A stretch of 64,000 bases of DNA from assembly GCA_964529025.1 (NCBI GenBank), contig CAZGUZ010000004.1, forward strand, positions 4,805 to 68,804, in the 5' to 3' direction. Within the stretch, counting starts at the first letter, position 1. The number at the start of each line of letters is the position of its first letter. This DNA is from an uncultured Candidatus Saccharibacteria bacterium. GTDB lineage: Bacteria; Patescibacteriota; Minisyncoccia; Phycocordibacterales; PALSA-1337. Positions 1-64,000 of the stretch are shown here, piece after piece. The notes beneath the pieces were generated by a model, which worked only from the letters and a program-made list of their open reading frames with translations, was not told where the DNA came from and made no database searches. The translations under genes and the position numbers were made by a program.

Positions 1-202
1 GAAAAATTATATTAGCATGTATGTTTGCTCAATAATTAATGGACAATATGTTGCTGAGAAATACGAAAAAGAGCTTGGTAAGGTGAGTGTCGGCAAAAGC
101 TGCATCCGATTCAATAAGGTCGAGGATATTAATTTGCCGGTCTTGAAAAAGGTAATTAAAGAGGCGGCGAAACGACCCGGTTTAGTTATGGATAAAAGGT
201 AA
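1..202 (+). CDS. DUF1801-like small protein, C-terminal part (ORF may extend upstream of window)
   Basis: Translation CIRFNKVEDINLPVLKKVIKEAAK resembles the conserved C-terminus of DUF1801/YdeI-like proteins; the frame is open to position 1. Confidence 0.45.
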   Translation, partial: KNYISMYVCSIINGQYVAEKYEKELGKVSVGKSCIRFNKVEDINLPVLKKVIKEAAKRPGLVMDKR

Positions 203-224
203 AAAATGATATAAGATAAATACT

Positions 225-425
225 ATGAAAACATTAAAATGCGACATGTGTGATCACGAGGAGAGTGCGGAAACGTTCGAGGAGTGGATGAACAAGCTAA
301 AGCCACATTGGGGATCTGCTCATGCGGAGGACATGAAAAAACACATGAATTTGCCGCCAGAAGAGCAAAAAGCACTCATGCAAAAGTGGATGGCCGACAA
401 CAAAGCTCGTTTTGACGTGGCATAA
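225..425 (+). CDS. DUF1059-like small Cys/His-containing protein
   Basis: 66-aa protein MKTLKCDMCDHEE... has the size and N-terminal MKxxxCxxC pattern of the DUF1059 family. Confidence 0.5.
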   Translation: MKTLKCDMCDHEESAETFEEWMNKLKPHWGSAHAEDMKKHMNLPPEEQKALMQKWMADNKARFDVA

Positions 426-444
426 AATTAGAAACAATTTCAAT

Positions 445-753
445 ATGAATAAAAACGTTATTGTAGAAATCGCACAATTCAAACTTGTAGCAGGCGTAAG
501 CGAGAAAGATTTTTTGCAAGAAGCCGAAGTGGTGCAAAATAATTTTCTTGAAAAGCAAAGCGGCTACATAGACCGCGAGCTTCTAAAAGACAAAGATGGT
601 CAATGGGTGGATATTCTCCACTGGAACTCAATGGAAGAAGCGCAGAAAGCTGCCGAAGTGATGATAAGCGATCCCGCAACACAGGACTTCATGCAAAAAA
701 TCGACCCCTCAAGCGTCAAGATGTTGCATTTGGAAATTGTAAAGAAGTATTAA
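445..753 (+). CDS. ABM (antibiotic biosynthesis monooxygenase-like / Dabb) domain protein
   Basis: About 100-aa protein with ABM-fold-like sequence (VIVEIAQFKLVAGVSEKDFLQEAEVV...WVDILHWNSMEEAQ). Followed by a stem-loop terminator at 779-818. Confidence 0.45.
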   Translation: MNKNVIVEIAQFKLVAGVSEKDFLQEAEVVQNNFLEKQSGYIDRELLKDKDGQWVDILHWNSMEEAQKAAEVMISDPATQDFMQKIDPSSVKMLHLEIVKKY

Positions 754-778
754 CTTACAAATTACAAGGGAGCAACCC

Positions 779-818
779 TCGCCGTTTTATAATGTTTGCT
801 AAAAACGGCGGGGACTTG
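779..818 (+). terminator. Rho-independent terminator hairpin (cgccgtttt...aaaacggcg)
   Basis: Inverted repeat cgccgtttt / aaaacggcg immediately after the stop of the 445-753 ORF. Confidence 0.5.
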
Positions 819-819
819 T

Positions 820-1480
820 GCGCGCACTGGGCGGGTGGGGCAAGCACAAAGAGTTACCACGAACACCGCCGAAGCCACAGAGCGAACACGAAGCAACACC
901 GAGCAGGCATCGTGAGCGGAGCGAGCGACCAGTGAGAGGTGCTTGCGAAGTGCTTGCGAAGTGTGAGCGGACTACCGAACTACCACAGAACGCGGAGACG
1001 GGAGCGCCTCGGGCCGACGCAAACGACGGAGAAAAGGCGGGCGTAAAACTGGCAAAAATGCTAAACTACACTTATAAGCCTTTTTGGAGGAGTGAAGCGG
1101 CGGCGGCAAAACCAAAAATTTCCTTCCTTTCAAATGTTCCGCTTCGCGGCGGGGGGTGTGGGGGGAGCCGCAAATAAAAATGATAGGAAATTTTTGGGTT
1201 TTGCCCCGCGCGAGCTTGTCGAGCGCGGCCGAGGCGCAAGTATCATTCGTCAAAATCCTGCGGATTTTGCCCGAAATACATTCGAACTTCGTCCAATACA
1301 CACCGCAATGATCAGAGAAGACGGCTTAATGCCGTCTGAGCTGAGCATTAACGCGCGAGAAAGTGAGATTCGAAAGCCGGAGCGCGACGGCGCGAGGCGG
1401 GGTCGCAGGCCGAACCAGTAGGTGAGGACCTGTGACCGAATCTCCCTCTCTCCGCCGTGACAATAAAGTATCAGAGTTTA
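820..1480. repeat. GC-rich non-coding region holding two copies (E0 about 880-1000; E1 about 1340-1480) of a repeated GC-rich element family
   Basis: No protein-like ORF on either strand; GC far above flanks. E1 shares gtgagattcgaaagccggagcgcgacRgcgcgaggcgggg...gtgaccRaatc with the copy at 2195-2300. E0 (gagcggagcgagcgaccagtgagaggtgcttgcgaag) resembles the copy after tRNA-Tyr at about 36060-36110. Confidence 0.5.
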
Positions 1481-1547
1481 CCTGTGTGCTTATGTAGGCA
1501 GTCTGACCCGAATACTTAAATATAGTGACCTAGGCTATAATGAACCT

Positions 1548-2057
1548 ATGAACAAGAATATAATTATTACCGTTCAAGCATTGGCACTTTGTTTTGTTGG
1601 GTACTTCATATTTCAAAATACACAAAACTCTGTTAATGCAAATCTAACTCAAGTCGGCGGTATTGATTGGAATAAGCCCTTTGAAAAGAATCTTGCGCTA
1701 GAGGATATCTATAATAAATCGGATAAAACCATCTCACATCATACTCTTTGTATACCTGTTAAAAAATTTCACTGCGATGCTAGTTCTTGCGAAAGTACTG
1801 ATCCTAAAGTTTTTAATTTAATTAGTGGTAATAGAGAGAATCTTATTGTTTCTCGTTGTGATGCTAACGGGTGTGATACCTATAAGTCAGTTTTTAATGA
1901 TTCGGGTGAGTATAAAAATATTCAACCTATAGATCCAAAGGGATTTTTATTCAAAATGTCCTACAATACTGTCGACAAAAAATTTATAGAGATTACAACT
2001 CTTGGGCTAGATACTTTTGTATCATATGGTTATTGTTTATATAAAAAAGAATTTTGA
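1548..2057 (+). CDS. hypothetical secreted/membrane-anchored Cys-containing protein
   Basis: Hydrophobic N-terminus (IIITVQALALCFVGYFIF), several Cys, AT-rich codon usage; tataat directly upstream. Confidence 0.45.
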   Translation: MNKNIIITVQALALCFVGYFIFQNTQNSVNANLTQVGGIDWNKPFEKNLALEDIYNKSDKTISHHTLCIPVKKFHCDASSCESTDPKVFNLISGNRENLIVSRCDANGCDTYKSVFNDSGEYKNIQPIDPKGFLFKMSYNTVDKKFIEITTLGLDTFVSYGYCLYKKEF

Positions 2058-2194
2058 ACAAATAATAATCTTGATCCACGTGCCTCATATTGGATAGTTT
2101 AAACATGCTAAGATAATCTTACAAAGATTAAGAAATTTGGTGCTTAAACCACATGGCCTGCAACAACTGCTCGAATCGAGCACGTCTCAGCGGG

Positions 2195-2300
2195 AGTAGG
2201 TGTTAAATACGAGAAGGTGAGATTCGAAAGCCGGAGCGCGACAGCGCGAGGCGGGGCCGCGGGCGAATGCACCAGCGCAAGGCTCGTGACCAAATCCTCC
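2195..2300. repeat. copy E2 of the GC-rich repeated element
   Basis: gagaaggtgagattcgaaagccggagcgcgacagcgcgaggcggggccgc...cgtgaccaaatcctcctct is nearly identical over about 60 nt to 1355-1420 and shares the gtgaccRaatc tail. Confidence 0.5.
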
Positions 2301-2326
2301 TCTTTAGTGTATGTAGAATTGGTATA

Positions 2327-2899
2327 ATGTACCCATCAATTATGGAAAAATATCTACCTGAAAACCTGCCAAATATTTCTGAAATAATAAAGGACAATCC
2401 TTCAATTGAAAAAATTGCAAAGTTTTGTAATAAAAGAGAGTTTATTCCTGTTAGGCTTGGTATTGTTTCGCAGCCACAAACGCACTCTAACGTAAGTATT
2501 TATGGCCGTTTTGTTATTGTAAAGCAGAACGTAATTGATAACTTGAAAAATAAAAATAAAAATAAAAATAAAAATAAAAATCCAAAGCCAGAAATTAAAC
2601 AAGATTTTATTGCGTACAATAGAGTAACCGGAGAGGCTGTTTATTACTCAGGTGGTTCTAAAAAAAATGTCAGTCAACATAAAAGTATAGACTCTTTTTG
2701 TAAGGAGTATGGAAAAAAGCAGGATGGTAGCATGGGTCAATATGAATGCTACATCTGCCCAGGGTCTTCAAAAGTAGTAAGATATGAGACAAGACACCAC
2801 TGGTATAAAGACGAGAATGATAAAGAGCTTCCTAAAGAACAAATATTTAGAAAAGAAATTGCAGAAGTGATTAAGAAATTTCGAGCTAAAATTCTGTAA
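2327..2899 (+). CDS. hypothetical protein with internal (Asn-Lys)n repeat
   Basis: ORF with a likely start at MYPSIMEKY; contains KNKNKNKNKNKNP encoded by an (aaaaat)6 hexanucleotide tandem repeat. Confidence 0.4.
   Translation: MYPSIMEKYLPENLPNISEIIKDNPSIEKIAKFCNKREFIPVRLGIVSQPQTHSNVSIYGRFVIVKQNVIDNLKNKNKNKNKNKNPKPEIKQDFIAYNRVTGEAVYYSGGSKKNVSQHKSIDSFCKEYGKKQDGSMGQYECYICPGSSKVVRYETRHHWYKDENDKELPKEQIFRKEIAEVIKKFRAKIL
2546..2581 (+). repeat. (aaaaat)x6 hexanucleotide tandem repeat inside a CDS
   Basis: Six perfect 6-nt units read directly in the sequence. Confidence 0.8.
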
Positions 2900-2940
2900 A
2901 AATTTTCTGAACGGCAAAGTCTAATTTGGTAAACATCTCC

Positions 2941-3690
2941 ATGAAAACTCCAATAAACCCACAAACCGGAAGAATATCAATTACTGACATGTTCGGCAAA
3001 GAGCTGGCAGTGCTCTTGTCGAATAAAATTGTTTCTGTGTATAAAGACTTTCCAACCAAAGCATTTTGTACAAGCGTGGGGCATCAAGTTGTCGGTAAGA
3101 GCTATACTCAACGTGTTGAAATCATTGCAGACAATTTAAAAAAGTATTTACCAGATCAGTACGAAGAAGCCGTTTCAATTCTTTCGCAAATACTTGGCCC
3201 AGAAAATACACAAGAAACGGGTATGTTTACACATTTCTATTGGCTCATGCCCGTCGGTAAATTTGTTGAAAAGTATGGACTCGAATACTTTGAGCTTTCA
3301 ATCAAACTGATTGAAGAAATTACCAAAAGAAATACGGGTGAATATGCCATTCGGCCATATGCCCGCAAGTATCCAAGTAAAATACTTGCTGTGTGTGTTT
3401 CATGGGCGCAGAGTGATAATTTTCATTTACGCAGACTTGCTTCTGAAGGGTTACGACCAAAACTGCCTTGGGCAACAAAACTTGATGTATGGAACGATAA
3501 TCCAAAACCAGTATTTGAAATTCTCGAACTACTTAAAGGTGACAGTATTAAATTTGTGAAAAAGTCAGTTGCCAATCATATGCGCGACTGGATAAAGGTT
3601 AATCCTCAAGCTGCGCATAAAATTTTACGCACCTGGGCAAAGTCAAAGAATGAACATACACAGTGGATCGTTAAGTACTCACAAAGGTAA
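2941..3690 (+). CDS. DNA alkylation repair enzyme-like (AlkC/AlkD-type HEAT-repeat) protein
   Basis: Size about 250 aa; motif RRLASEGLRPKLPW and overall helical-repeat composition typical of the DNA_alkylation family. Confidence 0.5.
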   Translation: MKTPINPQTGRISITDMFGKELAVLLSNKIVSVYKDFPTKAFCTSVGHQVVGKSYTQRVEIIADNLKKYLPDQYEEAVSILSQILGPENTQETGMFTHFYWLMPVGKFVEKYGLEYFELSIKLIEEITKRNTGEYAIRPYARKYPSKILAVCVSWAQSDNFHLRRLASEGLRPKLPWATKLDVWNDNPKPVFEILELLKGDSIKFVKKSVANHMRDWIKVNPQAAHKILRTWAKSKNEHTQWIVKYSQR

Positions 3691-5172
3691 ACACTCAAGG
3701 CCTTTAAGAATAGTGTGCGCAGATTTTCGCAGTTCGACAAGTCGCTCGTGGGGAATCTTCTTATAATTTGCTTCAATAAAGCCTAAGCGACCCTCGGTTG
3801 CTAGTTTTGTATGATGAGTATCAATAAAGTTCCAAAAGAGGGTGTCGATGGTGGTGCACCATTCGCCCCGTTTAAAGTAGCTCATTTTAAGAATATAATT
3901 TGATCCTGCTATATATGGTTTTGTTGTAATAAGGCCACCATCCGCATAGAGTGCCATACTATATACATTTGCCACCATTACCCAATCGTATGCATCAATG
4001 TACATTTCCATAAACCAGTGATATGCCTGGTGGGGCTCTATTCCACAAAGATTCATAAAGTTTCCGAATATCATGAGTCGGGGTATATGGTGAGTGTATG
4101 CAAATTTAGAAAGTATATGTACGTGATGATCGATAGGCTCGATATGTGTTGTTCCTGACCACAAAGATTTGGGTAAATTATTGTGTGCATTAAAATAATT
4201 TCCTGAGCGAAGAGTGTTGCCTTCAAGCACATAGAGGGCTCGTATATATTCTCTCCAGCCAATAATCTGGCGAATAAAACCTTCAAGCGATGCTAATGGT
4301 ATTGAAGCCTGAGAGCAATATGCCAGAGTGTATTCAATAACCTGGTGGGGAGTAATGAGTCCACAATTAAGGAGTGGTGATATCGTACTATGAAAAACTG
4401 TGGGAGAACTAGTCGTCATTGCATCTTCATAGGGGCCAAAGTCATGGAGTCTATACTCAACAAAGCTACACATATGCTTGTATGCATCTGCATGTGTAAT
4501 GGGGCACCAAAATTCTTCGGTCTCGCCAAAGTTTTGTGCAAAGTTTTTTTCGACATAGTCTCGAGCTTCATTGATATAGGGCGATGTCTGTCGCACAAAA
4601 GTCTGTGGAATTGTATGGTCGCGTGGCAACTTTTTTCTGTTATCAGCATCATAGCTCCAAGAACCTCCTAAAGGTTTATCTTGCGTAACTAAAATATTGA
4701 GTCGCTTTCGCTGCCAAATATAAAAGTCCTGCATGCTATATTTTCGACGCAAATGATTTCGCTCTGCAAAAAAGTTTTTAAACTCTTGCTCGGGCGTAAT
4801 GAACATGGGGCTTTCAAGAACATTAAATGGAATTGAAAGGGAATTAAGCTTTTCAATAGTTCGCTTATTGAGCCAATTATCAGTTGGATCGTACCATGTA
4901 ACGTGGTTCACTGATTTTTCTGTAAAAGGTATTTTTTGGGTATATTCAATATAGCAAACATTAATGTTGTTATTCACTAAATAATCAAAGTATGCACGCA
5001 TGCTTGCTCGATGGAGTATAAGTTTTTGCTTATGAAACTTAAACTCCGAAAAGAAGAGTGGATCTTCGACAATAAAAACAATATCAGCATGTGCCAAAGG
5101 CGCAATGTCTTTAAAGAGCTGGTGCGGGAACACAATAAAAGCTTTTGTTTGCATACTATTTTGTAATATCAA
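3679..5172 (-). CDS. cryptochrome/photolyase-related protein (COG3046-like)
   Basis: 497-aa protein whose N-terminus begins a Rossmann-like alpha/beta segment; the C-terminal region is helical, rich in W/H/Y as in FAD-binding photolyase domains. Convergent with the AlkD-like gene. Confidence 0.45.
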   Translation of the reverse strand: MILQNSMQTKAFIVFPHQLFKDIAPLAHADIVFIVEDPLFFSEFKFHKQKLILHRASMRAYFDYLVNNNINVCYIEYTQKIPFTEKSVNHVTWYDPTDNWLNKRTIEKLNSLSIPFNVLESPMFITPEQEFKNFFAERNHLRRKYSMQDFYIWQRKRLNILVTQDKPLGGSWSYDADNRKKLPRDHTIPQTFVRQTSPYINEARDYVEKNFAQNFGETEEFWCPITHADAYKHMCSFVEYRLHDFGPYEDAMTTSSPTVFHSTISPLLNCGLITPHQVIEYTLAYCSQASIPLASLEGFIRQIIGWREYIRALYVLEGNTLRSGNYFNAHNNLPKSLWSGTTHIEPIDHHVHILSKFAYTHHIPRLMIFGNFMNLCGIEPHQAYHWFMEMYIDAYDWVMVANVYSMALYADGGLITTKPYIAGSNYILKMSYFKRGEWCTTIDTLFWNFIDTHHTKLATEGRLGFIEANYKKIPHERLVELRKSAHTILKGLECLPL

Positions 5173-5361
5173 GAGCGACGCGTATGGCTGGCTTTGAAAA
5201 CTTAAAACCGGAACCTCCTGTAATAGCTATTTTCATACAAATAGTATACAGCATGTTGTGCGTCACTAGCCTCATAATATATGAAGGTGTTCATATGTTG
5301 ATGCAGCAAACGCATATGTGCCCAAGAATTAACTTTTGATATACTAGTTCTACATACAACA

Positions 5362-5841
5362 ATGTCACAAGAGCAATCACAACAGCAGCAAGCTGAACAA
5401 TTACGCCCCAAAGTAGGCCTCGGTGTCTTTATTGTTAAAGACGGAAAAGTTCTTGTCGGAAAACGAAAAAGTAGCCATGGTGATGGCGAATACTCCCTTC
5501 CGGGCGGCCACCTTGAATACATGGAATCATTTGCTGACTGCGCTCGCAGAGAAGTGCTCGAAGAAACTGGTATAGAAATTACCGATATTGAGCATATGTG
5601 CACTATTAACTTAACGGCATATGCACCTCGTCATTATGTGGCAATTTGTATGCGTGCGACCTGGCTTCGTGGTGAACCGCAGGTACTTGAGCCCGACAGA
5701 ACACATGACTGGATATGGTGTGATATCGATGCTATACCACAACCTCATTACCGTGCTTTAACGCACTATATCGAAGCATATACAACAGGTCGGACCTGTT
5801 TTGATACACAAAGCACGACTAGCCCTTTCGAGAACAAATAA
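5362..5841 (+). CDS. NUDIX hydrolase
   Basis: Nudix box GGHLEYMESFADCARREVLEETGIE (GX5EX7REVXEEXGI). Confidence 0.75.
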   Translation: MSQEQSQQQQAEQLRPKVGLGVFIVKDGKVLVGKRKSSHGDGEYSLPGGHLEYMESFADCARREVLEETGIEITDIEHMCTINLTAYAPRHYVAICMRATWLRGEPQVLEPDRTHDWIWCDIDAIPQPHYRALTHYIEAYTTGRTCFDTQSTTSPFENK

Positions 5842-6865
5842 TAATGTAAGTTACCAAACGAGAATCAGCCGATGTGGTGATAGTAATAGGGTAAGTGGCA
5901 ATAATAGTGAATTGTGATGATTCAAGAGCAAGCTTAAATGTTGCGAGTTCACTTGTATAGGCAATAAGTTTACCGCCAGTGTTTAAATGCTGTTCGGCAT
6001 ATGCAATAAATTCTGTATAAAGTTTTGTAAGGTTGATTCCCTTAGCAATCTTCATACCAAAAGGTAGGTCGGACGTAATAATATCAAAGTTTCCAAAATC
6101 AGGGCGAGCAAAAATATCAGCAACTTTAATTGTTATATTCTTAATGAAGCCAGCATTCTGAATATTGCGTATTGCTCGTGTAGCAGCTTCATTTGAATGG
6201 TCAAAGCCAACATAGTTTAAGCGAGGGTTAATTTGAGCGGCTTCAATAAGGAGTGTTCCGCTGCCAGAAAATATATTCAAATATGATTTTGCTTTAAATA
6301 ATCCGCAAAGACTGTTAATTGCATAAGCAATTGTAGGGTTAAGGCTGCCTTCGCTATGGTTTGTTTTATATCCACGCACAGAAAGCGGTCGAGGGGTCAT
6401 TTGCACTGAAAGCTCCCAATCGTACCCTGGTCGAGCAATTACAATTTTAAGATCAGCTTCTTCTGCCTCGGTGAGCTTATAGGTGCTTTCAATATACTTT
6501 TTAAGCGCAGTTACCGCCTTTGAATCTGAACCAGCACAGCTAATTTTATAGGTTGCAAATTCTCTTGGTTGTGATGATTCATGGAGAACGGTAAAAATAA
6601 GATCACCAAGAAGCGATTTGTGATTTGAAAGATAGTAGGGGTTAAGATGTGTACCTCGGCGCATTAAGCGTATACGAGCAACACTTTTAAGGTTTCTGAG
6701 TGTACTGAATGTTGAAGAACAATCAACAGTTATGCTTTCTTCGCCCGAAGCATCGAGAACTTTAATATCAGAATGTTGAGCCAATTCTTGCACAACAATT
6801 TCTTTAAGACCCTTAAGAAAGTCGAGGGTAATATAGGTAGGTGAGAGGAATTTCTGAGTGCTCAT
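5819..6865 (-). CDS. THUMP-domain class I SAM-dependent RNA methyltransferase (UPF0020 / RlmL-N / Trm14-like)
   Basis: N-terminal THUMP-like region followed by an MTase fold: IFSGSGTLLIEAA (motif I) and SDLPFG (motif IV). Confidence 0.55.
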   Translation of the reverse strand: MSTQKFLSPTYITLDFLKGLKEIVVQELAQHSDIKVLDASGEESITVDCSSTFSTLRNLKSVARIRLMRRGTHLNPYYLSNHKSLLGDLIFTVLHESSQPREFATYKISCAGSDSKAVTALKKYIESTYKLTEAEEADLKIVIARPGYDWELSVQMTPRPLSVRGYKTNHSEGSLNPTIAYAINSLCGLFKAKSYLNIFSGSGTLLIEAAQINPRLNYVGFDHSNEAATRAIRNIQNAGFIKNITIKVADIFARPDFGNFDIITSDLPFGMKIAKGINLTKLYTEFIAYAEQHLNTGGKLIAYTSELATFKLALESSQFTIIATYPITITTSADSRLVTYIIICSRKG

Positions 6866-6933
6866 ATGATATATAATAATATCATAAAATATGAGCGAAG
6901 TAAAGGCTTTTTGTGTCCCACGAGTATCAGGAT

Positions 6934-7869
6934 TTACTGTGTTGCAATGTGAACGTATATATCTTCGAGTGCTTTTACAGCGTCACCTGCTGCAATGTTG
7001 TTTTGATGATAGAGTCCGTCAGTACAATCGCCAGCTGCCCAGATTCCTTTGCATGATGTGGCTTGCGTGCGAGGGTTAACAACAATAGTTCCTACAGGTG
7101 TAAGTTCTACAAGATCTTTGACAAAATAAGTTACAGGTAAAGCACCGATTTCGATAAAGATTCCTGTTGTTGGTATATGTACGATTTTGCCAGATTCTGC
7201 GTTTTTATATGAAATTCCTTCAACAAAACTTGAACCGTGTACTTCGTGAGGAATTGCATTGGTAATAACTGTAAGTTTTGGGTTTTGAGAAAGCTTTTCT
7301 ACAGTAACTGGATCGGCCTTAAATGCTGTACTGCGATTAAGGAGGGTTACACTTTTACAATATGCTAAAAGTTGAGCGGCGCTTTCAAAAGCGGCGTTTC
7401 CACCACCAACTACTACAACATCTTGATCAGCAAAGAGGGGACCGTCGCATGTTGCACAATATGTAAGGCCTTTGTGTTCAAGTTTATCTGCTCCAGGAAC
7501 CTCAAGTTTGCGGCGTGAGCTACCTGTAGTCACTAAAACAGTTTTTGTAGTGTATACGAGCTTTTCAGAGCCTTTAGAGGTAGTTACAGTAAAAGTCCCA
7601 TCTGCATTTTTGGCTACAGTTGAGCATGATTCACCCGTATGAATATCGACAGTTGTGCCCGCATATGCGCGCAAATGTGATTCAAGAGATTTTGATAGAT
7701 CAGTACCACTAATTTTTACCGTACCAATCCAGTTTTCAACACCATCAGAAACTGAACTTTGACCAAGAAAGTCTTTGGTAATAAAAAGTGTACGAAGTTT
7801 TTTTCGCGAAGCATAGACTCCGGCTGCAACACCCGCAGGACCACCACCAATAATTGTTAAATCATACAT
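6934..7869 (-). CDS. trxB: thioredoxin-disulfide reductase
   Basis: GGGPAG FAD motif, redox-active CATCDG, NADPH-binding GGGNAA. Confidence 0.85.
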   Translation of the reverse strand: MYDLTIIGGGPAGVAAGVYASRKKLRTLFITKDFLGQSSVSDGVENWIGTVKISGTDLSKSLESHLRAYAGTTVDIHTGESCSTVAKNADGTFTVTTSKGSEKLVYTTKTVLVTTGSSRRKLEVPGADKLEHKGLTYCATCDGPLFADQDVVVVGGGNAAFESAAQLLAYCKSVTLLNRSTAFKADPVTVEKLSQNPKLTVITNAIPHEVHGSSFVEGISYKNAESGKIVHIPTTGIFIEIGALPVTYFVKDLVELTPVGTIVVNPRTQATSCKGIWAAGDCTDGLYHQNNIAAGDAVKALEDIYVHIATQ

Positions 7870-7904
7870 AATTGTGTGTTCTGCGAATGTATCGCTTATG
7901 ATAA

Positions 7905-9203
7905 TTACTTAATCTTTGAACGTCGAAGAAAAGCGGGAACTGCACCCCATTCATCGTCATCGTTATCAGAAGAATCCCTATCATCCTTAACTGGAGCTGT
8001 AACAGGCTTAATATCGTCAGACTTTGGCGCTTGTGGCATCGAAGGCGCTGAATTTGAAAGGGAATTAAAGATTCGGCCGCGTGGTTTTTCTTCTACCTTG
8101 GGAGCTTGTTCTGGAGCACGGCGATCTTCAATACGTGGTTCACGCAAATCACTACGAACATCAGAACGATTTTCAGAAAGTGGTTGTGGCTTGCGCTGTA
8201 AAATAGTTGCTTGAAGTGGGGGAGTTGGTCCACCTGTTGGCTGCTGACCTTCGGGGAAACCAGAAGCAATAACTGTTATGCGAATCTCATTCTTTTTGAG
8301 TTTTTCATCACGAGAAGTACCAAAGATAACCTTAGCTTGAGGATCAATTGATTCGGTAATAACCTTAGCGGCATCTTGGATTTCGAACATGGTCAAATCT
8401 TCGCCACCAGCAATAGAGAAGAGAACACCCTTTGCCCCTGTAATTGATAGGCCGAGTAGGGGTGAGTTAATTGCCATTTTAGCAGCTTCAATAGCGCGGT
8501 TTTCGCCCGAAGCATGACCAACACCCATAAGAGCTGGGCCAGAGTTTTCAAGAACTGCTCGAATGTCAGCAAAGTCAATGTTAATGATACCTGGTGTTGT
8601 AATAAGGTCAGAAATACCCTCGACAGCTTGGCGAAGTACTTCATTACACATAGCAAAAGCATTTTTTGAAGTAGTTGTTTTGTCGATTGTAGAAAGAAGG
8701 CGGTCGTTAGAGATAACGATAATGGCATCAACTTCTTTGCGGAGTTCTTCGAGAGCGTTTTCGGCAATTCGTGAGCGCTGGGGACCCTCGAAAAAGAAAG
8801 GCTTAGTTACAACAGCAACAGTAAGAGCCCCGAGCTCTTTTGCAGTACGGGCAACAACAGGACTTGCTCCACTGCAGGTACCACCACCCAAACCACCAGC
8901 AATAAATACCATGTCAGAACCTTTAATGGCTTCTTGAACTTCATCACGAGTTTCTTCGATAGCGCGGCGGCCCATATCAGGATTCATTCCTGTGCCAAGA
9001 CCACGGGTAAGATTTTTACCAATGTGAATTTTCTTTTTTGCAAGAGAATTATGAAGATCCTGAGCGTCAGTGTTGATTACGATAAAATCAACGCCTTTAA
9101 CCTTAGAGCTGATCATATGATTAACTGCGTTTCGGCCTGAACCTCCGCAACCAATAACTTTTATTCGGGCAAATGCTTCAATTTCGGGGATGATGTTTGG
9201 CAT
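7905..9203 (-). CDS. ftsZ: cell division GTPase FtsZ with long low-complexity C-terminal tail
   Basis: GGGTCSGASPVVA tubulin signature and N-terminal IKVIGCGGSGRNAV. Confidence 0.9.
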   Translation of the reverse strand: MPNIIPEIEAFARIKVIGCGGSGRNAVNHMISSKVKGVDFIVINTDAQDLHNSLAKKKIHIGKNLTRGLGTGMNPDMGRRAIEETRDEVQEAIKGSDMVFIAGGLGGGTCSGASPVVARTAKELGALTVAVVTKPFFFEGPQRSRIAENALEELRKEVDAIIVISNDRLLSTIDKTTTSKNAFAMCNEVLRQAVEGISDLITTPGIINIDFADIRAVLENSGPALMGVGHASGENRAIEAAKMAINSPLLGLSITGAKGVLFSIAGGEDLTMFEIQDAAKVITESIDPQAKVIFGTSRDEKLKKNEIRITVIASGFPEGQQPTGGPTPPLQATILQRKPQPLSENRSDVRSDLREPRIEDRRAPEQAPKVEEKPRGRIFNSLSNSAPSMPQAPKSDDIKPVTAPVKDDRDSSDNDDDEWGAVPAFLRRSKIK

Positions 9204-9284
9204 GTGGGTAATAAGATATTCATAATTCTACCAAATACAATGAGGTGAACGCAATGCCACACACGAGCACTCTGTGTTCTGGTA

Positions 9285-10466
9285 TTATGGCAAAAATTGT
9301 TTGATCCAAGCAATGAGGTTATTTTTAAACTTACGAGCCGTAATAAGACCTGTAGAAAGCGAAGGTCCTTGTTCTGCATTAAGACCAAGAATACAGAGCC
9401 CGTAAGCTACTGCCCATGTTGTATCGTGCTCAATTTCGCGAGTTTCGCGCGAAAGGGGCATTTCGCCACGGCGAGCAGGTAGTTTAAGTGTTGTACGCGC
9501 CATTTCTTCAATGCCGTTAATGTATGAGCCGCCACCAATAAGGACAATTCCTGCGGGTAATAAGCCATTACGATGAAGTTTTTTGAGGTGATTTTCAATA
9601 GCGTCAAAAATGTCGCCTGCGCGAGCTTGAATAATATCTTCGAGCTTTTTGCGCGGATAAGCAGTGCTTGTAATTGTGCCGATTTTAATGTGCTCAGCTT
9701 CTTCGAGTGAAACTTTAAGGCCAAGAGCAATATCGTTAGTAATATCGGTTGAACCAAGAGCAAAAACTTCGAGTGATACGGGTATATTATTTTCAAAAAC
9801 AGCAATAGAAGTCGTTTCGGCGCCAATATTTGCAAGAACACACCCTGCAATCTTTTGTGTTTTTGAAAGCGTAATAAAGCTTGAAGCAAGTGGTGCTGCC
9901 ATAACATCAATAACTTCAACACCAGCGCCCTCAATGACAGAAATAATTTCATTTACATGTGCTTCGAGGCATGCTATATAGAGCATTTTGACTTCGAGTC
10001 GATGAGTTTTCATTCCCTCAATCTTTCCGAGGGCTTGTTTGCCGTCGAGTGTGTACGAAAGGGGTATGCTATGAAGAATTTTATGATTAAGCGATAGGGC
10101 AGAAGGAATAGCTTGTTCGCAAGCTTCGTGTGACTTTTCTATATCGAGGGCTGTTATTTCGCTATCAGCTCGAGAAATAATTGCGGCTCCAGTTGCAGTA
10201 AAAGACGTTAGGCCAACTCCGCCTACCGAAACATATGCTCGTGAAATTTTTCTATCAATGCGTTTTTCTGCTTCGCGAAGGGCAATGCGGACCGAACGAA
10301 CAGTTTCTTCTGGATTTTGTATATAACCGTGTCGTACTCCTCGAGACTCAACAGCAACACTTGCAAGAATAGTAGGTAAAGCAGAAGAGCGCTGTTGTTC
10401 TTCTGCTACAACCACTTTTACATGGTGAGTTCCAATATCAATACCTGTAACGATGTGTCGAGCCAT
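9285..10466 (-). CDS. ftsA: cell division protein FtsA
   Basis: Actin-fold start IVTGIDIGTHHVKVVVAE and C-terminal GIVLIGGGS; immediately upstream of ftsZ on the same strand. The ORF could start at 10487. Confidence 0.85.
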   Translation of the reverse strand: MARHIVTGIDIGTHHVKVVVAEEQQRSSALPTILASVAVESRGVRHGYIQNPEETVRSVRIALREAEKRIDRKISRAYVSVGGVGLTSFTATGAAIISRADSEITALDIEKSHEACEQAIPSALSLNHKILHSIPLSYTLDGKQALGKIEGMKTHRLEVKMLYIACLEAHVNEIISVIEGAGVEVIDVMAAPLASSFITLSKTQKIAGCVLANIGAETTSIAVFENNIPVSLEVFALGSTDITNDIALGLKVSLEEAEHIKIGTITSTAYPRKKLEDIIQARAGDIFDAIENHLKKLHRNGLLPAGIVLIGGGSYINGIEEMARTTLKLPARRGEMPLSRETREIEHDTTWAVAYGLCILGLNAEQGPSLSTGLITARKFKNNLIAWIKQFLP

Positions 10467-10513
10467 ATGAGCTAAAGCCGAATGCATGCAGATATAAATG
10501 TCGTATTCGACAC

Positions 10514-10900
10514 TTATATACCAAAACGAGTGCGTAATTCAGCTTCAATACTCTCCATTGTACTACCATGATCGAATCCCTTCAAATGGACACAACCGTG
10601 GATAAACAAAAAGGCAAAGAAATTATCGTAAGGGCGGTCAAATTTATGAGCTTCTTTCTCGGCGAGTTCGGGGTTGATGTAGATTTCTCCGGCAGATTCA
10701 GAAATGGGAAAACTCAAAATGTCTGTGGGCTCATCTTTACCGCGGTATGCTTTATTAAGATCATGAATTCTTTGTTTATCAACAATAACTAAAGAAAGGT
10801 CGTAGTTTTCGCCAAGAGCAGCATCTTTAATGTCGGCAAAAGCCACGCGGGGAAGCGTGGCTTTTGTTTCGTTATGGATTCTGAATGAATCATTATCCAT
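10514..10900 (-). CDS. ybeY: rRNA maturation endoribonuclease YbeY
   Basis: HGCVHLKGFDH metal-binding motif (HGxLHLxGYDH). Confidence 0.8.
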   Translation of the reverse strand: MDNDSFRIHNETKATLPRVAFADIKDAALGENYDLSLVIVDKQRIHDLNKAYRGKDEPTDILSFPISESAGEIYINPELAEKEAHKFDRPYDNFFAFLFIHGCVHLKGFDHGSTMESIEAELRTRFGI

Positions 10901-10911
10901 TATAGAGTAGA

Positions 10912-11148
10912 TTAGCGAGCTCGCTTATCTGTCATTTTACCAAGCTTGATGAGCTCTGCAATTTCAGCTTTTCGGCGGAGTGACTTAAGAGTTTTTTGCT
11001 TAGTTTTGTAGTGTGACAACTGACGCTCTGCATATCGAATGCCGCGTACTCGTGGGAGCACTCCAGAACCTTGAACTTTCTTAGTAAAACGGCGGATGAG
11101 GCTCGTTGCGTTCTCGTGTGAATTTCGTGATACTTCTACGTTTATCAT
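10912..11148 (-). CDS. rpsU: 30S ribosomal protein S21
   Basis: 78-aa basic protein; SLIRRFTKKVQGSGVLPRVRGIRYAERQ matches the S21 consensus. Confidence 0.75.
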   Translation of the reverse strand: MINVEVSRNSHENATSLIRRFTKKVQGSGVLPRVRGIRYAERQLSHYKTKQKTLKSLRRKAEIAELIKLGKMTDKRAR

Positions 11149-11169
11149 GGGATGTATGTTACCACACGG

Positions 11170-12456
11170 CTAATTATTTCGCAAGGATTCTCCGAGTTTT
11201 TTCATATATGCCGTTAAATTGTCAAAAAGAACGGCCTCTTGTGAGCGAGTTTTTGAGTCTCGCACCAAGACTGACTTTTCTACGGCTTCTTTCTTGCCCA
11301 TGATAATTGTATAAGGAAGATCGAGCTTTTCTGCGTGAGATACCTGTGCACCAAGCTTATCCTTAGGGAGTGATTGGTAGAGCGGTATTTTTGCATTTCG
11401 CAAGATTTCAATTACATGCAAAGAAAGGAGTTTTGCTTCGAAGCCGAGCTGAATAAAGTATACCCAAGGTTTCTTAGTTTTAAGGAGTGGTTTTCGTAGG
11501 ACTGGGTCTGAACCTTTAATAAGGAGCGATAGACCAACGCCGGGTATATCTTTTTTGGCCCCAACTTTTTTAGAAAGGCCATCGTAGCGAACCCCAACTG
11601 CAAGTGTTCTATTGCCTTTAGATTTCTTAGTGTCGTAATCAAGGTCGACGATTTCGAATATTGTTTCTGAACAATATTTTCGGTTACCAATGAGTGCATT
11701 GTTAATTTTATACGGTATACCGAGTGTTTCAAGGAATTCGAGCACTTCGCGGAAATGGTTGCGACTCGCTTCAGACAAAAATGACATTGATTTAGGAGCA
11801 AGGGAATTGATTTCTTTGCAGTACGAAGCAGTGCTTGTGACAAGCTCGAAAGGGTCACGTTTAAAAATCTGGCGCGCTTCGGGAGTCATGCTATTGATGT
11901 GTTTGCGGTAGTAGTTGGTGAGTTCGCGAGTGAAACGAGCGAGCGAATCCTTGTCTCCAACACTGTTGATTTCGACACCTATATTGGCATAACCTTCTTC
12001 GGCAAGCATCATACGAGCAGTTTGAATCAAGGTTGCTTCTGCAACACTGCGTGTGCTACCGATAATTTCGAGGTCTGCATATCGTGGATATGAACCTTTT
12101 TTACTTGATTCGCGTTGTATGTGCTGAGCGCTTGCTTTAATTGGCTCTGCAAAATACAGCATAAGAGGCTGAGACTGGCTGTACATATCCTCTTCATCAT
12201 ACATACGGAGTAGGGCTACTTTTTCTTCAACATGGAGGGGTAATTTAATTTCATCATGTTCAGTTGTTCCAACAAAATCACCCTCGGCAAATTCTTCTGA
12301 GGTTTTAATGTCATCTTTAGTAACGGTTGGTGTGGCGTGTGGCACAAAACCGTAGTACAAAGGTATTTCACCGATTTTATCGAGATTTTTCCACTCTAGT
12401 ATTGAAGGATTCTTCTCTTTCTTAAACTGAGACGCTTTATTTTTTTGAGGTGTCAT
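11170..12456 (-). CDS. histidyl-tRNA synthetase-like paralog (class II aaRS core, HisZ-like; function unclear)
   Basis: Contains HisRS-family motifs (RYADLEIIGS; VGVRYDGL similar to GGRYD) and an anticodon-binding-like C-terminus. It lacks the N-terminal GxRDFxP motif that the canonical hisS at 42822-44105 has. Confidence 0.5.
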   Translation of the reverse strand: MTPQKNKASQFKKEKNPSILEWKNLDKIGEIPLYYGFVPHATPTVTKDDIKTSEEFAEGDFVGTTEHDEIKLPLHVEEKVALLRMYDEEDMYSQSQPLMLYFAEPIKASAQHIQRESSKKGSYPRYADLEIIGSTRSVAEATLIQTARMMLAEEGYANIGVEINSVGDKDSLARFTRELTNYYRKHINSMTPEARQIFKRDPFELVTSTASYCKEINSLAPKSMSFLSEASRNHFREVLEFLETLGIPYKINNALIGNRKYCSETIFEIVDLDYDTKKSKGNRTLAVGVRYDGLSKKVGAKKDIPGVGLSLLIKGSDPVLRKPLLKTKKPWVYFIQLGFEAKLLSLHVIEILRNAKIPLYQSLPKDKLGAQVSHAEKLDLPYTIIMGKKEAVEKSVLVRDSKTRSQEAVLFDNLTAYMKKLGESLRNN

Positions 12457-12489
12457 ACGTTAATGTATTAGTACTGGGTCCTAAATAAT

Positions 12490-13089
12490 TTATTCAATAG
12501 AATCTGTTCCAGGGAAAAGCGATAGCGAACCAAGAGGGAAAAGACGCACAAGTGGCCTGCCAACGATTAGATCTCGAGGTAAAGCGCCCCAAGCACGAGA
12601 GTCTGAACTTTGAATGCGATTATCACCCATCACAAAGTACTCGTCTTTATTGAGTGTTGATTCAAAAGAGTCATCGCCCTTATTGTCTGCAAAGACATAT
12701 GATTCAGGGAGAGCGAAACCCGCAGGGTTTTCGGGTGATTTTATGGTCACATTTCCATTTTTAATTTCAATAGTTTCACCAGGAAGACCGATGATTCTTT
12801 TAATAAAGAATGTGCGAGGCTCGCGAGGGTATTTAAGAATAACGACATCACCACGGTCAGGTTCACCAAAACGATATGACAATTGATCGACAATAAGGTA
12901 TTGCCCAGTTCTAAATGTTGGATCCATTGATGCACCATTTACAACGAATGGATGTATAACAAACATTCGTATAGGCAAAACAATAATTGCTGCTGTTACG
13001 ATAAACTTTAAAAATTCTTTCCAAAAGCTACTGCTCGGTTTTTGTTCGGCAGAAATTCCTGGTTGTGGTGATGTGTCAATGTCGTTCAT
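12490..13089 (-). CDS. lepB: signal peptidase I
   Basis: GASMDPTF (catalytic Ser box), RIIGLPGE, GDNRIQSSDSR boxes. The ORF may start at 13143. Confidence 0.8.
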   Translation of the reverse strand: MNDIDTSPQPGISAEQKPSSSFWKEFLKFIVTAAIIVLPIRMFVIHPFVVNGASMDPTFRTGQYLIVDQLSYRFGEPDRGDVVILKYPREPRTFFIKRIIGLPGETIEIKNGNVTIKSPENPAGFALPESYVFADNKGDDSFESTLNKDEYFVMGDNRIQSSDSRAWGALPRDLIVGRPLVRLFPLGSLSLFPGTDSIE

Positions 13090-13152
13090 AATACTATTGT
13101 ACTCGGTATATGCACGTTGACACAAGAGAACGCTCCATGTCACACTTTGTAT

Positions 13153-13743
13153 ATGGCATATATAATCGTCGGTTTAGGAAATCCTGGACAAGAATACACG
13201 CAAACACGTCACAATACAGGGCGCATGCTCGTACAAAAAATTGTTGATAAGCTTGGTGGGGAATTTTCATATTCATCAAAAATTTATTCACAAATGGCAA
13301 CTGTAGAAATTGCCGGAGAAAACGTAAAATGCATTCTCCCCGACACTTTTATGAATAAATCGGGTAAAGCAGTTGCCCCTCTCATTAAAAGCCTTAAAGC
13401 AGCAGAAAAGCTTGTTGTTATCTACGACGATTTTCAATTGCCTCTTGGCACAACCCGCATGGCCTTTAACCGTAGTTCTGGCGGTCACAATGGTGTTGAA
13501 TCAATCATTAAAGCCCTTAAAACCGAAGCTTTTGTACGCATACGCATTGGCATTGGGGCAACAAAAGCAAGTGGTGCGGTTAAGGTGCTCAAAGGGGCAG
13601 AAGAAGTGGAAAAGTTTATCCTCGGTGGCTTTAAAAAAGAAGAATTAGAAAAAATTAATAAGCTTTCAAAGAAGGTAAACGAAGTTCTTGAGGTCTTTGT
13701 CGCTGAGGGGCGTGAAAAAGCAACCATGGTTTGTAACTCATAG
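13153..13743 (+). CDS. pth: peptidyl-tRNA hydrolase (with C-terminal extension)
   Basis: MAYIIVGLGNPGQEYTQTRHNTG N-terminal signature. Confidence 0.8.
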   Translation: MAYIIVGLGNPGQEYTQTRHNTGRMLVQKIVDKLGGEFSYSSKIYSQMATVEIAGENVKCILPDTFMNKSGKAVAPLIKSLKAAEKLVVIYDDFQLPLGTTRMAFNRSSGGHNGVESIIKALKTEAFVRIRIGIGATKASGAVKVLKGAEEVEKFILGGFKKEELEKINKLSKKVNEVLEVFVAEGREKATMVCNS

Positions 13744-13751
13744 TGATAACA

Positions 13752-13777
13752 AAAAAGCGCCCTCGGGCGCTTTTTTG
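13752..13777. terminator. bidirectional terminator hairpin aaaaaagcgccctcgggcgctttttt
   Basis: Perfect stem agcgccc/gggcgct flanked by A-run and T-run, between convergent pth and rpsA. Confidence 0.6.
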
Positions 13778-13778
13778 T

Positions 13779-14984
13779 TTACTTTGTTTTCTCTACGAAA
13801 GAGAGAGCCATCTTTTGTTCCTTAGGATCAAAGAGAGTGATCTTAAACTGGTATTTTTTACCAAGTTCAAGCTTAGCTCGAAGCTTTTCTTCATTACCAA
13901 ATTCTGAAATGTGCACAAGACCGGCAATTCCTTCTTCTACTGAAGCAAGAGCACCATGCTTATTGTACTTAATGATAACACCTTCAACGATTTTATCTTT
14001 TTTGTACTTAGCTGTTGCGCTATTCCAAGGGTTTTCCTTAAGAGCCTTGATAGAAAGAGAGATTTTACCTTCTTTGATTTCAATAACCTTAACCTTGATC
14101 TTTTGTCCTACCTTAAAGAGAAGGCGAGGATCTTCAACGAGTGACCAGTCAATTTCTGAAATGTGAACAAGTCCTTCAAGGCCGTCTTCGATCTTAATGA
14201 AGACACCGAAGTCTACGATACCTGTAACTGTTCCTTCTACTTCATCATCAACCTTGTATTTGCCGATAATTTTATCTTTATCCTTATCAGTTGGGCTCTT
14301 TTCAGAGAAAATGAGCTTTCCTTCTTTAGGATTAGCAGAAATAATTGTGACAGAAATCTTTTGACCTACAAGCTTTCGAAGTTCTTCAAGAATTTTGTCT
14401 TTATCGCCATCAGCAACTCGAGGATAGTGTTCTACCTTAAGCTGTGAAGCAGGAAGGAATCCTGAAATTCCTTGCCAACCGATAATAAGACCACCTTTAT
14501 TTGCTTCAAGAACTGGAAGTTCAAGAATAGCCTTAGATTTAATTGCTTCTTCGGCTTCGTTCCAAATAAGAGCTTGTCGAGCTTCTTTAAGAGAAAGTTC
14601 GATATAGCCTTCTTTATTGTTAAGATCAGTTACTTTTGCTGCAATAGCGTCGCCAGCATTAAGTTTTTTAACGATATCACGAGCAGTAATGTATTCACGA
14701 CCGTAAATGATACCTGTTCCGAATGGTGCCAAGTCTACGTATACTGCTGACTTGTCGATACCAATAACTGGTCCTTCAACAACATCACCAACAATTGGAG
14801 GGTTTTTTGAGTCCTCAATAAACTTATTCATGATGCTGTTCTTCTTTGAGAGAGATTTTTCATCCTCAACAATTGGAGCAGCGGCCTTTTTAGCCTTAGC
14901 TGGCTTTGCAGTTGCTGTAGTTTCAAGAGTTTCCTCTACCTTTTCTACAGCTCCAGCAAGAGCATCTTTGATTTTTTTAAGCAT
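13779..14984 (-). CDS. rpsA: 30S ribosomal protein S1 (multi-S1-domain)
   Basis: Four repeated S1 domains (G.V.G.V.....G.F...) and an acidic/Lys-rich N-terminus. Confidence 0.8.
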   Translation of the reverse strand: MLKKIKDALAGAVEKVEETLETTATAKPAKAKKAAAPIVEDEKSLSKKNSIMNKFIEDSKNPPIVGDVVEGPVIGIDKSAVYVDLAPFGTGIIYGREYITARDIVKKLNAGDAIAAKVTDLNNKEGYIELSLKEARQALIWNEAEEAIKSKAILELPVLEANKGGLIIGWQGISGFLPASQLKVEHYPRVADGDKDKILEELRKLVGQKISVTIISANPKEGKLIFSEKSPTDKDKDKIIGKYKVDDEVEGTVTGIVDFGVFIKIEDGLEGLVHISEIDWSLVEDPRLLFKVGQKIKVKVIEIKEGKISLSIKALKENPWNSATAKYKKDKIVEGVIIKYNKHGALASVEEGIAGLVHISEFGNEEKLRAKLELGKKYQFKITLFDPKEQKMALSFVEKTK

Positions 14985-15098
14985 TTGTTATGTCCGCAAG
15001 ACCCGCTTTTTAGTTAATAAATACACATAATGTGCGCCAGTGCGGGGTTCCTTGGGATATTAATAGAGCACAAATACACACACGGCAAAGCCGTAGCC

Positions 15099-15842
15099 CT
15101 ACATTAGCTTATTTATGGGCGTATGTAAAGGGTTTTTGGCAAAATATGCTACCCAATATTTACGCTTATAACGGCGGTCATGCACCTTTGTATAATGAGT
15201 TTCGGAATCAAGGTGTACACATGTAAAACCAGCCTCTAAATAAGTCGTCTCAAGATCTTTTTTGCTAAATACTCGCTCTGCATGGCGAGTCTCGGGCAAT
15301 ATATACATATCTTTTTCCGGCCCTGGGGATAATGTTAAGAGCTTTTTTGCGTGTTCATCGCCATCTTTTGAAAGGGTGCGCACAAGGATTCGAGCTTCTG
15401 GCTTAAGGATTCTATAGAGCTCATTGAGAAAAGCTGTTCTTTCGGGGGTCGTTAATGAATTTGTTGTTGTAACATCAAGAGCTATATCAAAAGAAGCATC
15501 TTTATAAGGTAGCTTTGGACTTGGTATACAGGTATCAATTTTAAAGGTGAGCTGTGGAGAGGGAATACCGCGACGTTCTTGCTCGGCTTGTGCATAAGAA
15601 ATTGCTGTTTTTGATATATCAAAACCAAAGCATGATTGAATTCCGTGTTCAATTGCGTAAAAACTGTTCTTTCCATTGCCACAACCGATATCGATAAGGC
15701 TGCAATTTTCAAGATTAAAACCTTGATCGCGACGAATCCAGCGAATAAAGTCTTTAACACTTACCTGAGGTTCGTAACTGAGGGTTACGAGGGATCCTTT
15801 TTTGTATTCTTGCTCCCATGCATCACTATTCTTCATACCTGT
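15099..15842 (-). CDS. class I SAM-dependent methyltransferase
   Basis: LIDIGCGNGKNS motif I. Confidence 0.6.
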   Translation of the reverse strand, partial: TGMKNSDAWEQEYKKGSLVTLSYEPQVSVKDFIRWIRRDQGFNLENCSLIDIGCGNGKNSFYAIEHGIQSCFGFDISKTAISYAQAEQERRGIPSPQLTFKIDTCIPSPKLPYKDASFDIALDVTTTNSLTTPERTAFLNELYRILKPEARILVRTLSKDGDEHAKKLLTLSPGPEKDMYILPETRHAERVFSKKDLETTYLEAGFTCVHLDSETHYTKVHDRRYKRKYWVAYFAKNPLHTPINKLM

Positions 15843-15881
15843 ACAGTAGCATGAGTTTGGCATGTTTGGTATAATTGACTC

Positions 15882-16520
15882 ATGATTATTACGTACCAAG
15901 GCGCAGAATTTTTCCGCATTCAATTCGGTGACATCACTCTTGCAGTAAACCCTGTATCAAAAGAGTCAAAATTACCCCAATCACGATTTGGTGCCGATAT
16001 CGTACTTTCTTCACTCCATCATGTTGATATGAATGGTGTCGATATGGTTACTCATGGCGAAAGAGTACCTTTTTCAATTAACGGCCCTGGCGAGTACGAA
16101 GTTAAAGAGGTCTTCATTAAAGGCTTTGCTTCTGAATCCATGTATGGTGGTTCTGAACTCATTAATACCATATACAAAGTCGAGCTCGAAGGCATGAACC
16201 TTTGTTTTTTGGGCGGTATTGTAAACCCAGAAATTAAACCCGAAGTTACCGAAGAACTCGGCGAAATCGACATTCTATTCTTACCTATCGGTGGGCAGGG
16301 TGTACTTGATGCTGCAAAGGCATATAAATTAGCTGTTTCTCTTGCCCCTAAAATTATTATTCCAAATCATTTCGGTGATATCGGTGATTCACAAGCTCTT
16401 AAAGCCTTTCTTAAAGAAGCTGGTGTAAATCCTGACCCACTCCCTAAGCTCACCCTTAAAAAGAAAGATCTTGAAGGCAAAGAGGGTGACGTTATCGTTC
16501 TTGAATCATCAAAAGAATAA
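15882..16520 (+). CDS. MBL-fold metal-dependent hydrolase (UPF0173-like)
   Basis: About 210-aa protein with a beta-lactamase-fold-like pattern (ADIVLSSLHHVDMNG...IIPNHF). Confidence 0.45.
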   Translation: MIITYQGAEFFRIQFGDITLAVNPVSKESKLPQSRFGADIVLSSLHHVDMNGVDMVTHGERVPFSINGPGEYEVKEVFIKGFASESMYGGSELINTIYKVELEGMNLCFLGGIVNPEIKPEVTEELGEIDILFLPIGGQGVLDAAKAYKLAVSLAPKIIIPNHFGDIGDSQALKAFLKEAGVNPDPLPKLTLKKKDLEGKEGDVIVLESSKE

Positions 16521-16521
16521 T

Positions 16522-16854
16522 ATGCGCCACCATATTGAAAAAATTCGACAGCAACCAGAACATGTACGCCACATCATAGCGTATACAGTTTCAGGTGTCT
16601 GCACCATTGCACTTTTTGCTGTTTGGTTTTCAAGTTTGTCAGATTTTTCACAAAAGCCGGTAAATCAATTTGCTGTACAAAAGGTACAGCAACAAAAAGT
16701 TGAGACTCTCAAAACTCCTTGGCAAACTGCTACAGCAAATATGGCAAATGCTTTTGAAAGCGTTAGGGGTATAACCCAGTATGTTGAAAGTGCTTTTGGT
16801 AAAGCAGAAACATATACAGCACCACCGCAATATGTTGAAGTCATTGCAAAGTAA
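16522..16854 (+). CDS. hypothetical single-pass membrane protein
   Basis: TM segment IIAYTVSGVCTIALFAVWF, no recognisable domain. Confidence 0.35.
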   Translation: MRHHIEKIRQQPEHVRHIIAYTVSGVCTIALFAVWFSSLSDFSQKPVNQFAVQKVQQQKVETLKTPWQTATANMANAFESVRGITQYVESAFGKAETYTAPPQYVEVIAK

Positions 16855-16875
16855 TACTTAATAACCGATACCACT

Positions 16876-19353
16876 ATGGCAAAAGATAATTCAAAGAAAA
16901 AAGAAGAAATAGTTGCAGCTCCCGAAGAGCGACTCAGTATCGTACCTCGTAGTATTACTACAGAAATGCGTGAAGCATATCTTGACTATGCTATGTCAGT
17001 TATTACTTCGCGTGCTTTGCCTGATATTCGCGACGGCCTTAAGCCGGTGCACCGCCGTATTCTTTTTGCAATGTTTGAAAAAGGCCTTACTGCGTCTGCA
17101 AAGTTTCGTAAGTCTTCCGTAGTGGTCGGAGACGTGCTCGGTAACTATCACCCACACGGCGACGTTGCCGTGTATGAATCTATGGTGCAAATGGCGCAAG
17201 ACTTTAAAATGCGCTATCCACTGGTGCAGGGACAGGGTAACTTTGGTAGTGTTGACGGTGACTCTGCTGCTGCTATGCGATATACCGAAGCCCGCATGTC
17301 AAAAGTAGCTGCTGAATTGCTCCGTGATATTGAAAAAGCTACCGTCGATTTTAGACCAAACTATGACGGTACTCGTAATGAGCCAACAGTATTGCCAACA
17401 GCTGTACCAAACCTTCTTTTAAACGGTACTCTGGGTATTGCTGTGGGTATGGCAACAAACATTGCCCCTCACAATTTGCGCGAAGTAGTAGAAGCAACAA
17501 ATTATTTTGTGGATAATCCTGATGCAACAAACGAAGATTTACTTAAAATCGTTAAGGGTCCAGATTTTCCTACAGGAGCAATAATGTATGGCGAAAAAGA
17601 TATTCACCATGCATATTCAACAGGCCGTGGTGGTATTGTGGTGCGCGGCGAGGCCGAAATTATCGAAGACAAAAAAGGCCAGTATCAAATCATCATTTCA
17701 TCGATTCCATACCGCGTTAATAAATCAGATCTTATTATGAAGATGGCTGATTTAGTTCGCGATAAAGTTATCGAAGGTATTCGCACACTCCGCGATGAAT
17801 CTGATAAAGAGACTCGCATTGTTATTGAACTCAAACAAGGAGCTCACCCAGAAAAGACTCTTAACCTTTTGTATAAGCACACCCAGCTCGAAGATACTTT
17901 CCATGTAAACATGGTGGCTCTTGTTAACGGCGTACCACAAACAGTTTCTCTTAAAACATTTATTGAAGAGTTCATAAGTCATAGACTCGAGGTTATTCGT
18001 CGTCGAACTCAATTTGACTTAACTAAAGCCGAAGATCGCGAACATATCCTTTTAGGTCTCAAAAAGGCTCTTGATCATATTGATGAAATTATTACTTTGA
18101 TTCGTGAGTCAAAAGATGCTGTTGCTGCACATGCTAATTTGATGAAAAAGTTCAAGTTTTCAGAGCGACAAGCAACCGCTATTCTTGAAATGCGTTTGCA
18201 AAAGCTTGCCGGCCTTGAGCGCAAAAAGGTTCTTGATGAATTGGCACAAGTTCAAGAGCTCATTGTTGAACTCAAATCTATTTTGGGTAGCGAAAAGAAA
18301 ATGCGTAGCATTATCAAAGCAGAACTCACTGAAATTTCTGCACGATACGGTGATGAGCGTCGAACAAAAATTGTTCGCCACGGTGTTAAAGAATTCTCTG
18401 CCGAGGATCTTATTCCCGATGAAGAAAGTGTTCTTGTCCTAACTAAGGGCGGCTATATTAAGCGAACAAGTCCTGATGAATACCGCAAACAAAAGCGTGG
18501 TGGTGTAGGGGTTGTTGATCTTGATACAAAAGATGATGACTTCATAACTCACCTTGTAAATGCTACAACGCATAGTGATTTGCTCTTTTTCTCTGATAAG
18601 GGTAAAGCATATCAAATTAAAATGTATGATATTCCCGAGGGTAAGCGCGCAACTCGTGGTAAATCAATCATGAACTTCCTTTCTCTTTCAGATGGCGAAA
18701 AGGTAACATCGATTTTGCCAATGCCAAAGGATAAAAAGACAGCCGAAAACCTAGCTCTCTTTATGGTGACACGACAGGGAACAGGTAAAAAGACTGGGGC
18801 TTCACAATTTAAAGAAGTTCGTCGATCTGGCCTCATTGCAATTACACTTGATGATGGTGATGAGCTTATGTCAGTACAGTTTGTAACTAAGGGTGATGAT
18901 GTTGTTATTGTTACTTCAGAAGGCCAATCAATTCGCTTTACCGAAGATGATGTTCGCGAAATGGGTCGCGGAGCAGCTGGTGTTCGTGTGGTAAAACTCG
19001 GAAAAGGTGATGCTGTTATTAGCGCAGATGCAGTATCAAAGAATGATGAAAAACCAATGCTCTTCGTTATGTCTGCAAATGGCTACGGAAAGCAAACATC
19101 ACTCGATGAATACAAAGTGCAAGGCCGAGGAGGCAGTGGTATTCTTACTATGAATGTTACGGCAAAGACAGGTGCAGTTATTTCGGCCAAGGTTGTTACT
19201 CCAGAACATACAGAAGTCGTAGCTATGTCAAAGAAGAGTCAGGTTGTGCGTGTTGATTTAAGTGAAATTCCTACACTTGGACGCGGAACACAAGGCGTTC
19301 GCGTAATGAAACTCCGAGATGGGGATTCCTTGGCTTCTCTGATTACCATATAG
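16876..19353 (+). CDS. gyrA: DNA gyrase subunit A
   Basis: [10 protein letters not shown] active-site Tyr region and C-terminal beta-pinwheel repeats. Confidence 0.95.
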
Positions 19354-19369
19354 ACAGTATACTGTAGGT

Positions 19370-19882
19370 ATGTTTTCTAATCCTACAGATAACTTACTCC
19401 AATTTGGAATTACCGAAGGAATGACGGTGGCTGATATTGGTGCGGGTAGTGGTCACTATGCACTTAAAGCAGCAGAACTTACTACGGGCAAAGTTTATGC
19501 TATTGATCTTATGCAAAATTTGCTCGATAAGATTAAAAGCGAAGCTGCTCATAAAAAGCTCGTAAATGTAGAAGTAATATGGGCAAATGCCGAAGAAATT
19601 GGCGGCACACGCTTGCGTGAAGCTTCTATTGATAGAGCTATTTCTTCAAACATTCTTTTTCAGCTCGAAAAGATTGATACATATTTACTTGAAATTAAGC
19701 GTATTCTTAAAAAGGGAGGTAAGCTTTTAATTATCGACTGGTCCGAAGCATCTTCTTTGAATTTATCCGAATTTGTGCCTAAAGATACAATTCTTGCCCA
19801 CCTTAAAAATACAGGTTTTGTGCTTGAGCAAAGTTTTAATGCCGGCGACCATCATTACGGTATAATTGCACAAAGAATATGA
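19370..19882 (+). CDS. class I SAM-dependent methyltransferase
   Basis: VADIGAGSGHYAL motif I. Confidence 0.6.
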   Translation: MFSNPTDNLLQFGITEGMTVADIGAGSGHYALKAAELTTGKVYAIDLMQNLLDKIKSEAAHKKLVNVEVIWANAEEIGGTRLREASIDRAISSNILFQLEKIDTYLLEIKRILKKGGKLLIIDWSEASSLNLSEFVPKDTILAHLKNTGFVLEQSFNAGDHHYGIIAQRI

Positions 19883-21189
19883 ATCAAATATCTAAGTTTC
19901 AAATTGGTCTTATTGGCGCTTTCGTCCTTTTTCTTGTTGGTGGCCTTATAGCATTTGCGACATATAAGGGGAGTTCGAGTTCGACAGCACTGCCACCAAT
20001 AACTATTTGGGGAACAATACCGAGCGATACATTCGGAAGCTTTTTTCAGGTATATAATGCGACATTACCGCAACAGCTTCCCATTACGTATATTCAAAAG
20101 TCTGAAGCAACAATTAGCTCTGAATATACCGAAGCCTTAGCCCTTGATACTGGTCCCGATATTCTTTTATTGCCAAGTGATCTTGTATTCCAGAATGAAC
20201 AAAAGATTTTGCCAATTCCTGCTCAAAGTCTTACTTTGCGCACACTGCGAGATGTCTTTATTCCACTTGCCGAGCAATATGCTCGCCCCTCAGGAATTTT
20301 AGCAGTGCCGTTTGCTGTTGATCCTATGGTTATGTATTGGAATCGCGATACATTTACTAATGCCGGTTTGGCAACATATCCACGTACCTGGGGCGAGATT
20401 CAAACACTGGCTCCACGTTTTTTGGTGACTGATGCTAATAAGAATTTGCGAAAAAGCCTTGTTTCACTCGGTGAATACCGCAATGTAACCCACTCTCGAG
20501 AATTACTTGGTTTGCTTTTTATGCAAGCAGGTAATCCCGTATACTCATTGCGTTCTGGTGAGGTTATGAGTTTTCTTGGTTTTACACAAGAACTCAAAGA
20601 CATTGCAGAAGATGTAATTAGCTATTTTGTTCAGTTTGCAAACCCTGTAAGCTCTACCTATTCGTGGAATCGTACGTCACCTCAGTCGAAGAGTGCTTTT
20701 ATAGCAGGAAACCTCGGTCTTTATTTTGGATATTCATCTGAGGTTAGTGACATTAGAACAAAAAACTTTAATTTGAACTTTGATGTTGCACCAATGCCAC
20801 AAATTGCTGGTTCGGGTTTACGTATGACCTACGGCCAGATCTACGGTCTTTCTATTGCTCGCAGCTCACGTAATCCAACGGCTGCTTTCACGGTTATGAT
20901 ACAACTTGCAGACTATGCCGCTCAAAAAGAGTGGTCTGCGCAAACAAAACTACCACCTGTGCGACGTGATCTTATTGCAGAAGGCACAATTGACCCTTAT
21001 CTTACGATTTTCTATGATGGTGCACTTATTTCACGGGGCTGGATTGAGCCAAGTTCACAAGGTACCGATCGAGCATTTCAAGGTCTTGTAGAATCAGTTA
21101 TTTCAGGTAGAGAAACAAAGATCAATGCCATTACAAGAGCTCATGATGAAATGCTCGTTTTATCACAAAGAATTAATGTTAATCAATAA
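19879..21189 (+). CDS. membrane-anchored extracellular solute-binding protein (family 1)-like protein
   Basis: N-terminal TM then an SBP-1-like pattern (ITIWGT...PDILLLPSD...VPFAVDPMVMYWNRDTFTNAGL..PRTWGEI). No adjacent permease genes. Confidence 0.45.
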   Translation: MNQISKFQIGLIGAFVLFLVGGLIAFATYKGSSSSTALPPITIWGTIPSDTFGSFFQVYNATLPQQLPITYIQKSEATISSEYTEALALDTGPDILLLPSDLVFQNEQKILPIPAQSLTLRTLRDVFIPLAEQYARPSGILAVPFAVDPMVMYWNRDTFTNAGLATYPRTWGEIQTLAPRFLVTDANKNLRKSLVSLGEYRNVTHSRELLGLLFMQAGNPVYSLRSGEVMSFLGFTQELKDIAEDVISYFVQFANPVSSTYSWNRTSPQSKSAFIAGNLGLYFGYSSEVSDIRTKNFNLNFDVAPMPQIAGSGLRMTYGQIYGLSIARSSRNPTAAFTVMIQLADYAAQKEWSAQTKLPPVRRDLIAEGTIDPYLTIFYDGALISRGWIEPSSQGTDRAFQGLVESVISGRETKINAITRAHDEMLVLSQRINVNQ

Positions 21190-21191
21190 AT

Positions 21192-21674
21192 ATGATTTAT
21201 AAAATTATCAATTCCTTGTGGGTAAGTGTCGCTGTGTTATTTGCTGTGATTTCTGTTGTGCCTCAGCAAGCACTTGCTCAGCCAGCTCAAACGGGCGGCG
21301 CTGTACAAACAGGGCAAAACAGAGACTACAGTGGTCTTGTAAAGTGCGATGGTTTTATTAAAGATGCGAATAATAAAGAACTTCCGGGTAATTATACTGA
21401 GTGTAATTTGGCCGCTATTGTGTCCATCGTACAGGCCCTCATTAGTTGGTTTTTTGGAATATCAGGCTCACTTGCAGCATTACTCTTTATGTATGGTGGT
21501 GTTTTATACCTTTCAAATAATCCAAGTAATATAGAAAAGGCTCACCAAATATTTACCAATACCGCCCTTGGTATTGGTATTGTTGCTACAGCTTGGCTAT
21601 TTGTAAAGACAATACTTGAATTTGTTGTAAAGCCAGAATATCTATCAATCGTTACAACCTTTTTTGGAAAATAA
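21192..21674 (+). CDS. VirB2/TrbC-like pilin family small membrane protein (paralog 1)
   Basis: Signal peptide plus two hydrophobic helices separated by a short loop; first of six tandem paralogs. Confidence 0.5.
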   Translation: MIYKIINSLWVSVAVLFAVISVVPQQALAQPAQTGGAVQTGQNRDYSGLVKCDGFIKDANNKELPGNYTECNLAAIVSIVQALISWFFGISGSLAALLFMYGGVLYLSNNPSNIEKAHQIFTNTALGIGIVATAWLFVKTILEFVVKPEYLSIVTTFFGK

Positions 21675-21675
21675 T

Positions 21676-22116
21676 ATGAAAAATAAAATTTTTGGAGCAG
21701 TGTGTGCAGTGTGGTGTACTCTATGTATCTTTTCAGCACCTCTACTTATTCAGAGTGCTCATGTTGAGCAAGCTTTTGCTCAGACCCCAACAGATAATCA
21801 AGGGCCAGCTACAACTGGTGGCGCTAGTCAATCGGGTGCAAAATTGCCTACATTGGGTAATCCGCTTAAAGTTAAATCAATTGCAGGTGTTGTTGATTTG
21901 GTTATCGGCCTTGCTTTACGCGCAGCTTTCATTGTTGCAGTCCTTGCAATAATGTACTCAGGCTTTCTGTTTGTTAAAGCGCAGGGAAGTGATGATGAAA
22001 TCACTCATGCTAAAACAGTTTTCTGGAATACGATTATTGGAGTTGCGCTTATATTTGGAGCAAGCGGTTTGGTAAAAATTATACAGGTAACTATTGAGGC
22101 CGTTAAAGCACCATAG
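21676..22116 (+). CDS. VirB2/TrbC-like pilin family protein (paralog 2)
   Basis: Same architecture: signal peptide, helical hairpin. Confidence 0.5.
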   Translation: MKNKIFGAVCAVWCTLCIFSAPLLIQSAHVEQAFAQTPTDNQGPATTGGASQSGAKLPTLGNPLKVKSIAGVVDLVIGLALRAAFIVAVLAIMYSGFLFVKAQGSDDEITHAKTVFWNTIIGVALIFGASGLVKIIQVTIEAVKAP

Positions 22117-22170
22117 AGAGGTTGTGGATAGTTAATAAAATTATACATGTATATGTGGCATAATATATAC

Positions 22171-22818
22171 ATGAAAACTTTAATTTTCCCTCGGTATATT
22201 TTTACAATTTTTGCTGGTGTAGTAGCATTTATTCCTTCGGTAAGTTTTGCCGCAAATAAAACACTGAGCGATCTTACATCTCTTTTGGGTTCGTATATGC
22301 AACAAGCCATATATCTTATTATGGCTTTTGCTGTTTTAACATTCGTTTGGGGAATTTATAATTATTACCTTAAGCCCGATGCTGATAGGGGTGAAGCAAT
22401 GAATTATGTTCTGTACGGTACTATTGGCTTCTTTCTCATGTTGTCATTCTGGGGCTTGGTAAATATTATTAAGAATACACTTGATCTTGATAATACTGCA
22501 CCAAGTATCCCAGTTATTCAGTCATTACAGTTTAGATCGGGTACTCCTGGGGTTGGTTCAGGCGGTGGAACATCTGGAGTTGGTTCTGGTGGGGGTACTT
22601 CCGGTGTAGGGTCAGGGAGTTCAAATTATGTGGCACCACTTCCAAACGGCTCAACTATTAATCCTGTAACCGGACAAGGCTCAGGCGGTGGTACTCCCGG
22701 ACAAGGTTCAGGTGGTGGTACTTCTGGACAAGGCTCAGGTGGAGTGCAAGGTGGAGTGGATTATACACCACCTGCGACTGGACCACTTGATTCGGGTGAT
22801 CAGCAAATCAACTCCTAG
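22171..22818 (+). CDS. VirB2/TrbC-like pilin family protein (paralog 3) with Gly/Ser-rich repetitive C-terminal tail
   Basis: Same N-terminal architecture; tail GVGSGGGTSGVGSGGGTSGVGSGSS...GQGSGGGTPGQGSGGGTSGQGSGG encoded by DNA tandem repeats. Confidence 0.5.
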   Translation: MKTLIFPRYIFTIFAGVVAFIPSVSFAANKTLSDLTSLLGSYMQQAIYLIMAFAVLTFVWGIYNYYLKPDADRGEAMNYVLYGTIGFFLMLSFWGLVNIIKNTLDLDNTAPSIPVIQSLQFRSGTPGVGSGGGTSGVGSGGGTSGVGSGSSNYVAPLPNGSTINPVTGQGSGGGTPGQGSGGGTSGQGSGGVQGGVDYTPPATGPLDSGDQQINS

Positions 22819-22830
22819 TCTATCCCTATA

Positions 22831-23325
22831 ATGAAAACATCACTTAGTGCCATTGTTCTCGGTGTCCTTGCAGCAGTTCCTTCATTTGCTCATGCTCAGA
22901 CGCTCACAACTCTTCAGGGAGTTATTGATTATGCAGCTCGACTTGGTAATGCTATTGTTCCGATCGTTATTTCTATCGGTGTTATCTACCTCGTTATTAA
23001 TATCGTACGATGGTTTATCATTGAACCAGGTGAAGAGCGAACAGCAGCACTTTACCAGGTTCTTTGGGCAGTTCTCGGTCTTTTCCTCATCTTGTCTATC
23101 TGGGGTCTTGTGAACATTCTTCGAAATTCATTCCAAACAAATCGATCAGCTCCTACAACTGAGTTCCCAACAGTGTTTGTGCCAAATATTGGTGGCGGTG
23201 GAACAACAAGGGGATCAAGTCCTTCACCAGTATCGGGGGGTAATAGTAATTTGCAAGGAGCTGTTGATTTTACTCCCACGCAAAATAATCCACTCAATTC
23301 AGGTAATCAGCTCCTTGATTCATAG
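22831..23325 (+). CDS. VirB2/TrbC-like pilin family protein (paralog 4) with Gly-rich tail
   Basis: Signal peptide MKTSLSAIVLGVLAAVPSFAHA plus helical hairpin; first 354 nt identical to the next gene. Confidence 0.55.
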   Translation: MKTSLSAIVLGVLAAVPSFAHAQTLTTLQGVIDYAARLGNAIVPIVISIGVIYLVINIVRWFIIEPGEERTAALYQVLWAVLGLFLILSIWGLVNILRNSFQTNRSAPTTEFPTVFVPNIGGGGTTRGSSPSPVSGGNSNLQGAVDFTPTQNNPLNSGNQLLDS

Positions 23326-23397
23326 TTCTCCACAGGGAAGAAAATGAGGTTAGTATTCTTTGGTATACTTAATATATCTTTAAAATAATTGTAACGT

Positions 23398-23760
23398 ATG
23401 AAAACATCACTTAGTGCCATTGTTCTCGGTGTCCTTGCAGCAGTTCCTTCATTTGCTCATGCTCAGACGCTCACAACTCTTCAGGGAGTTATTGATTATG
23501 CAGCTCGACTTGGTAATGCTATTGTTCCGATCGTTATTTCTATCGGTGTTATCTACCTCGTTATTAATATCGTACGATGGTTTATCATTGAACCAGGTGA
23601 AGAGCGAACAGCAGCACTTTACCAGGTTCTTTGGGCAGTTCTCGGTCTTTTCCTCATCTTGTCTATCTGGGGTCTTGTGAACATTCTTCGAAATTCATTC
23701 CAAACAAATCGATCAGCTCCTACAACTGAGTTCCCAACAGTGTTTGTGCCACGAATTTAA
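23398..23760 (+). CDS. truncated duplicate of paralog 4 (lacks Gly-rich tail)
   Basis: 100% nucleotide identity with 22831-23184 over 354 bp, then diverges into VPRI-stop. Confidence 0.45.
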   Translation: MKTSLSAIVLGVLAAVPSFAHAQTLTTLQGVIDYAARLGNAIVPIVISIGVIYLVINIVRWFIIEPGEERTAALYQVLWAVLGLFLILSIWGLVNILRNSFQTNRSAPTTEFPTVFVPRI

Positions 23761-23767
23761 TACAACT

Positions 23768-24076
23768 ATGAATTTAGGAGTTTTGATTGTGCATGCAGCA
23801 GCAAGCGACGAAGCTCTTAAAAAGGTGGATGCATATATTTCGGTTGTTGCAACAAATATATTAAATCCAATTATTGCTCTAGGTTTTGTAGCTGCAACAC
23901 TCCTCTTTGTTTGGGGAGTGTTTAGCTATATGAGGGGAGCTGCTGATTCTTCGGCTCGGGCAGATGGTGCACGCCATGTTTTGTGGGGTGTCATTGGTAT
24001 GGCAATTATGGTTTCTGTATATGGAATAATTAACTTTATTTCTGCGACAATGGTGAGTGTATTGGAAAAGCAGTAG
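23768..24076 (+). CDS. VirB2/TrbC-like pilin family protein (paralog 6)
   Basis: Helical-hairpin small membrane protein with the same Lx3WGxxNI-like pattern. Confidence 0.45.
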   Translation: MNLGVLIVHAAASDEALKKVDAYISVVATNILNPIIALGFVAATLLFVWGVFSYMRGAADSSARADGARHVLWGVIGMAIMVSVYGIINFISATMVSVLEKQ

Positions 24077-24094
24077 TAATAACTGATGATTTTG

Positions 24095-24160
24095 GCAAAA
24101 GAATAACCGCGCTTTATGGGCGCGGTATTTTGCTGGCCGAGTGACACGAGGTCACTCGGG
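24095..24160. terminator. two adjacent hairpins (ccgcgctttatgggcgcgg; ccgagtgacacgaggtcactcgg) between convergent transcription units
   Basis: Perfect inverted repeats; they mark the boundary between the AT-rich pilin array and the GC-rich island. Confidence 0.5.
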
Positions 24161-24673
24161 CAGTTTCTCGATCCAAATTGTCGATGCCGTTTGCACGGGC
24201 GACGACTGGTCGATCCAACACTCGAGGTATGTGGCAGGCGGGTAGTGAACCCGCTTGCTGCGGTCTCCGGGTTTGGCCCGGAGCTCGAGGTTTTCGTTTG
24301 AGTCTACATCATAGATGTAGCGACGGCTCATGTAGCCGTCCACCTGGATTACGAGCCTGAGGCCCGAGCCCAGGTGCTTCTGGTCAACCGAGAGCTTGAA
24401 GTTTACAACTCCCGGCTTAATGACGGTCGGTTGCCCGACTGAGAGCGGGTACACCGTCACGGTGTACTGCCGCTCATCGCGCTCCGTCTGACGGAATGCG
24501 ACGGTGGCGGCTTCGGCCTGGGATTCCTTGCGGATTCCCGAAACCCAAGCAGTGAGGGGCTCCTTGAGAGCTGATATGATGAGTAGTCCGACGATAATCG
24601 TCACCACCCACCGAATGATACCTACGATCTTCTTTGACGGATCGTTGGCACCTTCTTTTTTCTTGTCTGCCAT
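24152..24673 (-). CDS. hypothetical membrane-anchored protein (GC-rich island gene C; possibly NfeD-like beta-domain partner)
   Basis: N-terminal TM IIRWVVTIIVGLLIISAL then a soluble beta-rich domain; GC about 57%, unlike the host. Confidence 0.45.
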   Translation of the reverse strand: MADKKKEGANDPSKKIVGIIRWVVTIIVGLLIISALKEPLTAWVSGIRKESQAEAATVAFRQTERDERQYTVTVYPLSVGQPTVIKPGVVNFKLSVDQKHLGSGLRLVIQVDGYMSRRYIYDVDSNENLELRAKPGDRSKRVHYPPATYLECWIDQSSPVQTASTIWIEKLPE

Positions 24674-24677
24674 AGCT

Positions 24678-25745
24678 TTACGGGGTTCCTTGGTTCATGT
24701 TGACACCAGCAGGATTCAGGTCGAATGCCCGAACAACATCAGCGATTTGCTCAGGTGAACAGCCAGTTCTTGTCATGGAGGCAATGAGCGCATCGCGCCT
24801 AGCCGCATCGTCAGCTGCTGCATTCGCAAGTGACCGCCTTTGTTCGGTGAGTCTCCTCTCCATCGCTTCATCTTCTGAAGCGGTAGTGAGTGCTAGGCTA
24901 ACAATCTTGAATCTTCCCACAGCGATGCCAAGCTCAATTTGCTTAGGATCAAGTACGGTTTTCTCCCCGTAGCTGAGTTCAAGATGAGCAAGTGCCGCAG
25001 CTTGTCCAGTAGCCCCCTGAACACTGTCAGGGGTCTTCTGGGCAAACCACTGCCTCATGTAGTTGAGCACATGAAGGCGCACCTGTTCTTCGAGGTCTGG
25101 GTAACCTTTGCATTCTCCACTGAAGAATCGCTTAGCGGTGATTCCTGCAAGAGGTCGTATGACTTGGTACTGCAAAGAGAACTCCGCACTAGCAGTTCTC
25201 TGTACGAGGGTTGTTGACCCTGAGTCGGGAAGAGGTGCGGGCATAAGTGGAAATTGATCCTTAAGAACCAGCACCCTTGGCCCCACCTTGAACTTGGTTG
25301 CCACGGTTACCCATGGCGGCTTGACTGTGACAGTGACGGGCATGAACGCTCCATCTATCACTACTGGTGGACCCGTGTAGGACATAACCTTTGTCGGGTC
25401 ATCGTCTTCGATTTCCGGTATATCGAATCCCTTAAGCTCAACTGGGAAGTTAATGCCAAAAGGGTTCTGAAGTACCAGAATTTCATCTGCTTCGGGCACA
25501 ATGAGGTGCTTTCCGATGAAGAAGAAAGTTGAAATCAAAGTGACGGCCGTGAAGGATTTTGCCCCACACTTCCACCCTGAGAATCCAATAATCTCCCCCA
25601 TGGTGTTGAAGACGAATACTGCTAGCGCAGCCACAATGAGTGATGCGACTAGCGAGAGTCCTACATACCCTAGTGGGGTAGACAGGCGGTAGCCCCATTT
25701 CTGCTTGAAGCTTGCTCCCTGAGTTCTAGCTATTAATGTTGACAT
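24678..25745 (-). CDS. hypothetical membrane protein, possibly SPFH/band-7-like (GC-rich island gene B)
   Basis: Two N-terminal TM segments, a central mixed domain, and a C-terminal Ala/Arg-rich coiled coil (ERRLTEQRRSLANAAADDAARRDALIASM) reminiscent of SPFH proteins. Confidence 0.4.
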   Translation of the reverse strand: MSTLIARTQGASFKQKWGYRLSTPLGYVGLSLVASLIVAALAVFVFNTMGEIIGFSGWKCGAKSFTAVTLISTFFFIGKHLIVPEADEILVLQNPFGINFPVELKGFDIPEIEDDDPTKVMSYTGPPVVIDGAFMPVTVTVKPPWVTVATKFKVGPRVLVLKDQFPLMPAPLPDSGSTTLVQRTASAEFSLQYQVIRPLAGITAKRFFSGECKGYPDLEEQVRLHVLNYMRQWFAQKTPDSVQGATGQAAALAHLELSYGEKTVLDPKQIELGIAVGRFKIVSLALTTASEDEAMERRLTEQRRSLANAAADDAARRDALIASMTRTGCSPEQIADVVRAFDLNPAGVNMNQGTP

Positions 25746-25837
25746 GTAATGAACTTACCATTTGTTGAATGGCACCTTTCTGTATATATATTACAATATA
25801 AAATATAGAATGTCAAATATGTTAAATTATGAAAATT

Positions 25838-25866
25838 AGACAAAAGGAAAGGCGCGCCGCAAGCGG
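25838..25866. terminator. 22-nt perfect palindrome ggcgcgccgcaagcggcgcgcc with T/A runs on both sides (bidirectional terminator)
   Basis: Read directly; lies just 3' of the 25900-26601 gene. Confidence 0.55.
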
Positions 25867-25899
25867 CGCGCCGATTTTGTTGTACTACTGCCCGCACCG

Positions 25900-26601
25900 T
25901 TATTCCGGCGTGAACAGGACGATCCGAGGATCGTTACCGTCGTTCGAGATCTCAAACCTCCTGACGGGCATAGGTTTCTTCTGCCACTCGGCAAAAGGGA
26001 TTGTGCCACCGGTTTCAAGGAGGACGTTGATGACAACCCCTGGATCGGGGTCGATGTTGAATCTTACTCGATTACTGATCGTCACGGTGGCGACCTCGCC
26101 ACCGAGGAGTGAGATCGAGCCAACCTGGCTCGAGGTTGTCCAGACATACTCGAGTTGGGGCACCTTAACCTTCCTCTGCGCCTTTTCAGGCTCAGAATAT
26201 GTGCGTTCTGCACGTACCGACCCCGTTGGAGGACGGACGAGAGTAGAGCGCTCAAGGTGATGGTTCTCGTTGTCCAACTGGTCCTCCAACGCAGCGAGTT
26301 TCTTTCGAAGCTCCGCAGCGTCGCGGATTGCCGTGTCACGCGAATGTTCAATTCTCGAGACGTGGTTGGTGAGTTCGCGAATGCGGGCTTCCGAACCGCT
26401 TTCGACATCGTGCCGTCGAGGAGTTGTTGGCGAGTTCGTTGCACCGGCCGTGGTGGCCGCAGTTCGCTTCTCAGCAACCAACTGCCCCCCAAGCCAGTGC
26501 CGAACACTCGGCACGAAGAGGAGGGCGCAGGCCGTGATGATCACGAGCTTGAACCAATGAGCTTTGACGAATTTCCAAATAGCTGCCCAAATTGCTGTCA
26601 T
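25900..26601 (-). CDS. hypothetical single-pass membrane protein with coiled coil (GC-rich island gene A)
   Basis: TM LVIITACALLFVP, coiled-coil RIRELTNHVSRIEHSRDTAIRDAAELRKKLAALEDQL, C-terminal beta-rich domain; GC-rich. Confidence 0.45.
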   Translation of the reverse strand: MTAIWAAIWKFVKAHWFKLVIITACALLFVPSVRHWLGGQLVAEKRTAATTAGATNSPTTPRRHDVESGSEARIRELTNHVSRIEHSRDTAIRDAAELRKKLAALEDQLDNENHHLERSTLVRPPTGSVRAERTYSEPEKAQRKVKVPQLEYVWTTSSQVGSISLLGGEVATVTISNRVRFNIDPDPGVVINVLLETGGTIPFAEWQKKPMPVRRFEISNDGNDPRIVLFTPE

Positions 26602-26787
26602 GATTCCTTTCTGCCCGTACCTTCATGGTACGAGATCTGTTAATATCTTATCATACTTAAGCAGCAATGTCAATAGCTTGAGGTAACGTATTTAATATGA
26701 GAATCCTGCTGTTCTTTTTGCTATAAAATCTATGGTGTTAAAAAGAGTGCAGAAAAAACCGCAAATGCGGTTTAAATAATGTTAAAT

Positions 26788-26872
26788 TGGTGCTGGAGGG
26801 GAGACTCGAACTCCCACGGGTTACCCCGCTTGCTCCTAAGGCAAGTGCGTATACCAATTCCGCCACCCCAGC
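26788..26872 (-). tRNA. tRNA-Leu (anticodon TAG), CCA encoded
   Basis: Reverse complement GCTGGGGTGGCGGAATTGGTA...CTTGCCTTAGGAGCAAG...GGGAGTTCGAGTCTCCCCTCCAGCACCA; long variable arm. Confidence 0.85.
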
Positions 26873-26876
26873 AATG

Positions 26877-26949
26877 TGCTCCCAGTAGGATTCGAACCTA
26901 CGACCAATCGCTTAAGAGGCGAGTGCTCTACCAACTGAGCTATAGGAGC
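26877..26949 (-). tRNA. tRNA-Lys (anticodon CTT)
   Basis: Reverse complement GCTCCTATAGCTCAGTTGGTAGAGCACTCGCCTCTTAAGCGATTGGTCGTAGGTTCGAATCCTACTGGGAGCA. Confidence 0.85.
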
Positions 26950-26999
26950 TTGATAGAAAATATACCTTAAAACTTGATTTTGAGCAATGCTTGAGTGAC

Positions 27000-27140
27000 T
27001 GTGCTAGGGGAATTGAATGGGTGAATCGGTCACGCGTTAAAATTGCTACACAATTTTACGCTCGACCCCGCCTCCTGTGCACCGGTTCGCTACGCTCACA
27101 TCGGTGCTACAGTCCGGCTTTCGATTCCCGCCTCGGGCAC
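27000..27140 (-). repeat. copy E3 of the GC-rich repeated element, between tRNA-Leu(TAA) and tRNA-Lys on the tRNA strand
   Basis: Read on the minus strand: gtgcccgaggcgggaatcgaa-AGCCGGA-ctgtagcaccgatgtgagcgtagcgaaccggtgcacaggaggcggggtcgagcg...cgtgaccgattcaccc. The first 20 nt are a perfect inverted copy of the 3' end of tRNA-Leu(TAA). Confidence 0.5.
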
Positions 27141-27173
27141 TTAAATAAGCGCTTTCGCGCTTATAAAATACTG

Positions 27174-27255
27174 TGCCCGAGGCGGGAATCGAACCCGCAC
27201 GCCGTGAGGCCGCCGATTTTAAGTCGACTACGTATACCAGTTCCGTCACTCGGGC
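27174..27255 (-). tRNA. tRNA-Leu (anticodon TAA)
   Basis: Reverse complement GCCCGAGTGACGGAACTGGTATACGTAGTCGACTTAAAATCGGC...GCGGGTTCGATTCCCGCCTCGGGCA; long variable arm. Confidence 0.8.
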
Positions 27256-27349
27256 TTAATGGCTAGTATAGCTATATTTGGGCTTATGGTAAAGCGCAGA
27301 GAGCCTTGGAGTGGGCTATAAACTGTATGAGAGGGGTTTTAAAAAAGAC

Positions 27350-28033
27350 TTAAGAAAGCGGTTCTCTTGGTACATCTTTTTCTGCTACTTGAGCAAGCTT
27401 TGGTCGAACGATTTCGAGGAAAATATAGATTGCAACAAGGGCTACAATTGTACCACCGACAACAACAATACTCAAAACAAGAGGGTTCTTAATGATATCA
27501 ACGGTAGCTCCAAAGCCTACGAGTATAACTGTGGGTATAAGGCCAATGATACTGTGTATCCAAATAAAGCGCGAGAACTTAATCTTAGTTAAGCCAGCTG
27601 CATATGATACGACTTCTGGTAGTGGGGCAAAGACGATGCGGGCTATGATAAAGCCACGCATGTCTTCCATATAGGTTAGGACTGCATCGACATACTGTTC
27701 GCTTTTTGCATCAAGTAAAGCGTTAACGATCTTGCGGCCATAGATTCGAGAAATATAAAAGCTTATTACTGAACCCAATAAGTCACCAAGGACTATATAG
27801 AGCATTCCAAACCAAGGACCAAAAATCAAACCAGCAACAGGGTACAGGGGTGAGCCTGATATTGGGGCAGCAACGATGGTTGTTGCTTTAAGTAAAATAA
27901 GGACAATTGGAGCCCAAATGCCTGCTTTTGCTACGTATTCCTGGGCAGTATCAATAGGAATAAAGAATGAGGCTATAACAAAAGCTCCCAAAAGAGCAGC
28001 TACACCGAGCATTGTTCCGTATGATTTTTTCAT
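27350..28033 (-). CDS. DedA/TVP38/TMEM64 family membrane protein
   Basis: Multi-TM protein with a DedA-like core (LLKATTIVAAPISGSPLYPVAGLIFGPWFG). The start codon abuts tRNA-Cys, so the longer 28102 ORF start is rejected. Confidence 0.6.
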   Translation of the reverse strand: MKKSYGTMLGVAALLGAFVIASFFIPIDTAQEYVAKAGIWAPIVLILLKATTIVAAPISGSPLYPVAGLIFGPWFGMLYIVLGDLLGSVISFYISRIYGRKIVNALLDAKSEQYVDAVLTYMEDMRGFIIARIVFAPLPEVVSYAAGLTKIKFSRFIWIHSIIGLIPTVILVGFGATVDIIKNPLVLSIVVVGGTIVALVAIYIFLEIVRPKLAQVAEKDVPREPLS

Positions 28034-28034
28034 G

Positions 28035-28108
28035 AGGCGTAGGCCGGGATCGAACCGGCGCATAGCAGTTTTGCAGACTGCCGCGTTGACCAACTTCGCC
28101 ACTACGCC
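28035..28108 (-). tRNA. tRNA-Cys (anticodon GCA)
   Basis: Reverse complement GGCGTAGTGGCGAAGTTGGTCAACGCGGCAGTCTGCAAAACTGCTATGCGCCGGTTCGATCCCGGCCTACGCCT. Confidence 0.8.
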
Positions 28109-28150
28109 AACTGTGCCATACTAGAATAGCACAAAAACTCACGATATTCA

Positions 28151-28522
28151 TTATTTAATATCTGACTGTACTTCGGGGTTCGAAGAAATTTCTTCAATGC
28201 GCTGGCGATTCTTTTCGCCAACATCGAGAATAAAGTCAAAACGAGGAATTCTAAAGAGTCGAGATTTTTCTGTTACATAGCTTCGTAGATCGCTGCGCAT
28301 ACGTTTCAAAAATTCAAGTGCTGTTTCGGCCATTGAATCTGGTAGAACGGTAACGAAAATTCGAGCTTCGCGGCCTCGGTCAATGAGTTCGACACGAGTT
28401 ACAGTAATAAGAGAGGTGCGATTTGATTCACGCTCAATAAAATCTGCTGCGAGACTCTTAATAATATCGGTCATTCGACCATCTTTTTGACTTGAAGTTT
28501 TTTCTGTAATGAATCCTCCCAT
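28151..28522 (-). CDS. rbfA: ribosome-binding factor A
   Basis: About 120-aa protein downstream of infB; SLITVTRVELIDRGREARIFVTVL matches the RbfA KH-like core. Confidence 0.7.
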   Translation of the reverse strand: MGGFITEKTSSQKDGRMTDIIKSLAADFIERESNRTSLITVTRVELIDRGREARIFVTVLPDSMAETALEFLKRMRSDLRSYVTEKSRLFRIPRFDFILDVGEKNRQRIEEISSNPEVQSDIK

Positions 28523-28531
28523 ATATTTAAG

Positions 28532-30085
28532 TTAAAATGTTTTTTCTGCGGTTTTCTCTACGGTATGGAATGCTTCTATTTTATCACCCACTGCAATTTC
28601 GATAGAACATTCAATCATCATTCCGCACTCAAATCCTTCGCGCACTTCATTACCTTTAACTTTTTGCACCTGGATTTCGCGGATCTTTCCCATAGCTACT
28701 TGAATGTCTCGGCGCATGATTCTGACCTCGTTTCCTGTGCGTAGGGTACCCTCGGTTACCTTAAGACCAATGATTCTGCGGTCTTTCTGACTTCCAAAGA
28801 GGGCAAGAATTTTTCCTTTGCCGGTAATTTCTTCGACAAATTCTTTAGGAATCTTTGAAGTTACGATTCCCTTAAGGTAATCAATGAGTTCGTAAATAAT
28901 TGTATAGGTAGAAATGGTAACCGGTGTTCGTTCAATAACTGCACGGGCTTTTGTATCAACCTTAGTATTAAAGGCAACAATAATAGTGTCAGGGTTTGGA
29001 ATTGCTGCTTTAACATCGGCTTCGGTAACATCACCAATACCTTCGCTAATAACGTGGATTTTTACCTTAGGATGGCTAATTTTCTTAAGTTCATGATGAA
29101 TTCCTTCAATACTGCCAGTTACATCGGCTTTAATAATGAGGGGAATATACACCATACCTTCTTCAACAGGCATTGCTTCTTTGGTATTGAGCTTAAGTTC
29201 TTTTTCGAGATTGATATTTTTAAGAACCTCGGCCTCGGCTTCTTTTTTGGTTGCTACGATACTAATTGTTGAGCCAACACGAGGAATTGCATTCCAGCCA
29301 ATAATTTTAACGGGGCTCGAAGGAATAGCGCTTTTGATGAGTTTTCCTTGATAGTTTTCCATGATGCGAATTGGAGCAAAAGCGTTCTCGGCAACAATGA
29401 AGTCGCCAGAGGTAATTGTTCCATTGGTTACGATCACCGTAGCAGAAACACCTTTTTTTGTATCAAGATTTGCCTCGATAATTACTCCTTGCGCTGGGGC
29501 AGAGTGGTCTGCAGTTAAGTCTTCGAGCTCTGCAACGAGCATAATCATATCAAGAAGATCAGGAATACCTGTTCCTTTAAGGGCTGAAATATTAACGACA
29601 GGAGTGTCGCCGCCATAGCCTTCAACGTAAACCTCGGCTTCAGCTAGGGTAAGTTTTGTTCGCTCAGGATCAGCGCCTGGTTTATCAATTTTATTAATAG
29701 CCACGATAAAAGGTAGTTGCTCTTTTTTAATGCAATTAAGAGCTTCGAGAGTTTGTGGCTTTACGCCGTCTTCGGCAGAAACAACGAGGATAGCAATATC
29801 AGCAACCTTTGCTCCACGAGAACGAATACCAGAAAACGCTGCATGGCCAGGAGTGTCCAAAAAAGTAATAGTTCCTTTTTTACCTTCGCTTGTTGTGTGC
29901 TCTACTTCGTATGCGCCAAGGTGCTGTGTAATACCACCAGCTTCATGAGCTACAATGTTTGATTTGCGAATATAGTCGAGAAGGGTAGATTTACCATGGT
30001 CAATATGGCCCATGATAACAACAACAGGGGGTCGAGAAGTACTACCCTGTGATACGGGCTCTACATTGTGAGTGCGAGGAGACAT
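28532..30085 (-). CDS. infB: translation initiation factor IF-2 (short form)
   Basis: G-domain VVVIMGHIDHGKSTLLD, DTPGH, NKID; C-terminal IF2 domains. Confidence 0.9.
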   Translation of the reverse strand: MSPRTHNVEPVSQGSTSRPPVVVIMGHIDHGKSTLLDYIRKSNIVAHEAGGITQHLGAYEVEHTTSEGKKGTITFLDTPGHAAFSGIRSRGAKVADIAILVVSAEDGVKPQTLEALNCIKKEQLPFIVAINKIDKPGADPERTKLTLAEAEVYVEGYGGDTPVVNISALKGTGIPDLLDMIMLVAELEDLTADHSAPAQGVIIEANLDTKKGVSATVIVTNGTITSGDFIVAENAFAPIRIMENYQGKLIKSAIPSSPVKIIGWNAIPRVGSTISIVATKKEAEAEVLKNINLEKELKLNTKEAMPVEEGMVYIPLIIKADVTGSIEGIHHELKKISHPKVKIHVISEGIGDVTEADVKAAIPNPDTIIVAFNTKVDTKARAVIERTPVTISTYTIIYELIDYLKGIVTSKIPKEFVEEITGKGKILALFGSQKDRRIIGLKVTEGTLRTGNEVRIMRRDIQVAMGKIREIQVQKVKGNEVREGFECGMMIECSIEIAVGDKIEAFHTVEKTAEKTF

Positions 30086-30122
30086 GCACTACATCATATA
30101 ACAAAATGTGCATTTGGTAAAG

Positions 30123-30587
30123 CTAGTTAAGCTTTTTGCGGGCTTCACTGAGGGCTAGTTTTTCTTCGGCAGTAAGCTCAAATTCTGAGTCGTACTTAGT
30201 AATTGGTTTTGAATATACACTAACATGGTCACGAGAATATAAGCTTGAAATAATTACTCCATCGCCATGCTCATTTAAAAGTGCTGTTGCAAAACTTTGA
30301 TTGCCACCCGAGCCAGTTCCTTTAAAAGGGTTAAAGCGAACAGTATGAATTCCTTGTGTGCTACGCTTAAGGCGACCCTCTACTGTCTGCAAATAGTTCT
30401 CAAGCTCTTGGCGAAACTTTTTTAAATCAATAACATCGGTATCAATTGCTCCAAGAGCACCTTCGATATTGTCGGCACCTGTTGTCCGTAAAAACTTTTT
30501 GAGCTTGTACTCGAGGCGAATAATAAGACCAGCAAGAATAAGTACAAGAACTATAAGAGAAATAATGAGAATATTTTCGAGTGACAT
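30123..30587 (-). CDS. DUF4446-family membrane-anchored protein
   Basis: N-terminal TM plus conserved RFNPFKGTGSGGNQSFA...SSLYSRD block typical of DUF4446. Confidence 0.55.
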   Translation of the reverse strand: MSLENILIISLIVLVLILAGLIIRLEYKLKKFLRTTGADNIEGALGAIDTDVIDLKKFRQELENYLQTVEGRLKRSTQGIHTVRFNPFKGTGSGGNQSFATALLNEHGDGVIISSLYSRDHVSVYSKPITKYDSEFELTAEEKLALSEARKKLN

Positions 30588-30683
30588 GCTATGAGTATAT
30601 CAAATTTTTGTAGCAGACTTTTTGTGTGCAAGAATACACCATACACAATTGCATAGAGCAAGGTTACCGTGTAGAGTATAGTT

Positions 30684-31991
30684 ATGAAAATCGTGAGTCA
30701 TTTAAATGCTGCCTACATAGCATGTACCGAGAGTCTTCATCGCACTTTTGTGCGCAATTTTTGGTACGGTTCATATATACGGGGCTATGCTGATTATGCA
30801 GCTCTTACTCCTCTTGATCCAAGGAATGGCTCATTGCATGCACTCATAAGTGGTCACAACTTACGAAATATCTGGGCTAACCCTGGCTCTTTGCATACAC
30901 AGGGTGTATATGCTCGAAGGGCTTTAGCAGAGCAGAGGAATGTTTGTGCCGAGCTTTTACGCGCACATGCCGACGAAATTATTTTTACCAGCTCTGGCAC
31001 CGAGGCTAATAACCTGGCTATTATGGGCTACATTGAAGCCCTCATTGATACAGGTATGAAATATGCTGATATGCATATTATTGTTTCATCAATCGAACAT
31101 CAATCTGTACTTGCTTGTATTGAAGAGCTTGAAAAGCGTGGGGTAAAAGTGACTTATATAAGTGTTGAGCACGGTAAATTTGATTTTGAGGCTTTTGATA
31201 AAGCTCTTAAGAATAATAAAAATACTGTGCTCGTTTCGTGCATGATGGTTAACAATGAAGTCGGTATTCGCTTGCCAGTTGAAGACATTGTTAAAAAAGT
31301 GCGCCACTATAATAGTGAGAACAATGCGGGCGGTAACAATAAAGCACCGGCACCACGCTGCCGAATTCACACTGATGCTTGCCAAGCAATAGTGCACGAA
31401 CAAATTTCTCTAGAAAAACTTGGTGTAGATTTTCTGGTTCTTGATAGTCATAAAATATATGGCCCTCGCGGAGTTGGAATACTTTTTGCTCGCCGTGGAG
31501 CAGAACTTAAATCTGTAATATATGGTGGAGGTCAAGAAAACGGCCGCCGCAGCGGAACAGAAAACTTATACGGTATACACGGTGCAGTGACAGCTCTTAA
31601 GCGAATAAATGAGATCCGTACCTATGAAACCATGCGTATTTCAAAACTCCAAAACTATTTTGAAAACAAAGTTAAACAGTCAAAGATTCTTGGTGCAAAA
31701 TTTAAGTGCATTGGTGCAGACGTTCGCCGTAGTCCGCATATATCAAGCCTACTTGTGCCCGAAGGAGTAGATGCAGAAATGCTCGTTTTAAGACTCGACG
31801 CAGCTCATTGTGCAATCTCTACAAAAAGTGCTTGCTTACGCGATGAAGATGAATCGTATGTTCTTGCAAATCTTGGTTTTAAAGGCCGACACGCTCTACG
31901 TTTTTCTTGGGGAAGATATACAACAAAAGGGGATATACAAAGAATGGTGGCAGAGCTTGAAAGAATTGTTAAAATTTTTGTGCAAAAATAG
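30684..31991 (+). CDS. cysteine desulfurase (class V aminotransferase, IscS/NifS-like) with internal insertion
   Basis: YADYAALTPLDP, FTSSGTEANNLAI, PLP-Lys motif DSHKIYGPRGVG; an extra Asn/Gly-rich insert NSENNAGGNNKAPAP. Confidence 0.75.
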   Translation: MKIVSHLNAAYIACTESLHRTFVRNFWYGSYIRGYADYAALTPLDPRNGSLHALISGHNLRNIWANPGSLHTQGVYARRALAEQRNVCAELLRAHADEIIFTSSGTEANNLAIMGYIEALIDTGMKYADMHIIVSSIEHQSVLACIEELEKRGVKVTYISVEHGKFDFEAFDKALKNNKNTVLVSCMMVNNEVGIRLPVEDIVKKVRHYNSENNAGGNNKAPAPRCRIHTDACQAIVHEQISLEKLGVDFLVLDSHKIYGPRGVGILFARRGAELKSVIYGGGQENGRRSGTENLYGIHGAVTALKRINEIRTYETMRISKLQNYFENKVKQSKILGAKFKCIGADVRRSPHISSLLVPEGVDAEMLVLRLDAAHCAISTKSACLRDEDESYVLANLGFKGRHALRFSWGRYTTKGDIQRMVAELERIVKIFVQK

Positions 31992-32038
31992 GTTTTGACG
32001 ATATATAAAACTGTACTATAGTATATATATGATAAATT

Positions 32039-32215
32039 TCCTCAGAAAAATCTTTAGGCCACACCCAGCATCACTCGATGCTGTTATTGAGCGTCAGTTT
32101 AAAGCCAATAAGGGTGTTTTTAAGGATTTAAGAGATTACGATGCAGGAAAAAAAGATATTTCAACAACTAACATCGAAAAACTTATTGGAGATTTACACC
32201 AGTAAGCTCGTAGAA
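32039..32215 (+). CDS. candidate small ORF (58 aa), hypothetical
   Basis: ATG at 32039 to TAA at 32213-32215 (MINFLRKIFRPHPASLDAVIERQFKANKGVFKDLRDYDAGKKDISTTNIEKLIGDLHQ); host-like codon usage; not in the supplied ORF track because it is under 60 aa. Confidence 0.3.
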
Positions 32216-32245
32216 AAATTTACACTTTGATTTATAAGTAAAAGA

Positions 32246-33073
32246 GTGTACTATACAGGTATGGAAGATCTCACCAAACAACAAATTGTTCTGGTTACGA
32301 TACTCACAAGTTTTGTAACATCTATTGCAACAGGCATTGTGGTGGTTTCACTTGTTGATACAACACCTCAAGGTAATGTAGTTCAAACAATTAATCGCGT
32401 TGTTGAACGTACAATTGAAAAAGTTGTTACGCCAGAACCTGCTCTACAACAAGCAGCAGCAGTTCAGACAGTTAAGACAGTTATTGTTCCTGCCGAAGAT
32501 GTTATTGCTCAAGCTACAGAAAAGACAATTAATTCAGTAGGCACAATAAAATTAGTACAAAGAAATTCTCCAGCATCATTTGTGGCTATCGGTGCAGTTA
32601 TTGGAGACGGTACAGTTGTAATGACCGATGCTGGGGTAATTAATCAGACAAGTAAATATACAGTTACTTTTTACGGCCAAACAGAAGCAGTTCCAGTTAC
32701 AGAAATTATTATTCCAAAAAATAGTGCAGTAGCATTTTTAAGATTTGGCCCAGTTCCACCCGGGGTAAAGCTTAGCCCACTTGAAATTGCAGAAAACGAT
32801 CAAGTAAAAGTAGGACAAACAAACCTCGTATATAATGGCAGAGAAGTAGTAAAAGTAGCCCAAACACTCATTGATGGCCAAGTCGCCTCAACACCAACTA
32901 CGCCCGATGGAATGAGTTTCTCACAAACATTGCAATTTGTACCAGGATCTTTCGCAGTTAATTTGCAAGGAAAAATATCAGGAATGTATCTTGTAGACAC
33001 AGCAACAACACGACCAGATTTTCCTTTCGTTTCGGTGACAACACTTAAAAATTCTCGAGCTCTTCTCAAGTAG
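32246..33073 (+). CDS. hypothetical membrane-anchored protein, possibly a catalytically degenerate trypsin-like (S1C) fold
   Basis: N-terminal TM. The downstream pattern (DGTVVMTDAGVI; YTVTFYGQTEAVPV...SAVAFLRF; VGQTNLVYNG) follows the spacing of HtrA-type protease blocks but with the His/Asp/Ser positions substituted. Confidence 0.35.
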   Translation: MYYTGMEDLTKQQIVLVTILTSFVTSIATGIVVVSLVDTTPQGNVVQTINRVVERTIEKVVTPEPALQQAAAVQTVKTVIVPAEDVIAQATEKTINSVGTIKLVQRNSPASFVAIGAVIGDGTVVMTDAGVINQTSKYTVTFYGQTEAVPVTEIIIPKNSAVAFLRFGPVPPGVKLSPLEIAENDQVKVGQTNLVYNGREVVKVAQTLIDGQVASTPTTPDGMSFSQTLQFVPGSFAVNLQGKISGMYLVDTATTRPDFPFVSVTTLKNSRALLK

Positions 33074-33152
33074 GATAGTTAAATATGACAGTGAAAATGC
33101 AAAAAGTGCGGTTTGACCCGACCCTAATTTATTGGTATAGTTTTTCCACGAT

Positions 33153-35831
33153 ATGCCCCCATTCAAAGATTTTACAACCAAAGCTAAAGAAGCAATTAGA
33201 AAGGCTCATGAATTAGCAATAGAGCGCGGACAGAATCATGTTAATCCTGTGCATCTTTTGTGTGCTCTTGTTGTGCAAGAAGAAAGTATGGTGGTTTCTA
33301 TTCTCGATAAGCTCGAAATTGATACAGTTTCTTTCACTGATCATGTTGTGGATAGTATTGAGTCTCCAGAAAACGCAACAGTACTTTCGCCATCGTATCA
33401 AATCTATTTAACTCCTGATTTGGCTCAGATTCTTGAGAATGCAGCAAAAGTAGCACAGAGTATGGGTGATAATTTTATCTCTACTGAACACCTCTTTGTG
33501 TCGATTCTTGATATTGCTGGCCAAGCTAAAGAGATTTTGTCTAAGTTTAAGATTCAACGCGCTGCTGTTGTGCGTGTTATTGAAGAACTTCGCACACAAA
33601 ATTCTTCGAATGCAAAGAATGATAAGAGTATGCGAACACTCGCAAAGTACACGCGTAGCCTTACTCGTTTAGCTAAAGAAAATAAGCTTGACCCTGTAAT
33701 TGGCCGCGATACCGAAATTTTGCGTGTTATTCAAATCTTGTCACGCCGAACAAAAAACAATCCAATCCTCATTGGTGAAGCTGGTGTAGGTAAAACTGCA
33801 GTAGCCGAAGGCTTGGCTTTGCGCATGGCAGCGGGCGATGTTCCAGAATCACTTAAGGATAAAGAGCTCGTTTCTCTTGATTTGGGTGCGCTTGTTGCTG
33901 GTACAAAGTACCGTGGAGAATTTGAAGAGCGACTCAAAAATATTCTTAAAGAAATTGAGCGTGCCGAAGGTAAGGTGATTCTTTTTATCGATGAAATCCA
34001 CACAATCGTAGGGGCAGGGGCTTCTGAAGGATCAATGGATGCTTCAAATATGCTTAAGCCAGCTCTTGCTCGTGGCGAACTCCGTGCAATTGGTGCAACA
34101 ACACTCCGTGAGTATCAAAAGCATATTGAAAAGGATCCCGCTCTTACTCGACGCTTCCAGCCAGTATACGTTAATGAGCCTTCTGAAGAAGATGCAATTT
34201 CTATTCTTCGTGGCCTTAAAGAAAAGTACGAGCTGTACCACGGCGTGCGTATTACTGACGATGCCCTTGTGGCGGCTGTTGAACTTTCAACACGCTATAT
34301 CGCTGATCGTTTTTTGCCTGATAAAACAGTCGACCTTATTGACGAAGCTGCTTCTGCTCTTAAGATTTCTCTTGAAAATATGCCACCAGAGCTCGAAGAA
34401 ACTCGTCGCAAAATTATGCGCCTCGAAATTGAGCGCGAAGCCCTTAAAAAGGAGACTTCGAAAGAATCAAAAGCTCGAACAGAAAAGATCGAGACTGATA
34501 TTGCTGACCTTAAAGAAGGTACTTCAGAGCTCGAGCTTAAATGGAAAAATGAAAAAGATACTCTTACCGAAATTAAGCGCATTAAAAAAGACCTTGAGCA
34601 ATTGCGTATTGATGCAGAGTCTGCAGAGGCTCGTGCCGATTTAGCTCGAGCTGCCGAAATTCGCTACGGAAAGATTCCAGCCCTCGAGCGAGATTTAGAT
34701 ATAAAGAGCAAGCGCCTCAAAAAGCTACAATCATCACGCAGAATTCTTAAAGAAGAAATTACTGCCGAAGACATTGCAGATGTTGTCTCTCGTTGGACAG
34801 GTATTCCTGTATCACGCATGCTCGAAGCCGAGGCTCATAAATTGTCGCGTATGGAAGAAGAGCTTAAAAAGCGCATTGTTGGCCAAGATGAAGCAGTGCA
34901 AAAGATTTCTGACACCATTAAACGTTCTCGTGCAGGAATTGCTGATCCAAATCGACCAATTGGCTCTTTCATTTTCCTTGGACCAACGGGTGTTGGTAAG
35001 ACAGAACTTACGAAGGCTCTTGCAGAATTCCTCTTCAATGACGATAAAGCATTAATTCGAGTTGATATGAGTGAGTTCATGGAAAAACATTCAATTGCTA
35101 AACTTATTGGTGCTCCTCCAGGCTATGTTGGTTACGATGAAGGTGGCGGCCTTACCGAAAAAGTTCGACATCGACCATACTCTGTTATTTTGTTCGATGA
35201 AATCGAAAAAGCTCACCCAGAAGTATTTAATATGCTTCTTCAGGTTCTTGATAATGGTCGCCTTACCGATGCAAAGGGAAGAACGGTTAACTTTAAGAAT
35301 ACCGTTATTATCATGACCTCAAATATTGGCGCTCAGTACATCGAGAGGATGGAAAAGATTGGCTTCTCAGGTTCTGCTTCATTGGCGCAAACCATAAGTG
35401 GCGAACGTGATCGAGCAAGCTATGCCGATGTTAAGGATAAGGTTATGGGTAGTCTTAAAGATTACTTTAGACCAGAATTCCTTAACCGCATCGACGACAT
35501 TATTCTCTTTGATATCTTGAGCAAAGAATCAATTCAGAACATTGTTAAAATCCAAGTTAAAGAAGTCGTTGATCGTTTGACTGCTAAAGACATCTATCTT
35601 GAAATATCTCAAGAAGTATACGAATACTTAGCTCGTGAAGGTTATAACCCTCAGTACGGAGCACGCCCATTGCGCCGACTTATTCAGAATAAGATTCTGA
35701 CACAGGTTGCCAATCTTATGATTTCGCGTGGAATCACAAAGGGTGGAACAATCCTTGTTGGAATTAAGGGTGAAGCATTTACTTTCGATGTAAAGAAGGT
35801 TCGAAAGGGAGTAAAAGAATTAGTTGTATAA
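33153..35831 (+). CDS. clpB: ATP-dependent chaperone ClpB
   Basis: Clp N-domain, two AAA modules (GEAGVGKTA; GPTGVGKTE), long middle coiled coil. Confidence 0.95.
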
Positions 35832-35922
35832 GACATGAGCTTAAAGAAAGAAAAAGGCCCCAGCACCAGTGAGGGCTTTTTTCTTTATAAATATGTGCTA
35901 TAATTTGACCGTTATTTTATTT

Positions 35923-36008
35923 GCGCAGGTGGTAGAGTGGTCAATTACAACAGACTGTAAATCTGTCGCCTTCGGGCTACGGGGGTTCAAATCCCTCCCT
36001 GCGCACCA
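35923..36008 (+). tRNA. tRNA-Tyr (anticodon GTA), CCA encoded
   Basis: GCGCAGGTGGTAGAGTGGTCAATTACAACAGACTGTAAATCTGTCGCCTTCGGGCTACGGGGGTTCAAATCCCTCCCTGCGCACCA. Confidence 0.85.
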
Positions 36009-36012
36009 ATTA

Positions 36013-36036
36013 AAAAACCGCCCCAAGGCGGTTTTT
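36013..36036 (+). terminator. terminator hairpin aaaaaccgccccaaggcggttttt
   Basis: Stem accgcc/ggcggt with a T-run, directly after tRNA-Tyr. Confidence 0.6.
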
Positions 36037-36037
36037 A

Positions 36038-36210
36038 AGTGCGCAGGGAGGGATTTGAAAGACGGAACGAGCGCAGGCGAGCGAGTCGGGTGAGAATGTG
36101 TAGCATTCGCAAGACTCATTGAGCTCGAGTACTCGAGGGCCAATGAGTGGACAGACCCTGTAAGGGTCGCAGAAACTTTCAGCAGAAAATTATCTGTGAC
36201 CAAATCCTTG
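36038..36210 (+). repeat. copy E4 of the GC-rich repeated element; first 21 nt are a perfect inverted copy of the tRNA-Tyr 3' end
   Basis: gtgcgcagggagggatttgaa-AGACGGA-acgagcgcaggcgagcgagtcgggtgagaatgtgtagcattcgcaag...ctgtgaccaaatcc. The reverse complement of nt 36038-36058 equals ttcaaatccctccctgcgcac of the tRNA. Confidence 0.5.
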
Positions 36211-36248
36211 CATTTAAGCATGCGGCGGTATATTCTCTAGCAAGAATG

Positions 36249-36737
36249 AAACTCATAATAATGCGTCATGGAGACCATTTCGAAAATGCGCTCACTAAAT
36301 ATGGAATTGGCCAGATAACAGATCTCGGCAAGGCGCTACCGCAAATCATTGCTAGGCATGGCATTGATGTTTCAAGAGTCCTCTTTTTGGTGAGTCCACA
36401 AGGAAGGACACGTGCAACAGCTTATAGACTCGAGGCACACCTCGAGTCCTGTGGTATGCAACATTGCCAATACGAAGTCGTAGAAGTATTTGAAAGCGAG
36501 GATGATGCTGGCTACCAAAAGGCAGCAGAGCTCATCGCCGAGCGCTGTAAGCGTGAAGACTACACGTTGGTGTGGGTGGTAACCCATTTTTACCATATGG
36601 CTAACGTCCCGTATCTTGTACTGAGTCTGATGTGTGGCGAAGGTGTTGCCGACCCAGTCCAAATCTCTACAGCGTGCTGCGACCCAATCCTGATCGACAC
36701 GACTAATGGTAAGAGCTGGTATCCTCTTTGTGACTAG
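36249..36737 (+). CDS. histidine phosphatase superfamily (phosphoglycerate-mutase-like) protein
   Basis: IIMRHGD (RHG catalytic motif) and a downstream RTRATA segment. Confidence 0.55.
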   Translation, partial: KLIIMRHGDHFENALTKYGIGQITDLGKALPQIIARHGIDVSRVLFLVSPQGRTRATAYRLEAHLESCGMQHCQYEVVEVFESEDDAGYQKAAELIAERCKREDYTLVWVVTHFYHMANVPYLVLSLMCGEGVADPVQISTACCDPILIDTTNGKSWYPLCD

Positions 36738-36767
36738 AGACTGGTTCAATGTCTCACCTTGGTCTAA

Positions 36768-36797
36768 CAAAAAACCGCGCCTAGCGCGGTTTTCTTT
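36768..36797. terminator. bidirectional terminator aaaaaccgcgcctagcgcggttttctttt
   Basis: Perfect stem ccgcgc/gcgcgg between convergent genes. Confidence 0.55.
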
Positions 36798-36802
36798 TGC
36801 AA

Positions 36803-37534
36803 TTATTTCTCTGTCAACAATAGCGTATCAATAGCCGCTTTAACTGCACTATAGGGCTGCGCACCATTAATTGGTACAACCTTACCAGATTTAGTCACAA
36901 TAAAGGTAAATGGAGTACCCATGACACCAGCATTACTACCATCTTCAAGATCCGCTTGAATCTTATCAGTATGCTTTTGGCTTGCCATACACTCATTAAA
37001 CTTTGTTACATTAAGCCCAACAGTAGCAGCAATTTTAGGTAATTCATTCTGATCAAGACCACGAGGAGAATTTTGAGTTACCGCCGGAGTAACTTCATAA
37101 AGCTTATTGGTATAATTCCAGAATCCATCATTACCACCAATTTCAGCAGCACATTCAAGCGCATGAGCTTCATTACGTGCGTTGGGATGAATATTTTCAA
37201 GAGGGAAATGTCGGTACACCCAAGCAACATCACCAGACTTAGCATATTCTTCAGAAATACGCTTCATCGTACCGTGATATGTCTTACAGAAAGGACAAGA
37301 AGTGTCAGAGTACTCAACCAAGAATATTTTGGCCTGAGGATTTCCAAAAATGTGATCATTGGCAGAAATTGGAGCAATTTCACCGCTACCTGCTTGGGGA
37401 ATATTGCTGCCATCATTAACTCGTACACTGGCTCCACGCTGTGTCCACAAAACTGCACCAGCAATTAAAGCGCCAGCGACAATAATTGCCACGGGAATAG
37501 TAATTGGTTGCGAAGAAGGGGTGTGTGTTTCCAT
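36803..37534 (-). CDS. DsbA-like thiol:disulfide oxidoreductase (membrane-anchored)
   Basis: CPFC active site within a thioredoxin fold; N-terminal TM. Confidence 0.65.
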   Translation of the reverse strand: METHTPSSQPITIPVAIIVAGALIAGAVLWTQRGASVRVNDGSNIPQAGSGEIAPISANDHIFGNPQAKIFLVEYSDTSCPFCKTYHGTMKRISEEYAKSGDVAWVYRHFPLENIHPNARNEAHALECAAEIGGNDGFWNYTNKLYEVTPAVTQNSPRGLDQNELPKIAATVGLNVTKFNECMASQKHTDKIQADLEDGSNAGVMGTPFTFIVTKSGKVVPINGAQPYSAVKAAIDTLLLTEK

Positions 37535-37561
37535 GTTTTTTATATATGCTAGTATTGTAGC

Positions 37562-38128
37562 ATGATTCGAAAAACAAAGATTACCCCCAAGAAAATTACC
37601 AAGAAAGCAGTCAAAGTCATGCCCAAAAAAGCCGCTAAAGAACCAAAAATACAGAAAAACCTAGAATTTAAGGTTGGCGATGTTATGCCCGACTTTTTGG
37701 TGAATGATCAAGATGGAAATGCGCATAAGCTTTCTGACTACCGGGGTAGTGTTGTTGTTCTCTATTTTTACCCTAAAGATATGACATCGGGCTGTACGCT
37801 CGAGGCTCAAGGTTTTCAAGAAGCATGGCTCCAATTCACCGCTCTCGGCGCTATGATTTTTGGTGTGAGCCCAGACTCAGAAGAATCACATAATAAATTC
37901 TGCGAAAAAGAATCTATATCATTTCCACTATTTGCAGATATTGACCACAAAATTGCAGATAAATATGGCGTATGGAAAGAAAAGAGTATGTACGGAAAAA
38001 AGTATATGGGAGTTTCTCGCGAGACTTTCGTTATCGATGAAGAAGGAAAACTCATGAAGCACTTTACCGACGTTAAGCCAGCTGATCATCCACAAGAAGT
38101 ATTAAAATTCATCGAAGAAAATAAATAA
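37562..38128 (+). CDS. bcp: thiol peroxidase Bcp / peroxiredoxin with Lys-rich N-terminal extension
   Basis: VVLYFYPKDMTSGCTLEAQGF peroxidatic-Cys motif. Confidence 0.75.
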   Translation: MIRKTKITPKKITKKAVKVMPKKAAKEPKIQKNLEFKVGDVMPDFLVNDQDGNAHKLSDYRGSVVVLYFYPKDMTSGCTLEAQGFQEAWLQFTALGAMIFGVSPDSEESHNKFCEKESISFPLFADIDHKIADKYGVWKEKSMYGKKYMGVSRETFVIDEEGKLMKHFTDVKPADHPQEVLKFIEENK

Positions 38129-38129
38129 T

Positions 38130-38918
38130 ATGAACACAACACTTGTTGTTGTTTTAGTTGGAGCAGGGGCATGCCTCGCTACATTTTTAGGGGGATTTTT
38201 CGCGCTTAAGTTTAAAGATAGACTGCATTTAATGCTCGGTCTTTCTGCGGGACTTATGATTGCCGTAGCATTTTTTGATCTTATACCAGAATCAATTGAG
38301 CTTGCGGTGCATGGAGATGAGCTTGTGCATGTCATGCTTTGGGTAGCACTAGGCTTTGTGGGCTTTATGTTCATTGATCGTTTTGGTGGTCATTATCACT
38401 CTCATGCTGATGAGGGTTGCGCCCATGATCACGACAATCATGACCATAGCCATGATATGGCCCAAGCTCAAACTGTAGCACATCAAGGAAAGCTTGGTGC
38501 AAGTAGCTTGTCACTTCACAGTTTTCTTGATGGTTTTGTTATTGGTGTTGCTTTTCAGATTTCTGCAGAGCTTGGTGCTGTAGTTGCTTTGGCTGTTCTT
38601 GCTCACGGTTTTTCTGATGGAATTAGTACAGTTACACTCATTACTCGCCATGGTGGCGACAAAAAGAGTGCACTTAAATGGCTTTCTCTAGATGCCGCTG
38701 CTCCGGTTATTGGTATTATTGCAGGATCGCTCATTGGCGTGCCGTTTGCTTTTCTTTCGCCGCTCTTGGGTATTTTTGCAGGTTTCTTTATGTATATTGG
38801 AGCAAGTGATCTCTTGCCCGAAAGTCACCATGCTCATAAAACAGTGTGGACGACGGTGGCAACACTCGTGGGTATGGCAATTATTCTTGCTATAGTTCTT
38901 GTTGGGCACGGACATTAA
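38130..38918 (+). CDS. ZIP family metal (zinc) transporter
   Basis: His-rich loop HSHADEGCAHDHDNHDHSHD and HSFLDGFVIG motif; multi-TM. Confidence 0.75.
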   Translation: MNTTLVVVLVGAGACLATFLGGFFALKFKDRLHLMLGLSAGLMIAVAFFDLIPESIELAVHGDELVHVMLWVALGFVGFMFIDRFGGHYHSHADEGCAHDHDNHDHSHDMAQAQTVAHQGKLGASSLSLHSFLDGFVIGVAFQISAELGAVVALAVLAHGFSDGISTVTLITRHGGDKKSALKWLSLDAAAPVIGIIAGSLIGVPFAFLSPLLGIFAGFFMYIGASDLLPESHHAHKTVWTTVATLVGMAIILAIVLVGHGH

Positions 38919-38919
38919 T

Positions 38920-39720
38920 ATGATTGATGCAATCGTTCTTGGCTTAATACAAGGTCTTACTGAATTTATACCAGTATCTTCTTCGGGCCACATGGTTTTG
39001 TACCATGCACTCAGTTCGACAGTATTGTCGCCCGAAGCTGAGCTTGCATATGACGCAGTATTACAGCTGAGTACATTACTTGCAGTCTTTGTTTACTTTA
39101 GAAAAGACATTATTGAGCTCATACGAAAGTTTTTTGCAAAAGAATTTTTACCGATAATTCAAATTGCAATTGCTACGATACCCGCTGTAATCATTGGTAT
39201 CGTACTTAAGGATTATCTAACTATGCTGCGGGGGCCATATATTGTAGCTGCTGCACTAATTGTAGGTTCAGTAATTATGATATATGCAGAATACTTTTTG
39301 CAGAAAAAAGGTGCTGTGAGTTTGCATGACAATAAGCAAGGGCCTGTGCTTTCATTGCGCAAAGCTTTGTACATCGGTTTTTTTCAAGTATTAGCTTTGA
39401 TTCCGGGAATGTCACGCTCGGGCATGACGGTCTCGGGTGGAATTTTTAATGGTTTGAATCGCGAACAAGCAGCTCGTTTTTCTTTTTTAATTTCTATACC
39501 GATCATTGGGGGTTCAGGTGGCCTTAAGCTTATTGAGGCTTTTTCTTTAGAAGGGCTTAATTTTTTTGAACTTGGTGTATCGTCAGTGGTCTCATTTGGA
39601 GCAGGGTTAGGTGCAATATATATTTTTATGAAAATCGTTTCGAATAAAAACCTATGGCCATTTATTTGGTATCGCTTAGGTCTTGCTCTTGTGGTAATTC
39701 TTATTTCAATTATCAGCTAG
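38920..39720 (+). CDS. uppP: undecaprenyl-diphosphatase
   Basis: GLTEFIPVSSSGHM BacA motif; 8 TM. Confidence 0.8.
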   Translation: MIDAIVLGLIQGLTEFIPVSSSGHMVLYHALSSTVLSPEAELAYDAVLQLSTLLAVFVYFRKDIIELIRKFFAKEFLPIIQIAIATIPAVIIGIVLKDYLTMLRGPYIVAAALIVGSVIMIYAEYFLQKKGAVSLHDNKQGPVLSLRKALYIGFFQVLALIPGMSRSGMTVSGGIFNGLNREQAARFSFLISIPIIGGSGGLKLIEAFSLEGLNFFELGVSSVVSFGAGLGAIYIFMKIVSNKNLWPFIWYRLGLALVVILISIIS

Positions 39721-39740
39721 TTTAATATGCGGGCTATAGT

Positions 39741-39769
39741 TGCACAAGTGTAAGAATTAGTGTATAGTA
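39741..39769 (+). promoter_or_regulatory. sigma70-like promoter (ttgcac - 17 nt - tatagt)
   Basis: Read directly; precedes the candidate ncRNA. Confidence 0.4.
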
Positions 39770-39774
39770 TAAGT

Positions 39775-40062
39775 GTCGGTGAATGGTTCGCCAAACACTC
39801 ACACTGGATATGGGGTTCGGTATCGCTTATGGCGGTTTACGAATCTCACTCAAGGAACCTTGCATTCCAGTTGCATGTCCTTGAGATTCCTCGGGTTTTT
39901 GACCCACCGAGAAGCTTCGGCCCCGGCCAGCTTCTCCTCAGGATGTCCTGAGTACGTTCTTTCTGGGGTTGCTAACACACGTTATGCACCCCATCGGAAT
40001 AGCTTTCGAGCTCTTCCAACCCCCATTTTTTGAGGCTTCGCCATTCGGTGAAGCCTCTTTTC
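39775..40062 (+). ncRNA. candidate structured non-coding RNA (about 280 nt, unidentified) ending in an intrinsic terminator
   Basis: No ORF. Multiple hairpins (gagaagct...agcttctc; ctcagga...cctgag; ggg-ttttt-gaccc) and a terminal gaggcttcgccattcggtgaagcctc stem plus T-run at 40029-40062. Confidence 0.35.
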
Positions 40063-40327
40063 GTTATTGTGTAGGAAGGGGTTGTCGTGAAGGTAATGAT
40101 ACAAAGATTTGACTAATTAAATATATCGTGTAATATTGTTTTTATGACAAAATCACACATTACTTTGTATACAAAGGCACATCCTTCTGTTCGGGAAGGC
40201 CTTTTCTATATACCGTGTGACGCTCTGACTACTTGTAGTGCCTAGACTCGAGTAATTTAAGCGCCACACGTGTGGCGCTGTTCTTTTAATTGTTCTTTTC
40301 AACACAAACTCGTAGGCGAAAGGCTCT

Positions 40328-42121
40328 ATGTCAGAAGCAAAAATATGTACTGATACAGCAGAACCGCTGTTCACTCGAAACCCTGTTGGCTACCTTTTTG
40401 CAGCAATGTGGAGGTATTCAAGAGGGAATCGGTTGGTTGTTGCGGCGTTCTGGCTCATGTTTGCAGTTGGTGGCATCATTGCAATCGCTCTTGAACCTTA
40501 CTTTATTGCGCAGATCCTTGATCATGTGCAAAAGAAGGGTGTGAGCGAATCGGATATTCCGTTCATTACAAAGAATCTGTTCGGAATCGTAGCAGTCGCT
40601 ATAGGTTTTTGGTGTTTTCATGGCCCAGCTCGGGTTATGGAAATTGCCAATGCTTTTTTGGTGCGTCGAAACCATCGAGAATTCTTTGTGGGCGGTGTCC
40701 TAAGTATGCCGATGAAATGGCACAATGAGAATCACTCAGGTGAAATCATTGATCGCATGGAGAAGGGTTCTGCTTCACTCCATGGTTTTGCAGGCGACAC
40801 ATTCGACGTATTGTATGTCGTTGCCCGACTCATTGTTACCTATGTAGTACTTATCCATTACAATTTTGTTGCGGGTTGTATTGCAACGGTGTTCTTGGGT
40901 ATATCTATTTGGGTTACGGTTAGATTCGATCGGATACTTAAGGATCGATATGTGCAAATGTCGAAGGCTGAAAATAAAACAGCTCGCGACGTTCATGATA
41001 CGGTAACGAATGTTGCAACAGTCATTACGCACAGAGTCCAACATCGAGTATTCGATAGGATTATGTGTGGAATGGATGAACAAGCGAGCATTACAAAGAC
41101 TACCGCAAAACTCGATGAAACCAAGTGGTTCATTACTTCGGTACTGTGCGCATGTATGCTCGTTGCAATCCTCTGTTTTTACTTTTGGAATGCAATTGAG
41201 CGCAAAGAGGTAATTGCCTTTGGCAGTCTGTTCTCCCTCTATACGTATACAAACGGTTTGTCGCAAGTATTTTACCGGTTCTCGGGGTCATACTCGAGAA
41301 TTGTTCGATACAGGACACGCGCGAAAAACGCAGAAGAGGTGGCCAAGGAATTCCCCACTCATATTGCAGAATCTGAGCGGCTTCCTGAGTCATGGGCGAC
41401 TATTCGTATTTCAGGGCTTAGTTTTGGTTATAGCACTGATTGCCCTGAAGTAGTTCGAAACATCAATGCCGAGTTTCGGCGGGGCGAAAAAGTCGCCCTT
41501 GTTGGAGCAAGTGGAACTGGTAAAAGTACAATACTTTCGCTTTTGCGAGGTTTGTACGACCCCACGTACGGTGTAGTCTTTGTTGATGGTGTGTTTTGGC
41601 CGAGTGGTCTTAAGGGTTTTGGGGAGTCTGTAGGCTTTATGCGCCAGACGTCTCAGATCCTTGACGGCACTATTAGGTATAACCTCACTCTTGATGCTGA
41701 ATACACTGAAGAGCAAATCAACGAGGCAATTGCCATGGCCCGCTTTGATACCGTGGTTCAAAGACTACCAAAAGGACTTGAGTCTAGAGTCTTTGAGCAA
41801 GGTGTTAACTTGAGCGGTGGCGAGTGCCAGCGGCTCGCACTTGCACGGAGTATCCTTGCCTCATTCGGGAGGGAAATAATCCTCCTTGATGAACCAACGA
41901 GCAGTCTTGATCCGGTAACAGAAAAGTTTGTGCTTGATGGAATCATGCAAAGATTCCGTAAAGAGCTCATCATCTGTTCAACACACAGGTTCGACATACT
42001 GCCTCAGTTCGACAGGATCATCGTCATGAAAAACGGTGAGATTGTGGACTGTGGTACCTATGATGAACTTATGGAGCGCTGTTCTGAGTTTGTCAGACTC
42101 AAGAGCGCTAAGGTCGAGTAG
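40328..42121 (+). CDS. ABC transporter, fused permease/ATP-binding (exporter type)
   Basis: 6-TM N-terminal half; Walker A GASGTGKST, signature LSGGECQRLALARS, Walker B ILLDEPTSSLD. Confidence 0.8.
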   Translation: MSEAKICTDTAEPLFTRNPVGYLFAAMWRYSRGNRLVVAAFWLMFAVGGIIAIALEPYFIAQILDHVQKKGVSESDIPFITKNLFGIVAVAIGFWCFHGPARVMEIANAFLVRRNHREFFVGGVLSMPMKWHNENHSGEIIDRMEKGSASLHGFAGDTFDVLYVVARLIVTYVVLIHYNFVAGCIATVFLGISIWVTVRFDRILKDRYVQMSKAENKTARDVHDTVTNVATVITHRVQHRVFDRIMCGMDEQASITKTTAKLDETKWFITSVLCACMLVAILCFYFWNAIERKEVIAFGSLFSLYTYTNGLSQVFYRFSGSYSRIVRYRTRAKNAEEVAKEFPTHIAESERLPESWATIRISGLSFGYSTDCPEVVRNINAEFRRGEKVALVGASGTGKSTILSLLRGLYDPTYGVVFVDGVFWPSGLKGFGESVGFMRQTSQILDGTIRYNLTLDAEYTEEQINEAIAMARFDTVVQRLPKGLESRVFEQGVNLSGGECQRLALARSILASFGREIILLDEPTSSLDPVTEKFVLDGIMQRFRKELIICSTHRFDILPQFDRIIVMKNGEIVDCGTYDELMERCSEFVRLKSAKVE

Positions 42122-42222
42122 GGTGCAGGAATTGCACTCGGTGATCGACACAAAAAACCACTCTCGCGAGTGGTTTTCTTTTGGCCGAAGAGATATGACT
42201 GGCAACTCGATTGCAAATAGTA

Positions 42223-42798
42223 TTAAAACGGTAGTGTAAAATTCATTGCTGTTTCTTGGGCCTTTTCCCAGTTTTGTGTATTGAGCTTAATGTCGCGAAC
42301 AATTCCAAGGTCGGGGTACAAAAGTTTGCCATTCTTAAGGGCATACTCGTACACTTCTTTAGTAATCTTCACATCTTCAAGACAGTATTTAATGATTTTG
42401 TCGATTTCACCGTTCTTCCACCACGTAATTGCTTCAAGGCCGTGTGCAATTTTATTTTTTCCAAGAGTTGCTTCGGCAATACTGTCGAGCTTAATTCTGC
42501 GACCAAGAGAGTTGCGGATCTCTACAAGCAGATCAAGACTTTTAATTTTTGTTAAATCACCGGCATAGTACTTGTTGAGCAAAGGAATATCAAAGTGATC
42601 ACCGTTAAAAGTGATGAGCATATCTGCAGTTTCGAGGAGTTTCCAAAGCTTAGAAAAATCTTCTTGAAGAAAGCTTGAATATGTATCAGTAGAATAGTCA
42701 TAGGTGCAAACGACCGATATATCAAGATCCTTGGGATCATTCGAACCGGCTTCTTGGAAAGTGTTTCGTGTTTCAATGTCAAAGACAATTTTACGCAT
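42223..42798 (-). CDS. RNase H-like (DEDD-type) 3'-5' exonuclease domain protein, predicted
   Basis: N-terminal MRKIVFDIETRNTF (Exo I-like DxE motif) and later FNGDHFDIPLL, YCLEDVKIT motifs. Confidence 0.4.
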   Translation of the reverse strand: MRKIVFDIETRNTFQEAGSNDPKDLDISVVCTYDYSTDTYSSFLQEDFSKLWKLLETADMLITFNGDHFDIPLLNKYYAGDLTKIKSLDLLVEIRNSLGRRIKLDSIAEATLGKNKIAHGLEAITWWKNGEIDKIIKYCLEDVKITKEVYEYALKNGKLLYPDLGIVRDIKLNTQNWEKAQETAMNFTLPF

Positions 42799-42821
42799 GG
42801 TTGTAGGTGCCGTTCTGCTGG

Positions 42822-44105
42822 CTATTTAAGCTGATAGTCTTTAGAAATTGTGCGAGTTTCGCCAGTTTCAAGATTCTTAATGTCAAAGCTACCACTATTC
42901 ATTTCGGTTTCGCCAAGAACAATAACGTAGGTTGAGCCGTGACGTTCTGCACTTTTAAATTGATCGCCAATTTTTTTAAGAGAATAATCAATAGCAACGC
43001 GTACTCCTTGTGATCTAAAGTTTTGAGCAATATCGTGCGCATAGCCAAAGATATTTTCGGCAAGAACGCATAGGGTGAGTGTTGGACCCGTAGTAATTGG
43101 TGGAAGCAGGTTATAAGTTTCGAGCACATCACGCATAGTAACGTCGCCCATACCAAAACCAACAGCAGAGATTGAATCGCCACCAAACATACCAACAAGA
43201 TTGTCATAGCGGCCGCCACCAAAAAGTGATCGGCGATTATCAGGATTCTTGTCGAAGATTTCAAAAACAATTCCCGTATAGTAGTCAAAACCACGCATAA
43301 GGGTTTGGCTAAAAACTACATTTGTAATACCAAGAGAATCGAGCCCAGAAATAACTTGGCGAATTTCATTAAGTGCAAGGTCACGCTCGGCAGACGGCGC
43401 TAAGTGACTTGTAAATTCTTCAAAGTTATTTGAATTGATAAGGGCAAAGAAGGTAAGGTTATGTTCGCCCATAATATCAATAGCGGCTTTCTCAAAATCC
43501 TCGGCACTAATTTTTGCTTTCTTATCAATGAGTTTTGAAAGAGCGTGCTCTTGTGTGTCAGAAAGCTTAAGAACCGACTTCATGATATAGGTCATGAGCT
43601 TTCGGTTATTGAGTCGAATTTCATAGTCAGTTGGCTTAAGGCCAAAAGCTGTCATGATTTGAGATGCACAAGCAATAACTTCGACTTCGGCTTGAATACT
43701 TGAAACACCAAAAATGTCGACATTGAGCTGCCAGTGTTCACGAAGGCGACCACGCTGTGGTTTTTCGTAGCGGAAAAGGTTTGGAATAGAGAACCAACGA
43801 ATTGGTGTTGGTAAGTTGCGGCGCTCATGTGCAACCATGCGAGCTACGGTTGGAGTCATTTCGGGACGTAGAGTAACTTCGCGATCGCCGCGATCAGTAA
43901 AGGTATAGGTTTGCTCATTAACAATTTCTTCGCCAGATTTTGCTCGGTAGAGCTCGGCTGGCTCGAGTACCGAAGCCGAATATTCTTCATAGCCAAAAGA
44001 ACTCACTACATTCTTCCATGTTGAAAATATATAATTTTGTATTGCCATGTCGCGGGGATAAAAATCCCGAACGCCCTTGTATGGCAGTGTTTCTAGGGTA
44101 GACAT
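42822..44105 (-). CDS. hisS: histidyl-tRNA synthetase
   Basis: GVRDFYP motif, GGGRYDNL motif 3, anticodon-binding C-terminus. Confidence 0.9.
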   Translation of the reverse strand: MSTLETLPYKGVRDFYPRDMAIQNYIFSTWKNVVSSFGYEEYSASVLEPAELYRAKSGEEIVNEQTYTFTDRGDREVTLRPEMTPTVARMVAHERRNLPTPIRWFSIPNLFRYEKPQRGRLREHWQLNVDIFGVSSIQAEVEVIACASQIMTAFGLKPTDYEIRLNNRKLMTYIMKSVLKLSDTQEHALSKLIDKKAKISAEDFEKAAIDIMGEHNLTFFALINSNNFEEFTSHLAPSAERDLALNEIRQVISGLDSLGITNVVFSQTLMRGFDYYTGIVFEIFDKNPDNRRSLFGGGRYDNLVGMFGGDSISAVGFGMGDVTMRDVLETYNLLPPITTGPTLTLCVLAENIFGYAHDIAQNFRSQGVRVAIDYSLKKIGDQFKSAERHGSTYVIVLGETEMNSGSFDIKNLETGETRTISKDYQLK

Positions 44106-44150
44106 GCTGTTAGTCTAGCATATTTTTATGCATTGTGGCAGAGTGTTTAT

Positions 44151-44978
44151 ATGAACGATACTCAGGAACAACTAGTGCAGCCTCGGGCTGTTGTAATTCA
44201 TAAGAAATGGGGAGAAACTCCGCTTATGTGTCTTGAAGTTGTGCGCTCACTCTATAAAATTCCTAAAACTACTCCTATGACATATGCGGGTAGACTTGAT
44301 CCTTTGGCTACAGGTGCTCTCATTATCCTTATTGGCGAAGAATGTTTGCAAAAAGATGCATACTTAGGTTTTGATAAAGAGTATCAAGCGCAATTTGCTT
44401 GTGGTATTTCTACTGATACCGGTGATATTTTTGGTTTAATTACAAAATTTAGTTCAGAAGTTGTGGGCGGCAAAGACTTTGCGCTATCAGATGCTCATCT
44501 ATTACAGGCAGAGCAAATCTGTCGTGCTACTACAGAGCAACAATACCCACTTTTTTCTTCTAAGAAAGTTCTGGGCAAACAATTATTTGAGTACGGCCTT
44601 GAGGGTAATACTACAATTGATCGCCCATATAGAGCAGTTACTATACACTCATGCAACCTTGCTTTGGGTAAGCAAATTACCGTGCACGATGTTTATGATC
44701 AGGTGTGTAAGGCGGCACAAGAGCTCGGCAATGGATTTAGAGCAGACCAGATAGTGACAGATTGGGGCGCATTAGTTAGGGATGGAGTTATTGGCGGTGC
44801 TACATTGCCTACGATAACAATGAGCTGCAAGGTTTCTTCGGGCACATATATACGAGGTTTTTCGGATACATTTGCTCAAGAATTTAAGCAGCCTTGGCTC
44901 ATGACTTCACTCCATCGCAAGCGTATTGGCGAATATGAATGCCCGCAAGCACCACACGACACTTTTGTGATACGATAG
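44151..44978 (+). CDS. truB: tRNA pseudouridine(55) synthase
   Basis: GRLDPLATGALIIL catalytic-Asp motif. Confidence 0.7.
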   Translation: MNDTQEQLVQPRAVVIHKKWGETPLMCLEVVRSLYKIPKTTPMTYAGRLDPLATGALIILIGEECLQKDAYLGFDKEYQAQFACGISTDTGDIFGLITKFSSEVVGGKDFALSDAHLLQAEQICRATTEQQYPLFSSKKVLGKQLFEYGLEGNTTIDRPYRAVTIHSCNLALGKQITVHDVYDQVCKAAQELGNGFRADQIVTDWGALVRDGVIGGATLPTITMSCKVSSGTYIRGFSDTFAQEFKQPWLMTSLHRKRIGEYECPQAPHDTFVIR

Positions 44979-44982
44979 AGGT

Positions 44983-45972
44983 ATGATTACCCAGAAAATC
45001 TTTGTAAAAGAAGGACCACTCGTCTTTTTGCGCGACGTACTTGGTTTTGAAGTACTTACAGGACTTTTCTTCTTTGCAATTTCTTTTCTCGAGAACTATG
45101 AATTATTCTTACGCAACATTGGCGTACTTGAGTACATTCGCTACGACCTCCTTATTATGGTTGTATTTTCTTTGCTCCAAATTGCAATTATTACTTTATT
45201 ATTTTTGCGATGGTATTTTAGTTTTTATGAAATTCGAGAAAATGAAATCATACGCCGATCCGGCATTATATTGCGCAAACACGTCTCAGTTTCAATGAAC
45301 CATATTGCTACGGTTGAATTCTCGCAAGGAATTGTTGAGCGTTTTATGAATCACGGAACAATTGTTCTTGAGCATACGAATAACCGAATTACTCGACTCC
45401 GCAATGTCGAAAATTATGAAGAGTCGCTCTTGTACATTAAAGAACGTCTACTTAAATTGCGCGATGCTCAAGGCATTCATCAAAAAAAGGTTATTCCGCA
45501 GCTTATTACCCAAGGGGAATCATCAAAAGTAGAATTCAAAGAAACTCTACGCGTTGATATACGCAACGGTGGCTTGCATAAAGATGTAGAGAGGGCAGTA
45601 GTTAAAACTATCGTTGGTTTTTTGAATGCGCACGGCGGTACGCTTGTTATTGGAGTAAGTGATAGCGGTGAGATTAAAGGTCTTGATAAAGACTATGCTT
45701 CATTACCAAGAAAGAATCGCGATGGTTTTGAAAATCATATTGCTACCCTAGTAAAAAATCATATTGGAATTAAGTTTCGACCGTATCTCGATATTTCTTT
45801 CGAAAGTATTCAAGAAAAAGATGTATGCGTAATCGACATTGAGGCTTCGCCAAAGCCTGCCTATCTAAAGGGTGGGGAAGGTAAAGAAGAATTCTTTGTG
45901 CGCACAGGAAACTCTACCCAACCTTTCTCTATGAGTGAGGCTGAGGAGTATATTAAGAATCATTGGAAATAA
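44983..45972 (+). CDS. membrane bPH_2 (YdbS/YdbT-like) domain fused to Schlafen/AlbA_2 putative DNA-binding domain
   Basis: Two TM helices plus a bacterial PH-like segment (ENEIIRRSGIILRKHVSVSMNHIATVEF...HGTIVLEH). C-terminal KVEFKETLR...VVKTIVGFLNAHGGTLVIGVSDSGEIKGL matches the AlbA_2/AAA-4 core. Confidence 0.5.
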   Translation: MITQKIFVKEGPLVFLRDVLGFEVLTGLFFFAISFLENYELFLRNIGVLEYIRYDLLIMVVFSLLQIAIITLLFLRWYFSFYEIRENEIIRRSGIILRKHVSVSMNHIATVEFSQGIVERFMNHGTIVLEHTNNRITRLRNVENYEESLLYIKERLLKLRDAQGIHQKKVIPQLITQGESSKVEFKETLRVDIRNGGLHKDVERAVVKTIVGFLNAHGGTLVIGVSDSGEIKGLDKDYASLPRKNRDGFENHIATLVKNHIGIKFRPYLDISFESIQEKDVCVIDIEASPKPAYLKGGEGKEEFFVRTGNSTQPFSMSEAEEYIKNHWK

Positions 45973-45973
45973 A

Positions 45974-46005
45974 AGGCGCGCGCAACGAAAGTTGCGCGCG
46001 TTTGA
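45974..46005. terminator. bidirectional terminator ggcgcgcgcaacgaaagttgcgcgcg
   Basis: Perfect 9-bp stem between convergent genes. Confidence 0.55.
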
Positions 46006-46016
46006 TTAAATGGTGG

Positions 46017-46907
46017 TTACTCCATGATGCTTCTTGCAGCATCAAGGATTTCCTTGAGGTAGTTCTCAGCTGACCACCCGTTGCCGAGAAGGCCAAAGAC
46101 TGGCTTTTTGAATGCGTACCTCGGCTGTACCTCAGGCGTGACACGGCCAGTCCAGCCAACTTGTTTGGCAAAATCGCCGAAACTCTTGAGGGGAAGCTTG
46201 CCGCGGCCGGGTATAGGATTTCGGCCTTTTGTGTCACCAAGATCAGGTAATGCATCGCAAAGGTGAATCTCTTGAGTGCACCTAAGCAAAGTGCGGGCTC
46301 CTTCAAGAAGCATGCGCTCAAGATCACTGTTGGTGTACCTAGCAAGTCTCGAGACTCCGATTCCGCCAGTACACCATTCAAGGTAGTGCATTGTGTCGAA
46401 CACAACGCAACGGGTGACGGGCGAGCAAGTTGTTGCAATACGGACAAAGTCCGCAATGCTAATCTGCTTGTCTACCACCTGGCACGTTTGAAACAGAAGT
46501 CCGTCCCTAGCGCGATGAACTTCATTCTGGATTCTGTGGGCATAGCCCACGAAAAACCCTTGTGTTTCGTTAAGTCGAATCTGCGACTCAATCGGCTCTG
46601 TTTTCCGAGGGATTTTGCCGAGTGCAGCAGCCACGTAGTTAAACTTGTGGTTACTCCCATTCTCCAACGACCAGACTTCATGAAACCTCACCTCGAAGGG
46701 CCTGCTGTGGCGACTTGTGGTCGCTTCAGCAAGCTCTTTGATTTTGGTAAAGTCTGTTCCGGGGAATGTGACAATCTCAATACCATCGAAGCCAACACTC
46801 GCAGCCATTTCCATCTGTTCCCCAAGAGGAATGCTTGGAAATGCTGTAAGCGCTGCCGACGGCATGATGTACGTATGTCGATGTTTCATCTGACTACTTT
46901 TTAACAC
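46017..46907 (-). CDS. sugar phosphate isomerase/epimerase-like TIM-barrel protein (moderately GC-rich)
   Basis: Xylose-isomerase-like TIM-barrel pattern (VGFDGIEIV...); GC visibly above genome background. Confidence 0.45.
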   Translation of the reverse strand: MLKSSQMKHRHTYIMPSAALTAFPSIPLGEQMEMAASVGFDGIEIVTFPGTDFTKIKELAEATTSRHSRPFEVRFHEVWSLENGSNHKFNYVAAALGKIPRKTEPIESQIRLNETQGFFVGYAHRIQNEVHRARDGLLFQTCQVVDKQISIADFVRIATTCSPVTRCVVFDTMHYLEWCTGGIGVSRLARYTNSDLERMLLEGARTLLRCTQEIHLCDALPDLGDTKGRNPIPGRGKLPLKSFGDFAKQVGWTGRVTPEVQPRYAFKKPVFGLLGNGWSAENYLKEILDAARSIME

Positions 46908-46957
46908 AAAAAAACGCTTTTGTACAGCGTTTCTTGCTTCCTGCTATCAGATTAGAA

Positions 46958-48745
46958 CTATTCCTTAACTGTTCGCTTAAACTTTGCTCGGTCAGTGGCA
47001 GTGAGATATTTTTTACGGAGTCGTACTGAAAGAGGAGTGATTTCGAGGTATTCATCGTCGCGCATAGTTTCAAGACCACGCTCAATGTCGAGCTTCCAAG
47101 CTGGTGTAAGCATGATGTGCTCATCAGAACCAGAAGCACGCATGTTAGTGAGCTGCTTTCCTTTGCATGGGTTAACCTCCATATCTTCGCCCTTTGATAC
47201 GTCACCAACAATCATGCCTTCGTAAACGTTAGTGCCCGGCTCAATAAAGATTCGGCCTCGTGCTTGTAGGTTCCACAAAGCAAATGCTACTGCTTGGCCA
47301 GCCATCATCGATGACATAGCTCCTGTTGTATGCTTTTCAATTGAGCCAGCATATTCTTTAAAGCCAACGAAACGACTTGCAAGAATTCCTTGACCCTTAG
47401 TGTCGATAACGAAAGCTCCACGGTATCCCAAAAGACCACGAGTAGGGATTTCGAAAATCATGCGAACCTGATTTTCTTTTGTCTTCATGTCTGTCATGAG
47501 AGCCTTTCGAACACCGAGCTTTTCGATAATTGCTCCAGAGAATTCCTCGGGAATATCGATAGTAAGCTCTTCATATGGTTCAAGCTTAACGCCGTTTTCT
47601 TCTTTAAAGATTACCTGTGGCTGTGATACTTGAAGCTCATAACCTTCGCGACGCATATTTTCAAGAAGAACTGCAATGTGGAGTTCACCTCGGCCATATA
47701 CTTTGTAGTATTCAGAAGAACTAAAATCTACCTTAAGACCAACGTTAATTTCGAGCTCTTTTTCGAGTCTGTCACGAATCTGTCGGCCAGTTACAAATTT
47801 ACCTTCTTTTCCGGCAAATGGAGAGTTGTTAACAAGAAAGTTAAGCGAGATCGTTGGCTCATCAATCGTAATAGCAGGCATTGCAGGAGTAGCATCGGCA
47901 TCGGTAATAGTTTCACCGATGTAAATATCAGGAATACCGGCTATGGTAATGATGTCGCCAGATTCTGCTTGGGCTACTTCGACACGCTTTTTACCTTCGA
48001 AAGAGAAAAGCTTAGTAATGCGTCCAGTAATTGTTGAACCATCAATCTTTTTTACAAAAACTTGCTGACCATTTTTAATGGTACCGTCATATACTCGGGC
48101 AATAGCAAGGCGACCAAGAAAGTTGTCATAGCCAAGGTTAAATGTTTGAGCAACAAGAGGTGCCTCAGGGTTTTTATTTGCCTTTGGAACAAACTCAATA
48201 ATAGTGTCGAGAAGTGGTGTAAGGTCTGTTGATGTATCGGTAAGGTTCTTTTTAGCAATTCCTTGGCGGCCAATAGCGTAAATTGTAGGGAAGTCGATTT
48301 GAATATCATTTGCACCAAGCTCCATAAAGAGTTCGAGCACCATTTCATGAACCTTTTCTGGCTGAGCAGCTGGCTTATCAATTTTATTGATAATAACAAT
48401 AGGGCGTAGGCCAAGTTCAAGAGACTTCTTAAGTACGAAACGAGTCTGTGGCATAGGGCCTTCCTGAGCGTCGACAACAAGGAGAACAGTGTCGATTGAT
48501 CGCAAAACGCGTTCTACTTCTGAGCCAAAGTCAGCGTGTCCTGGTGTGTCGACAATGTTAATCTTTGTTCCTTTATAGTTAATTGAGGTGTTTTTGGCGT
48601 AAATGGTAATGCCTCGTTCTTGTTCAAGAGCATTTGAATCCATACTACCTTCGTCGCCATGACCACATTGTGTCATGATTGCATCGGTAAGGGTTGTTTT
48701 GCCGTGGTCCACGTGTGCGATAATCGCAATGTTTCGTATATCCAT
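46958..48745 (-). CDS. typA: translational GTPase TypA/BipA
   Basis: [31 protein letters not shown]-motifs and EF-G-like C-terminal domains. Confidence 0.9.
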
Positions 48746-48823
48746 ATAGAGAAATTAGACCATAATTAAAGCAAAATAATGGCTTAATGTCAATTTATTT
48801 GTTATTGAGGGTATAAAATTCTA

Positions 48824-50101
48824 CTAGGGAACTCGAATTCGCTTGAGGAGAGGTGAAATATGCACTGCAATATCGTAACTTAGTGTCTTTGCTTCACGAG
48901 CAATTGAATAGAGAGAGTTCTGGTGCATAAAATCTTCTCCGCTCATGACACAAACTTCATCACCTTCTTTAATAATCATAATTTGCGAAGCTAAAGTAAT
49001 ATCAATTGCAGTAATGTTCATGCTTACTCTTCCAATGATTGGGCAATAGATTTCATTAATACGAACGTTGCCATTATTAGATAATGCTCGAGGAATACCT
49101 TCGTTGTATCCAAGGGGGATTAGGGCAATTAAGCGGTCGCGCGGAGCAATGTATGTCATATTGTAACCGACACTTTCTCCAGCTTTTACTTTTTTTATAC
49201 CATAGAGCTTTGCATATACAGACATAACTAATTTAAGAGGAACAATGTCGTCGACAGTTGCACCAATGGTAAGGCCAAACATACCACCGCCAATACGTAC
49301 AACATTGGCATGTGCTTGATTTGCATAATAGGTTCCACCTGTATTACTGATATGTGTGTATTTGAGTTGCGGAGCAAAAGGCGAGAGTTCTTGTACTGCA
49401 TTATTCCATGTCGTGATTTGTTCGAGAGATTTTGTAGGATCAGCAGAATCAGAATCTGCAAAGTGTGAAGCAAAACCGTGGACGTGTATTTTTGCCTTCG
49501 GACAGACTTCCAAAAGTTCTTTGAGATCAGTAAATTCGTTCGGCTTTATGCCTTGTCGATTCATTCCTGTATCAATTTTGATGTGAATAGAAACAGGTAC
49601 GGGCTCGAATACTCGAGTTGGTTCGCCTTTGTACTCAATGCGGTACTTAATGAGGTCGCGGAAATGATCCATACTTGAAATCATGTATGAACAATGCGGA
49701 ATACTGTCATAGTGTATGGTGCGTGCCTCGGTGTAGCCGGCAATAAGGATAGGGAGGTGTGTGCTTTGTGCGCGCAAAGCTTGTGCTTCAAAAAAAGAAT
49801 CAACAACAAAGAATGGGATTTTGTCGGCAAAATTCTCGGTGAGAATTTGCGCAACAAGGGTTGCACCATGCCCGTATGCATTGCTTTTGAGTACAGGAGC
49901 AATTTTGAGCGGTTTGTCCGCCTGCGCTAAAAGTGCTGACCACGCAGAAAAATTGTGCTTAAGGGCAGATTCAGAAATGCGTACGGTAATAAGGGGAGGA
50001 AACTTGCCAGCTCGTGCCGAGCGCAGTTTATAAAATATTTGTCGCAAGTTACGACCTACGGTGTACAACCAATGTGTTATAAAAAACGGCATTTTATACA
50101 T
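48824..50101 (-). CDS. alr: alanine racemase with about 35-aa N-terminal extension encoded inside a tandem repeat
   Basis: PLP-Lys motif APVLKSNAYGHG. The ORF continues to 50200, but the first in-frame Met codons (MYKMPFF) lie at about 50101/50092. Confidence 0.75.
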   Translation of the reverse strand: MYKMPFFITHWLYTVGRNLRQIFYKLRSARAGKFPPLITVRISESALKHNFSAWSALLAQADKPLKIAPVLKSNAYGHGATLVAQILTENFADKIPFFVVDSFFEAQALRAQSTHLPILIAGYTEARTIHYDSIPHCSYMISSMDHFRDLIKYRIEYKGEPTRVFEPVPVSIHIKIDTGMNRQGIKPNEFTDLKELLEVCPKAKIHVHGFASHFADSDSADPTKSLEQITTWNNAVQELSPFAPQLKYTHISNTGGTYYANQAHANVVRIGGGMFGLTIGATVDDIVPLKLVMSVYAKLYGIKKVKAGESVGYNMTYIAPRDRLIALIPLGYNEGIPRALSNNGNVRINEIYCPIIGRVSMNITAIDITLASQIMIIKEGDEVCVMSGEDFMHQNSLYSIAREAKTLSYDIAVHISPLLKRIRVP

Positions 50102-50391
50102 AGAGAGAGTATACAAGAAGTGGGGGGATGTTGCTATTGATGTGTGGGGTTTTAGTGTTGGCAGGTTAGGGTATTGTGAGGGGATCGAGCTACCCACCAC
50201 GTGCCGAACGTAGTTTATAAAATATTTGTCGCAAGTTACGACCTACGGTGTACAACCAATGTGTTATAAAAAACGGCATTTTATACATAGAGAGAGTATA
50301 CAAGAAGTGGGGGGATGTTGCTATTGATGTGTGGGGTTTTAGTGTTGGCAGGTTAGGGTATTGTGAGGGGATCGAGCTACCCACCACGTGC
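50010..50391. repeat. 187-bp tandem direct duplication (two units, 2 mismatches) covering the alr 5' end/promoter; a third partial copy of about 40 nt at about 51120-51160
   Basis: Unit gtgccgaRcgYagtttataaaatatttgtcgcaag...gatcgagctacccaccac occurs at 50014-50200 and 50201-50387. The motif cattttataYatagagaRWKYatacaagaaKg recurs at about 51120-51160. Confidence 0.8.
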
Positions 50392-50429
50392 TATTTACTA
50401 TCATTATACTGTATGTTATAATATAAATA

Positions 50430-50987
50430 GTGAAAACATTTGTAATCTTTCTGGATCAGCTTGAAAAGGCCGGGCTAGATGTAGAAGCTGTAGAAGCCTT
50501 TTCTGTGCTTTCGGGCGCAGAGAAGGCACGCATTGCCGCCGCAATGATGGCAGTGATGAGGGTACCGCCTGACTCCGGTCAGACGGTGGTCATGCAGCCT
50601 CCTCCGGTCCAGCAAGGCAAGAGCCGGAAGGTACATATCGTCAATCGCACGAGTGGCCTTCCGAAGGTGGAGTGCAGTGTCCACCGAGAATGGCCGCCAA
50701 TCGGTGTCGTCGCTATTGGCACTGAAATGTGCCTCGGTGATATCGAAGACGTTGGGCCGGGGTGGCGGCTGGCAAACCCAGCTGAGATGCTGTGGTATGT
50801 AGCTGTAGTAACACCAAAGACATCGTTCATTGGGGAGAGGGCTGTGGTCCACGGGAAGGGTTATCAACTTCTCCTTAAGTTGAGAGATGACGGGTCCTGG
50901 ACTCAAGAGTTTGGGACCATGGCAAAGGGCGGGAGTCACTTTCCAGCACTCCTCGTCAAGATCAACAACGAGGACTACATCATCTAG
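50430..50987 (+). CDS. hypothetical protein (GC-rich, probable acquired gene)
   Basis: 185-aa ORF with protein-like composition and GC about 58%. The antisense 264-aa ORF is Cys/His/Arg-rich and was judged spurious. Confidence 0.4.
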   Translation: MKTFVIFLDQLEKAGLDVEAVEAFSVLSGAEKARIAAAMMAVMRVPPDSGQTVVMQPPPVQQGKSRKVHIVNRTSGLPKVECSVHREWPPIGVVAIGTEMCLGDIEDVGPGWRLANPAEMLWYVAVVTPKTSFIGERAVVHGKGYQLLLKLRDDGSWTQEFGTMAKGGSHFPALLVKINNEDYII

Positions 50988-51179
50988 AGTACTTGCTCTG
51001 GATGATGCGCAAAAGACGGTCATTCTCGAAAGAGGTGGCCGTTTTCTTTTTTGTACTACGCAAGACTTTTTTGATAAGGATATACGCATTCCACATAACT
51101 TTGTATAGGTATCGGGTGATAAGAACGACATTTTATATATAGAGAATTCATACAAGAATGACTGATCGATCACGTAATT

Positions 51180-51208
51180 GACATATATAGCTAAAAGTAG
51201 TATAATCT
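51180..51208 (+). promoter_or_regulatory. consensus sigma70 promoter ttgaca - 17 nt - tataat
   Basis: Read directly, about 50 nt upstream of the 51261 ORF, with a gaggga SD-like motif before the ATG. Confidence 0.5.
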
Positions 51209-51260
51209 TCTTCAGAAAGGACCCTATAAACGGTTCATAACGAGCCGAGGGAACAATCAA

Positions 51261-51677
51261 ATGAGTCATTATTTACATAGAGGCCCGTCGAGGGTCGAGT
51301 ACCTCAAAGCAACCTTTTCGATGGTTGCCTCATCGGTGTTTTACTTCGTCGCAGCTGCCATCGTCTTGGTGGTGGCGCTGTGTCTGAAGCTCGACATCGA
51401 GTTTACGTACAGACCTATCTGGGCGCTGTTTGGTGTCATTGTGGCGATTGCATCGCTTGGGCAGTTGTGCTGGATTGTACCCAGCACAATCTACGCCCTG
51501 CGAAATGAGTTCAAAAATCAGGTCATCTGCGACATGGAGTCGCGGATCGACACTGCACAAGTGATGCTTCCGTGGCGGCTGCCACGAGAGGTGTGGGATG
51601 GGTTGGCTGACGACGCACAACGACTTCGCCGCTCTTGGAAACGGCGACAAGAGCGGCGGCGAAGTGCTGGGAAGTAG
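51261..51677 (+). CDS. hypothetical 2-TM membrane protein with Arg-rich C-terminus (GC-rich)
   Basis: TM segments VFYFVAAAIVLVVALCL and IWALFGVIVAIASLGQLCWIV; followed by terminator ggcggagga-cttgtt-cctccgcc-tttttt (51686-51720). Confidence 0.45.
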   Translation: MSHYLHRGPSRVEYLKATFSMVASSVFYFVAAAIVLVVALCLKLDIEFTYRPIWALFGVIVAIASLGQLCWIVPSTIYALRNEFKNQVICDMESRIDTAQVMLPWRLPREVWDGLADDAQRLRRSWKRRQERRRSAGK

Positions 51678-51685
51678 TATCCCAG

Positions 51686-51720
51686 CACACGAGGCGGAGG
51701 ACTTGTTCCTCCGCCTTTTT
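51686..51720 (+). terminator. intrinsic terminator
   Basis: Stem ggcggagga/tcctccgcc plus a T6 run. Confidence 0.6.
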
Positions 51721-51808
51721 TCTTAGCTAGTTTTCCTATTTGCAGTAATAAACAGTATGTATTGCATTTTTTACAAGATTAATGTATTCTGTGATCTATA
51801 ACAAAGCC

Positions 51809-51967
51809 ATGGCAAAACAGACCCGACTTATACAACTCAAGAATAAGGAAACTGGCGAAGTATACTGGACCGCTAAAAACAAGCGAAAAGTTGAGCGAAA
51901 AATCGAGCTCAAAAAGTACAGTTCAAAACTTCGAAAACACGTTTCATTCAAAGAAGGAAAGAAGTAG
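51809..51967 (+). CDS. rpmG: 50S ribosomal protein L33 (Cys-less, non-zinc form)
   Basis: MAKQTRLIQLKNKETGEVYWTAKNKRKVERKIELKKYSSKLRKHV aligns to L33; the four Zn-ribbon Cys are absent. Confidence 0.65.
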   Translation: MAKQTRLIQLKNKETGEVYWTAKNKRKVERKIELKKYSSKLRKHVSFKEGKK

Positions 51968-52032
51968 CAAAAATACCGCTCTGCGGTTTTTTGTTTGCGA
52001 TTCCGCAATTTTCGCGCTACAGTAGGTGTAAA

Positions 52033-52105
52033 GGGCGATTAGTTAAGTGGTATAACTACGGTCTCCAAAACCGTTGTCGGGGGTTCGATTCCCTCATCGC
52101 CCGCA
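52033..52105 (+). tRNA. tRNA-Trp (anticodon CCA)
   Basis: GGGCGATTAGTTAAGTGGTATAACTACGGTCTCCAAAACCGTTGTCGGGGGTTCGATTCCCTCATCGCCCG. Confidence 0.8.
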
Positions 52106-52124
52106 ACAGCAGTATGAGCTAAGC

Positions 52125-52430
52125 ATGTCTCGGCGAATACTGACTCTTGATCGAGCCAAAGAATGGATTAATAAATTTAACTTGGACTTACATTTTACTG
52201 GTGTTGGATACAAACAGAGTAAGGCTCCAGCGTGTAAAGATCTTGATATCTATGTTGATGATGATATTGATAAACTCGAGGAGTTGTTGAGTGTTGTTCC
52301 ACAGCGACTGTTGCTATCGTGGGATTATAATCAACATGTTCCCAGTTCAAACATTGCTCAACGAATTAATTCGTGGCACGAGATTTATAATTTTGTTATT
52401 TCAAATAACCTTCACGAGAGGAGTCGATAA
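52125..52430 (+). CDS. hypothetical protein
   Basis: ORF trimmed to the first Met after the tRNA-Trp gene; no TM (so not SecE); no recognisable domain. Confidence 0.3.
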   Translation: MSRRILTLDRAKEWINKFNLDLHFTGVGYKQSKAPACKDLDIYVDDDIDKLEELLSVVPQRLLLSWDYNQHVPSSNIAQRINSWHEIYNFVISNNLHERSR

Positions 52431-52472
52431 ATTCTTTGTAAGTTCTTTATAAAGTCGTGGTATACTCTGTGT

Positions 52473-53258
52473 ATGAATCGGTCTCTGGTTAAAGTAAGTA
52501 TTGTTATGAGCGCGGGAGTCGCTCTTATTTGCGCTCTTATTGTAGGAATTCCTCCACTACAAAATTGGATCACTCTTTCTACTGCGCGAAAAGCTAATTC
52601 TGTTTCGTATTCAGTTGCTAATGTGGTTGCTGCTGCGCATCAGGTGTGGGGGCATGCTTCGAGTACAACGTATTTAACGGTTCCTTTTCTTAAGCAAAAA
52701 TATTCGCTCTCGTGCGAAATCGCTTCTTTGCGCATGGCTTTAGCGTATAAAGGAAAGCCTATTGATGAAGACTTCTTAATTTCTCAATTGCCTTTTGATA
52801 CCATTGATCCTATTTCTATAGACAAAGTGACGGGCGCTCGAGTTTGGGGTGATCCATATAAGGGTTTTGTCGGCATCATCAATGGAAAAATGCCTGTAAC
52901 TGGCTATGGTGTATATGATAAGCCAGTATACGACATTGCAAAACTCTATGGCGAAGCCGAGCTCTTAGAGAATGCAACACTCCGCGATATTATTCGTGAA
53001 ATTCTTTTGGGTAATCCTGTTGTTGTGTGGGGTTCATTAACGGATGGAAAAGATATTTCTTGGTTTACTCCCGAGGGAAAGGAAATTAAAGCAATTGCAG
53101 GTGAGCATGCTCGTGTTTTCGTTGGTTTTTATGGTGATCCAGAGCAACCAACAGAAATTCTTTTAATTGACCCTGTGTACGGACATATTCGTATGTCAAC
53201 AGAAAAGTTTTTGAAAGATTGGTCTCTTTTAGGGAATATGGGTGTTGTGATTCGTTAA
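52473..53258 (+). CDS. peptidase C39-like domain protein (YvpB/C39_2 family), membrane-anchored
   Basis: N-terminal TM; FLKQKYSLSCEIASLRMALAYKG (catalytic Cys context) with later His/Asp positions. Confidence 0.5.
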   Translation: MNRSLVKVSIVMSAGVALICALIVGIPPLQNWITLSTARKANSVSYSVANVVAAAHQVWGHASSTTYLTVPFLKQKYSLSCEIASLRMALAYKGKPIDEDFLISQLPFDTIDPISIDKVTGARVWGDPYKGFVGIINGKMPVTGYGVYDKPVYDIAKLYGEAELLENATLRDIIREILLGNPVVVWGSLTDGKDISWFTPEGKEIKAIAGEHARVFVGFYGDPEQPTEILLIDPVYGHIRMSTEKFLKDWSLLGNMGVVIR

Positions 53259-53280
53259 TGATAAGCCTGTTTTAAATACT

Positions 53281-54264
53281 TTAATTGTTCGTACCAAGTT
53301 TGACTTTAATGTGATTGAGTATTTGCTGGGTATTCTTTGGATCAAACCAAACAATATCAGTATTTTTTTTATGCCAGGTAAGTTGGCGTTTTGCATACTG
53401 CCAAATTTTTGTTTCGAGTTCGGCGAGTAATTCCTTTTCACGAGGCGTTCCTTGTGATTTTTCTGCGATAATTTGCGCCATGTATGCATATTCAAGACCG
53501 AGCTCCTTGCAGCGTTCCAGAGTTAACTTTTGAGAATCGAGTAAGTGTTGTGACTCGGCAAGCATTCCATTATTGTATCGTTGAATAAGTCGCTCCGAAA
53601 TCAATAAGCGGAGTTCTGTAAGTGGAGGGCAAACACCAATCCAAATAATGTTGTAGTCTTGTGGGTCTATTTGATAGCTCTGCACTTGCTGTGGAGCGGC
53701 ATTCTCAGGTTGTACTTTAGACAAAGTTTGCTCGACAAATAATGCGCGAATTAAACGGCGTATGTTATGAGGATCAAGATTTGATGCTCGCTCAGGATTC
53801 AAGGTGTGAATATCGTGGAGGATTTCATTGGGTGTGCGCTTTTCTTGCTCTTGAATAAATGAAAGTGGTGTAGGGGGTACATTGTGCATGCTTGTTCGAC
53901 ATAAAAGTGTGTCGATGTAAAAACCTGTTCCACCGCAAACTATTGGAATAGAGTTGTGTGACTCAATTGCAGTAATTGCAGTGCGGGCATATTGTGACCA
54001 CGTTACAGCACTCATAGAACCCAGCTGTGATTGTGGCTCTTGTATATCGATACAGTGGTGGGGAATACCCGCCATTTCCGTGTGAGTAATTTTACCTGTA
54101 CCAATGTTGAGGCCGCAGTACACCTGCCGAGAATCTGCCGATATGATTTCGCCACCAAACTGTTGCGCAACTTTAATAGAAAGGCTAGTTTTACCCGCTG
54201 CGGTGGGGCCGGTGATGATAATAAGGGGTTTTTGAGCTGTTTTCATGCAAGGTTGGGTGCACAT
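53281..54264 (-). CDS. miaA: tRNA dimethylallyltransferase
   Basis: P-loop ITGPTAAGKTSLS and SADSRQVY motif. Confidence 0.85.
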   Translation of the reverse strand: MCTQPCMKTAQKPLIIITGPTAAGKTSLSIKVAQQFGGEIISADSRQVYCGLNIGTGKITHTEMAGIPHHCIDIQEPQSQLGSMSAVTWSQYARTAITAIESHNSIPIVCGGTGFYIDTLLCRTSMHNVPPTPLSFIQEQEKRTPNEILHDIHTLNPERASNLDPHNIRRLIRALFVEQTLSKVQPENAAPQQVQSYQIDPQDYNIIWIGVCPPLTELRLLISERLIQRYNNGMLAESQHLLDSQKLTLERCKELGLEYAYMAQIIAEKSQGTPREKELLAELETKIWQYAKRQLTWHKKNTDIVWFDPKNTQQILNHIKVKLGTNN

Positions 54265-54345
54265 ATTCGCAGCAGAGTATCATTCATTTCTCGTTCTGCT
54301 TCTACGGCTTGAGCTAGCGTTTCTCATTCAAATATTCATTTCGTA

Positions 54346-54430
54346 TGGTGCCGGAGGAGAGAATCGAACTCTCATGGGTTGCCCCGCACGATTTTGAGTC
54401 GTGTGCGTCTGCCAATTCCGCCACTCCGGC
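54346..54430 (-). tRNA. tRNA-Leu (anticodon CAA), CCA encoded
   Basis: Reverse complement GCCGGAGTGGCGGAATTGGCAGACGCACACGACTCAAAATCGTG...GAGAGTTCGATTCTCTCCTCCGGCACCA. Confidence 0.85.
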
Positions 54431-54532
54431 ATTTATTGCGCTACCTTTCGGTTGTCTATTACACGTGATACTGTAGCAGATTTTTAAATAAAATACGAGA
54501 CTTGCATTCGAGAGCTGGATCCACTGAGTTGT

Positions 54533-54565
54533 AATTGACAGACTCGATAAAAATAGGGTATATTC
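54533..54565 (+). promoter_or_regulatory. sigma70-like promoter ttgaca - 17 nt - gtatat/tatatt
   Basis: Read directly upstream of the GC-rich small ORF. Confidence 0.4.
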
Positions 54566-54677
54566 TATTCGTAGTTCTTTATTATGAACCCCCCCCAAAA
54601 AAAATCCCCTCCTCGATGTCCTATCGAGGGACGGAGACCCCACAGATGATGAGGTCGACAGTGTCGACCTTTCTACA

Positions 54678-54944
54678 ATGCTCGTTAAGGCGAGCATCAA
54701 CAGAGCTCCGACTTTTGCAAGTCCGGGGCTCGAGGGTGGCAGCTTTATTGCTGCGAGTAACGGCAACTTGCTTGCCGCAGAACACAACTCCACTCTGCGG
54801 TTTTTGCAGGGAGGTACTACGGGTAACCAGGTCGTCATGACCGCAGTTCCCGAGACCGGTAGTGCTGGTATGCTGTTCGGTATTGCGGCATGTTTTGTCG
54901 CCGGCCTTCTGTTCCTGCGGGGGCGCAGGGCAGTTGTTGGGTAG
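54678..54944 (+). CDS. candidate small GC-rich ORF (88 aa) with C-terminal sortase-like sorting signal (VPETG + hydrophobic segment + RGRR) but no N-terminal signal peptide
   Basis: AVPETGSAGMLFGIAACFVAGLLFLRGRRAVVG at the C-terminus. Flanked by a promoter (54533-54565) and a strong terminator gcggcgaccgt-ttgg-acggtcgccgc-ttttat (54964-54995). GC about 58%. Confidence 0.3.
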   Translation: MLVKASINRAPTFASPGLEGGSFIAASNGNLLAAEHNSTLRFLQGGTTGNQVVMTAVPETGSAGMLFGIAACFVAGLLFLRGRRAVVG

Positions 54945-54963
54945 AGCCTTGGGCAGGCTTTTC

Positions 54964-54995
54964 AGGCGGCGACCGTTTGGACGGTCGCCGCTTTT
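54964..54995 (+). terminator. intrinsic terminator
   Basis: 11-bp perfect stem plus T-run. Confidence 0.6.
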
Positions 54996-55096
54996 ATATT
55001 TCCTCAATTTAAATAAACATACATGTACCCGCTATGTTATACTAAGTATACGTTTGCAATGCATACAGCATTTAATGTAATTACTCATTTACCCAC

Positions 55097-56170
55097 ATGT
55101 CGCAGTACCAGAACGATTCAATTTTTTGGATAGAAGTAGAAAAGGTTAAGCCTAATCCATACCAGCCTCGCCACGAATTTGACGATGCTCGTCTCAAGGA
55201 TTTGGCTGAGTCTATTCGAATGTATGGAATTCTGCAGCCACTTGTTGTTACGCGCAAAGAAGTGTATCGAGAAGACGGCGGCTTACACACCGAGTACGAG
55301 CTCATTTCTGGGGAGCGCCGTTTGCGTGCATCTAAAATTGCTGGTCTAGCACAGGTTCCTGCCCTTATTCGTAGTGGCGAAGATGATGCCCGCGTAAAGC
55401 TCGAGCTTGCAATTATTGAAAACCTTCAGCGCGAAGATCTTAATGCTGTTGATCGAGCTCGTTCTTTCCAACGCCTTGCTGATGAATTCGGTCTTAAGCA
55501 TACACAAATTGCCGAAAAGGTAGGTAAAAGTCGTGAATATGTTTCAAACACACTACGCATTCTTGCTTTGCCTGAAGAAATGCTCAATGCTCTTTCTGAA
55601 GGAAAAATCAGCGAAGGTCATACTCGACCGCTCCTTATGTTGGTTGATCATAAAGATGAACAAATGACTTTGTACAAAGAAATTATGTACAAAAAGCTTA
55701 CGGTTCGCGAAGCTGAATCAATTGCTCGAAAAGTTGCTACTGATCGAGTGCGAAAAAAAGAATACGCTGTTGATCCAGAAATTGTTGAGCTCGAGCAGCG
55801 TTTTAAAGAGACTCTGGGAACACGAGTACATATTGAGCGCAAAGATCGTGGTGGCAAGATTATGATTGATTATTTTTCTCCCGAAGACTTGCGTGCCATT
55901 CTTGATTTGGTTAATTCAAGTTCTAAAAAAGTCGGCACAACATCGCTCGAGCGTTTTGAATCAACTCTTGCACAGGCAACCCCTGTGCAAACAGTAACTT
56001 CGACTGAGCAAGCCCAGACTCAAACTCAAGCTCCAGCTTTGGCTCAAGCTGATGAACTCAATACTGCTGCAGAGGTAAATCCTGCAATTCTTGATGATAG
56101 GACAAAACAAGAAAAACAAGCCGATGAAACAGACGAAGATTTATACTCAATAGCAAACTTTACGGTTTAG
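55097..56170 (+). CDS. parB: ParB/Spo0J-family partition protein with long Gln/Thr/Ala-rich C-terminal tail
   Basis: ParB box GERRLRASKIAGL and HTH region. No parA adjacent. Confidence 0.8.
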   Translation: MSQYQNDSIFWIEVEKVKPNPYQPRHEFDDARLKDLAESIRMYGILQPLVVTRKEVYREDGGLHTEYELISGERRLRASKIAGLAQVPALIRSGEDDARVKLELAIIENLQREDLNAVDRARSFQRLADEFGLKHTQIAEKVGKSREYVSNTLRILALPEEMLNALSEGKISEGHTRPLLMLVDHKDEQMTLYKEIMYKKLTVREAESIARKVATDRVRKKEYAVDPEIVELEQRFKETLGTRVHIERKDRGGKIMIDYFSPEDLRAILDLVNSSSKKVGTTSLERFESTLAQATPVQTVTSTEQAQTQTQAPALAQADELNTAAEVNPAILDDRTKQEKQADETDEDLYSIANFTV

Positions 56171-56187
56171 TTAGTTTGTCCGAGTTG

Positions 56188-58392
56188 CTATTCCTTCTTT
56201 GGGGCTTTGCGAGCAAATCTACCTTTTCGCACAGCTTTTGGTTCACTGAATATTTCGAGGGCTCGCTTAAGTTCGATGGTGTATACATCGTCCTTTTTGA
56301 GTGACCTAAAATCACCATCGTGCACAACATATGGACCAAAGCGGCCATTATTAGCAGTTATTGTCTTGTGGGTTTCTGGGTGCTCTCCTAAAACTCGAGG
56401 GAGACTCAAAAATTTAAGTGCATCGGCAAGGGTAACACTTGCTATTTCGACACCGCGTGGTATAGAAGCCATTTTGGGCTTAGTTGCTTTTTCAGCTTTA
56501 CTTGCTGTTTTCTCTGCACGAGTACCAAGCTGAACATACGGTCCATATTTACCGACAAGTACAAAAATTGGTAGGCCGGTAGCAGGGTCAAAACCGAGTG
56601 GTTCATCTTTTTTAATTTCGGTTCCATCAAGCATGAGGGCTCCTGTACAATCGGGATAATTACTGCAAGAAAGAAACTTTCCATTGCGGCCAAGTTTAAT
56701 TACCATATGCTTTCCGCAAGTAGGACATTTAAACTTTGGATCAGCATCGCCAAGATGCGTTGCTTTTTCAAGCTTTTCTTTACTTTTTACCTCTTTAAGG
56801 AATGGCTTATAGAATTCTGAAAGTGTTTTTTCGTACTCTTTTTCACCATGTGCTATATGGTCGAGTTTGTCTTCCATTTCGGCAGTAAAGGTGTCGCTAA
56901 TGTATGTTGGAAAATTTTCTTCAAGGAAAGTTGATACGACTTCGCCAGTATCAGTGGGGAAGAGAGTTTTGCCTTCTTTAGTTACGTACTCGCGCTCAAT
57001 AATTGTATTGATGATTGAAGCATAGGTGGAAGGTCGCCCAATACCACGCTTTTCAAGTTCGTGTACAAGGCCGGCTTCAGTATAGCGTGACGGTGGCTCG
57101 GTTTGCTTTTCAATGTCGGTAATTGAAAGCAGGGTAAGTTTCTCACCCTCTGTTACTTTTGGTAGGGTAACTTCTTCGCCTTGAGCATCGGGGTCAGCTT
57201 TAAGCCAACCGTCGAATAGTATGCGGTTACCGTTGGCAGTAAAGTCGGGAGTTTCTGCAGCACCTGTTATACGCGCAACAATTTTTGTACGCATGATTGA
57301 AGCATCGGCCATTTGTGAAGCTATGGTTCGTTGCCAGATGAGTTTGTACAGACTTTTTTGCTCATCGGTAAAACCGGCAGATAATTTACTAAGGTCAGTA
57401 GGACGAATTGCCTCGTGAGCTTCCTGCGCATTTTTACTCTTTGCAGCAAAAGTATTTTCGGCATGATACTGCGCTCCATACATTGATTTAATTACAGTTG
57501 CAGCTTGCGCAATTGCAACTTTACTCAATGTTGTACTGTCGGTACGCATATAAGTAATTGCTCCAGCTTCATAGAGCTTTTGCGCAATTGACATGGTTTT
57601 TGAAGGAGAGTAGCCAAGTCGTGTGCTTGCAACCTGCTGGAGTGTTGAAGTAATAAAAGGAGCTCGCGCACTACGTGAGACTTTTGACTCTTGAATTGCT
57701 GCCACTTGCCAGTCGTTAGTCTGAGCAGCTTTGAGAATTTTTTCTACAATATCGCGTGATCGGGGCTCTTCTGTAGCAGTTACCAAGAGTTCTGCTCCAG
57801 CTTGTGTTTTAGTTTTTGCTTGCAAAACCCAGTATGTCTCGGGAATAAATGCTTTAATTTCGCGTTCACGCTCGACAATAATACGGAGGGCTGGTGATTG
57901 TACTCGCCCAGCAGAAAGGCCATAGCGGACTTTTTTCCAAATAACTCCAGAAAGATCGTAGCCTACTAGTCGATCGAGTACACGTCGTGCCTCTTGAGCT
58001 TTACGCAAGTTTGTATCAATGGCTCGAGGGTGAGCAATTGCATCTAAAATAGCGTCTTTAGTAATTTCGTGAAAAGTAATTCTTTTTGGGTGCTTGAGGT
58101 TTGCACTTTCGGCAATGTGCCAGGCTATAGCTTCACCTTCGCGGTCGGGGTCGGTTGCAAGGTAAACGGTGTCAGCTTTTTTTGCGAGTTTTTGAATATT
58201 TGCAATGATATCTTCTTTTCCGGGTGATACTACATATCGAGGCGCAAAGCCATTTTCTATGTCTATTGCTGTCTTATTACTCTTAGGTAAATCACGAATG
58301 TGACCCACAGATGCAGTAACAGTGTACCCAGATCCAAGATAGGTGCTGAGCTTTTTAACTTTAGAGGGTGACTCCACAATTACAAGTTTCAT
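56188..58392 (-). CDS. topA: DNA topoisomerase I
   Basis: TOPRIM N-terminus LVIVESPSKVKKL, the active-site Tyr region, and C-terminal Zn-ribbon-like repeats (CPTCGKHMV). Confidence 0.95.
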   Translation of the reverse strand: MKLVIVESPSKVKKLSTYLGSGYTVTASVGHIRDLPKSNKTAIDIENGFAPRYVVSPGKEDIIANIQKLAKKADTVYLATDPDREGEAIAWHIAESANLKHPKRITFHEITKDAILDAIAHPRAIDTNLRKAQEARRVLDRLVGYDLSGVIWKKVRYGLSAGRVQSPALRIIVEREREIKAFIPETYWVLQAKTKTQAGAELLVTATEEPRSRDIVEKILKAAQTNDWQVAAIQESKVSRSARAPFITSTLQQVASTRLGYSPSKTMSIAQKLYEAGAITYMRTDSTTLSKVAIAQAATVIKSMYGAQYHAENTFAAKSKNAQEAHEAIRPTDLSKLSAGFTDEQKSLYKLIWQRTIASQMADASIMRTKIVARITGAAETPDFTANGNRILFDGWLKADPDAQGEEVTLPKVTEGEKLTLLSITDIEKQTEPPSRYTEAGLVHELEKRGIGRPSTYASIINTIIEREYVTKEGKTLFPTDTGEVVSTFLEENFPTYISDTFTAEMEDKLDHIAHGEKEYEKTLSEFYKPFLKEVKSKEKLEKATHLGDADPKFKCPTCGKHMVIKLGRNGKFLSCSNYPDCTGALMLDGTEIKKDEPLGFDPATGLPIFVLVGKYGPYVQLGTRAEKTASKAEKATKPKMASIPRGVEIASVTLADALKFLSLPRVLGEHPETHKTITANNGRFGPYVVHDGDFRSLKKDDVYTIELKRALEIFSEPKAVRKGRFARKAPKKE

Positions 58393-58502
58393 TGTGTACA
58401 GTATTACACGGTTTTTTAAAAAAGTGCAATTTCTGTGGTCAAATATGTGAATAAACTCACATGAAATGTCGGTGATGTGTGCCGCTATTATATCGGTGCA
58501 GA

Positions 58503-59417
58503 CTAGTTTGATAGAGGGGTACGAGCTAATTCATACTGACCAGCACTGAGTGTAATTATTCCTTTAAGCTCAAGGTTGAGGAGTGTTTCGTATATATCGT
58601 GCTCTGCCAAAAACTTTTGTTGTTCAAGAGTTTGCACAATTAAATTGAGTGATGCTGGACCATTTTTAAGAATGCTGACGATAGCTACACTCAAGGGGTC
58701 GGTGTTTTGAGTAGATGTAGAGTTTGAGACTTTGTGTCGGGTAACTTTTTGCTTAAGGCACGGATGCTCAAGAATATAGGTTCGCAATGTTTCAATGCTT
58801 GTAACTGGTGTTGCTCCATGTTTAATTAAGTTATGAGTACCATGTGAAAGGGGCGAGAATATAGAGCCAGGGACAGCAAAAATGTCGCGGTTAAATTCAA
58901 GGGCATGAAAAGCAGTAATTAGACTACCGCTTTTGTGGTCAGCTTCGATAATTACAACTGCATGGCAAAGTGCCGCCATGAGTTTATTACGTACAGGAAA
59001 CATCCAAGGCTGGCTTTGAGCATCGGGCTCGAACTGTGTTACCAAGGTACCACCACGATCAGTAATACTTTGAGCAAGCGATGCCGAAGCGCGCGGGTAA
59101 ATTACAGTACTCTTTATGCCAGAGCCAGGTACACCAATTGCAGGTATTTGAGCGTCGACAGCTGCTTGTAACGCATATGAATCAATGCCATATGCCAAAC
59201 CCGATATAATAGTGCAGGGTAAATCAGCTAATGCTTGCACTAATTCATATGTAACACGCTTGCCATATTCTGTAGGTCTACGAGAGCCTACAATGCAAAT
59301 ACAAATCCTATCATGTAAGAGCTGGGTCAAATGCGGGGCTGAGCTGTAAATATATGGCGGTGGGCCAATTGCTGTTTGAATGCGAATGGGTAGGGCTTCG
59401 AGTGGTATTTTGTGCAT
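58503..59417 (-). CDS. dprA: DNA processing protein DprA (Smf)
   Basis: Rossmann-like DprA core GLAYGIDSYALQAAV...IGVPGSGI. Confidence 0.8.
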   Translation of the reverse strand: MHKIPLEALPIRIQTAIGPPPYIYSSAPHLTQLLHDRICICIVGSRRPTEYGKRVTYELVQALADLPCTIISGLAYGIDSYALQAAVDAQIPAIGVPGSGIKSTVIYPRASASLAQSITDRGGTLVTQFEPDAQSQPWMFPVRNKLMAALCHAVVIIEADHKSGSLITAFHALEFNRDIFAVPGSIFSPLSHGTHNLIKHGATPVTSIETLRTYILEHPCLKQKVTRHKVSNSTSTQNTDPLSVAIVSILKNGPASLNLIVQTLEQQKFLAEHDIYETLLNLELKGIITLSAGQYELARTPLSN

Positions 59418-59518
59418 AATTTGATACTATTAGAGAATAATAACTATAGTCTGTCATTGATAGATAAATTGTTAATCAATTATTCTTCAATGAAAGATAA
59501 AAAACTTGAGAGAAAACC

Positions 59519-60796
59519 ATGCTCGACATAAAATTTATCCGTGAAAATAAAGAGTTGATTGCCCAAGGTGCACAGAAAAAGCGCATTAAATTTGATGTTG
59601 AAGCTCTCATTTCTCTTGATACAGAACGCCGCGACCTTTTAACTAAAGTCGAGAATCAGCGTGCAGAACAAAATGCTGCCACTGAAAAGATTTCTCAAGC
59701 ACAAGATCAGACTGAACGAGCACGGCTCATTGATTCAATGAAGATCCTCAAAGAAACTCTTCAGGCCGACGAAGAAAAGCTCAAAGAGGTCATGAAAAAG
59801 TGGCAAGCACTCATGCTCGAAGTGCCCAACATTCCTGACATTTCAGTTCCTGAAGGTGAATCAGATGCCGATAATCGAGAAGAGCGTGTATGGGGAACTC
59901 AGCCTACAATGAATTTTGAGCCTAAAGACCATATAGAAATTATGGAAAAGCTCGACATTGTTGATTTTGAGCGCGGTGTTAAGGTGGCAGGTTTCCGAGG
60001 ATATTTCCTTAAGGGCCTTGGAGCGCAACTTGAACTTGCTGTGTGGAATTTAGCTGTTGATATGCTTACTCGTCGAGGCTATCAGCTTATTATTGCTCCA
60101 TCTCGTGTTCGCCGAGAATCTTTTGTAGGGACAGGTATGATTCCGCAAAGCGAAGAGGATCTTTATAAAGTTGGCGAAAATGAATATTTGGCTGGTACTG
60201 CCGAGGTTCCAACAATGGGGTACCACATGAATGAAACTCTCGCAGCAACTGATTTGCCTAAAAAGTATTTGGCTTTTTCTCCTTGTTTTCGTGCAGAAGC
60301 CGGAAAGCACGGTAAAGATGTTAAGGGTCTGATTCGAGTGCATGAATTCTTCAAGATGGAACAAGTTATTTTATGTGAAGCAAGTCATGCAGAAAGTGTT
60401 CGCCTCCACGAAGAGCTTACGCAGAATGCAGAAGATATTATGCAGGCACTTAAGTTGCACTACCATGTTGTGGTTAATTGTGGTGCTGATCTTGGTTTAG
60501 GGCAAGTTAAAAAATACGACATTGAGGCTTGGATGCCATCACAAAAGAAATTCCGCGAAACACATTCTTCATCATATTTCCACGATTTCCAAACTCGCCG
60601 ACTCAACATTCGCTACAAAGATGCTGAGGGAAAAATTCGCTATACACACTCACTCAATAATACGGCGGTTGCAACACCTCGAATTCTTGCATGTATCATA
60701 GAAAACTATCAGCAAGCTGACGGCAGCGTTATTATTCCCGAAGTATTGCGCCCATATATGGGAGGCGCAACCGTTATTACTCCGCGAGCAAATTAA
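59519..60796 (+). CDS. serS: seryl-tRNA synthetase
   Basis: N-terminal coiled coil and class II motifs (FRAEAGKHGKDVKGLIRVHEF; GLGQVKKYDIEAWMP). Confidence 0.95.
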   Translation: MLDIKFIRENKELIAQGAQKKRIKFDVEALISLDTERRDLLTKVENQRAEQNAATEKISQAQDQTERARLIDSMKILKETLQADEEKLKEVMKKWQALMLEVPNIPDISVPEGESDADNREERVWGTQPTMNFEPKDHIEIMEKLDIVDFERGVKVAGFRGYFLKGLGAQLELAVWNLAVDMLTRRGYQLIIAPSRVRRESFVGTGMIPQSEEDLYKVGENEYLAGTAEVPTMGYHMNETLAATDLPKKYLAFSPCFRAEAGKHGKDVKGLIRVHEFFKMEQVILCEASHAESVRLHEELTQNAEDIMQALKLHYHVVVNCGADLGLGQVKKYDIEAWMPSQKKFRETHSSSYFHDFQTRRLNIRYKDAEGKIRYTHSLNNTAVATPRILACIIENYQQADGSVIIPEVLRPYMGGATVITPRAN

Positions 60797-60811
60797 ATCG
60801 CAAAATTTTCT

Positions 60812-61726
60812 ATGTGTGCTCGTACATTACAATCTCCACAGCGTGCTCAACAAGTAAAGATTCGCCAAGGAATTGTATTCGGTAGTTTTTTTGTACTCGC
60901 CGTGCTACTTATTGGCGGGGTAGTGAGCTTATTGCGTAGCGACATCCTTAACATTGCAAAACTCGATGTTATTGGCGCTCGCAGTATTAATACTGAGCAA
61001 ATTTCACTCGAGATTGAAAAATTCTTTGATGAGAACGCTTCTTTATTTGCTCACGAACGCAGCTGGGTTGCTTTTTCGAGTAAAGGCCTCGCTAATTATC
61101 TTGAGACAGCATTGCCTGTTGTCGAAGATGTCACGGTTGAGCGCAATGGTTTGGGATCAATAACGGTAACACTTAATGAACGTCAGCCATATGCACAGAT
61201 GTGTTCTGTGTCAGGAAACGCTCTTATTGTTCCGTGTTTCCATATCGATGCTCAAGGAGTAATTTTTGGACAAATTGCAGAGCAGGGTGCAGAAAGCCTC
61301 AACGCCTCATCGACGGTAGCCATGAATATTGAGCCGGCGCATATTAAGGTCGGTTTTTCTGATTTTATTCCAAGCCTGCCCGAAGATCAAAAGCCACAGC
61401 AATTTAACCCCCACATTTGGGAAGGAATAACCAATACAATTACAACTTTTGATAGTTACGGACTCATTATTGATTCAGTGCTCGTAGTGTCGTCGACAAC
61501 GGTTCGTATTGATGTCGGTTCTTTTGTAATAAAAGCGCCGCTCTTTGGTGAGTTTGGTCCTGCAAAAGCGGCCGAAAATGTTGCAGCACTCCTTATTCAA
61601 AAATTTAATTGGCATAAAGGCATGCCATTGCCACAGCTCGATTATATTGACGCTCGATACGGTAATGCACTATTTTATCGCACAATTGGAGGTTCTTCAT
61701 ATGAACAAAGTGCTGAAAGTCTCTAG
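60812..61726 (+). CDS. FtsQ/DivIB-like cell division protein (POTRA domain)
   Basis: N-terminal TM; VIGARSINTEQISLEIEKFF and VEDVTVERNGLGSITVTLNERQPYA fit the FtsQ POTRA pattern. Confidence 0.45.
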   Translation: MCARTLQSPQRAQQVKIRQGIVFGSFFVLAVLLIGGVVSLLRSDILNIAKLDVIGARSINTEQISLEIEKFFDENASLFAHERSWVAFSSKGLANYLETALPVVEDVTVERNGLGSITVTLNERQPYAQMCSVSGNALIVPCFHIDAQGVIFGQIAEQGAESLNASSTVAMNIEPAHIKVGFSDFIPSLPEDQKPQQFNPHIWEGITNTITTFDSYGLIIDSVLVVSSTTVRIDVGSFVIKAPLFGEFGPAKAAENVAALLIQKFNWHKGMPLPQLDYIDARYGNALFYRTIGGSSYEQSAESL

Positions 61727-61734
61727 ATAATTTA

Positions 61735-62685
61735 GTGTACAATAGTACTATGCGCAGAAAGAATCCCTACAAGTCTATAGTCTTCCAATATGTACTCTTT
61801 TCTTGTGCGGCAATTTTTGCTGGCTTCGCTGGTACCTACTTTGTTGTTAAAGTGGCTTCGCTCAACCAACTTTTTGCTCGCATTCCGCGCTCTTTTAATA
61901 TTTTTGAACGAACCGAAGAGGTGACTCACCGAGAAATAGCTGGGGGAAGACTTGGTCTATTAGCTCAAGCATACATTGTTAAGCGACTCGATACGGGGGA
62001 AATTTTGTATGAATACAATCCCGATAAAGTTTTGCCTATTGCTTCAGTTACAAAGCTTGTTACGGCAGTTGTTGCACGCGAGGCTCTTGATCTAGATTCA
62101 CGCGTTACGATCGATGACAATATTCTTGCAACCGAAGGTGTTGCCGGTAACTTACGAAGAGGTGAGAGTCTACGAGTTCGAGAGCTCATGTACCCACTCC
62201 TCATGGTTTCAAGTAATGATGCTGCCGAGGCTATTGCCCGAGCACAGTCACGATCTGATTTCATTGCACTTATGAATCGCTGGGTTCGCAGTATTGGTGC
62301 TACGCAAACAACTTTTGATGATCCTTCAGGATTATCACCACGCAATACATCATCGGCTCGAGATGTTTTGGCAATTCTCGAAAAGATTTCTACTTCATAC
62401 GATGGAATTATCGATATTACTCGGCTCAAAACTTTTACGGTACGCTCACATGTTTGGCAGAATCCAACATCGTTTCTTAATTTAAGTCAGTACCAAGGTG
62501 GCAAGAATGGATATACCGAAGAAGCCGATCGAACCGCCGCTCTATTGTTCGGTATTCCTGCTCAAAAGTATGGCGATGAATCAGAGACGGTTCCCATTGC
62601 TGTTGTTATCTTAAAAAGTAGTGATCGCTCAAAAGATGTGCTCAAAATACTCGATACACTTGAGAAAGACTTCGGAGTGCGCTAA
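61735..62685 (+). CDS. D-alanyl-D-alanine carboxypeptidase (S11/PBP5-like)
   Basis: SVTK (SxxK), SSND (SxN) motifs and a later KNG-like motif (GKNGYT). Confidence 0.7.
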   Translation: MYNSTMRRKNPYKSIVFQYVLFSCAAIFAGFAGTYFVVKVASLNQLFARIPRSFNIFERTEEVTHREIAGGRLGLLAQAYIVKRLDTGEILYEYNPDKVLPIASVTKLVTAVVAREALDLDSRVTIDDNILATEGVAGNLRRGESLRVRELMYPLLMVSSNDAAEAIARAQSRSDFIALMNRWVRSIGATQTTFDDPSGLSPRNTSSARDVLAILEKISTSYDGIIDITRLKTFTVRSHVWQNPTSFLNLSQYQGGKNGYTEEADRTAALLFGIPAQKYGDESETVPIAVVILKSSDRSKDVLKILDTLEKDFGVR

Positions 62686-62696
62686 TCTCGTACATA

Positions 62697-63881
62697 ATGA
62701 AACTAGGATCAATCATACATACCCTATGTAAGTATTGGGCAAAAGTGTTGCCAGGGAATAGTGCTTTACATAAGCCACAAACTCCACCACACGATAATCA
62801 TGGCTTTTGGAAAGATCTTCCTGCTGGTTTTTGTGTTCTTGCACCTATGGCCGATGTTACCGATGCTGCCTTTAGACGAATGATAGCAAAATATAGTCGA
62901 ATGGGAGCCAAAGGAGGCGGTCCACATGTTATGTGGACAGAGTTCGTATCAGCAGATGGACTTGCTTCGCGTGGGCGAGAGGTATTGTTACGTGATTTAG
63001 CATTTACGCCAGCAGAGCGACCTATTGTTGCTCAGCTCTTTACTTCGAATCCAGACAATATGAAGTTTGCTGCACGTTTAGTGAGCGAGCTGGGCTTTGA
63101 TGGAATTGACATAAATATGGGTTGCCCTGATAAGAGTATTGAAAAGCAGGGTGCAGGAGCTGCAATGATTAAAAACCCTGAGCTTGCTCAAAAAATTATT
63201 CGCGCAGCACAACAAGGTGCGCGTGAATATGCTGATGAACATGGTACACAGCCAATTCCTGTGTCAGTTAAAACTCGCGTTGGATATAGCAAGGTTGAAA
63301 TCGATCGTTGGATTCCACAAATTTTAAGTATGAATATTGCTGCTCTTACGATACATGCTCGTACTCGTAAGGATCTTTCATTAGTTCCTGCAAATTGGGA
63401 TTATGTTCGTAGTGTAGTTGCGCTTCGAAATTCTAGTACTGTTCTTAATGCACAAGGTATTGCTGTTCCTTGTACAACACGCATTATTGGTAACGGTGAT
63501 GTAACAACACTTGCTCAAGCTGCGCAGCGCGTTGCAGAGACCGGTTGCGATGGTGTTATGATTGGTCGCGGAATTTTTGGTAGCCCATGGTTTTTTGACT
63601 CTGAGTTTAATGCGAGTTCAATGCAAACAATACGCGAACGCTTACTTATTATGGTTGAGCATACAAAGCTTTATGCTGAGCTTCTTGGTGATGTAAAGAA
63701 TTTTGCAATTATGAAAAAGCACTATAAAGCATACGTGCATGGTTGGCATGGAGCAAAAGACTTTAGAATAAAGCTCATGGAGGCACAAAATGTTGCCGAT
63801 GTTGAGCGTTGTGTTAATGAATATTGTGCAGCAGAACCAGAACTCGTTGGTCAAAAACTTTCAAACTTTGGTATACTATAG
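62697..63881 (+). CDS. tRNA-dihydrouridine synthase
   Basis: LAPMADVTDAAFR, FDGIDINMGCP, and a C-terminal helical domain. Confidence 0.8.
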   Translation: MKLGSIIHTLCKYWAKVLPGNSALHKPQTPPHDNHGFWKDLPAGFCVLAPMADVTDAAFRRMIAKYSRMGAKGGGPHVMWTEFVSADGLASRGREVLLRDLAFTPAERPIVAQLFTSNPDNMKFAARLVSELGFDGIDINMGCPDKSIEKQGAGAAMIKNPELAQKIIRAAQQGAREYADEHGTQPIPVSVKTRVGYSKVEIDRWIPQILSMNIAALTIHARTRKDLSLVPANWDYVRSVVALRNSSTVLNAQGIAVPCTTRIIGNGDVTTLAQAAQRVAETGCDGVMIGRGIFGSPWFFDSEFNASSMQTIRERLLIMVEHTKLYAELLGDVKNFAIMKKHYKAYVHGWHGAKDFRIKLMEAQNVADVERCVNEYCAAEPELVGQKLSNFGIL

Positions 63882-63883
63882 GC

Positions 63884-64000
63884 ATGAAATCTTCAACAAA
63901 TTCTCGCACTGCCGAACCTCAAACTCATATAACCTTATACCGTAAGTACCGCCCACAAAAGTTTAATGATGTTAAAGGGCAAGATCATATTGTTGATGTT
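63884..64000 (+). CDS. dnaX: DNA polymerase III subunit gamma/tau, N-terminal fragment (continues beyond window)
   Basis: LYRKYRPQKFNDVKGQDHIVDV matches the DnaX N-terminus. Confidence 0.6.
   Translation, partial: MKSSTNSRTAEPQTHITLYRKYRPQKFNDVKGQDHIVDV

Follow-up and report, generated by a model that had tools for sequence, protein, structure and literature searches.

Inverted copies of tRNA 3' ends in a Saccharibacteria contig form the 5' arm of a structured repeat element

Introduction

In a 64,000-nt stretch of DNA from an uncultured Candidatus Saccharibacteria bacterium (contig CAZGUZ010000004.1, positions 4,805 to 68,804; hereafter, the window), two tRNA genes are each followed by a perfect inverted copy of their own 3' end. 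Why should a tRNA gene be trailed by the complement of its own T loop and acceptor strand, and does the copy belong to the tRNA transcript or to something else that happens to lie there? Bacteria of the candidate phyla radiation have tiny genomes and few recognised mobile elements, and an appendage of this type is found on roughly one tRNA gene in five to ten among the relatives that we sampled. If the appendage is mobile, tRNA genes would be used as landing sites by a new route, without an element-encoded protein, and its conserved core would be a candidate new functional RNA, either a protein-recruiting scaffold or a ribozyme. If it acts on the tRNA transcript, it would mean that tRNAs are controlled at a level so far overlooked in a large section of the bacterial tree. 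On a practical level, the assembly of a metagenome can break at perfect hairpins and duplicated tRNA ends, and these can also lead tRNA annotation astray.

Results

The repeat finder returned two arm pairs of the same design in the window (Table 1). Each is 21 nt long, 100% complementary and separated by 32 nt, and each consists of a tRNA 3' end (segment a) and its inverted copy (a') farther downstream. The copied segment extends from U54 of the T loop through the 3' strand of the T stem and the 3' strand of the acceptor stem to A73 and C74. The original prediction had described a 20-nt inverted copy at tRNA-Leu(TAA) and an identical arrangement at tRNA-Tyr(GTA); the former proved to be one nucleotide longer, and the latter was found as described. 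By chance, a perfect inverted repeat of at least 20 nt within 100 nt would be expected ~6e-6 times in 64 kb (64000 x 100 x 4^-20), and the window contains two, each at a tRNA 3' end. For the remaining five tRNAs in the window, the longest inverted match to their own end is 7 nt. This expectation, together with an upstream control in related genomes (0 of 219 tRNAs, described below), excludes a chance origin: the inverted copies at tRNA-Leu and tRNA-Tyr cannot be a product of chance.

The spacer between the tRNA and its inverted copy holds a small hairpin in both cases. On the tRNA strand, the tRNA-Leu spacer reads UAAGCGC-GAAA-GCGCUUA (taagcgc-tttc-gcgctta on the + strand), a 7-bp stem followed by just UUU. 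This hairpin had been taken for an internal terminator; the stem is indeed present, but as a terminator it is poor, weak at best, with only three U residues and no entry in the terminator scan. The tRNA-Tyr spacer hairpin, AAAAAACCGCC-CCAA-GGCGGUUUUU, was also absent from the terminator-scan list; by eye, with a 5- to 6-bp GC stem and a U5 tract, it looks like a canonical terminator. In minimum free energy (MFE) folds of both read-through precursors, the a:a' hairpin replaces the acceptor and T arms and carries the spacer hairpin at its apex. The suggestion that the inverted copy could sequester the tRNA 3' half is feasible: such pairing would be thermodynamically possible, and in read-through transcripts only.

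Table 1. Positions of tRNA genes, their inverted copies and the repeat elements in the window
Feature	Position	Strand	Basis and remarks
tRNA-Leu(TAA)	27173..27255	-	ARAGORN and Rfam tRNA, 53.4 bits
tRNA-Leu segment a (last 21 nt)	27173-27193	-	repeat I7
tRNA-Leu spacer, 32 nt	27141..27172	-	sequence; hairpin at 27146-27163
a' of tRNA-Leu (inverted copy, 21 nt; 5' arm of E3)	27120..27140	-	repeat I7
tRNA-Tyr(GTA)	35923..36008	+	ARAGORN and Rfam
tRNA-Tyr segment a	35986-36006	+	repeat I8
tRNA-Tyr spacer, 32 nt	36007..36038	+	sequence; terminator-like by eye
a' of tRNA-Tyr (inverted copy, 21 nt; 5' arm of E4)	36039..36059	+	repeat I8
E1	1351..1462	+	R1, 89.1 bits; fold z -5.4; without adjoining tRNA
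E2	2205..2310	+	R1, 64.9 bits; repeat D4; without adjoining tRNA
E3, whole	27140 to ~26999	-	follows tRNA-Leu(TAA)
E3, core	27020..27130	-	R1, 63.3 bits, E 6e-20; fold z -3.8
E3, degenerate 3' arm (CGAUUCACCCAUUCAAUUCCCCUAGCACAG)	26999..27028	-	sequence and identity to tRNA end
E4, whole	36039 to ~36209	+	follows tRNA-Tyr
E4, core	36049..36209	+	R1, partial matches 36049-36118 (19.8 bits) and 36142-36209 (36.2 bits)

A repeated element of ~110 to 190 nt has the inverted copy as its 5' arm and is present four times in the window, as E1 to E4. A covariance model, R1, matched these four and no other site in the window, in agreement with the earlier view that the tRNA-Leu copy is the beginning of a repeat, E3. 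Directly 3' of each inverted copy lies the motif (U/C)GAAAG(C/A)CGGA, with four occurrences in the window, three of which are accompanied by GAGGCGGGG(U/C)CG. The core of E3 is made up, in order, of the P1 5' strand, GAAAGCCGGA, a long P2 hairpin, GAGGCGGGGUCG, the P3 hairpin, GUGAC and the P1 3' strand. Its 3' arm is degenerate: only CGAUUC and the terminal GCACAG still match the tRNA end, the longest run is 6 nt, and identity is 9/18 (13/18 with gaps). The E4 core begins with GAAAGACGGA and has GAC/GUC instead of GCC/GGC in P2, a compensatory change; an extra domain of ~90 nt between P2 and P3 splits its R1 match in two, and a standard P3 (GGUCGC...GUGACC) is followed by AAAUCC and a decayed 3' arm. 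E2 is 79% identical to E1, and the arms of these two orphans still resemble a tRNA-Ser-like 3' end and its complement. Their lack of an adjoining tRNA counts against reading the element as an insertion. When the window was compared to Rfam 15, tRNAs alone passed the gathering thresholds; at E values up to 10, the four element regions gave chance-level matches only, such as miRNA precursors on the hairpin.

The E3 locus has a counterpart in an uncultured Candidatus Saccharibacteria MAG (L025), which shares 85% identity with the window across 2.7 kb that include this locus. The element itself is ~95% identical, a' is preserved at 21 of 21 positions, and one P2 pair is altered on both sides, as expected of a compensatory change. 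L025 also shares every position of the interval from E3 to tRNA-Lys, including TTGCTC-17 nt-TATATT, which suggests that the tRNA-Lys downstream of E3 has a conserved promoter-like site of its own. The tRNA-Leu 3' end of L025 reads differently and is followed by masked bases.

Single-sequence folds give the core as a three-way junction, P1-GAAA-P2-GG-P3. The closing helix P1 has the end of the inverted copy as its 5' strand; P2 comprises GCC/GGC, a GGA/GA internal loop and a variable hairpin; P3 (GGUCGC...GUGACC and a variable hairpin) joins the P1 3' strand without a linker. When this structure was laid over the 50-sequence alignment from which R1 was built, a set chosen by a pattern that fixes P2a and parts of the junction, 90.7% of the cells were paired, compared to 71% after column shuffling (0 of 500 shuffles reached the observed value) and 35 to 42% with slid partners. 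Twenty of the 30 pairs change on both sides, and the basal G·U of P3 is present in 48 of the 50 sequences. In P2 and P3 combined, G·U combinations outnumber A·C by 83 to 5, an excess which indicates that the folded strand is the tRNA-sense strand. In the unselected set of matches described below, P2a shows covariation (C:G to A:U or G:C), with only mild variation in the junction strands. At the level of sequence, this covariation shows the core to be a folded single strand under structural selection.

How widespread is the arrangement? Contigs from one genome per species were searched with the pattern GAAAGCCGGA-N(8-38)-GAGGCGGGGYC. This search, whose pattern fixes parts of the core, yielded at least 119 loci, nearly all from Patescibacteria among the matches listed (Saccharibacteria, Paceibacteria/Parcubacteria, WWE3 and others), with some from Elusimicrobia and a few evident chance matches; viral contigs gave 0 matches to the pattern. 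A same-strand tRNA lies within 300 nt upstream in 92 of the 122 listed matches, and these tRNAs represent at least 15 amino acid specificities. About 75% of the listed loci are located 10 to 130 nt past a same-strand tRNA, which mostly ends 25 to 90 nt before the core. The layout of the family is tRNA, terminator-like hairpin, inverted copy of tRNA positions 56 to 73, core, and direct copy of positions 56 to 73; in most members, the spacer holds, by eye, a palindrome and a T run.

The unselected sample consisted of 80 metagenome loci around relatives of IF2 (45 to 54% protein identity; 785 kb and 237 tRNAs in total). The only matches obtained free of the pattern, 28 to R1, come from this sample, and 25 of them lie 12 to 160 nt past a same-strand tRNA. 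Of 219 tRNAs in these loci, 44 are followed within 150 nt by an exact inverted copy of their own 3' end that is 10 nt or longer (12 nt or longer in 27 and 18 nt or longer in 6); on the upstream side, the count was 0 of 219. The original prediction had left room for coincidence, should the trailer be confined to this tRNA and belong to no element family; since the pattern recurs at hundreds of tRNAs in related bacteria and an element family exists, that reading fails. Several of the tRNAs with inverted copies of their own ends lack the R1 core. Other conserved cores (e.g., GUAC...CUGUAA) are found instead, likewise between an inverted and a direct copy, so that the arm logic is common to more than one type of core.

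The genes downstream of the elements are diverse housekeeping genes. Among 71 such neighbours, no Pfam family was shared or enriched, and the 25 families listed for them included no recombinase, transposase, integrase or reverse transcriptase. Literature searches with conserved sequence strings returned unrelated papers only, apparently through chance matches to primers, and keyword searches and Rfam 15 gave no description of such an element.

Both arms follow the local tRNA. Past GUGAC, the 3' arm repeats the tRNA in direct orientation from exactly C56 onward; it is identical to positions 56 to 73 at 18 of 18 positions in 36 of 75 elements, exact runs are mostly 18 to 23 nt long, and four 3' arms carry a CCA where the tRNA gene has none. 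Complementarity between the 5' arm and the tRNA begins at position 56 and extends outward. In most elements it is uninterrupted for 7 to 11 nt, and in a few, with E3 and E4 as the extremes, it reaches 19 to 21 nt; often it is followed by a 9- to 10-bp hairpin with the loop CUGC and then by the complement of the acceptor 3' strand. At positions 57 to 66, wherever tRNA and 3' arm disagree, the complement of the 5' arm sides with the tRNA in 104 cases and with the 3' arm in 13, and matches neither in 22. Mismatches are free of wobble bias, both between the 5' arm and the tRNA (17 G·U versus 24 A·C) and between the two arms (36 G·U versus 43 A·C). At G·U pairs of the tRNA stems, the arm is the Watson-Crick partner of the 3' strand in 13 instances, compared to 4 in which it copies the 5' strand; behind the tRNA-Ala of L074, for example, the arm has A in place of G opposite U70, and an A-U pair replaces G3·U70. 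The lack of wobble bias and the ratio of 13 to 4 indicate that the arms are templated, DNA-level copies of the tRNA 3' strand. As far as a comparison of sequences reaches, then, it shows the arms to derive from the neighbouring tRNA end by copying of complementary DNA sequence, and not to be a compensatorily kept RNA helix. Duplication of the tRNA 5' half as the source of a' is ruled out by the same G·U positions. Nor is the 3' arm a snap-back copy of a', as its fit to the tRNA is perfect where a' has interruptions or mismatches.

The two arms vary in opposite directions, in the manner of an age series: identity of the 3' arm and complementarity of the 5' arm to the tRNA are anticorrelated (Spearman rho -0.51, p 8e-6). 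L090 and L099 combine a perfect direct copy with a 6-nt inverted arm and have no spacer hairpin, while E3 and E4 combine a perfect 21-nt inverted arm with a decayed direct copy. Cores that are 94 to 97% identical occur behind different tRNAs (Met/Val, Val/Ser, Leu/Ser and Val/Gly), and the arms of each match the tRNA beside it; even so, pairs of closely similar cores show an enrichment for a shared tRNA. The innermost six positions required by P1, R57 A58 N59 N60 C61 C62, are semi-conserved in all tRNAs, and a short arm could therefore be refitted to another tRNA with one or two changes. It is conceivable that the fitted inverted copy originated as a 6-nt arm directed against the semi-conserved T loop and T stem and was lengthened later.

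The conserved cluster IF2-RbfA-tRNA-Cys-Leu(TAA)-Lys(CTT)-Leu(TAG) allows orthologous tRNA genes to be compared. Depending on the genome, the element follows Cys, Leu(TAA), Lys or Leu(TAG), and many compact clusters are without any; in the window, it follows Leu(TAA) only. Its presence at some orthologous tRNAs only, and the many compact clusters that lack it, imply that the element is dispensable. Filled and empty sites were compared in a targeted three-way alignment of L135, L137 and L131. In L135, the empty site, 16 nt separate tRNA-Cys and tRNA-Leu. L137 and L131 have an identical tRNA-Cys with two different element variants behind it, and in L131 the 3' arm is followed by ~15 nt and then by tRNA-Leu, which places the direct copy at the position of the original tRNA end. 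With the direct copy in this position, insertion would have duplicated ~18 to 24 bp of the target; in the alignment, the repeat runs a few nucleotides beyond the tRNA end.

Exact direct copies of positions 56 to 71 lie 120 to 300 nt downstream in 54 of 65 cases. A copy at kilobase distance was seen in L091 only, where an ordinary two-gene islet is bracketed by a third copy of the tRNA-Ser end. Tandem arrays are present in L006, L023, L088 and L141, and their older outer arms are sometimes those of another tRNA type. The alignments thus show an element that is present or absent at orthologous tRNA genes in the manner of an insertion with target duplication. From its distribution and one filled/empty comparison, we infer that the element is or has been mobile; no circular or excised copy was observed, and its sporadic presence could also reflect an old origin followed by easy loss via the flanking direct repeats. 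The insertion-like presence and absence, the direct copy at the 3' side and the three-way-junction core all go beyond the original prediction.

Discussion

We consider it probable, with modest confidence, that the tRNA appendage is a non-coding element inserted at the tRNA 3' end, that a' is its 5' arm, and that the element is non-autonomous and, within tRNA genes, homes to the segment from the T loop to the 3' end. Such an element, mobile at present or in the past, would duplicate ~18 to 24 bp of the target tRNA end upon insertion and would supply a terminator for the upstream tRNA. The arm a' would be the target-complementary part, recognising the tRNA end as a guide beside a scaffold; alternatively, it could form a duplex with the tRNA-end copy that is recombined like folded single-stranded att sites. 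The acting strand could be RNA or single-stranded DNA. After insertion, the direct copy would decay while a' stays complementary, or is corrected to be so, either through selection on the element or through hairpin-templated correction against the selected tRNA copy. Such decay, with retention of a', would explain the perfect a' and degenerate 3' arm of E3 and E4. Less probably, and as a tentative extension, the element may belong to an undescribed class of non-coding mobile elements, in which a structured RNA or single-stranded DNA module homes via a target-complementary arm that can be re-aimed between tRNAs. In this class, the target would be duplicated, the core would recruit a host enzyme or do the chemistry itself, and several unrelated cores would share the logic of the arms.

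The inverted copy could instead be a cis-acting trailer of the tRNA. In read-through transcripts, a' would pair with the tRNA 3' half to give a hairpin of ~30 bp, which would prevent folding, single out the transcript for double-strand-specific cleavage or strengthen termination, with the core as an accessory RNA domain. The precursor folds, in which the acceptor and T arms are lost (z of about -8), are what a trailer would predict, as are the invariable position of the element on the same strand directly downstream of the tRNA, its occurrence at ~20% of tRNAs in related genomes and the persistence of a tRNA-complementary 5' arm while the 3' arm decays. However, transcription would pass a terminator-like hairpin before reaching a', by which time the whole tRNA has been made and can fold. 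The element is dispensable at orthologous tRNAs, the orphans E1 and E2 exist without a tRNA, and mismatches between a' and the tRNA lack the G·U bias that characterises P2 and P3. A trailer also leaves the direct copy and the conserved core unexplained, and the tRNA-Lys past E3 has its own conserved promoter-like site. Given the intervening hairpin, the order of transcription, the dispensability and the absence of wobble bias in the arm, we regard a regulatory trailer as unlikely.

Two further readings fit worse than a trailer. The element could be a small RNA gene in its own right, closed by a tRNA-like helix: a' and the 3' arm would mimic the acceptor and T stems of the neighbouring tRNA, the core would take the place of the T loop, and RNase P, RNase Z, the CCA-adding enzyme or a synthetase would process or bind the RNA. 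Structural selection on the core is consistent with this idea; a' (often split by the 9- to 10-bp hairpin at the acceptor/T-stem boundary) can form a 12- to 16-bp minihelix ending at position 73 with a perfect 3' arm, and the CCA on four 3' arms is missing from the tRNA gene. We nevertheless think a small RNA gene improbable: the 3' arm decays without compensation in a', so that both arms are rarely complete together, G·U pairs of the tRNA, including G3·U70 of tRNA-Ala in L074, become A-U, positions 73 and 74 are also paired by a' of E3 and E4, leaving no free NCCA tail, and the sequence from the spacer hairpin to a' shows no evident promoter. Least likely are scars of integrase-borne islands or prophages that entered the T loop of the tRNA and lost their interior, leaving attL, attR and some flank. 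Integrating elements leave tRNA fragments behind, and a directly repeated tRNA 3' segment is classically the mark of integration at a tRNA gene, at least as outlined in PMC9897764; the L091 islet with its third tRNA-Ser-end copy is a classical case. Scars would hardly be held so tightly to 120 to 300 nt or share a core that is conserved and covaries across the superphylum; there are no integrase remnants among the 71 downstream neighbours, and an inverted copy of the att segment is not expected.

Several known systems share part of this design. Hammerhead, twister, hairpin and hatchet ribozymes, which the junction sequences had brought to mind, were dropped, as they gave no Rfam score and the order of the conserved strands does not fit a hammerhead. 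A group I intron in the T loop is rejected by the lack of an Rfam intron match, by a core of ~65 to 110 nt, which is too small, by its GUGAC end and by the duplicated target; the Patescibacteria tRNA group I introns that PMC13011429 outlines are located at position 35/36. A tRNA-like or minihelix mimic is contradicted by the 13-to-4 count at G·U pairs, the A-U pair in L074, the paired positions 73 and 74 in E3 and E4 and the uncompensated decay of the 3' arm. The primer-binding sites of LTR retroelements are similar in that 18 to 21 nt are complementary to the 3' part of a tRNA, with a boundary in the T loop. Here, in contrast, a' pairs with positions 54 to 74 only, complementarity ends at C74, and no reverse transcriptase is linked; the AAG 5' of a' mismatches CCA even at the tRNA-Tyr gene, which encodes CCA. 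Since there is no complementarity to CCA, a primer-binding site of the retroviral type is rejected. MITEs, Correia elements, RPE and REP/BIME resemble the element in being short, non-coding, multicopy, hairpin forming and non-autonomous, but in the element described here the arms are copies of the target instead of element-specific terminal repeats, the target duplication is 18 to 24 bp, the location is strict and the core covaries like a functional RNA.

Guide-plus-scaffold RNAs (IscB omega-RNA/HEARO, IS110 bridge RNA, the group I IGS and the group II EBS) likewise have a target-complementary segment directly 5' of a structured scaffold, and in both cases complementarity is kept while the flanking copy decays. 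They differ from our element, which has no adjacent effector gene, no Rfam match and no wobble bias between guide and target. A guide RNA linked to an effector (HEARO/omega-RNA or bridge RNA) was rejected on the grounds that the downstream neighbours are diverse housekeeping genes and that Rfam gave no HEARO-like match. The attP hairpin of CTXphi/IMEX and integron attC come nearer: two inverted copies of a site, ~60 to 150 nt apart, fold on one strand, with a strand specificity that is indicated here by tolerance of G·T(U), and integrated CTXphi/IMEX has the same succession of site, body, inverted site, spacer and site. Unlike these, the element targets a tRNA end and not dif or attI, its spacer is conserved in sequence and contains a three-way junction, and its arms are specific to the tRNA.

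Integrative elements that target tRNA genes likewise insert at the 3' side of an intact tRNA, produce a direct repeat from the T loop to the tRNA end plus a few nucleotides, form tandem arrays and vary in presence between relatives. The bracketing direct repeat by which they are recognised is found here, both in the 36 of 75 elements with 18/18 identity and in the filled/empty comparison. An integrase gene inside the insert is not: the inserts span only ~120 to 300 bp, without an integrase or any other gene, and no recombinase was seen among the downstream neighbours. The additional inverted copy of the att segment and the conserved folded core also set our element apart. By analogy, then, the closest geometry is that of a folded CTXphi-type attP and integron attC, and the closest biology is that of integrase-mediated insertion into tRNA genes.

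Further core types and variants

Conserved cores other than the three-way junction captured by the covariance model R1 (P1-GAAA-P2-GG-P3) lie between inverted and direct copies of a tRNA 3' end at L121, L123, L136, L163, L176, and L193 and also at L023 and L088 (L numbers denote loci from related genomes or metagenomes). One of these cores carries a GUAC...CUGUAA motif, and some of the elements containing them are arranged in tandem with R1-type elements. The other cores are additional element families that follow the same arm logic as the R1 type. Behind tRNA-Lys(CTT) in five different genomes (L195, L124, L178, L170, and L140), we found a variant whose first junction strand reads GA instead of GAAA. 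Its closing helix does not draw on the T loop; the helix is formed by the extreme 3' end of the tRNA together with trailer sequence (CACAAAG-like). In L005, L032, L059, and L062, the 3' arm, i.e., the direct copy, is interrupted just past the CGA of the copied T loop by a small additional insert (AAGUGUACUCAC-like).

Elements also occur in tandem behind tRNA-Trp in L141, where the outer element has no 5' arm of its own and carries, as its 3' arm, the end of another tRNA-Trp sequence type. In L091, the 3' end of tRNA-Ser recurs a third time 1.7 kb downstream and brackets two ORFs; this segment is an ordinary islet behind the mini-element.

Sequence features of the window and its close relative

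The perfect direct repeat D1 covers the starts of two adjacent ORFs; it arose by recent duplication or else is an artifact of assembly. Directly upstream of E1, the orphan element copy, is a G+C-rich stretch in which neither a convincing ORF nor an Rfam match was found; this stretch, which contains an imperfect inverted repeat, could be a decayed element array or else another RNA.

In L025, a close relative of the window, the 3' end of tRNA-Leu(TAA) is CCCGGCACCGGGCCCCC, not CCCGCCTCGGGCAC, and masked Ns come right after it; this altered end may reflect another insertion, or the palindrome may have been mis-assembled. The TTGCTC-17 nt-TATATT sequence between the element copy E3 and tRNA-Lys shows 100% conservation in L025 and is probably the promoter for the tRNA-Lys/tRNA-Leu(TAG) pair.

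Coordinates of repeats, elements, and flanking features
Feature	Source	Position	Strand	Details
Direct repeat (D1)	Window	22831-23130 and 23398-23697		300 nt, perfect, 567 nt apart; repeat finder
Tandem repeat (D2)	Window	49992-50365		187-nt unit x 2, 95% identity; repeat finder
G+C-rich stretch	Window	760-1350
Inverted repeat	Window	1100-1143 / 1166-1209		44 nt, imperfect
TTGCTC-17 nt-TATATT	Window	26950-26995	-
Altered tRNA-Leu(TAA) end	L025	1990-2090
Islet with third tRNA-Ser end copy	L091	2312-4090
Two tandem elements	L141	3440-3780	-

What the first reader, a model, noticed from the sequence alone, without database searches (positions are those of the whole stretch)
35923..36800. tRNA-Tyr followed by terminator, inverted 21-nt copy of its own 3' end, a GC-rich repeat element (E4) and a histidine phosphatase gene: a mini-island at the tRNA 3' side
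After tRNA-Tyr (ending CCA at 36008) comes a terminator hairpin (36013-36036). Then gtgcgcagggagggatttgaa follows, the exact reverse complement of the tRNA's last 21 nt before CCA. E4 then shares AGMCGGA and the GTGACCAAATCC tail with the other elements. A moderately GC-rich phosphoglycerate-mutase-like gene follows, closed by a bidirectional terminator. The same tRNA-3'-end, inverted copy, element order appears at tRNA-Leu(TAA). That suggests either a tRNA-targeting insertion mechanism or a conserved tRNA-trailer structure.
Basis: seen in the sequence. Interest (0 to 1): 0.7.

Follow-up and report, generated by a model that had tools for sequence, protein, structure and literature searches.

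The report
Structured cassettes trailing Patescibacterial tRNA genes
The GC-rich element behind tRNA-Tyr is one copy of a large, apparently uncatalogued family of folded, RNA-like cassettes found directly after tRNA genes, almost only in genomes labelled Patescibacteria, each closed by a stem copied from the end of the neighbouring tRNA; what they do is still unknown.

Summary
tRNA-Tyr (35923-36008) is followed by a terminator hairpin, an exact 21-nt inverted copy of tRNA positions T54-C74 (36039-36059), and a GC-rich element ending GTGACCAAATCC. tRNA-Leu(TAA) has the same layout.

E4 belongs to a family. A covariance model finds 4 copies in the window and 83 in loci that are almost all labelled Patescibacteria. 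It finds none in 47 non-CPR loci or 5 viral contigs, and Rfam has no match. The core is a three-way junction with strong covariation and an invariant G.U, so the tRNA-sense strand is the folded one.

The closing stem is always built from the upstream tRNA: an inverted complement (X') on the 5' side and a direct copy from the T loop onward (X) on the 3' side. At least one other covarying core type (B), and probably more, uses the same frame. E4 is type A with a nested type-B domain.

E4 sits at the same site in relatives and evolves about 3-4 times more slowly than the adjacent gene. Cassettes also form tandem arrays, occur as orphans, are absent from most tRNA-Tyr loci, and sometimes lie inside tRNA operons.

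Best reading: a structured RNA cassette transcribed with the tRNA, whose copies multiply beside tRNA genes. The "mini-island" that includes the phosphatase-like gene is not supported.

The parts
35923..36008 (+). tRNA-Tyr(GTA), with CCA encoded
   Evidence: ARAGORN; Rfam tRNA, 61 bits
35986..36006 (+). X: tRNA segment T54-C74 (T loop, T-stem 3' strand, acceptor 3' strand, A73, C74). This is the segment copied in the element.
   Evidence: Inverted-repeat arm I24
36012..36036 (.). Spacer and terminator hairpin: A6 / CCGCC-CCAA-GGCGG / T5. It forms the tip of the long X:X' hairpin.
   Evidence: Direct reading. The fold of 35923-36059 gives -71.6 kcal/mol, z = -8.5, with X paired to X'.
36039..36059 (+). 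X': exact Watson-Crick complement of X, and the 5' strand of closing stem P1
   Evidence: I24. It is identical in L120 and L224. At G.U sites of tRNA T stems, X' follows the complement of the 3' strand in 10 of 13 informative positions.
36060..36090 (+). Type-A core, 5' part: A-GAC-GGA (P2 5' strand plus internal loop), hairpin hp1 (36067-36082), then GA-GUC-GGG (P2 3' strand plus junction)
   Evidence: R1 hit at 36045-36121. GAC/GUC here versus GCC/GGC in other copies is a compensatory change.
36091..36165 (+). Nested type-B-like domain. It comprises a small hairpin (36094-36108), GCAA, helix Pa (36113-36121 with 36142-36149) capped by a hairpin (36125-36136), then GGACAG and hairpin Pb with a UGUAA loop (about 36155-36167).
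   Evidence: It aligns with stand-alone type-B cores. Type-B helices covary in 12 of 12 pairs. The same A+B composite occurs in L045, L120 and L224, with compensatory changes in Pa.
36166..36200 (+). P3/hp2 of the type-A core: GUCGC...CAGCAG loop...GUGAC, containing the family's invariant G.U pair
   Evidence: R1 hit at 36138-36212. The pair is G.U in 78 of 83 copies.
36201..36209 (+). Remnant of the direct copy of X (CAAAUCC plus UU), the 3' strand of P1. It pairs with 36047-36057 (about 9 bp, one of them G.U).
   Evidence: Direct reading. In other loci the copy runs on to the discriminator or beyond.
36208..36236 (+). Putative promoter of the downstream ORF (TTGCAT-17 nt-TATTCT). It is a weak consensus match but is conserved in L120 and L121.
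   Evidence: Direct reading. Not called by the consensus scan.
36246..36737 (+). 163-aa ORF, weakly histidine-phosphatase-like. It is a neighbour of the cassette, not part of it.
   Evidence: Pfam His_Phos_1, E=0.035. Only 6 homologues found in the 5.8-billion-sequence non-redundant protein set. Syntenic in L120 and L121.
36769..36798 (.). Bidirectional terminator-like hairpin between the convergent ORF163 and the DsbA-like gene (36803-37534, minus strand)
   Evidence: Direct reading; Pfam for the DsbA-like gene
27017..27140 (-). E3: type-A cassette behind tRNA-Leu(TAA) (27173-27255, minus strand). X' is 27120-27140 and the spacer hairpin is 27141-27172.
   Evidence: I14; R1 scores 55 bits. 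The orthologue in L054 is 93.5% identical, with a compensatory change in hp1.
1360..1448 (+). E1: orphan type-A cassette with no adjacent tRNA. Its arms resemble a tRNA-Ser 3' end.
   Evidence: R1 scores 95 bits on the plus strand versus 6 bits on the minus strand; arms compared by eye with the tRNA-Ser 3' ends listed
2214..2302 (+). E2: orphan type-A cassette, a paralogue of E1 including its arms (79% over 94 nt)
   Evidence: D5; R1 scores 72 bits

Best explanation
E4 is one member of an apparently uncatalogued family of small (about 90-170 nt) structured cassettes found almost only in genomes labelled Patescibacteria. They sit immediately 3' of tRNA genes on the tRNA-sense strand.

Each cassette has a conserved folded core. 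In E4 this is a type-A three-way junction carrying a nested type-B domain. The core is closed by a stem (P1) built from the neighbouring tRNA. The 5' strand (X') is the Watson-Crick complement of the tRNA from the T loop to about C74. The 3' strand (X) is a direct copy of the same stretch.

Most likely mechanism:
- The cassette is transcribed as part of the tRNA transcript, either by read-through of the spacer hairpin or inside polycistronic tRNA operons. It folds as RNA.
- Its closing helix reproduces the acceptor/T-stem stack of the cognate tRNA, and in some lineages a hairpin stands where the D and anticodon arms would be. The tRNA-maturation enzymes could therefore release it as a discrete, stable RNA.
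- New copies arise by duplicative recombination anchored on tRNA sequence, with the tRNA gene on one side and X on the other. X' is then kept complementary by pairing selection or palindrome correction.

Shown: the structure, the folded strand, the tRNA-derived frame, the taxonomic range, conservation at orthologous sites, and the patchy and tandem distribution.

Inferred: transcription in this particular locus, processing by tRNA enzymes, and the way copies spread.

Unknown: the biochemical role of the cores.
For: Structure. The seed alignment is 89.6% paired, with 20 of 32 pairs changed on both sides. Across 83 copies it is 89.4% paired, with 28 of 32 pairs changed on both sides, 0 of 500 shuffles reaching the observed value, and slid controls at 36-42%. 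That 83-copy alignment was fitted to the model, so it leans towards the structure. The type-B core covaries in 12 of 12 pairs.

Strand. One pair is G.U in 78 of 83 copies. Overall there are 186 G.U against 49 A.C pairs, on the same model-fitted alignment. E1 scores 95 bits on the tRNA-sense strand and 6 bits on the other.

Frame.
- 58 type-A pattern matches have a same-strand tRNA within 300 nt upstream; 53 of these lie within 100 nt, mostly 18-88 nt. They span 27 anticodon types.
- The direct repeat starts at C56 and runs to the tRNA end.
- X' follows the complement of the tRNA 3' strand at 10 of 13 informative G.U sites.

Transcription. 5 of 74 cassettes are followed within 9-29 nt by the next same-strand tRNA. 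In four of them the gap is 19 nt or less, which leaves no room for a promoter.

Selection.
- The 3' half of E4 is 92.7% identical to L121, against 71% for the adjacent ORF DNA.
- Full-length E4 is 97.7% identical to L120, against 90.7% for the ORF.
- E3 and L054 differ by a compensatory pair.

Range. There were no R1 hits in 47 non-CPR loci (357 kb) or in 5 viral contigs. Rfam gave no hit in five searches.

Duplicative behaviour.
- Tandem arrays of different core types occur behind one tRNA.
- Orphan copies E1 and E2 share their arms.
- At least 22 of 104 tRNA-Tyr loci are filled and most are empty.
- By eye, cores look more alike within a lineage across different tRNAs than across lineages at the same tRNA.
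Against: - E4 and E3 lie after good terminator hairpins and have no visible promoter of their own. Transcription in this genome would therefore depend on read-through.
- No expression data exist.
- G.T pairs are also tolerated in folded single-stranded DNA, so an ssDNA structure is not excluded.
- In a read-through RNA, the 21-bp X:X' pairing would compete with the tRNA cloverleaf. That looks harmful rather than useful.
- In E3 and E4 the 3' copy of X has decayed to 6-9 nt while X' is still perfect. The tRNA-like closing helix is therefore not intact in this genome.
- High copy number and tandem arrays are more typical of selfish repeats than of functional RNA genes.
- The proposed spread by tRNA-anchored recombination does not by itself explain how a cassette acquires the arms of a different tRNA.
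Confidence: 0.5

Rival explanations
1. A non-autonomous integrative DNA element, a miniature of the islands that integrate into tRNA genes at the T loop. The direct copy of the tRNA 3' part would be the att repeat. The unit [X-spacer-X'-core] would be moved by a recombinase encoded elsewhere, and the conserved fold would be the single-stranded DNA or hairpin form that this enzyme recognises.
For: - The direct repeat begins in the T loop and runs to the tRNA 3' end, sometimes beyond by up to 58 nt. From my own knowledge, this is the classical signature of integration at that sublocation.
- Tandem units each carry their own, different spacer or terminator, as expected from successive integrations at the regenerated tRNA (L186, L045).
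- The element is present in some tRNA-Tyr loci and absent in others.
- In L121, about 1 kb of foreign DNA lies exactly at the 3' edge of the element.
Against: - No integrase or transposase family recurs near 70 cassette-bearing loci. No such family was recognisable among the 25 largest neighbour clusters, which were judged by eye from their leading sequences and not annotated with Pfam. None lies in the E4 neighbourhood either.
- One recombinase would have to accept at least 27 different att sequences.
- The start of the repeat depends on the core type: C56 for type A, and about T60 for type B.
- The inverted copy X' is not explained by this model.
- Sequence conservation at orthologous sites exceeds that of neighbouring genes.
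- GNRA-type loops and the G.U asymmetry point to RNA.
- Cassettes occur inside tRNA operons.
- None was found in the five viral contigs that matched the sequence pattern.
Confidence: 0.22
2. The functional unit is the long hairpin X-terminator-X', not the core. It would act as a read-through sensor, as at the lambda sib site. Only transcripts that pass the terminator can form the 21-bp extension, which would mark them for RNase III cleavage and decay. That would insulate downstream genes and remove faulty tRNA precursors.
For: - The read-through RNA folds into a hairpin of about 32 bp that unfolds the tRNA (-71.6 kcal/mol, z = -8.5).
- The same 21-nt, 32-nt-spacer geometry occurs at two unrelated tRNAs.
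- In several 'empty' tRNA-Tyr loci, the terminator stem also extends into the acceptor 3' strand (L137, L138, L172, L174).
Against: - It does not explain the conserved, covarying cores, the direct copy X, the orphan copies, or the tandem arrays.
- In most loci X' covers only 9-15 nt, or is split by an extra hairpin.
- In L154, a perfect 21-nt X' lies about 250 nt from the tRNA and pairs with its own X instead.
Confidence: 0.1
3. A mini genomic island made of E4 plus the phosphatase-like gene, inserted at the 3' side of tRNA-Tyr.
For: - A T-loop-like sequence plus a similar terminator follows the ORF at 36742-36793 (local alignment score 42 against a shuffled maximum of 24).
- The ORF is rare, with 6 homologues, and is somewhat more GC-rich than its surroundings.
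Against: - The supposed relic is not conserved in the close relative L120. Much of the alignment score comes from the generic T loop and from this genome's generic terminator shape.
- The cassette frame closes at 36209, before the ORF.
- The ORF keeps its own conserved putative promoter in L120 and L121. In L121 another gene separates it from the element.
- Across the family, cassettes occur without any such gene.
Confidence: 0.04

Closest known systems
Genomic islands and cis-mobilisable elements integrated at the T-loop sublocation of tRNA genes (tyrosine-recombinase att sites; my own knowledge, for example Williams 2002, NAR)
   Same: There is a direct repeat of the tRNA from the T loop to the 3' end. 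The tRNA stays intact. Units accrete in tandem at the same tRNA. Presence is patchy among relatives.
   Different: The content is only about 100-170 nt and has no genes. No recombinase was found. Many different tRNAs carry the same core. An additional inverted copy of the tRNA end is present. The interior is a covarying three-way junction conserved across the phylum.
REP/BIME and MITE-type structured intergenic repeats (my own knowledge)
   Same: They are short, GC-rich, multi-copy and hairpin-forming. They lie after terminators between genes, form tandem clusters, and have one preferred strand.
   Different: The terminal inverted repeats are not fixed sequences. They are re-templated on the adjacent tRNA. 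There is no target-site duplication. The fold is complex and branched, with GNRA-type loops. No associated RAYT or transposase was seen.
ncRNAs expressed in tandem with a tRNA and released by tRNA-processing enzymes (plant dicistronic tRNA-snoRNA genes, MALAT1 mascRNA), and tRNA top-half mimics (tmRNA tRNA-like domain, viral TLS, bacterial YrlA; my own knowledge)
   Same: The cassette lies downstream of, or between, tRNA genes on the same strand. Its closing helix reproduces an acceptor stem stacked on a T stem. In Paceibacteria, one hairpin stands in place of the D and anticodon arms.
   Different: The T loop is replaced by an extended helix plus the core. The helix usually also pairs N73 and C74, so no free NCCA is evident. 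The mimic copies whichever tRNA is next to it. Processing has not been tested.
Lambda sib / tI retroregulation (my own knowledge)
   Same: A terminator hairpin becomes part of a much longer duplex only in read-through RNA.
   Different: Here the extra arm is the mature 3' half of a tRNA, and the arrangement is tied to a conserved downstream core.
Group I introns in Patescibacterial tRNA genes (PMC13011429)
   Same: The host phylum is the same, and both are structured RNA elements associated with tRNA genes.
   Different: Those introns interrupt the anticodon loop and match Rfam group I models. The cassettes lie outside the intact tRNA and match no Rfam model.

Membership tests
Any Rfam 15 family (ribozymes, riboswitches, tRNA-like RNAs, group I/II introns) | A score at or near the family's gathering threshold | tested here: not met
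   Only tRNA hits pass the gathering threshold. Permissive scans of E4, E1 and 11 related loci give nothing better than chance miRNA or sX4 matches.
tRNA-targeting integrative element | A direct repeat of the tRNA 3' segment bounding the element | tested here: met
   Repeats of 15-58 nt starting at C56 occur in most type-A loci. In E4 only 7-9 nt remain.
tRNA-targeting integrative element | An integrase or recombinase encoded in the element or consistently nearby | tested here: not met
   The neighbours of E4 are ClpB, a 163-aa ORF, a DsbA-like gene and AhpC. Clustering 673 ORFs from 70 cassette loci gave no cluster recognisable as a recombinase among the 25 largest, judged by eye without Pfam annotation.
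tRNA-targeting integrative element | Empty and filled alleles of the same site | tested here: inconclusive
   By a strict 9-nt criterion, 82 of 104 tRNA-Tyr loci lack X'. These are distant relatives, however. The close relatives L120, L224 and L121 all carry E4, and L200 carries a truncated copy.
MITE / REP-like repeat | Fixed terminal inverted repeats plus a target-site duplication (MITE), or an associated RAYT (REP) | tested here: not met
   Arm sequences change with the adjacent tRNA. The flanks of the core are inverted complements, not direct repeats (E4: ATTTGAA...CAAAT). No duplication flanks E1 or E2.
tRNA-like structure (tmRNA tRNA-like domain, viral TLS, YrlA) | An acceptor stem plus a T arm with a genuine T loop and a free NCCA 3' end | tested here: not met
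   The T loop is replaced by its complement paired to the copy, plus the core. X' usually also pairs N73 and C74. ARAGORN calls no tRNA or tmRNA there.
Retroelement primer-binding site | Complementarity to the 3' terminus of the mature tRNA including CCA, with a reverse transcriptase nearby | tested here: not met
   Complementarity stops at C74 in both E3 and E4. The next bases are AA, not GG/T. No reverse transcriptase is in the neighbourhood.
sib-type retroregulatory hairpin | A terminator embedded in a longer stem that forms only on read-through | tested here: met
   Fold of 35923-36059. RNase III cleavage cannot be tested with these tools.
Histidine phosphatase superfamily (ORF 36246-36737) | A Pfam His_Phos_1 match above the cut-off, with the catalytic RHG motif | tested here: inconclusive
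   E=0.035 and 14.2 bits against a cut-off of 21.7, covering only residues 5-67. The RHG motif is present.

The most novel reading that the evidence does not exclude
These cassettes are a new class of modular structured RNAs whose closing helix is templated on the neighbouring tRNA. This 'tRNA frame' would let unrelated RNA cores (types A, B and others) be expressed from tRNA transcripts, excised by the tRNA-processing machinery, and copied from one tRNA gene to another. In effect it would be an RNA-cassette system at tRNA genes, specific to the candidate phyla radiation, with the cores acting as ribozymes or protein- or ligand-binding RNAs that are not yet recognised.
Probability: 0.4. Interest if true: 0.85.

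Novelty: categorically new. Interest (0 to 1): 0.74.

Why it matters
Patescibacteria have tiny, streamlined genomes. Even so, at least about a fifth of the tRNA-Tyr loci sampled, almost all from this group, carry one or more of these conserved, covarying elements.

If the cassettes are RNAs, they add several new structured RNA classes from a phylum that is poorly represented in RNA catalogues. They also show a previously unseen design principle: a stem re-templated on the adjacent tRNA.

If they are mobile DNA, they are a new kind of gene-less element that targets tRNA genes.

Either way, they are a ready-made comparative dataset of hundreds of copies with several core types. They offer a testable link between tRNA processing and small-RNA biogenesis. 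They are also a practical caveat for tRNA annotation, island detection and att-site detection in these genomes.

Tried and rejected
1. Known RNA families. Five Rfam searches, including permissive ones, found nothing.

2. Phage origin. The core pattern hit 5 viral contigs, but none matched the covariance model.

3. An associated recombinase. Clustering all ORFs near 70 cassettes gave no cluster recognisable as a recombinase among the 25 largest.

4. A relic tRNA end after ORF163 as the far boundary of an island. The alignment is significant against shuffles but is not conserved in L120, and it is driven by generic T-loop and terminator features.

5. X' as the 5' strands of a tandemly duplicated tRNA. 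Rejected because at G.U sites X' follows the complement of the 3' strand, 10 to 2. Its distal 7 nt are also the complement of the T loop, not a T loop.

6. A retroviral-type primer-binding site. Complementarity stops at C74.

7. A group II intron 5' end. The GUGCG is simply the complement of GCAC.

8. The type-B hairpin loop CUGUAAG as a tRNA-Tyr anticodon mimic. The same GUA(A) loop occurs behind Glu, Lys, Leu, Val and Cys tRNAs, so it is better read as a GNRA-type loop.

9. Target-site duplication. The flanks are inverted, not direct.

10. Enrichment of CCA after the X copy as evidence for an RNA-templated origin. CCA follows 11 of 74 X copies against 8 of 74 genes, which is not convincing.

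11. Literature. Six full-text searches and three papers checked gave no description of these elements. Two further searches returned no results: one search had no papers matching all terms, and one search failed on a term-syntax error.
Full report
**What is in the sequence.** tRNA-Tyr(GTA) occupies 35923-36008. It is followed by a hairpin at 36012-36036 with an A-tract and a T-tract. After two more bases comes GTGCGCAGGGAGGGATTTGAA (36039-36059). This is the exact reverse complement of 35986-36006, which is tRNA positions T54 to C74 (I24). The GC-rich stretch from 36060 to 36209 begins AGACGGA and ends GTGACCAAATCC-TT. The same geometry (21/21 nt, 32-nt spacer holding a hairpin) is found at tRNA-Leu(TAA) on the other strand (I14). 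Two more related elements, E1 and E2, lie at 1360-1448 and 2214-2302 with no tRNA beside them. The window has about 41% GC. Its neighbours are ClpB, a DsbA-like protein and AhpC. The closest relatives found are labelled Saccharibacteria.

**It is a family, found almost only in Patescibacteria.** A pattern taken from the shared core (GAAAGCCGGA...GAGGCGGGG) was scanned over one genome per species.
- About 70 of the loci it returned are almost all labelled Patescibacteria: Saccharibacteria, Paceibacteria/Parcubacteria groups, and WWE3. Three MAGs are labelled Elusimicrobia and one Gammaproteobacteria.
- A further 47 loci come from GC-rich unrelated genomes.
- Covariance model R1, built from 12 copies, finds 83 copies in the first set and the window.
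- R1 finds none in the 47 unrelated loci and none in the five viral contigs that matched the pattern.
- Five Rfam searches, including permissive ones on E4, E1 and 11 related loci, found only tRNAs and chance matches.
- Full-text searches and three checked papers gave no description of such elements. One of those papers covers group I introns in Patescibacterial tRNA genes.

**Structure of the type-A core.** It is a three-way junction.
- P1 is the closing stem. It is followed by AAA.
- P2 is GCC/GGC, interrupted by a GGA/GA internal loop and capped by a variable hairpin. It is followed by GGG.
- P3 is GUCGC.../...GUGAC with a variable tip, and runs straight back into P1.
- Over the 83 copies, 89% of cells pair and 28 of 32 pairs show changes on both sides. 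No shuffle of 500 reaches this, and sliding the partners drops pairing to 36-42%. This alignment was fitted to the model; the independent seed alignment gives the same picture.
- E4's AGACGGA...GAGUCGGG, against AGCCGGA...GAGGCGGGG elsewhere, is itself a compensatory C:G to A:U change.
- One pair is G.U in 78 of 83 copies. G.U pairs outnumber A.C pairs 186 to 49. E1 scores 95 bits on the tRNA-sense strand and 6 bits on the opposite strand.
- The folded molecule is therefore the tRNA-sense strand, as RNA or, less likely, as single-stranded DNA.

**The tRNA-derived frame.**
- 58 type-A pattern matches have a same-strand tRNA within 300 nt upstream. For 53 of them the tRNA ends within 100 nt, mostly 18-88 nt. 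They cover 27 different anticodons.
- The 5' strand of P1 (X') always ends ...TCGAA, the complement of the start of that tRNA's T loop. It extends 9-21 nt into the complement of the T stem and acceptor 3' strand.
- The 3' strand (X) is a direct copy of the tRNA from C56 to the discriminator or C74. In some loci it continues through the spacer, up to 58 nt.
- Where the tRNA T stem has a G.U pair, X' carries the Watson-Crick complement of the 3' strand rather than the tRNA's own 5' strand (10 versus 2 informative positions). It is therefore an inverted copy or a pairing-selected strand, not a duplicated tRNA 5' half.
- In Paceibacteria, X' is split exactly at the acceptor/T-stem boundary by a hairpin with a conserved AACUGCUU loop. 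The element then looks like a tRNA top half with one arm in place of the D and anticodon arms, and the core in place of the T loop.
- The flanks of the core are inverted complements, not direct repeats. This is unambiguous for the non-palindromic TTCAAAT loop of tRNA-Tyr. There is no target-site duplication.

**Other cores use the same frame, and E4 is a composite.** A scan of all tRNAs in the loci for an X' found further cassettes whose cores differ.
- The commonest, type B, has a helix Pa, a GUAUACUG-like linker, and a hairpin with a GUAA-type loop. It covaries in 12 of 12 pairs.
- E4's extra 75 nt (36091-36165), lying between GAGUCGGG and GUCGC, aligns with type B.
- The same A+B composite occurs in L045, with compensatory changes in Pa.

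**Conserved and probably functional, but also duplicative.**
- E4 is at the same site in L120 and L224 (near-identical genomes) and in L121. L200 keeps only its 3' half.
- The 3' half of E4 is 92.7% identical between the window and L121, where the adjacent ORF's DNA is 71% identical. Full-length E4 is 97.7% identical to L120, against 90.7% for the ORF.
- E3 and its orthologue in L054 differ by a compensatory pair in hp1.
- An unbiased sample of tRNA-Tyr loci was taken by a metagenome scan with the tRNA's 5' half. At least 22 of 104 loci have a cassette, of several core types. Most loci are empty.
- Some loci carry arrays of two to four cassettes of different types, each with its own spacer (L154, L186, L226, L239, L045).
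- E1 and E2 are orphan paralogues that share tRNA-Ser-like arms.
- By eye, cores resemble each other within a lineage across different tRNAs more than across lineages at the same tRNA.
- No recombinase or transposase family was recognisable among the 25 largest neighbour clusters near 70 cassette loci.

**Evidence on transcription.**
- In this window, E3 and E4 lie between a terminator hairpin and the next gene's promoter, and have no obvious promoter of their own.
- Elsewhere, 5 of 74 cassettes are followed within 9-29 nt by the next same-strand tRNA. In four of them the gap is 19 nt or less (L119, L203, L184, L097). These cassettes must be part of polycistronic tRNA precursors.
- A read-through transcript of tRNA-Tyr through X' would fold into a hairpin of about 32 bp at the expense of the cloverleaf.
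- In L154, a perfect X' lies about 250 nt from the tRNA and pairs with its own intact X. X' is therefore primarily the partner of X.

**The phosphatase-like gene is a neighbour, not cargo.**
- ORF 36246-36737 has only six homologues and a sub-threshold His_Phos_1 match.
- The cassette frame closes at 36209.
- The ORF is preceded by a putative promoter, TTGCAT-17-TATTCT. It is a weak consensus match but is conserved in L120 and L121.
- In L121, about 1 kb carrying another ORF lies between the cassette and this promoter.
- A T-loop-like sequence plus terminator after the ORF is not conserved in L120 and is largely generic.

**Interpretation.** The best-supported reading (confidence about 0.5) is a structured RNA cassette transcribed with the tRNA. 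Its closing helix copies the acceptor/T-stem stack of its tRNA, and its copies multiply next to tRNA genes by recombination anchored on tRNA sequence. The role of the cores is unknown. Processing by RNase P, RNase Z or the CCA-adding enzyme is inferred from shape and position only.

The rivals are:
- a gene-less integrative DNA element using the T loop as its att site (about 0.22);
- a sib-like read-through sensor formed by X-terminator-X' (about 0.1);

No known family passed a membership test. The nearest analogues each share only part of the anatomy.

Noticed in passing
window 770-1350: A GC-rich non-coding stretch of about 580 nt lies between the terminator of ORF 412-753 and E1. It contains GAGCGGAGCGAGCGA-like motifs that recur in cassette hairpin tips, but it matches neither Rfam nor model R1.
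   Followed up: partly
window 22831-23130 and 23398-23697: A 300-nt direct repeat, 100% identical, covers the starts of two adjacent ORFs (D1). A glycine-rich repeat lies just upstream at 22528-22739.
   Followed up: no
window 49992-50365: A tandem duplication of a 187-nt unit, 95% identical (D2).
   Followed up: no
all fetched loci: The sampled tRNA genes, mostly Patescibacterial, usually read C-A-A after the discriminator (125 of 330). Only 84 of 330 encode CCA. The A-tract of the terminator starts at position 75.
   Followed up: partly
L137, L138, L172, L174 (tRNA-Tyr loci without a cassette): The terminator hairpin is a long, perfect palindrome whose stem extends 6-10 nt into the acceptor 3' strand of the tRNA. 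It is a cassette-free version of the X-terminator-X' arrangement.
   Followed up: partly
L121 110-1145: About 1 kb carrying a 197-aa ORF of unknown function is inserted exactly at the 3' edge of the E4 homologue (after CAAATCCTTG). It lies upstream of the conserved promoter of the ORF163 homologue.
   Followed up: no
L024, L034, L087, L102, L107, L116, L117, L119 and many tRNA-Tyr loci: A hairpin with a conserved AACUGCUU loop splits X' at the acceptor/T-stem boundary in Paceibacterial cassettes. It occurs whatever the core type or tRNA.
   Followed up: partly
L239, L226, L154, L186, L045: Arrays of two to four cassettes of different core types lie behind a single tRNA gene. Some have decayed or truncated frames.
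   Followed up: partly
window 24000-27000: GC content is 0.49-0.53 against a window average of about 0.41. The stretch spans ORFs on the minus strand just upstream of the tRNA cluster.
   Followed up: no
L045 112-278, L081 5903-6050, L104 1562-1761, L038 2802-2972: Sub-threshold matches (36-57 bits, gathering score 70) to the Rfam sRNA family sX4 span a class-II tRNA plus its downstream hairpin. The model probably contains a tRNA, so this is not evidence of homology.
   Followed up: no

Follow-up and report, generated by a model that had tools for sequence, protein, structure and literature searches.

Among the RecA-independent duplications of Escherichia coli, junctions formed at microhomologies are the norm (PMC1428787). 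In Mycobacterium tuberculosis, expression of alr, the alanine racemase gene, rises more than 30-fold through mutations of its promoter or a deletion upstream of it, and these changes confer resistance to D-cycloserine (PMC6744398). Two further kinds of system offer points of comparison: accessory-gene hotspots or islets, in which varied cargo of atypical composition sits between fixed core genes, and integrative elements whose attL/attR direct repeats restore the 5' or 3' end of the gene they enter. The locus described here invites comparison with all four. It lies between alr and rpmG in the window, a stretch of 64,000 nucleotides (64 kb) from an uncultured Candidatus Saccharibacteria bacterium, and consists of a 187-bp tandem repeat of the alr 5' end and, beside it, a cassette of two GC-rich genes, p185 and p138 (Table 1). 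With a probability of about 0.8, two independent events of differing age lie side by side here, the duplication being recent and the GC-rich genes older.

Table 1. Features of the alr-rpmG interval; positions are those of the window
Feature	Position	Strand	Description	Basis
alr, alanine racemase	48824..50101	-	425 aa, ATG start (MYKMPFF...), intact	Pfam domains, orthologues
Repeat unit 1	50013-50199		ancestral-type copy: alr codons 1-29, 2 nt of codon 30 and 98 nt upstream including the alr promoter	TRF
Putative alr -10 box	50108..50113	-	TATACT, 6 nt upstream of the ATG; second copy at 50295-50300 in unit 2	
Truncated alr 5' ORF, unit 2	50190..50288	-	32 codons, MYKMPFFITHWLYTVGRNLRQIFYKLRSARGG, TAG end just beyond the junction	
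Repeat unit 2	50200-50386		new copy, substitutions 50208 A and 50211 T	sequence, TRF, L004 comparison
CGTGC pentamer	50387-50391		5 bases of a third unit; repeated at 50013-50017 and 50200-50204	read from sequence
p185 promoter	50394..50422	+	TTTACT-17-TATAAT with upstream TG; -35 starts 2 nt past the repeat end	
p185	50430..50987	+	soluble 185-aa orphan protein, GC 54.5%, fast-evolving, resident of the alr-rpmG slot	
p185 terminator	51015..51052	+	hairpin and U-tract; -19.1 kcal/mol, z -3.0; kept in L001	
Relic, a third alr start-region copy	51121..51158		31/38 identical; weaker similarity left to about 51096	
p138 promoter	51178..51206	+	perfect sigma-70-type consensus TTGACA-17-TATAAT, 12/12; kept in L001 and L173	
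p138	51261..51677	+	138-aa membrane protein, two hydrophobic helices, basic helical tail, GC 54.7%	
p138 intrinsic terminator	51691..51717	+	11-bp stem, -20.6 kcal/mol, z -4.8	
rpmG (ribosomal protein L33)	51809..51967	+	conserved right border of the slot	Pfam Ribosomal_L33
tRNA-Trp	52033-52104		downstream of rpmG	

Tandem Repeats Finder (TRF) reports a sole array, at 50013-50391, with a period of 187, 2.0 copies, 98% matches, 0% indels and a score of 744. This confirms the two near-identical 187-bp units with two mismatches recognized in the initial annotation, and each unit does contain the alr start (MYKMPFF, minus strand), the ATGs lying at 50101-50099 and 50288-50286. The units are head-to-tail and contiguous, with no spacer. 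They differ at 50021 G versus 50208 A and at 50024 C versus 50211 T, and unit 1 is called the ancestral type because it matches the single-copy allele of L004 at both positions. That allele carries CGTGC on both edges of its one unit, the pentamers being 187 nt apart. To judge from the sequence, the CGTGC pentamers are the 5-bp microhomology where the duplication junction formed, the signature of a microhomology-mediated duplication, and strand slippage or illegitimate recombination between them in a single-copy ancestor would produce the present array. The arrangement resembles the microhomology tandem duplications of E. coli and Salmonella (PMC1428787) in its head-to-tail order, in the G/C-rich 5-bp repeat at the junction, in the existence of a single-copy allele with the microhomologies one period apart and in being a strain-level polymorphism. 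It differs from them in being only 187 bp long, in covering a promoter and the 5' end of a gene rather than whole genes, and in its two substitutions clustered beside the junction. These substitutions, both synonymous in the alr frame, lie 8 and 11 nt from the junction; the chance that both fall within 12 nt of it is roughly (12/187)^2 = 0.004. Such clustering is unforeseen by simple slippage and may point to error-prone synthesis there or to some other process. RNA folding found the structure at the junction unremarkable (z 0.28).

A tandem repeat seen in one assembly might have been made by the assembler, from single-copy alleles only (perhaps of two strains differing at both SNPs) falsely stitched together. 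The period of 187 bp is longer than typical short reads, and L004, a 99.75% identical strain assembled from another sample, has exactly one unit. The reads nevertheless appear to contain the junction. Logan contigs of SRR10036056/58/59, 100% identical to the window, all start at 50362, which is the start of the 31-mer ending at the first base beyond the repeat. A break is expected at this point because ...CACGTGC continues in the reads both as C (the junction) and as T (the exit). For the alr side a break was forecast at 50054, the in-branch past the last unit-specific SNP, before any look-up; a look-up with a 409-aa partial Alr then found contigs of SRR10036063 and SRR10036056 whose start falls precisely at 50054, their identity being 100%. 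The two positions are the two branch points that a k=31 graph has for the tandem structure, and they recur in independently assembled contigs of four runs. A bubble made by SNPs of two strains predicts an alr-side break at about 50020, but the contig continues past both alleles of unit 1 and ends precisely at 50054. Nor can a k-mer graph obtain the junction ...CCCACCACGTGC|CGAACGTAG from single-copy alleles that share only 5 nt. Simple duplication by the assembler is also unlikely since the units differ by two SNPs. False stitching is therefore highly improbable. The check proposed in the initial annotation, whether reads hold one unit or two, has in this way been answered indirectly: the contig breaks, which are contig ends rather than raw reads and come from runs probably of the same project as the window's assembly, indicate that sequencing reads, and not just one assembly, contain the new junction. 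The 187-bp duplication is a genuine, very recent, strain-specific structural polymorphism of the ordinary slippage type; L001, L002, L004, L167, L172 and L173 each have a single alr start motif. Its copy number could exceed two, as additional copies of unit 2 would escape short k-mers.

In spite of the duplication, alr retains its own start and promoter along with no fewer than 98 nt of its native upstream DNA, and the sequence upstream of p185 is unaltered; all that the duplication adds is one more alr promoter and an alr stub of 32 codons. The racemase itself is intact, with Ala_racemase_N at 2.8e-40 (138.8 bits, cut-off 24.1) and Ala_racemase_C at 2.1e-32 (111.8 bits, cut-off 25). A repeat-encoded N-terminal extension had been proposed and is absent: all orthologues are called at 425-429 aa and start at the position equivalent to MYKM, and the upstream open frame is also present in single-copy relatives. 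The extended 458-aa alr was rejected as the product of taking the first GTG after a stop. The 65-aa orphan ORF of the initial annotation exists mechanically at 50190-50387 (minus strand) but shrinks to 32 aa if the conserved MYKM start is used. What results is probably a stub without function, or else an upstream ORF of transcripts that read through. Look-ups found no such gene on record elsewhere for the 65-aa ORF or the stub product, nor a record of a 595-aa TypA. For annotation, the 458-aa alr and the 65-aa ORF are best regarded as by-products of the recent duplication.

The putative -10 box is kept in L001, L004 and L167, the 6-nt spacer between it and the ATG being variable; its distance of only 6 nt from the ATG suggests a leaderless alr mRNA. 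Apart from one SNP, everything that separates the window from L004 over about 5.2 kb falls within the 5' region of alr, namely the duplication, the two junction SNPs and a 4-nt cluster that lies between the ATG and the -10 box. This concentration would suit an adaptive duplication, in which the doubled promoter would raise alanine racemase under pressure, for example, from an inhibitor resembling D-cycloserine or from a strong need for D-alanine, as do the upstream changes of M. tuberculosis that boost alr and give resistance to D-cycloserine (PMC6744398). In both organisms the structural change is confined to the DNA immediately upstream of alr, but in the present one, which is uncultivated, the promoter has been duplicated and neither a point mutation nor a deletion is involved. 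The 4-nt cluster, however, is shared with L167/L173 and is for that reason an old polymorphism; the 32-codon stub and a weak hairpin stand between the extra promoter and alr; and neutral drift explains one event in one strain equally well. An adaptive role is accordingly thought unlikely. The effect on alr is likely to lie between none and a modest rise in transcription by read-through from the extra promoter. Whatever its effect, the locus provides, for an uncultivated bacterium with a reduced genome, a clean natural case of promoter-proximal duplication by microhomology.

In the initial annotation the repeats and the GC-rich genes were parts of one event: the 187-bp units were target duplications left by insertion of the two genes at the alr promoter, with an N-terminal extension of alr as a consequence. 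The repeat does adjoin the cassette, ending 2 nt from the p185 -35 box, and the cassette is compositionally foreign. The units, however, do not bracket the genes. They are adjacent and both on the alr side, to the left; between p185 and p138 there is nothing of the kind but the 38-nt relic. At least six relatives carry the cassette with one unit. The units are 185/187 identical, as against a deep divergence of the cassette (where Alr identity is 67-79%, that of p185 is 25-30%), and the conserved start of the 425-aa alr excludes the extension. Of the signs of a target-site or att duplication, namely repeats on both sides, co-occurrence of repeat and insert, and a recombinase, none is observed. 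Insertion with target duplication is thus the least probable of the explanations weighed here, and a very poor one.

The preferred reading, of separate events, draws on relatives that were all supplied by the protein index; scans with Alr of GTDB genomes and JGI metagenomes gave nothing above 42% identity. L004, L001, L002 and L173 have the cassette with one unit, which is why the proposed acquisition by way of repeats at the alr promoter fails and why the duplication must be later than, and separate from, the cassette. An ERZ21966605 contig with 95% Alr identity has, by gene spacing, the cassette and a single unit; the cassette is present at 95% Alr identity in the P0003 contig. Remote members of the p185 family are found at this slot in L172/L173 (Alr 79%) and in L168 (Alr 67%), the last having a p185-family gene and no p138; the slot holds the p185 family down to 67% Alr identity and p138 down to 79%. 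The two genes had been put forward as an acquired insert, a view to be abandoned if they proved conserved in the same context across the lineage, and conserved in that context they are. The insert-free alr-rpmG junction that the initial annotation proposed to look for does exist: in L169 (Alr 56%) rpmG and alr are 142 nt apart with nothing between them. In L170 the slot holds an unrelated gene, whose 378-aa product was considered as a p185-family member and rejected (hhalign probability 0.2%). The contents thus range from empty through the p185 family alone, 122+179+138 (122-189-138 in one contig) and 185+138 to the unrelated 378-aa gene.

p185 and p138 would then be older accessory cargo in a variable slot between two core genes of a CPR/Patescibacteria-like lineage. 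The slot shares with accessory-gene hotspots its fixed core flanks, varied content, atypical GC and codons and self-contained promoter-gene-terminator units. It differs from them in the absence of integrase, transposase, att sites and target-site duplications, in a cargo of one to three genes, and in having a p185-family gene as a long-term resident that stays GC-rich, with no amelioration. Pfam, PHROG, NCBIfam and PADLOC searches found no recombinase, integrase or transposase among the cargo proteins, and the neighbours are alr and rpmG. As regards an islet, composition is atypical and distribution patchy (unrooted, so reflecting gain or loss), and no donor or homologue outside the lineage was found for either GC-rich gene in the protein index, the phage records or IMG/VR. 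The locus is a small hotspot that holds two or three orphan families of one rare lineage, faster-evolving than their housekeeping flanks.

The GC content of the two genes, first given as about 58%, is 54.5% and 54.7%. Their host-atypical composition nonetheless stands, as both GC3 and relative synonymous codon usage (RSCU) deviate from the core: GC3 is 0.60 (p185) and 0.64 (p138) versus 0.35 in alr and typA, and the RSCU correlation of the two genes with core genes is -0.08, the two halves of the core correlating at 0.95. A comparison of codon usage with the GC-rich island at 24-26.6 kb, also proposed in the initial annotation, gave an RSCU correlation of only 0.30, and a shared donor with that island was rejected. 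In L173 the slot genes still have a GC3 of 0.53-0.63, and overall their GC3 is kept at about 0.55-0.64 in genomes with a core GC3 of about 0.33. Lasting GC-richness across lineages with 79% Alr identity fits poorly with a single old transfer followed by amelioration. It is conceivable, though doubtful, that the slot is a long-lived cradle of fast-evolving, GC-rich orphan genes in which recurrent duplication of the alr 5' end, seen in the present 187-bp repeat and in the old relic at 51121-51158, opens the site for capture. Were this so, either alleles would be continually replaced from an unseen GC-rich pool (host, phage or plasmid of these episymbionts) or selection would maintain the composition.

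The 185-aa and 138-aa ORFs are both present as first described. They would form separate transcription units, each with its own promoter and terminator, and they belong to orphan families found in this lineage alone. Each protein has just four close matches among 5.8 billion proteins, and a p185 profile finds only two remote matches among 1.84 billion representatives, in the same slot where the context could be checked. The p185 homologues P0002-4, P0129 and P0130 and the 199-aa protein of L168 are at the same locus. Among strains all with 95% Alr identity, identity in the p185 family runs from 65-71% to 89%. The p185 promoter is kept in L173 despite only 30% protein identity; its -10 box is followed after 7 nt by the GTG start of p185. 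Neither protein gave anything above threshold in Pfam, PHROGs, PADLOC or NCBIfam, anything meaningful from profiles against PDB sequences (best E 0.16), or a match in 50,697 phage records (tblastn) or IMG/VR (pattern scans). Pfam found no lysin domain in p185. AlphaFold2, from four-sequence alignments, gave an unusable model for p185 (pLDDT 38) and four helices for p138 (pLDDT 60), the latter having no PDB match with E <1 by Foldseek. Rfam at gathering thresholds found nothing but tRNAs in the window, and a permissive scan of 49900-51900 gave one chance-level match.

Purifying selection, with dN/dS of 0.17 for p185 and 0.19 for p138, marks both genes as functional so far as sequences can tell. 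For p138, the strong terminator and the two transmembrane segments with a basic tail (10 K/R among the last 25 residues) were confirmed; its promoter is indeed a perfect consensus but lies at 51178-51206, about 2 nt from the first placement at 51180-51208. With holin-like proteins and the Pfam family 8xMP (PF24838), p138 shares its small size, a pair of transmembrane helices and a strongly basic C-terminus. Its match to 8xMP is a weak one of 21.7 bits (E 1.9e-4; P0006 16.3 bits), below the gathering threshold of 30 bits, and it has no phage neighbours, lysin or PHROG, PADLOC or IMG/VR matches. A literature search for 8xMP and the accession numbers gave nothing relevant. A holin is not supported, p138 having no PHROG match, no phage or IMG/VR relatives and no adjacent lysin; likeness of topology alone is not diagnostic. 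A best guess, of low confidence, is that p185 and p138 are a soluble fast-evolving protein and a two-helix membrane partner with a role in the cell envelope, host interaction or defence. If these proteins mediate CPR host interaction or defence, they would be worth expressing.

The third partial copy of the alr start region, first noted near 51120-51160, is real and statistically significant. Its local alignment score of 44 compares with 18.1 +/- 2.4 (maximum 34) for 500 shuffled sequences. Apart from the repeat units it alone matches at 25/38 or better across the 64-kb window, for which reason the proposal of a genome-wide promoter motif was rejected. The relic, which has the orientation of alr, corresponds to its -10 region, start codon and opening codons (MYKMPFF versus IYKMSFL). 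As a short direct repeat of the alr 5' end beyond p185 it recalls attL/attR, but it is about 38-60 nt long, has 82% identity and flanks one gene of the two, and there is no recombinase gene. It may be the footprint of an older capture, for which there are two routes. In one, the alr 5' end had once before been duplicated in tandem, as in the present repeat, and DNA was inserted there; in the other, homology-facilitated illegitimate recombination, anchored in rpmG, brought in p138 with a scrap of a donor's alr 5' end. The position of the relic, exactly at the cargo boundary between the p185 terminator and the p138 promoter, favours a capture, as does the gene content of L168. The relic must be old since it is kept in L001 and partly in L173. 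On the other hand, a single short relic is known, the locus has no recombinase, and the right half (ATACAAGAAT) lies upstream of the p138 -35 box, so that its conservation could be regulatory instead. An older capture is therefore offered as a tentative reading, with the odds against it. Were it true, the alr 5' end would be a site of repeated duplication that assists in filling the slot.

Gene callers yield antisense artefacts on these GC-rich genes, a 264-aa ORF here and a 159-aa call in relatives; the former was rejected as a real gene, its frame being broken and less conserved in L001.

The 187-bp tandem repeat at the 5' end of alr is genuine, recent and mechanistically ordinary, being a microhomology-mediated tandem duplication. 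Tandem Repeats Finder reports one array only (50013-50391; period 187, 2.0 copies, 98% matches, no indels, score 744), and direct reading confirms two units that each carry the alr start, ATG-TAT-AAA-ATG-CCG (MYKMP) on the minus strand, as the initial annotation had described. Of the 187 bp in each unit, 89 are alr coding sequence and the other 98 lie upstream of the gene. The junction between the units reads ...CCCACCACGTGCCGAACGTAG..., and they differ at two positions (50021 G/50208 A and 50024 C/50211 T). The 65-aa ORF attributed to the second unit is present in the mechanical ORF list at 50190-50387. The units were also thought to bracket two GC-rich genes, but they bracket nothing: one directly follows the other, and those genes are beyond both of them as seen from alr.

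Features of the alr-rpmG region, in window coordinates
Feature	Position	Basis or description
Repeat unit 1	50013-50199	direct reading of sequence
Repeat unit 2	50200-50386	direct reading of sequence
CGTGC after unit 2	50387-50391	direct reading of sequence
185-aa gene	50430-50987 (+)	
Terminator of 185-aa gene	~51015-51052	hairpin and U-tract
Promoter of 138-aa gene	51178-51206	perfect TTGACA-17-TATAAT
138-aa gene	51261-51677 (+)	
Terminator of 138-aa gene	51691-51717	strong

The 185-aa protein is encoded on several public contigs. L004, the closest relative, belongs to another NCBI assembly and shares 99.75% identity with the window. Its alignment contains exactly one unit with CGTGC on either side, and alr is separated from the 185-aa gene by 141 nt against 328 nt in the window. 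A single alr start motif is found in all six relatives compared (L001, L002, L004, L167, L172 and L173), and the duplication is therefore specific to the window's strain. Three Logan contigs (SRR10036056/58/59), assembled from 31-mers, are 100% identical to the window and all start at 50362, the 31-mer whose final base is the first beyond the repeat. A de Bruijn graph would have to break at this point if ...CACGTGC preceded both C (at the junction) and T (at the exit). On the alr side, a contig should end at 50054, since the 31-mer from 50025, the position right after the last unit-specific SNP, has two predecessors; a 409-aa partial Alr query duly recovered contigs of SRR10036063 and SRR10036056 starting exactly at 50054 with 100% identity. 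Two single-copy strains that differed at the SNPs, had they been mixed, would instead have given a contig break near 50020. We conclude from these break points, which support it indirectly at the level of reads, that the duplication exists in the sequenced population, with a copy number of two or more.

In the single-copy allele, two CGTGC pentamers 187 nt apart bound the segment, and the junction is one such pentamer. Microhomology at a junction is a classical signature of slippage or template switching, processes independent of homologous recombination. Slippage or template switching between the pentamers would yield a head-to-tail 187-bp copy without homologous recombination. Microhomology junctions are typical of duplications and amplifications in E. 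coli (PMC1428787). Unit 1 retains the ancestral bases, as in L004 and L001. The two substitutions are in unit 2, at distances of 8 and 11 nt from the junction, and neither changes an amino acid in the alr frame. Such clustering has a chance probability of roughly 0.004 and hints at error-prone synthesis at the junction.

The duplication leaves alr itself intact. The repeat-encoded N-terminal extension of Alr proposed earlier corresponds to a 458-aa ORF that begins with GTG at 50200 in the mechanical ORF list, the racemase domains occupying residues 75-455 (Pfam). The gene calls for L001, L002, L004, L167 and the ERZ21966605 contig all begin at MYKM (425 aa), and more distant orthologues have 425-429 aa. 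As the frame upstream of MYKM is open also in the single-copy relatives L001 and L167, the extension is an ORF-finder artefact and does not derive from the repeat. Ahead of the ATG stands a conserved TATACT box, separated from it by a variable 6-nt spacer (CTCTCT in the window and L167/L173, CATTGC in L004, L001 and L002), and we infer an alr mRNA that is probably leaderless or near-leaderless. In the duplicated arrangement, alr is still preceded by its native 98 nt, own promoter included, and the sequence upstream of the 185-aa gene, whose -35 box starts 2 nt past the repeat, is unchanged. What is added is one more alr promoter, together with a stub of 32 codons (50288-50190) that stops at a TAG just beyond the junction. 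Probably the change is neutral or raises alr transcription modestly. In mycobacteria, expression-raising changes upstream of alr are selectable under D-cycloserine (PMC6744398); no evidence of selection on the duplication was found here, although nearly all differences between the window and L004 fall within the alr upstream region.

Besides the duplication, the junction SNPs and a cluster in the spacer, the window and L004 differ by one SNP (48428) in ~5.2 kb. The cluster comprises four substitutions within 5 nt (50102-50106, and 50289-50293) between the alr -10 box and the ATG, relative to L004, L001 and L002, and is either a polymorphism that several lineages have in common or a short tract of recombination; the CTCTCT variant is found in the window and in L167/L173, whose Alr is 79% identical.

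The organism is rare and resembles CPR/Patescibacteria. Among GTDB genomes and JGI metagenomes, even the best matches to Alr did not exceed 42% identity (Saccharibacteria, Peribacteria and Parcubacteria MAGs), and the relatives' loci were recovered through a protein index. An alr-rpmG junction lacking any insert was found in one of them, L169.

Content of the alr-rpmG slot in relatives (gene products in aa; percentages are identities)
Locus	Alr	Slot content	185-aa family	138-aa protein
L004	100%	185, 138	about 100%	100%
L001 / L002	95%	185, 138 (L002 stops within cassette)	89%	69%
ERZ21966605 contig	95%	122, 189, 138	65-71%	
L167 / L172 / L173	79%	122, 179, 138	30%	76%
L168	67%	199 only	25%	absent
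L169	56%	empty, 142 nt	absent	absent
L170	43%	unrelated secreted 378-aa protein	absent	absent

It follows from this distribution that the slot is a variable accessory-gene site, that the 185-aa family is a long-term and very fast-evolving resident, and that the cassette is older than the 187-bp duplication by a wide margin. The initial annotation had tied acquisition of the cassette to the repeat, and had named conservation of context as contrary to this; the genes are indeed kept in the slot across the lineage. They constitute an older accessory islet at a hotspot, and a causal link to the duplication is not supported. In the lineage with 79% Alr identity, alr and the 185-aa family gene are separated by an additional GC-rich gene for a 122-aa membrane protein (L167 92-460, minus; L173 5508-5876, plus; GC3 0.63). 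This gene carries a TTGACA promoter and a terminator of its own and, by gene size, is present in the ERZ21966605 contig too; its product had no family match.

The 185-aa and 138-aa genes are real. The ORFs, perfect promoter and terminator previously reported are all present, with GC contents computed at 54.5% and 54.7% rather than ~58%. Each protein has a handful of homologues, and dN/dS between the window and L001 is 0.17 and 0.19, respectively (alr, 0.06; typA, 0.01). On comparison, the plus-strand cargo genes are the conserved ones, as opposed to antisense ORFs of 159 and 264 aa. The latter (50475-51269, minus), opposite the 185-aa gene, was rejected as frame-broken in L001. Long antisense ORFs in the GC-rich cargo are favoured by gene callers and ORF finders; in L172-L175 the caller gives the 159-aa ORF at the 138-aa gene (in L173, 6738-7217 minus against 6711-7127 plus).

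Each gene is monocistronic, judging from its signals. The 185-aa gene has a TTTACT-17-TG-TATAAT promoter with a GTG start 7 nt further on, and the 138-aa gene a 54-nt leader with GAGGG. Both genes have a codon usage foreign to that of the host, with GC3 values of 0.60 and 0.64 compared with 0.35, and the RSCU correlation with 19 core genes is -0.08, compared with 0.95 between core halves. The 185-aa protein is without a hydrophobic segment; the 138-aa protein has two (residues 17-50 and 52-77) as well as helices and a tail, and its final 25 residues include 10 K/R. No function was assigned to either by Pfam, PHROGs, PADLOC, NCBIfam, PDB profiles, phage records, IMG/VR, AlphaFold2 or Foldseek, the sole hint being a sub-threshold 8xMP match of the 138-aa protein (21.7 bits, cut-off 30).

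The L173 cargo is still GC-rich (GC3 0.53-0.63 against 0.33-0.37 in the flanks), and dS between the window and L001 is 0 for rpmG, 0.13 for typA, 0.29 for the C39 peptidase gene, 0.33 for the 185-aa gene, 0.48 for alr and 1.0 for the 138-aa gene. The persistent GC-richness, and the 1.0 of the 138-aa gene against 0.13-0.48 in its neighbours, suggest that alleles may be exchanged with an unseen GC-rich pool rather than descend from one old transfer. The uneven dS between 46958 and 53258 likewise suggests a possible mosaic from recombination among related strains. What remains novel in this CPR lineage is its orphan cargo, which is hypervariable and persistently GC-rich.

The third partial copy of the alr start region noted earlier does exist, at 51121-51158 (31 of 38 positions identical). 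No other stretch of the 64-kb window, on either strand, matches at 25/38 or better. In local alignment it scores 44, compared with 18.1 +/- 2.4 (maximum 34) for 500 shuffles. It corresponds, in alr orientation, to the -10 region, the start ATG and the opening codons of alr (IYKMSFL for MYKMPFF), and might be a decayed trace left at the alr 5' end by an older recombination or duplication that accompanied gene capture. The recombination proposed by the initial annotation thus survives for this relic, at a modest probability, and is not supported for the 187-bp units. The relic falls exactly between two signals, the 185-aa gene's terminator and the 138-aa gene's promoter, and is kept in L001 and partly in L173 (CATTTT...ATACAAGAAT). 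Retention for a present role in the promoter region of the 138-aa gene could not be separated from the footprint reading.

Other features occur elsewhere in the window. Two kilobases from the alr locus, 45975-46958 is a second strain-variable GC-rich islet, with a 296-aa ORF (46017-46907, minus; GC3 0.53) that has a weak, sub-threshold AP_endonuc_2/xylose-isomerase-like TIM-barrel match (E 1.9e-6). The ORF is absent from L001 (95% Alr identity), where nothing but one bidirectional terminator hairpin lies between typA and the SLFN/bPH gene; the islet shows no visible target-site duplication. At 24152-26601 (minus), three adjacent orphan genes (173, 355 and 233 aa; GC3 0.71, 0.50 and 0.64) adjoin tRNA-Leu/Lys/Leu at 26788-27255; none of the products had a Pfam match, nor did the 355-aa protein, the one scanned, match NCBIfam. 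Their codon usage, which the initial annotation had proposed comparing with the cassette, correlates only weakly with it (RSCU r 0.30) and thus gives no sign of a shared donor. The region 818-1421 (plus), which has no Rfam match, contains two overlapping GC-rich ORFs (GC 0.55-0.585). A 174-aa ORF at 54314-54838 (minus), which public records call as a gene, runs across tRNA-Leu(caa) (54346-54430). Just past tRNA-Trp, an NT5C-like (5'-nucleotidase) gene at 52125-52430 (plus) encodes only 101 aa in the window, matching the Pfam model in its C-terminal part alone (positions 106-176 of 180), against 192 aa in L001 and the ERZ21966605 contig; ~322 bp of L001 (9809-10130) are missing at window 52143/52144, and the gene is therefore a 5'-truncated remnant in the window's strain.
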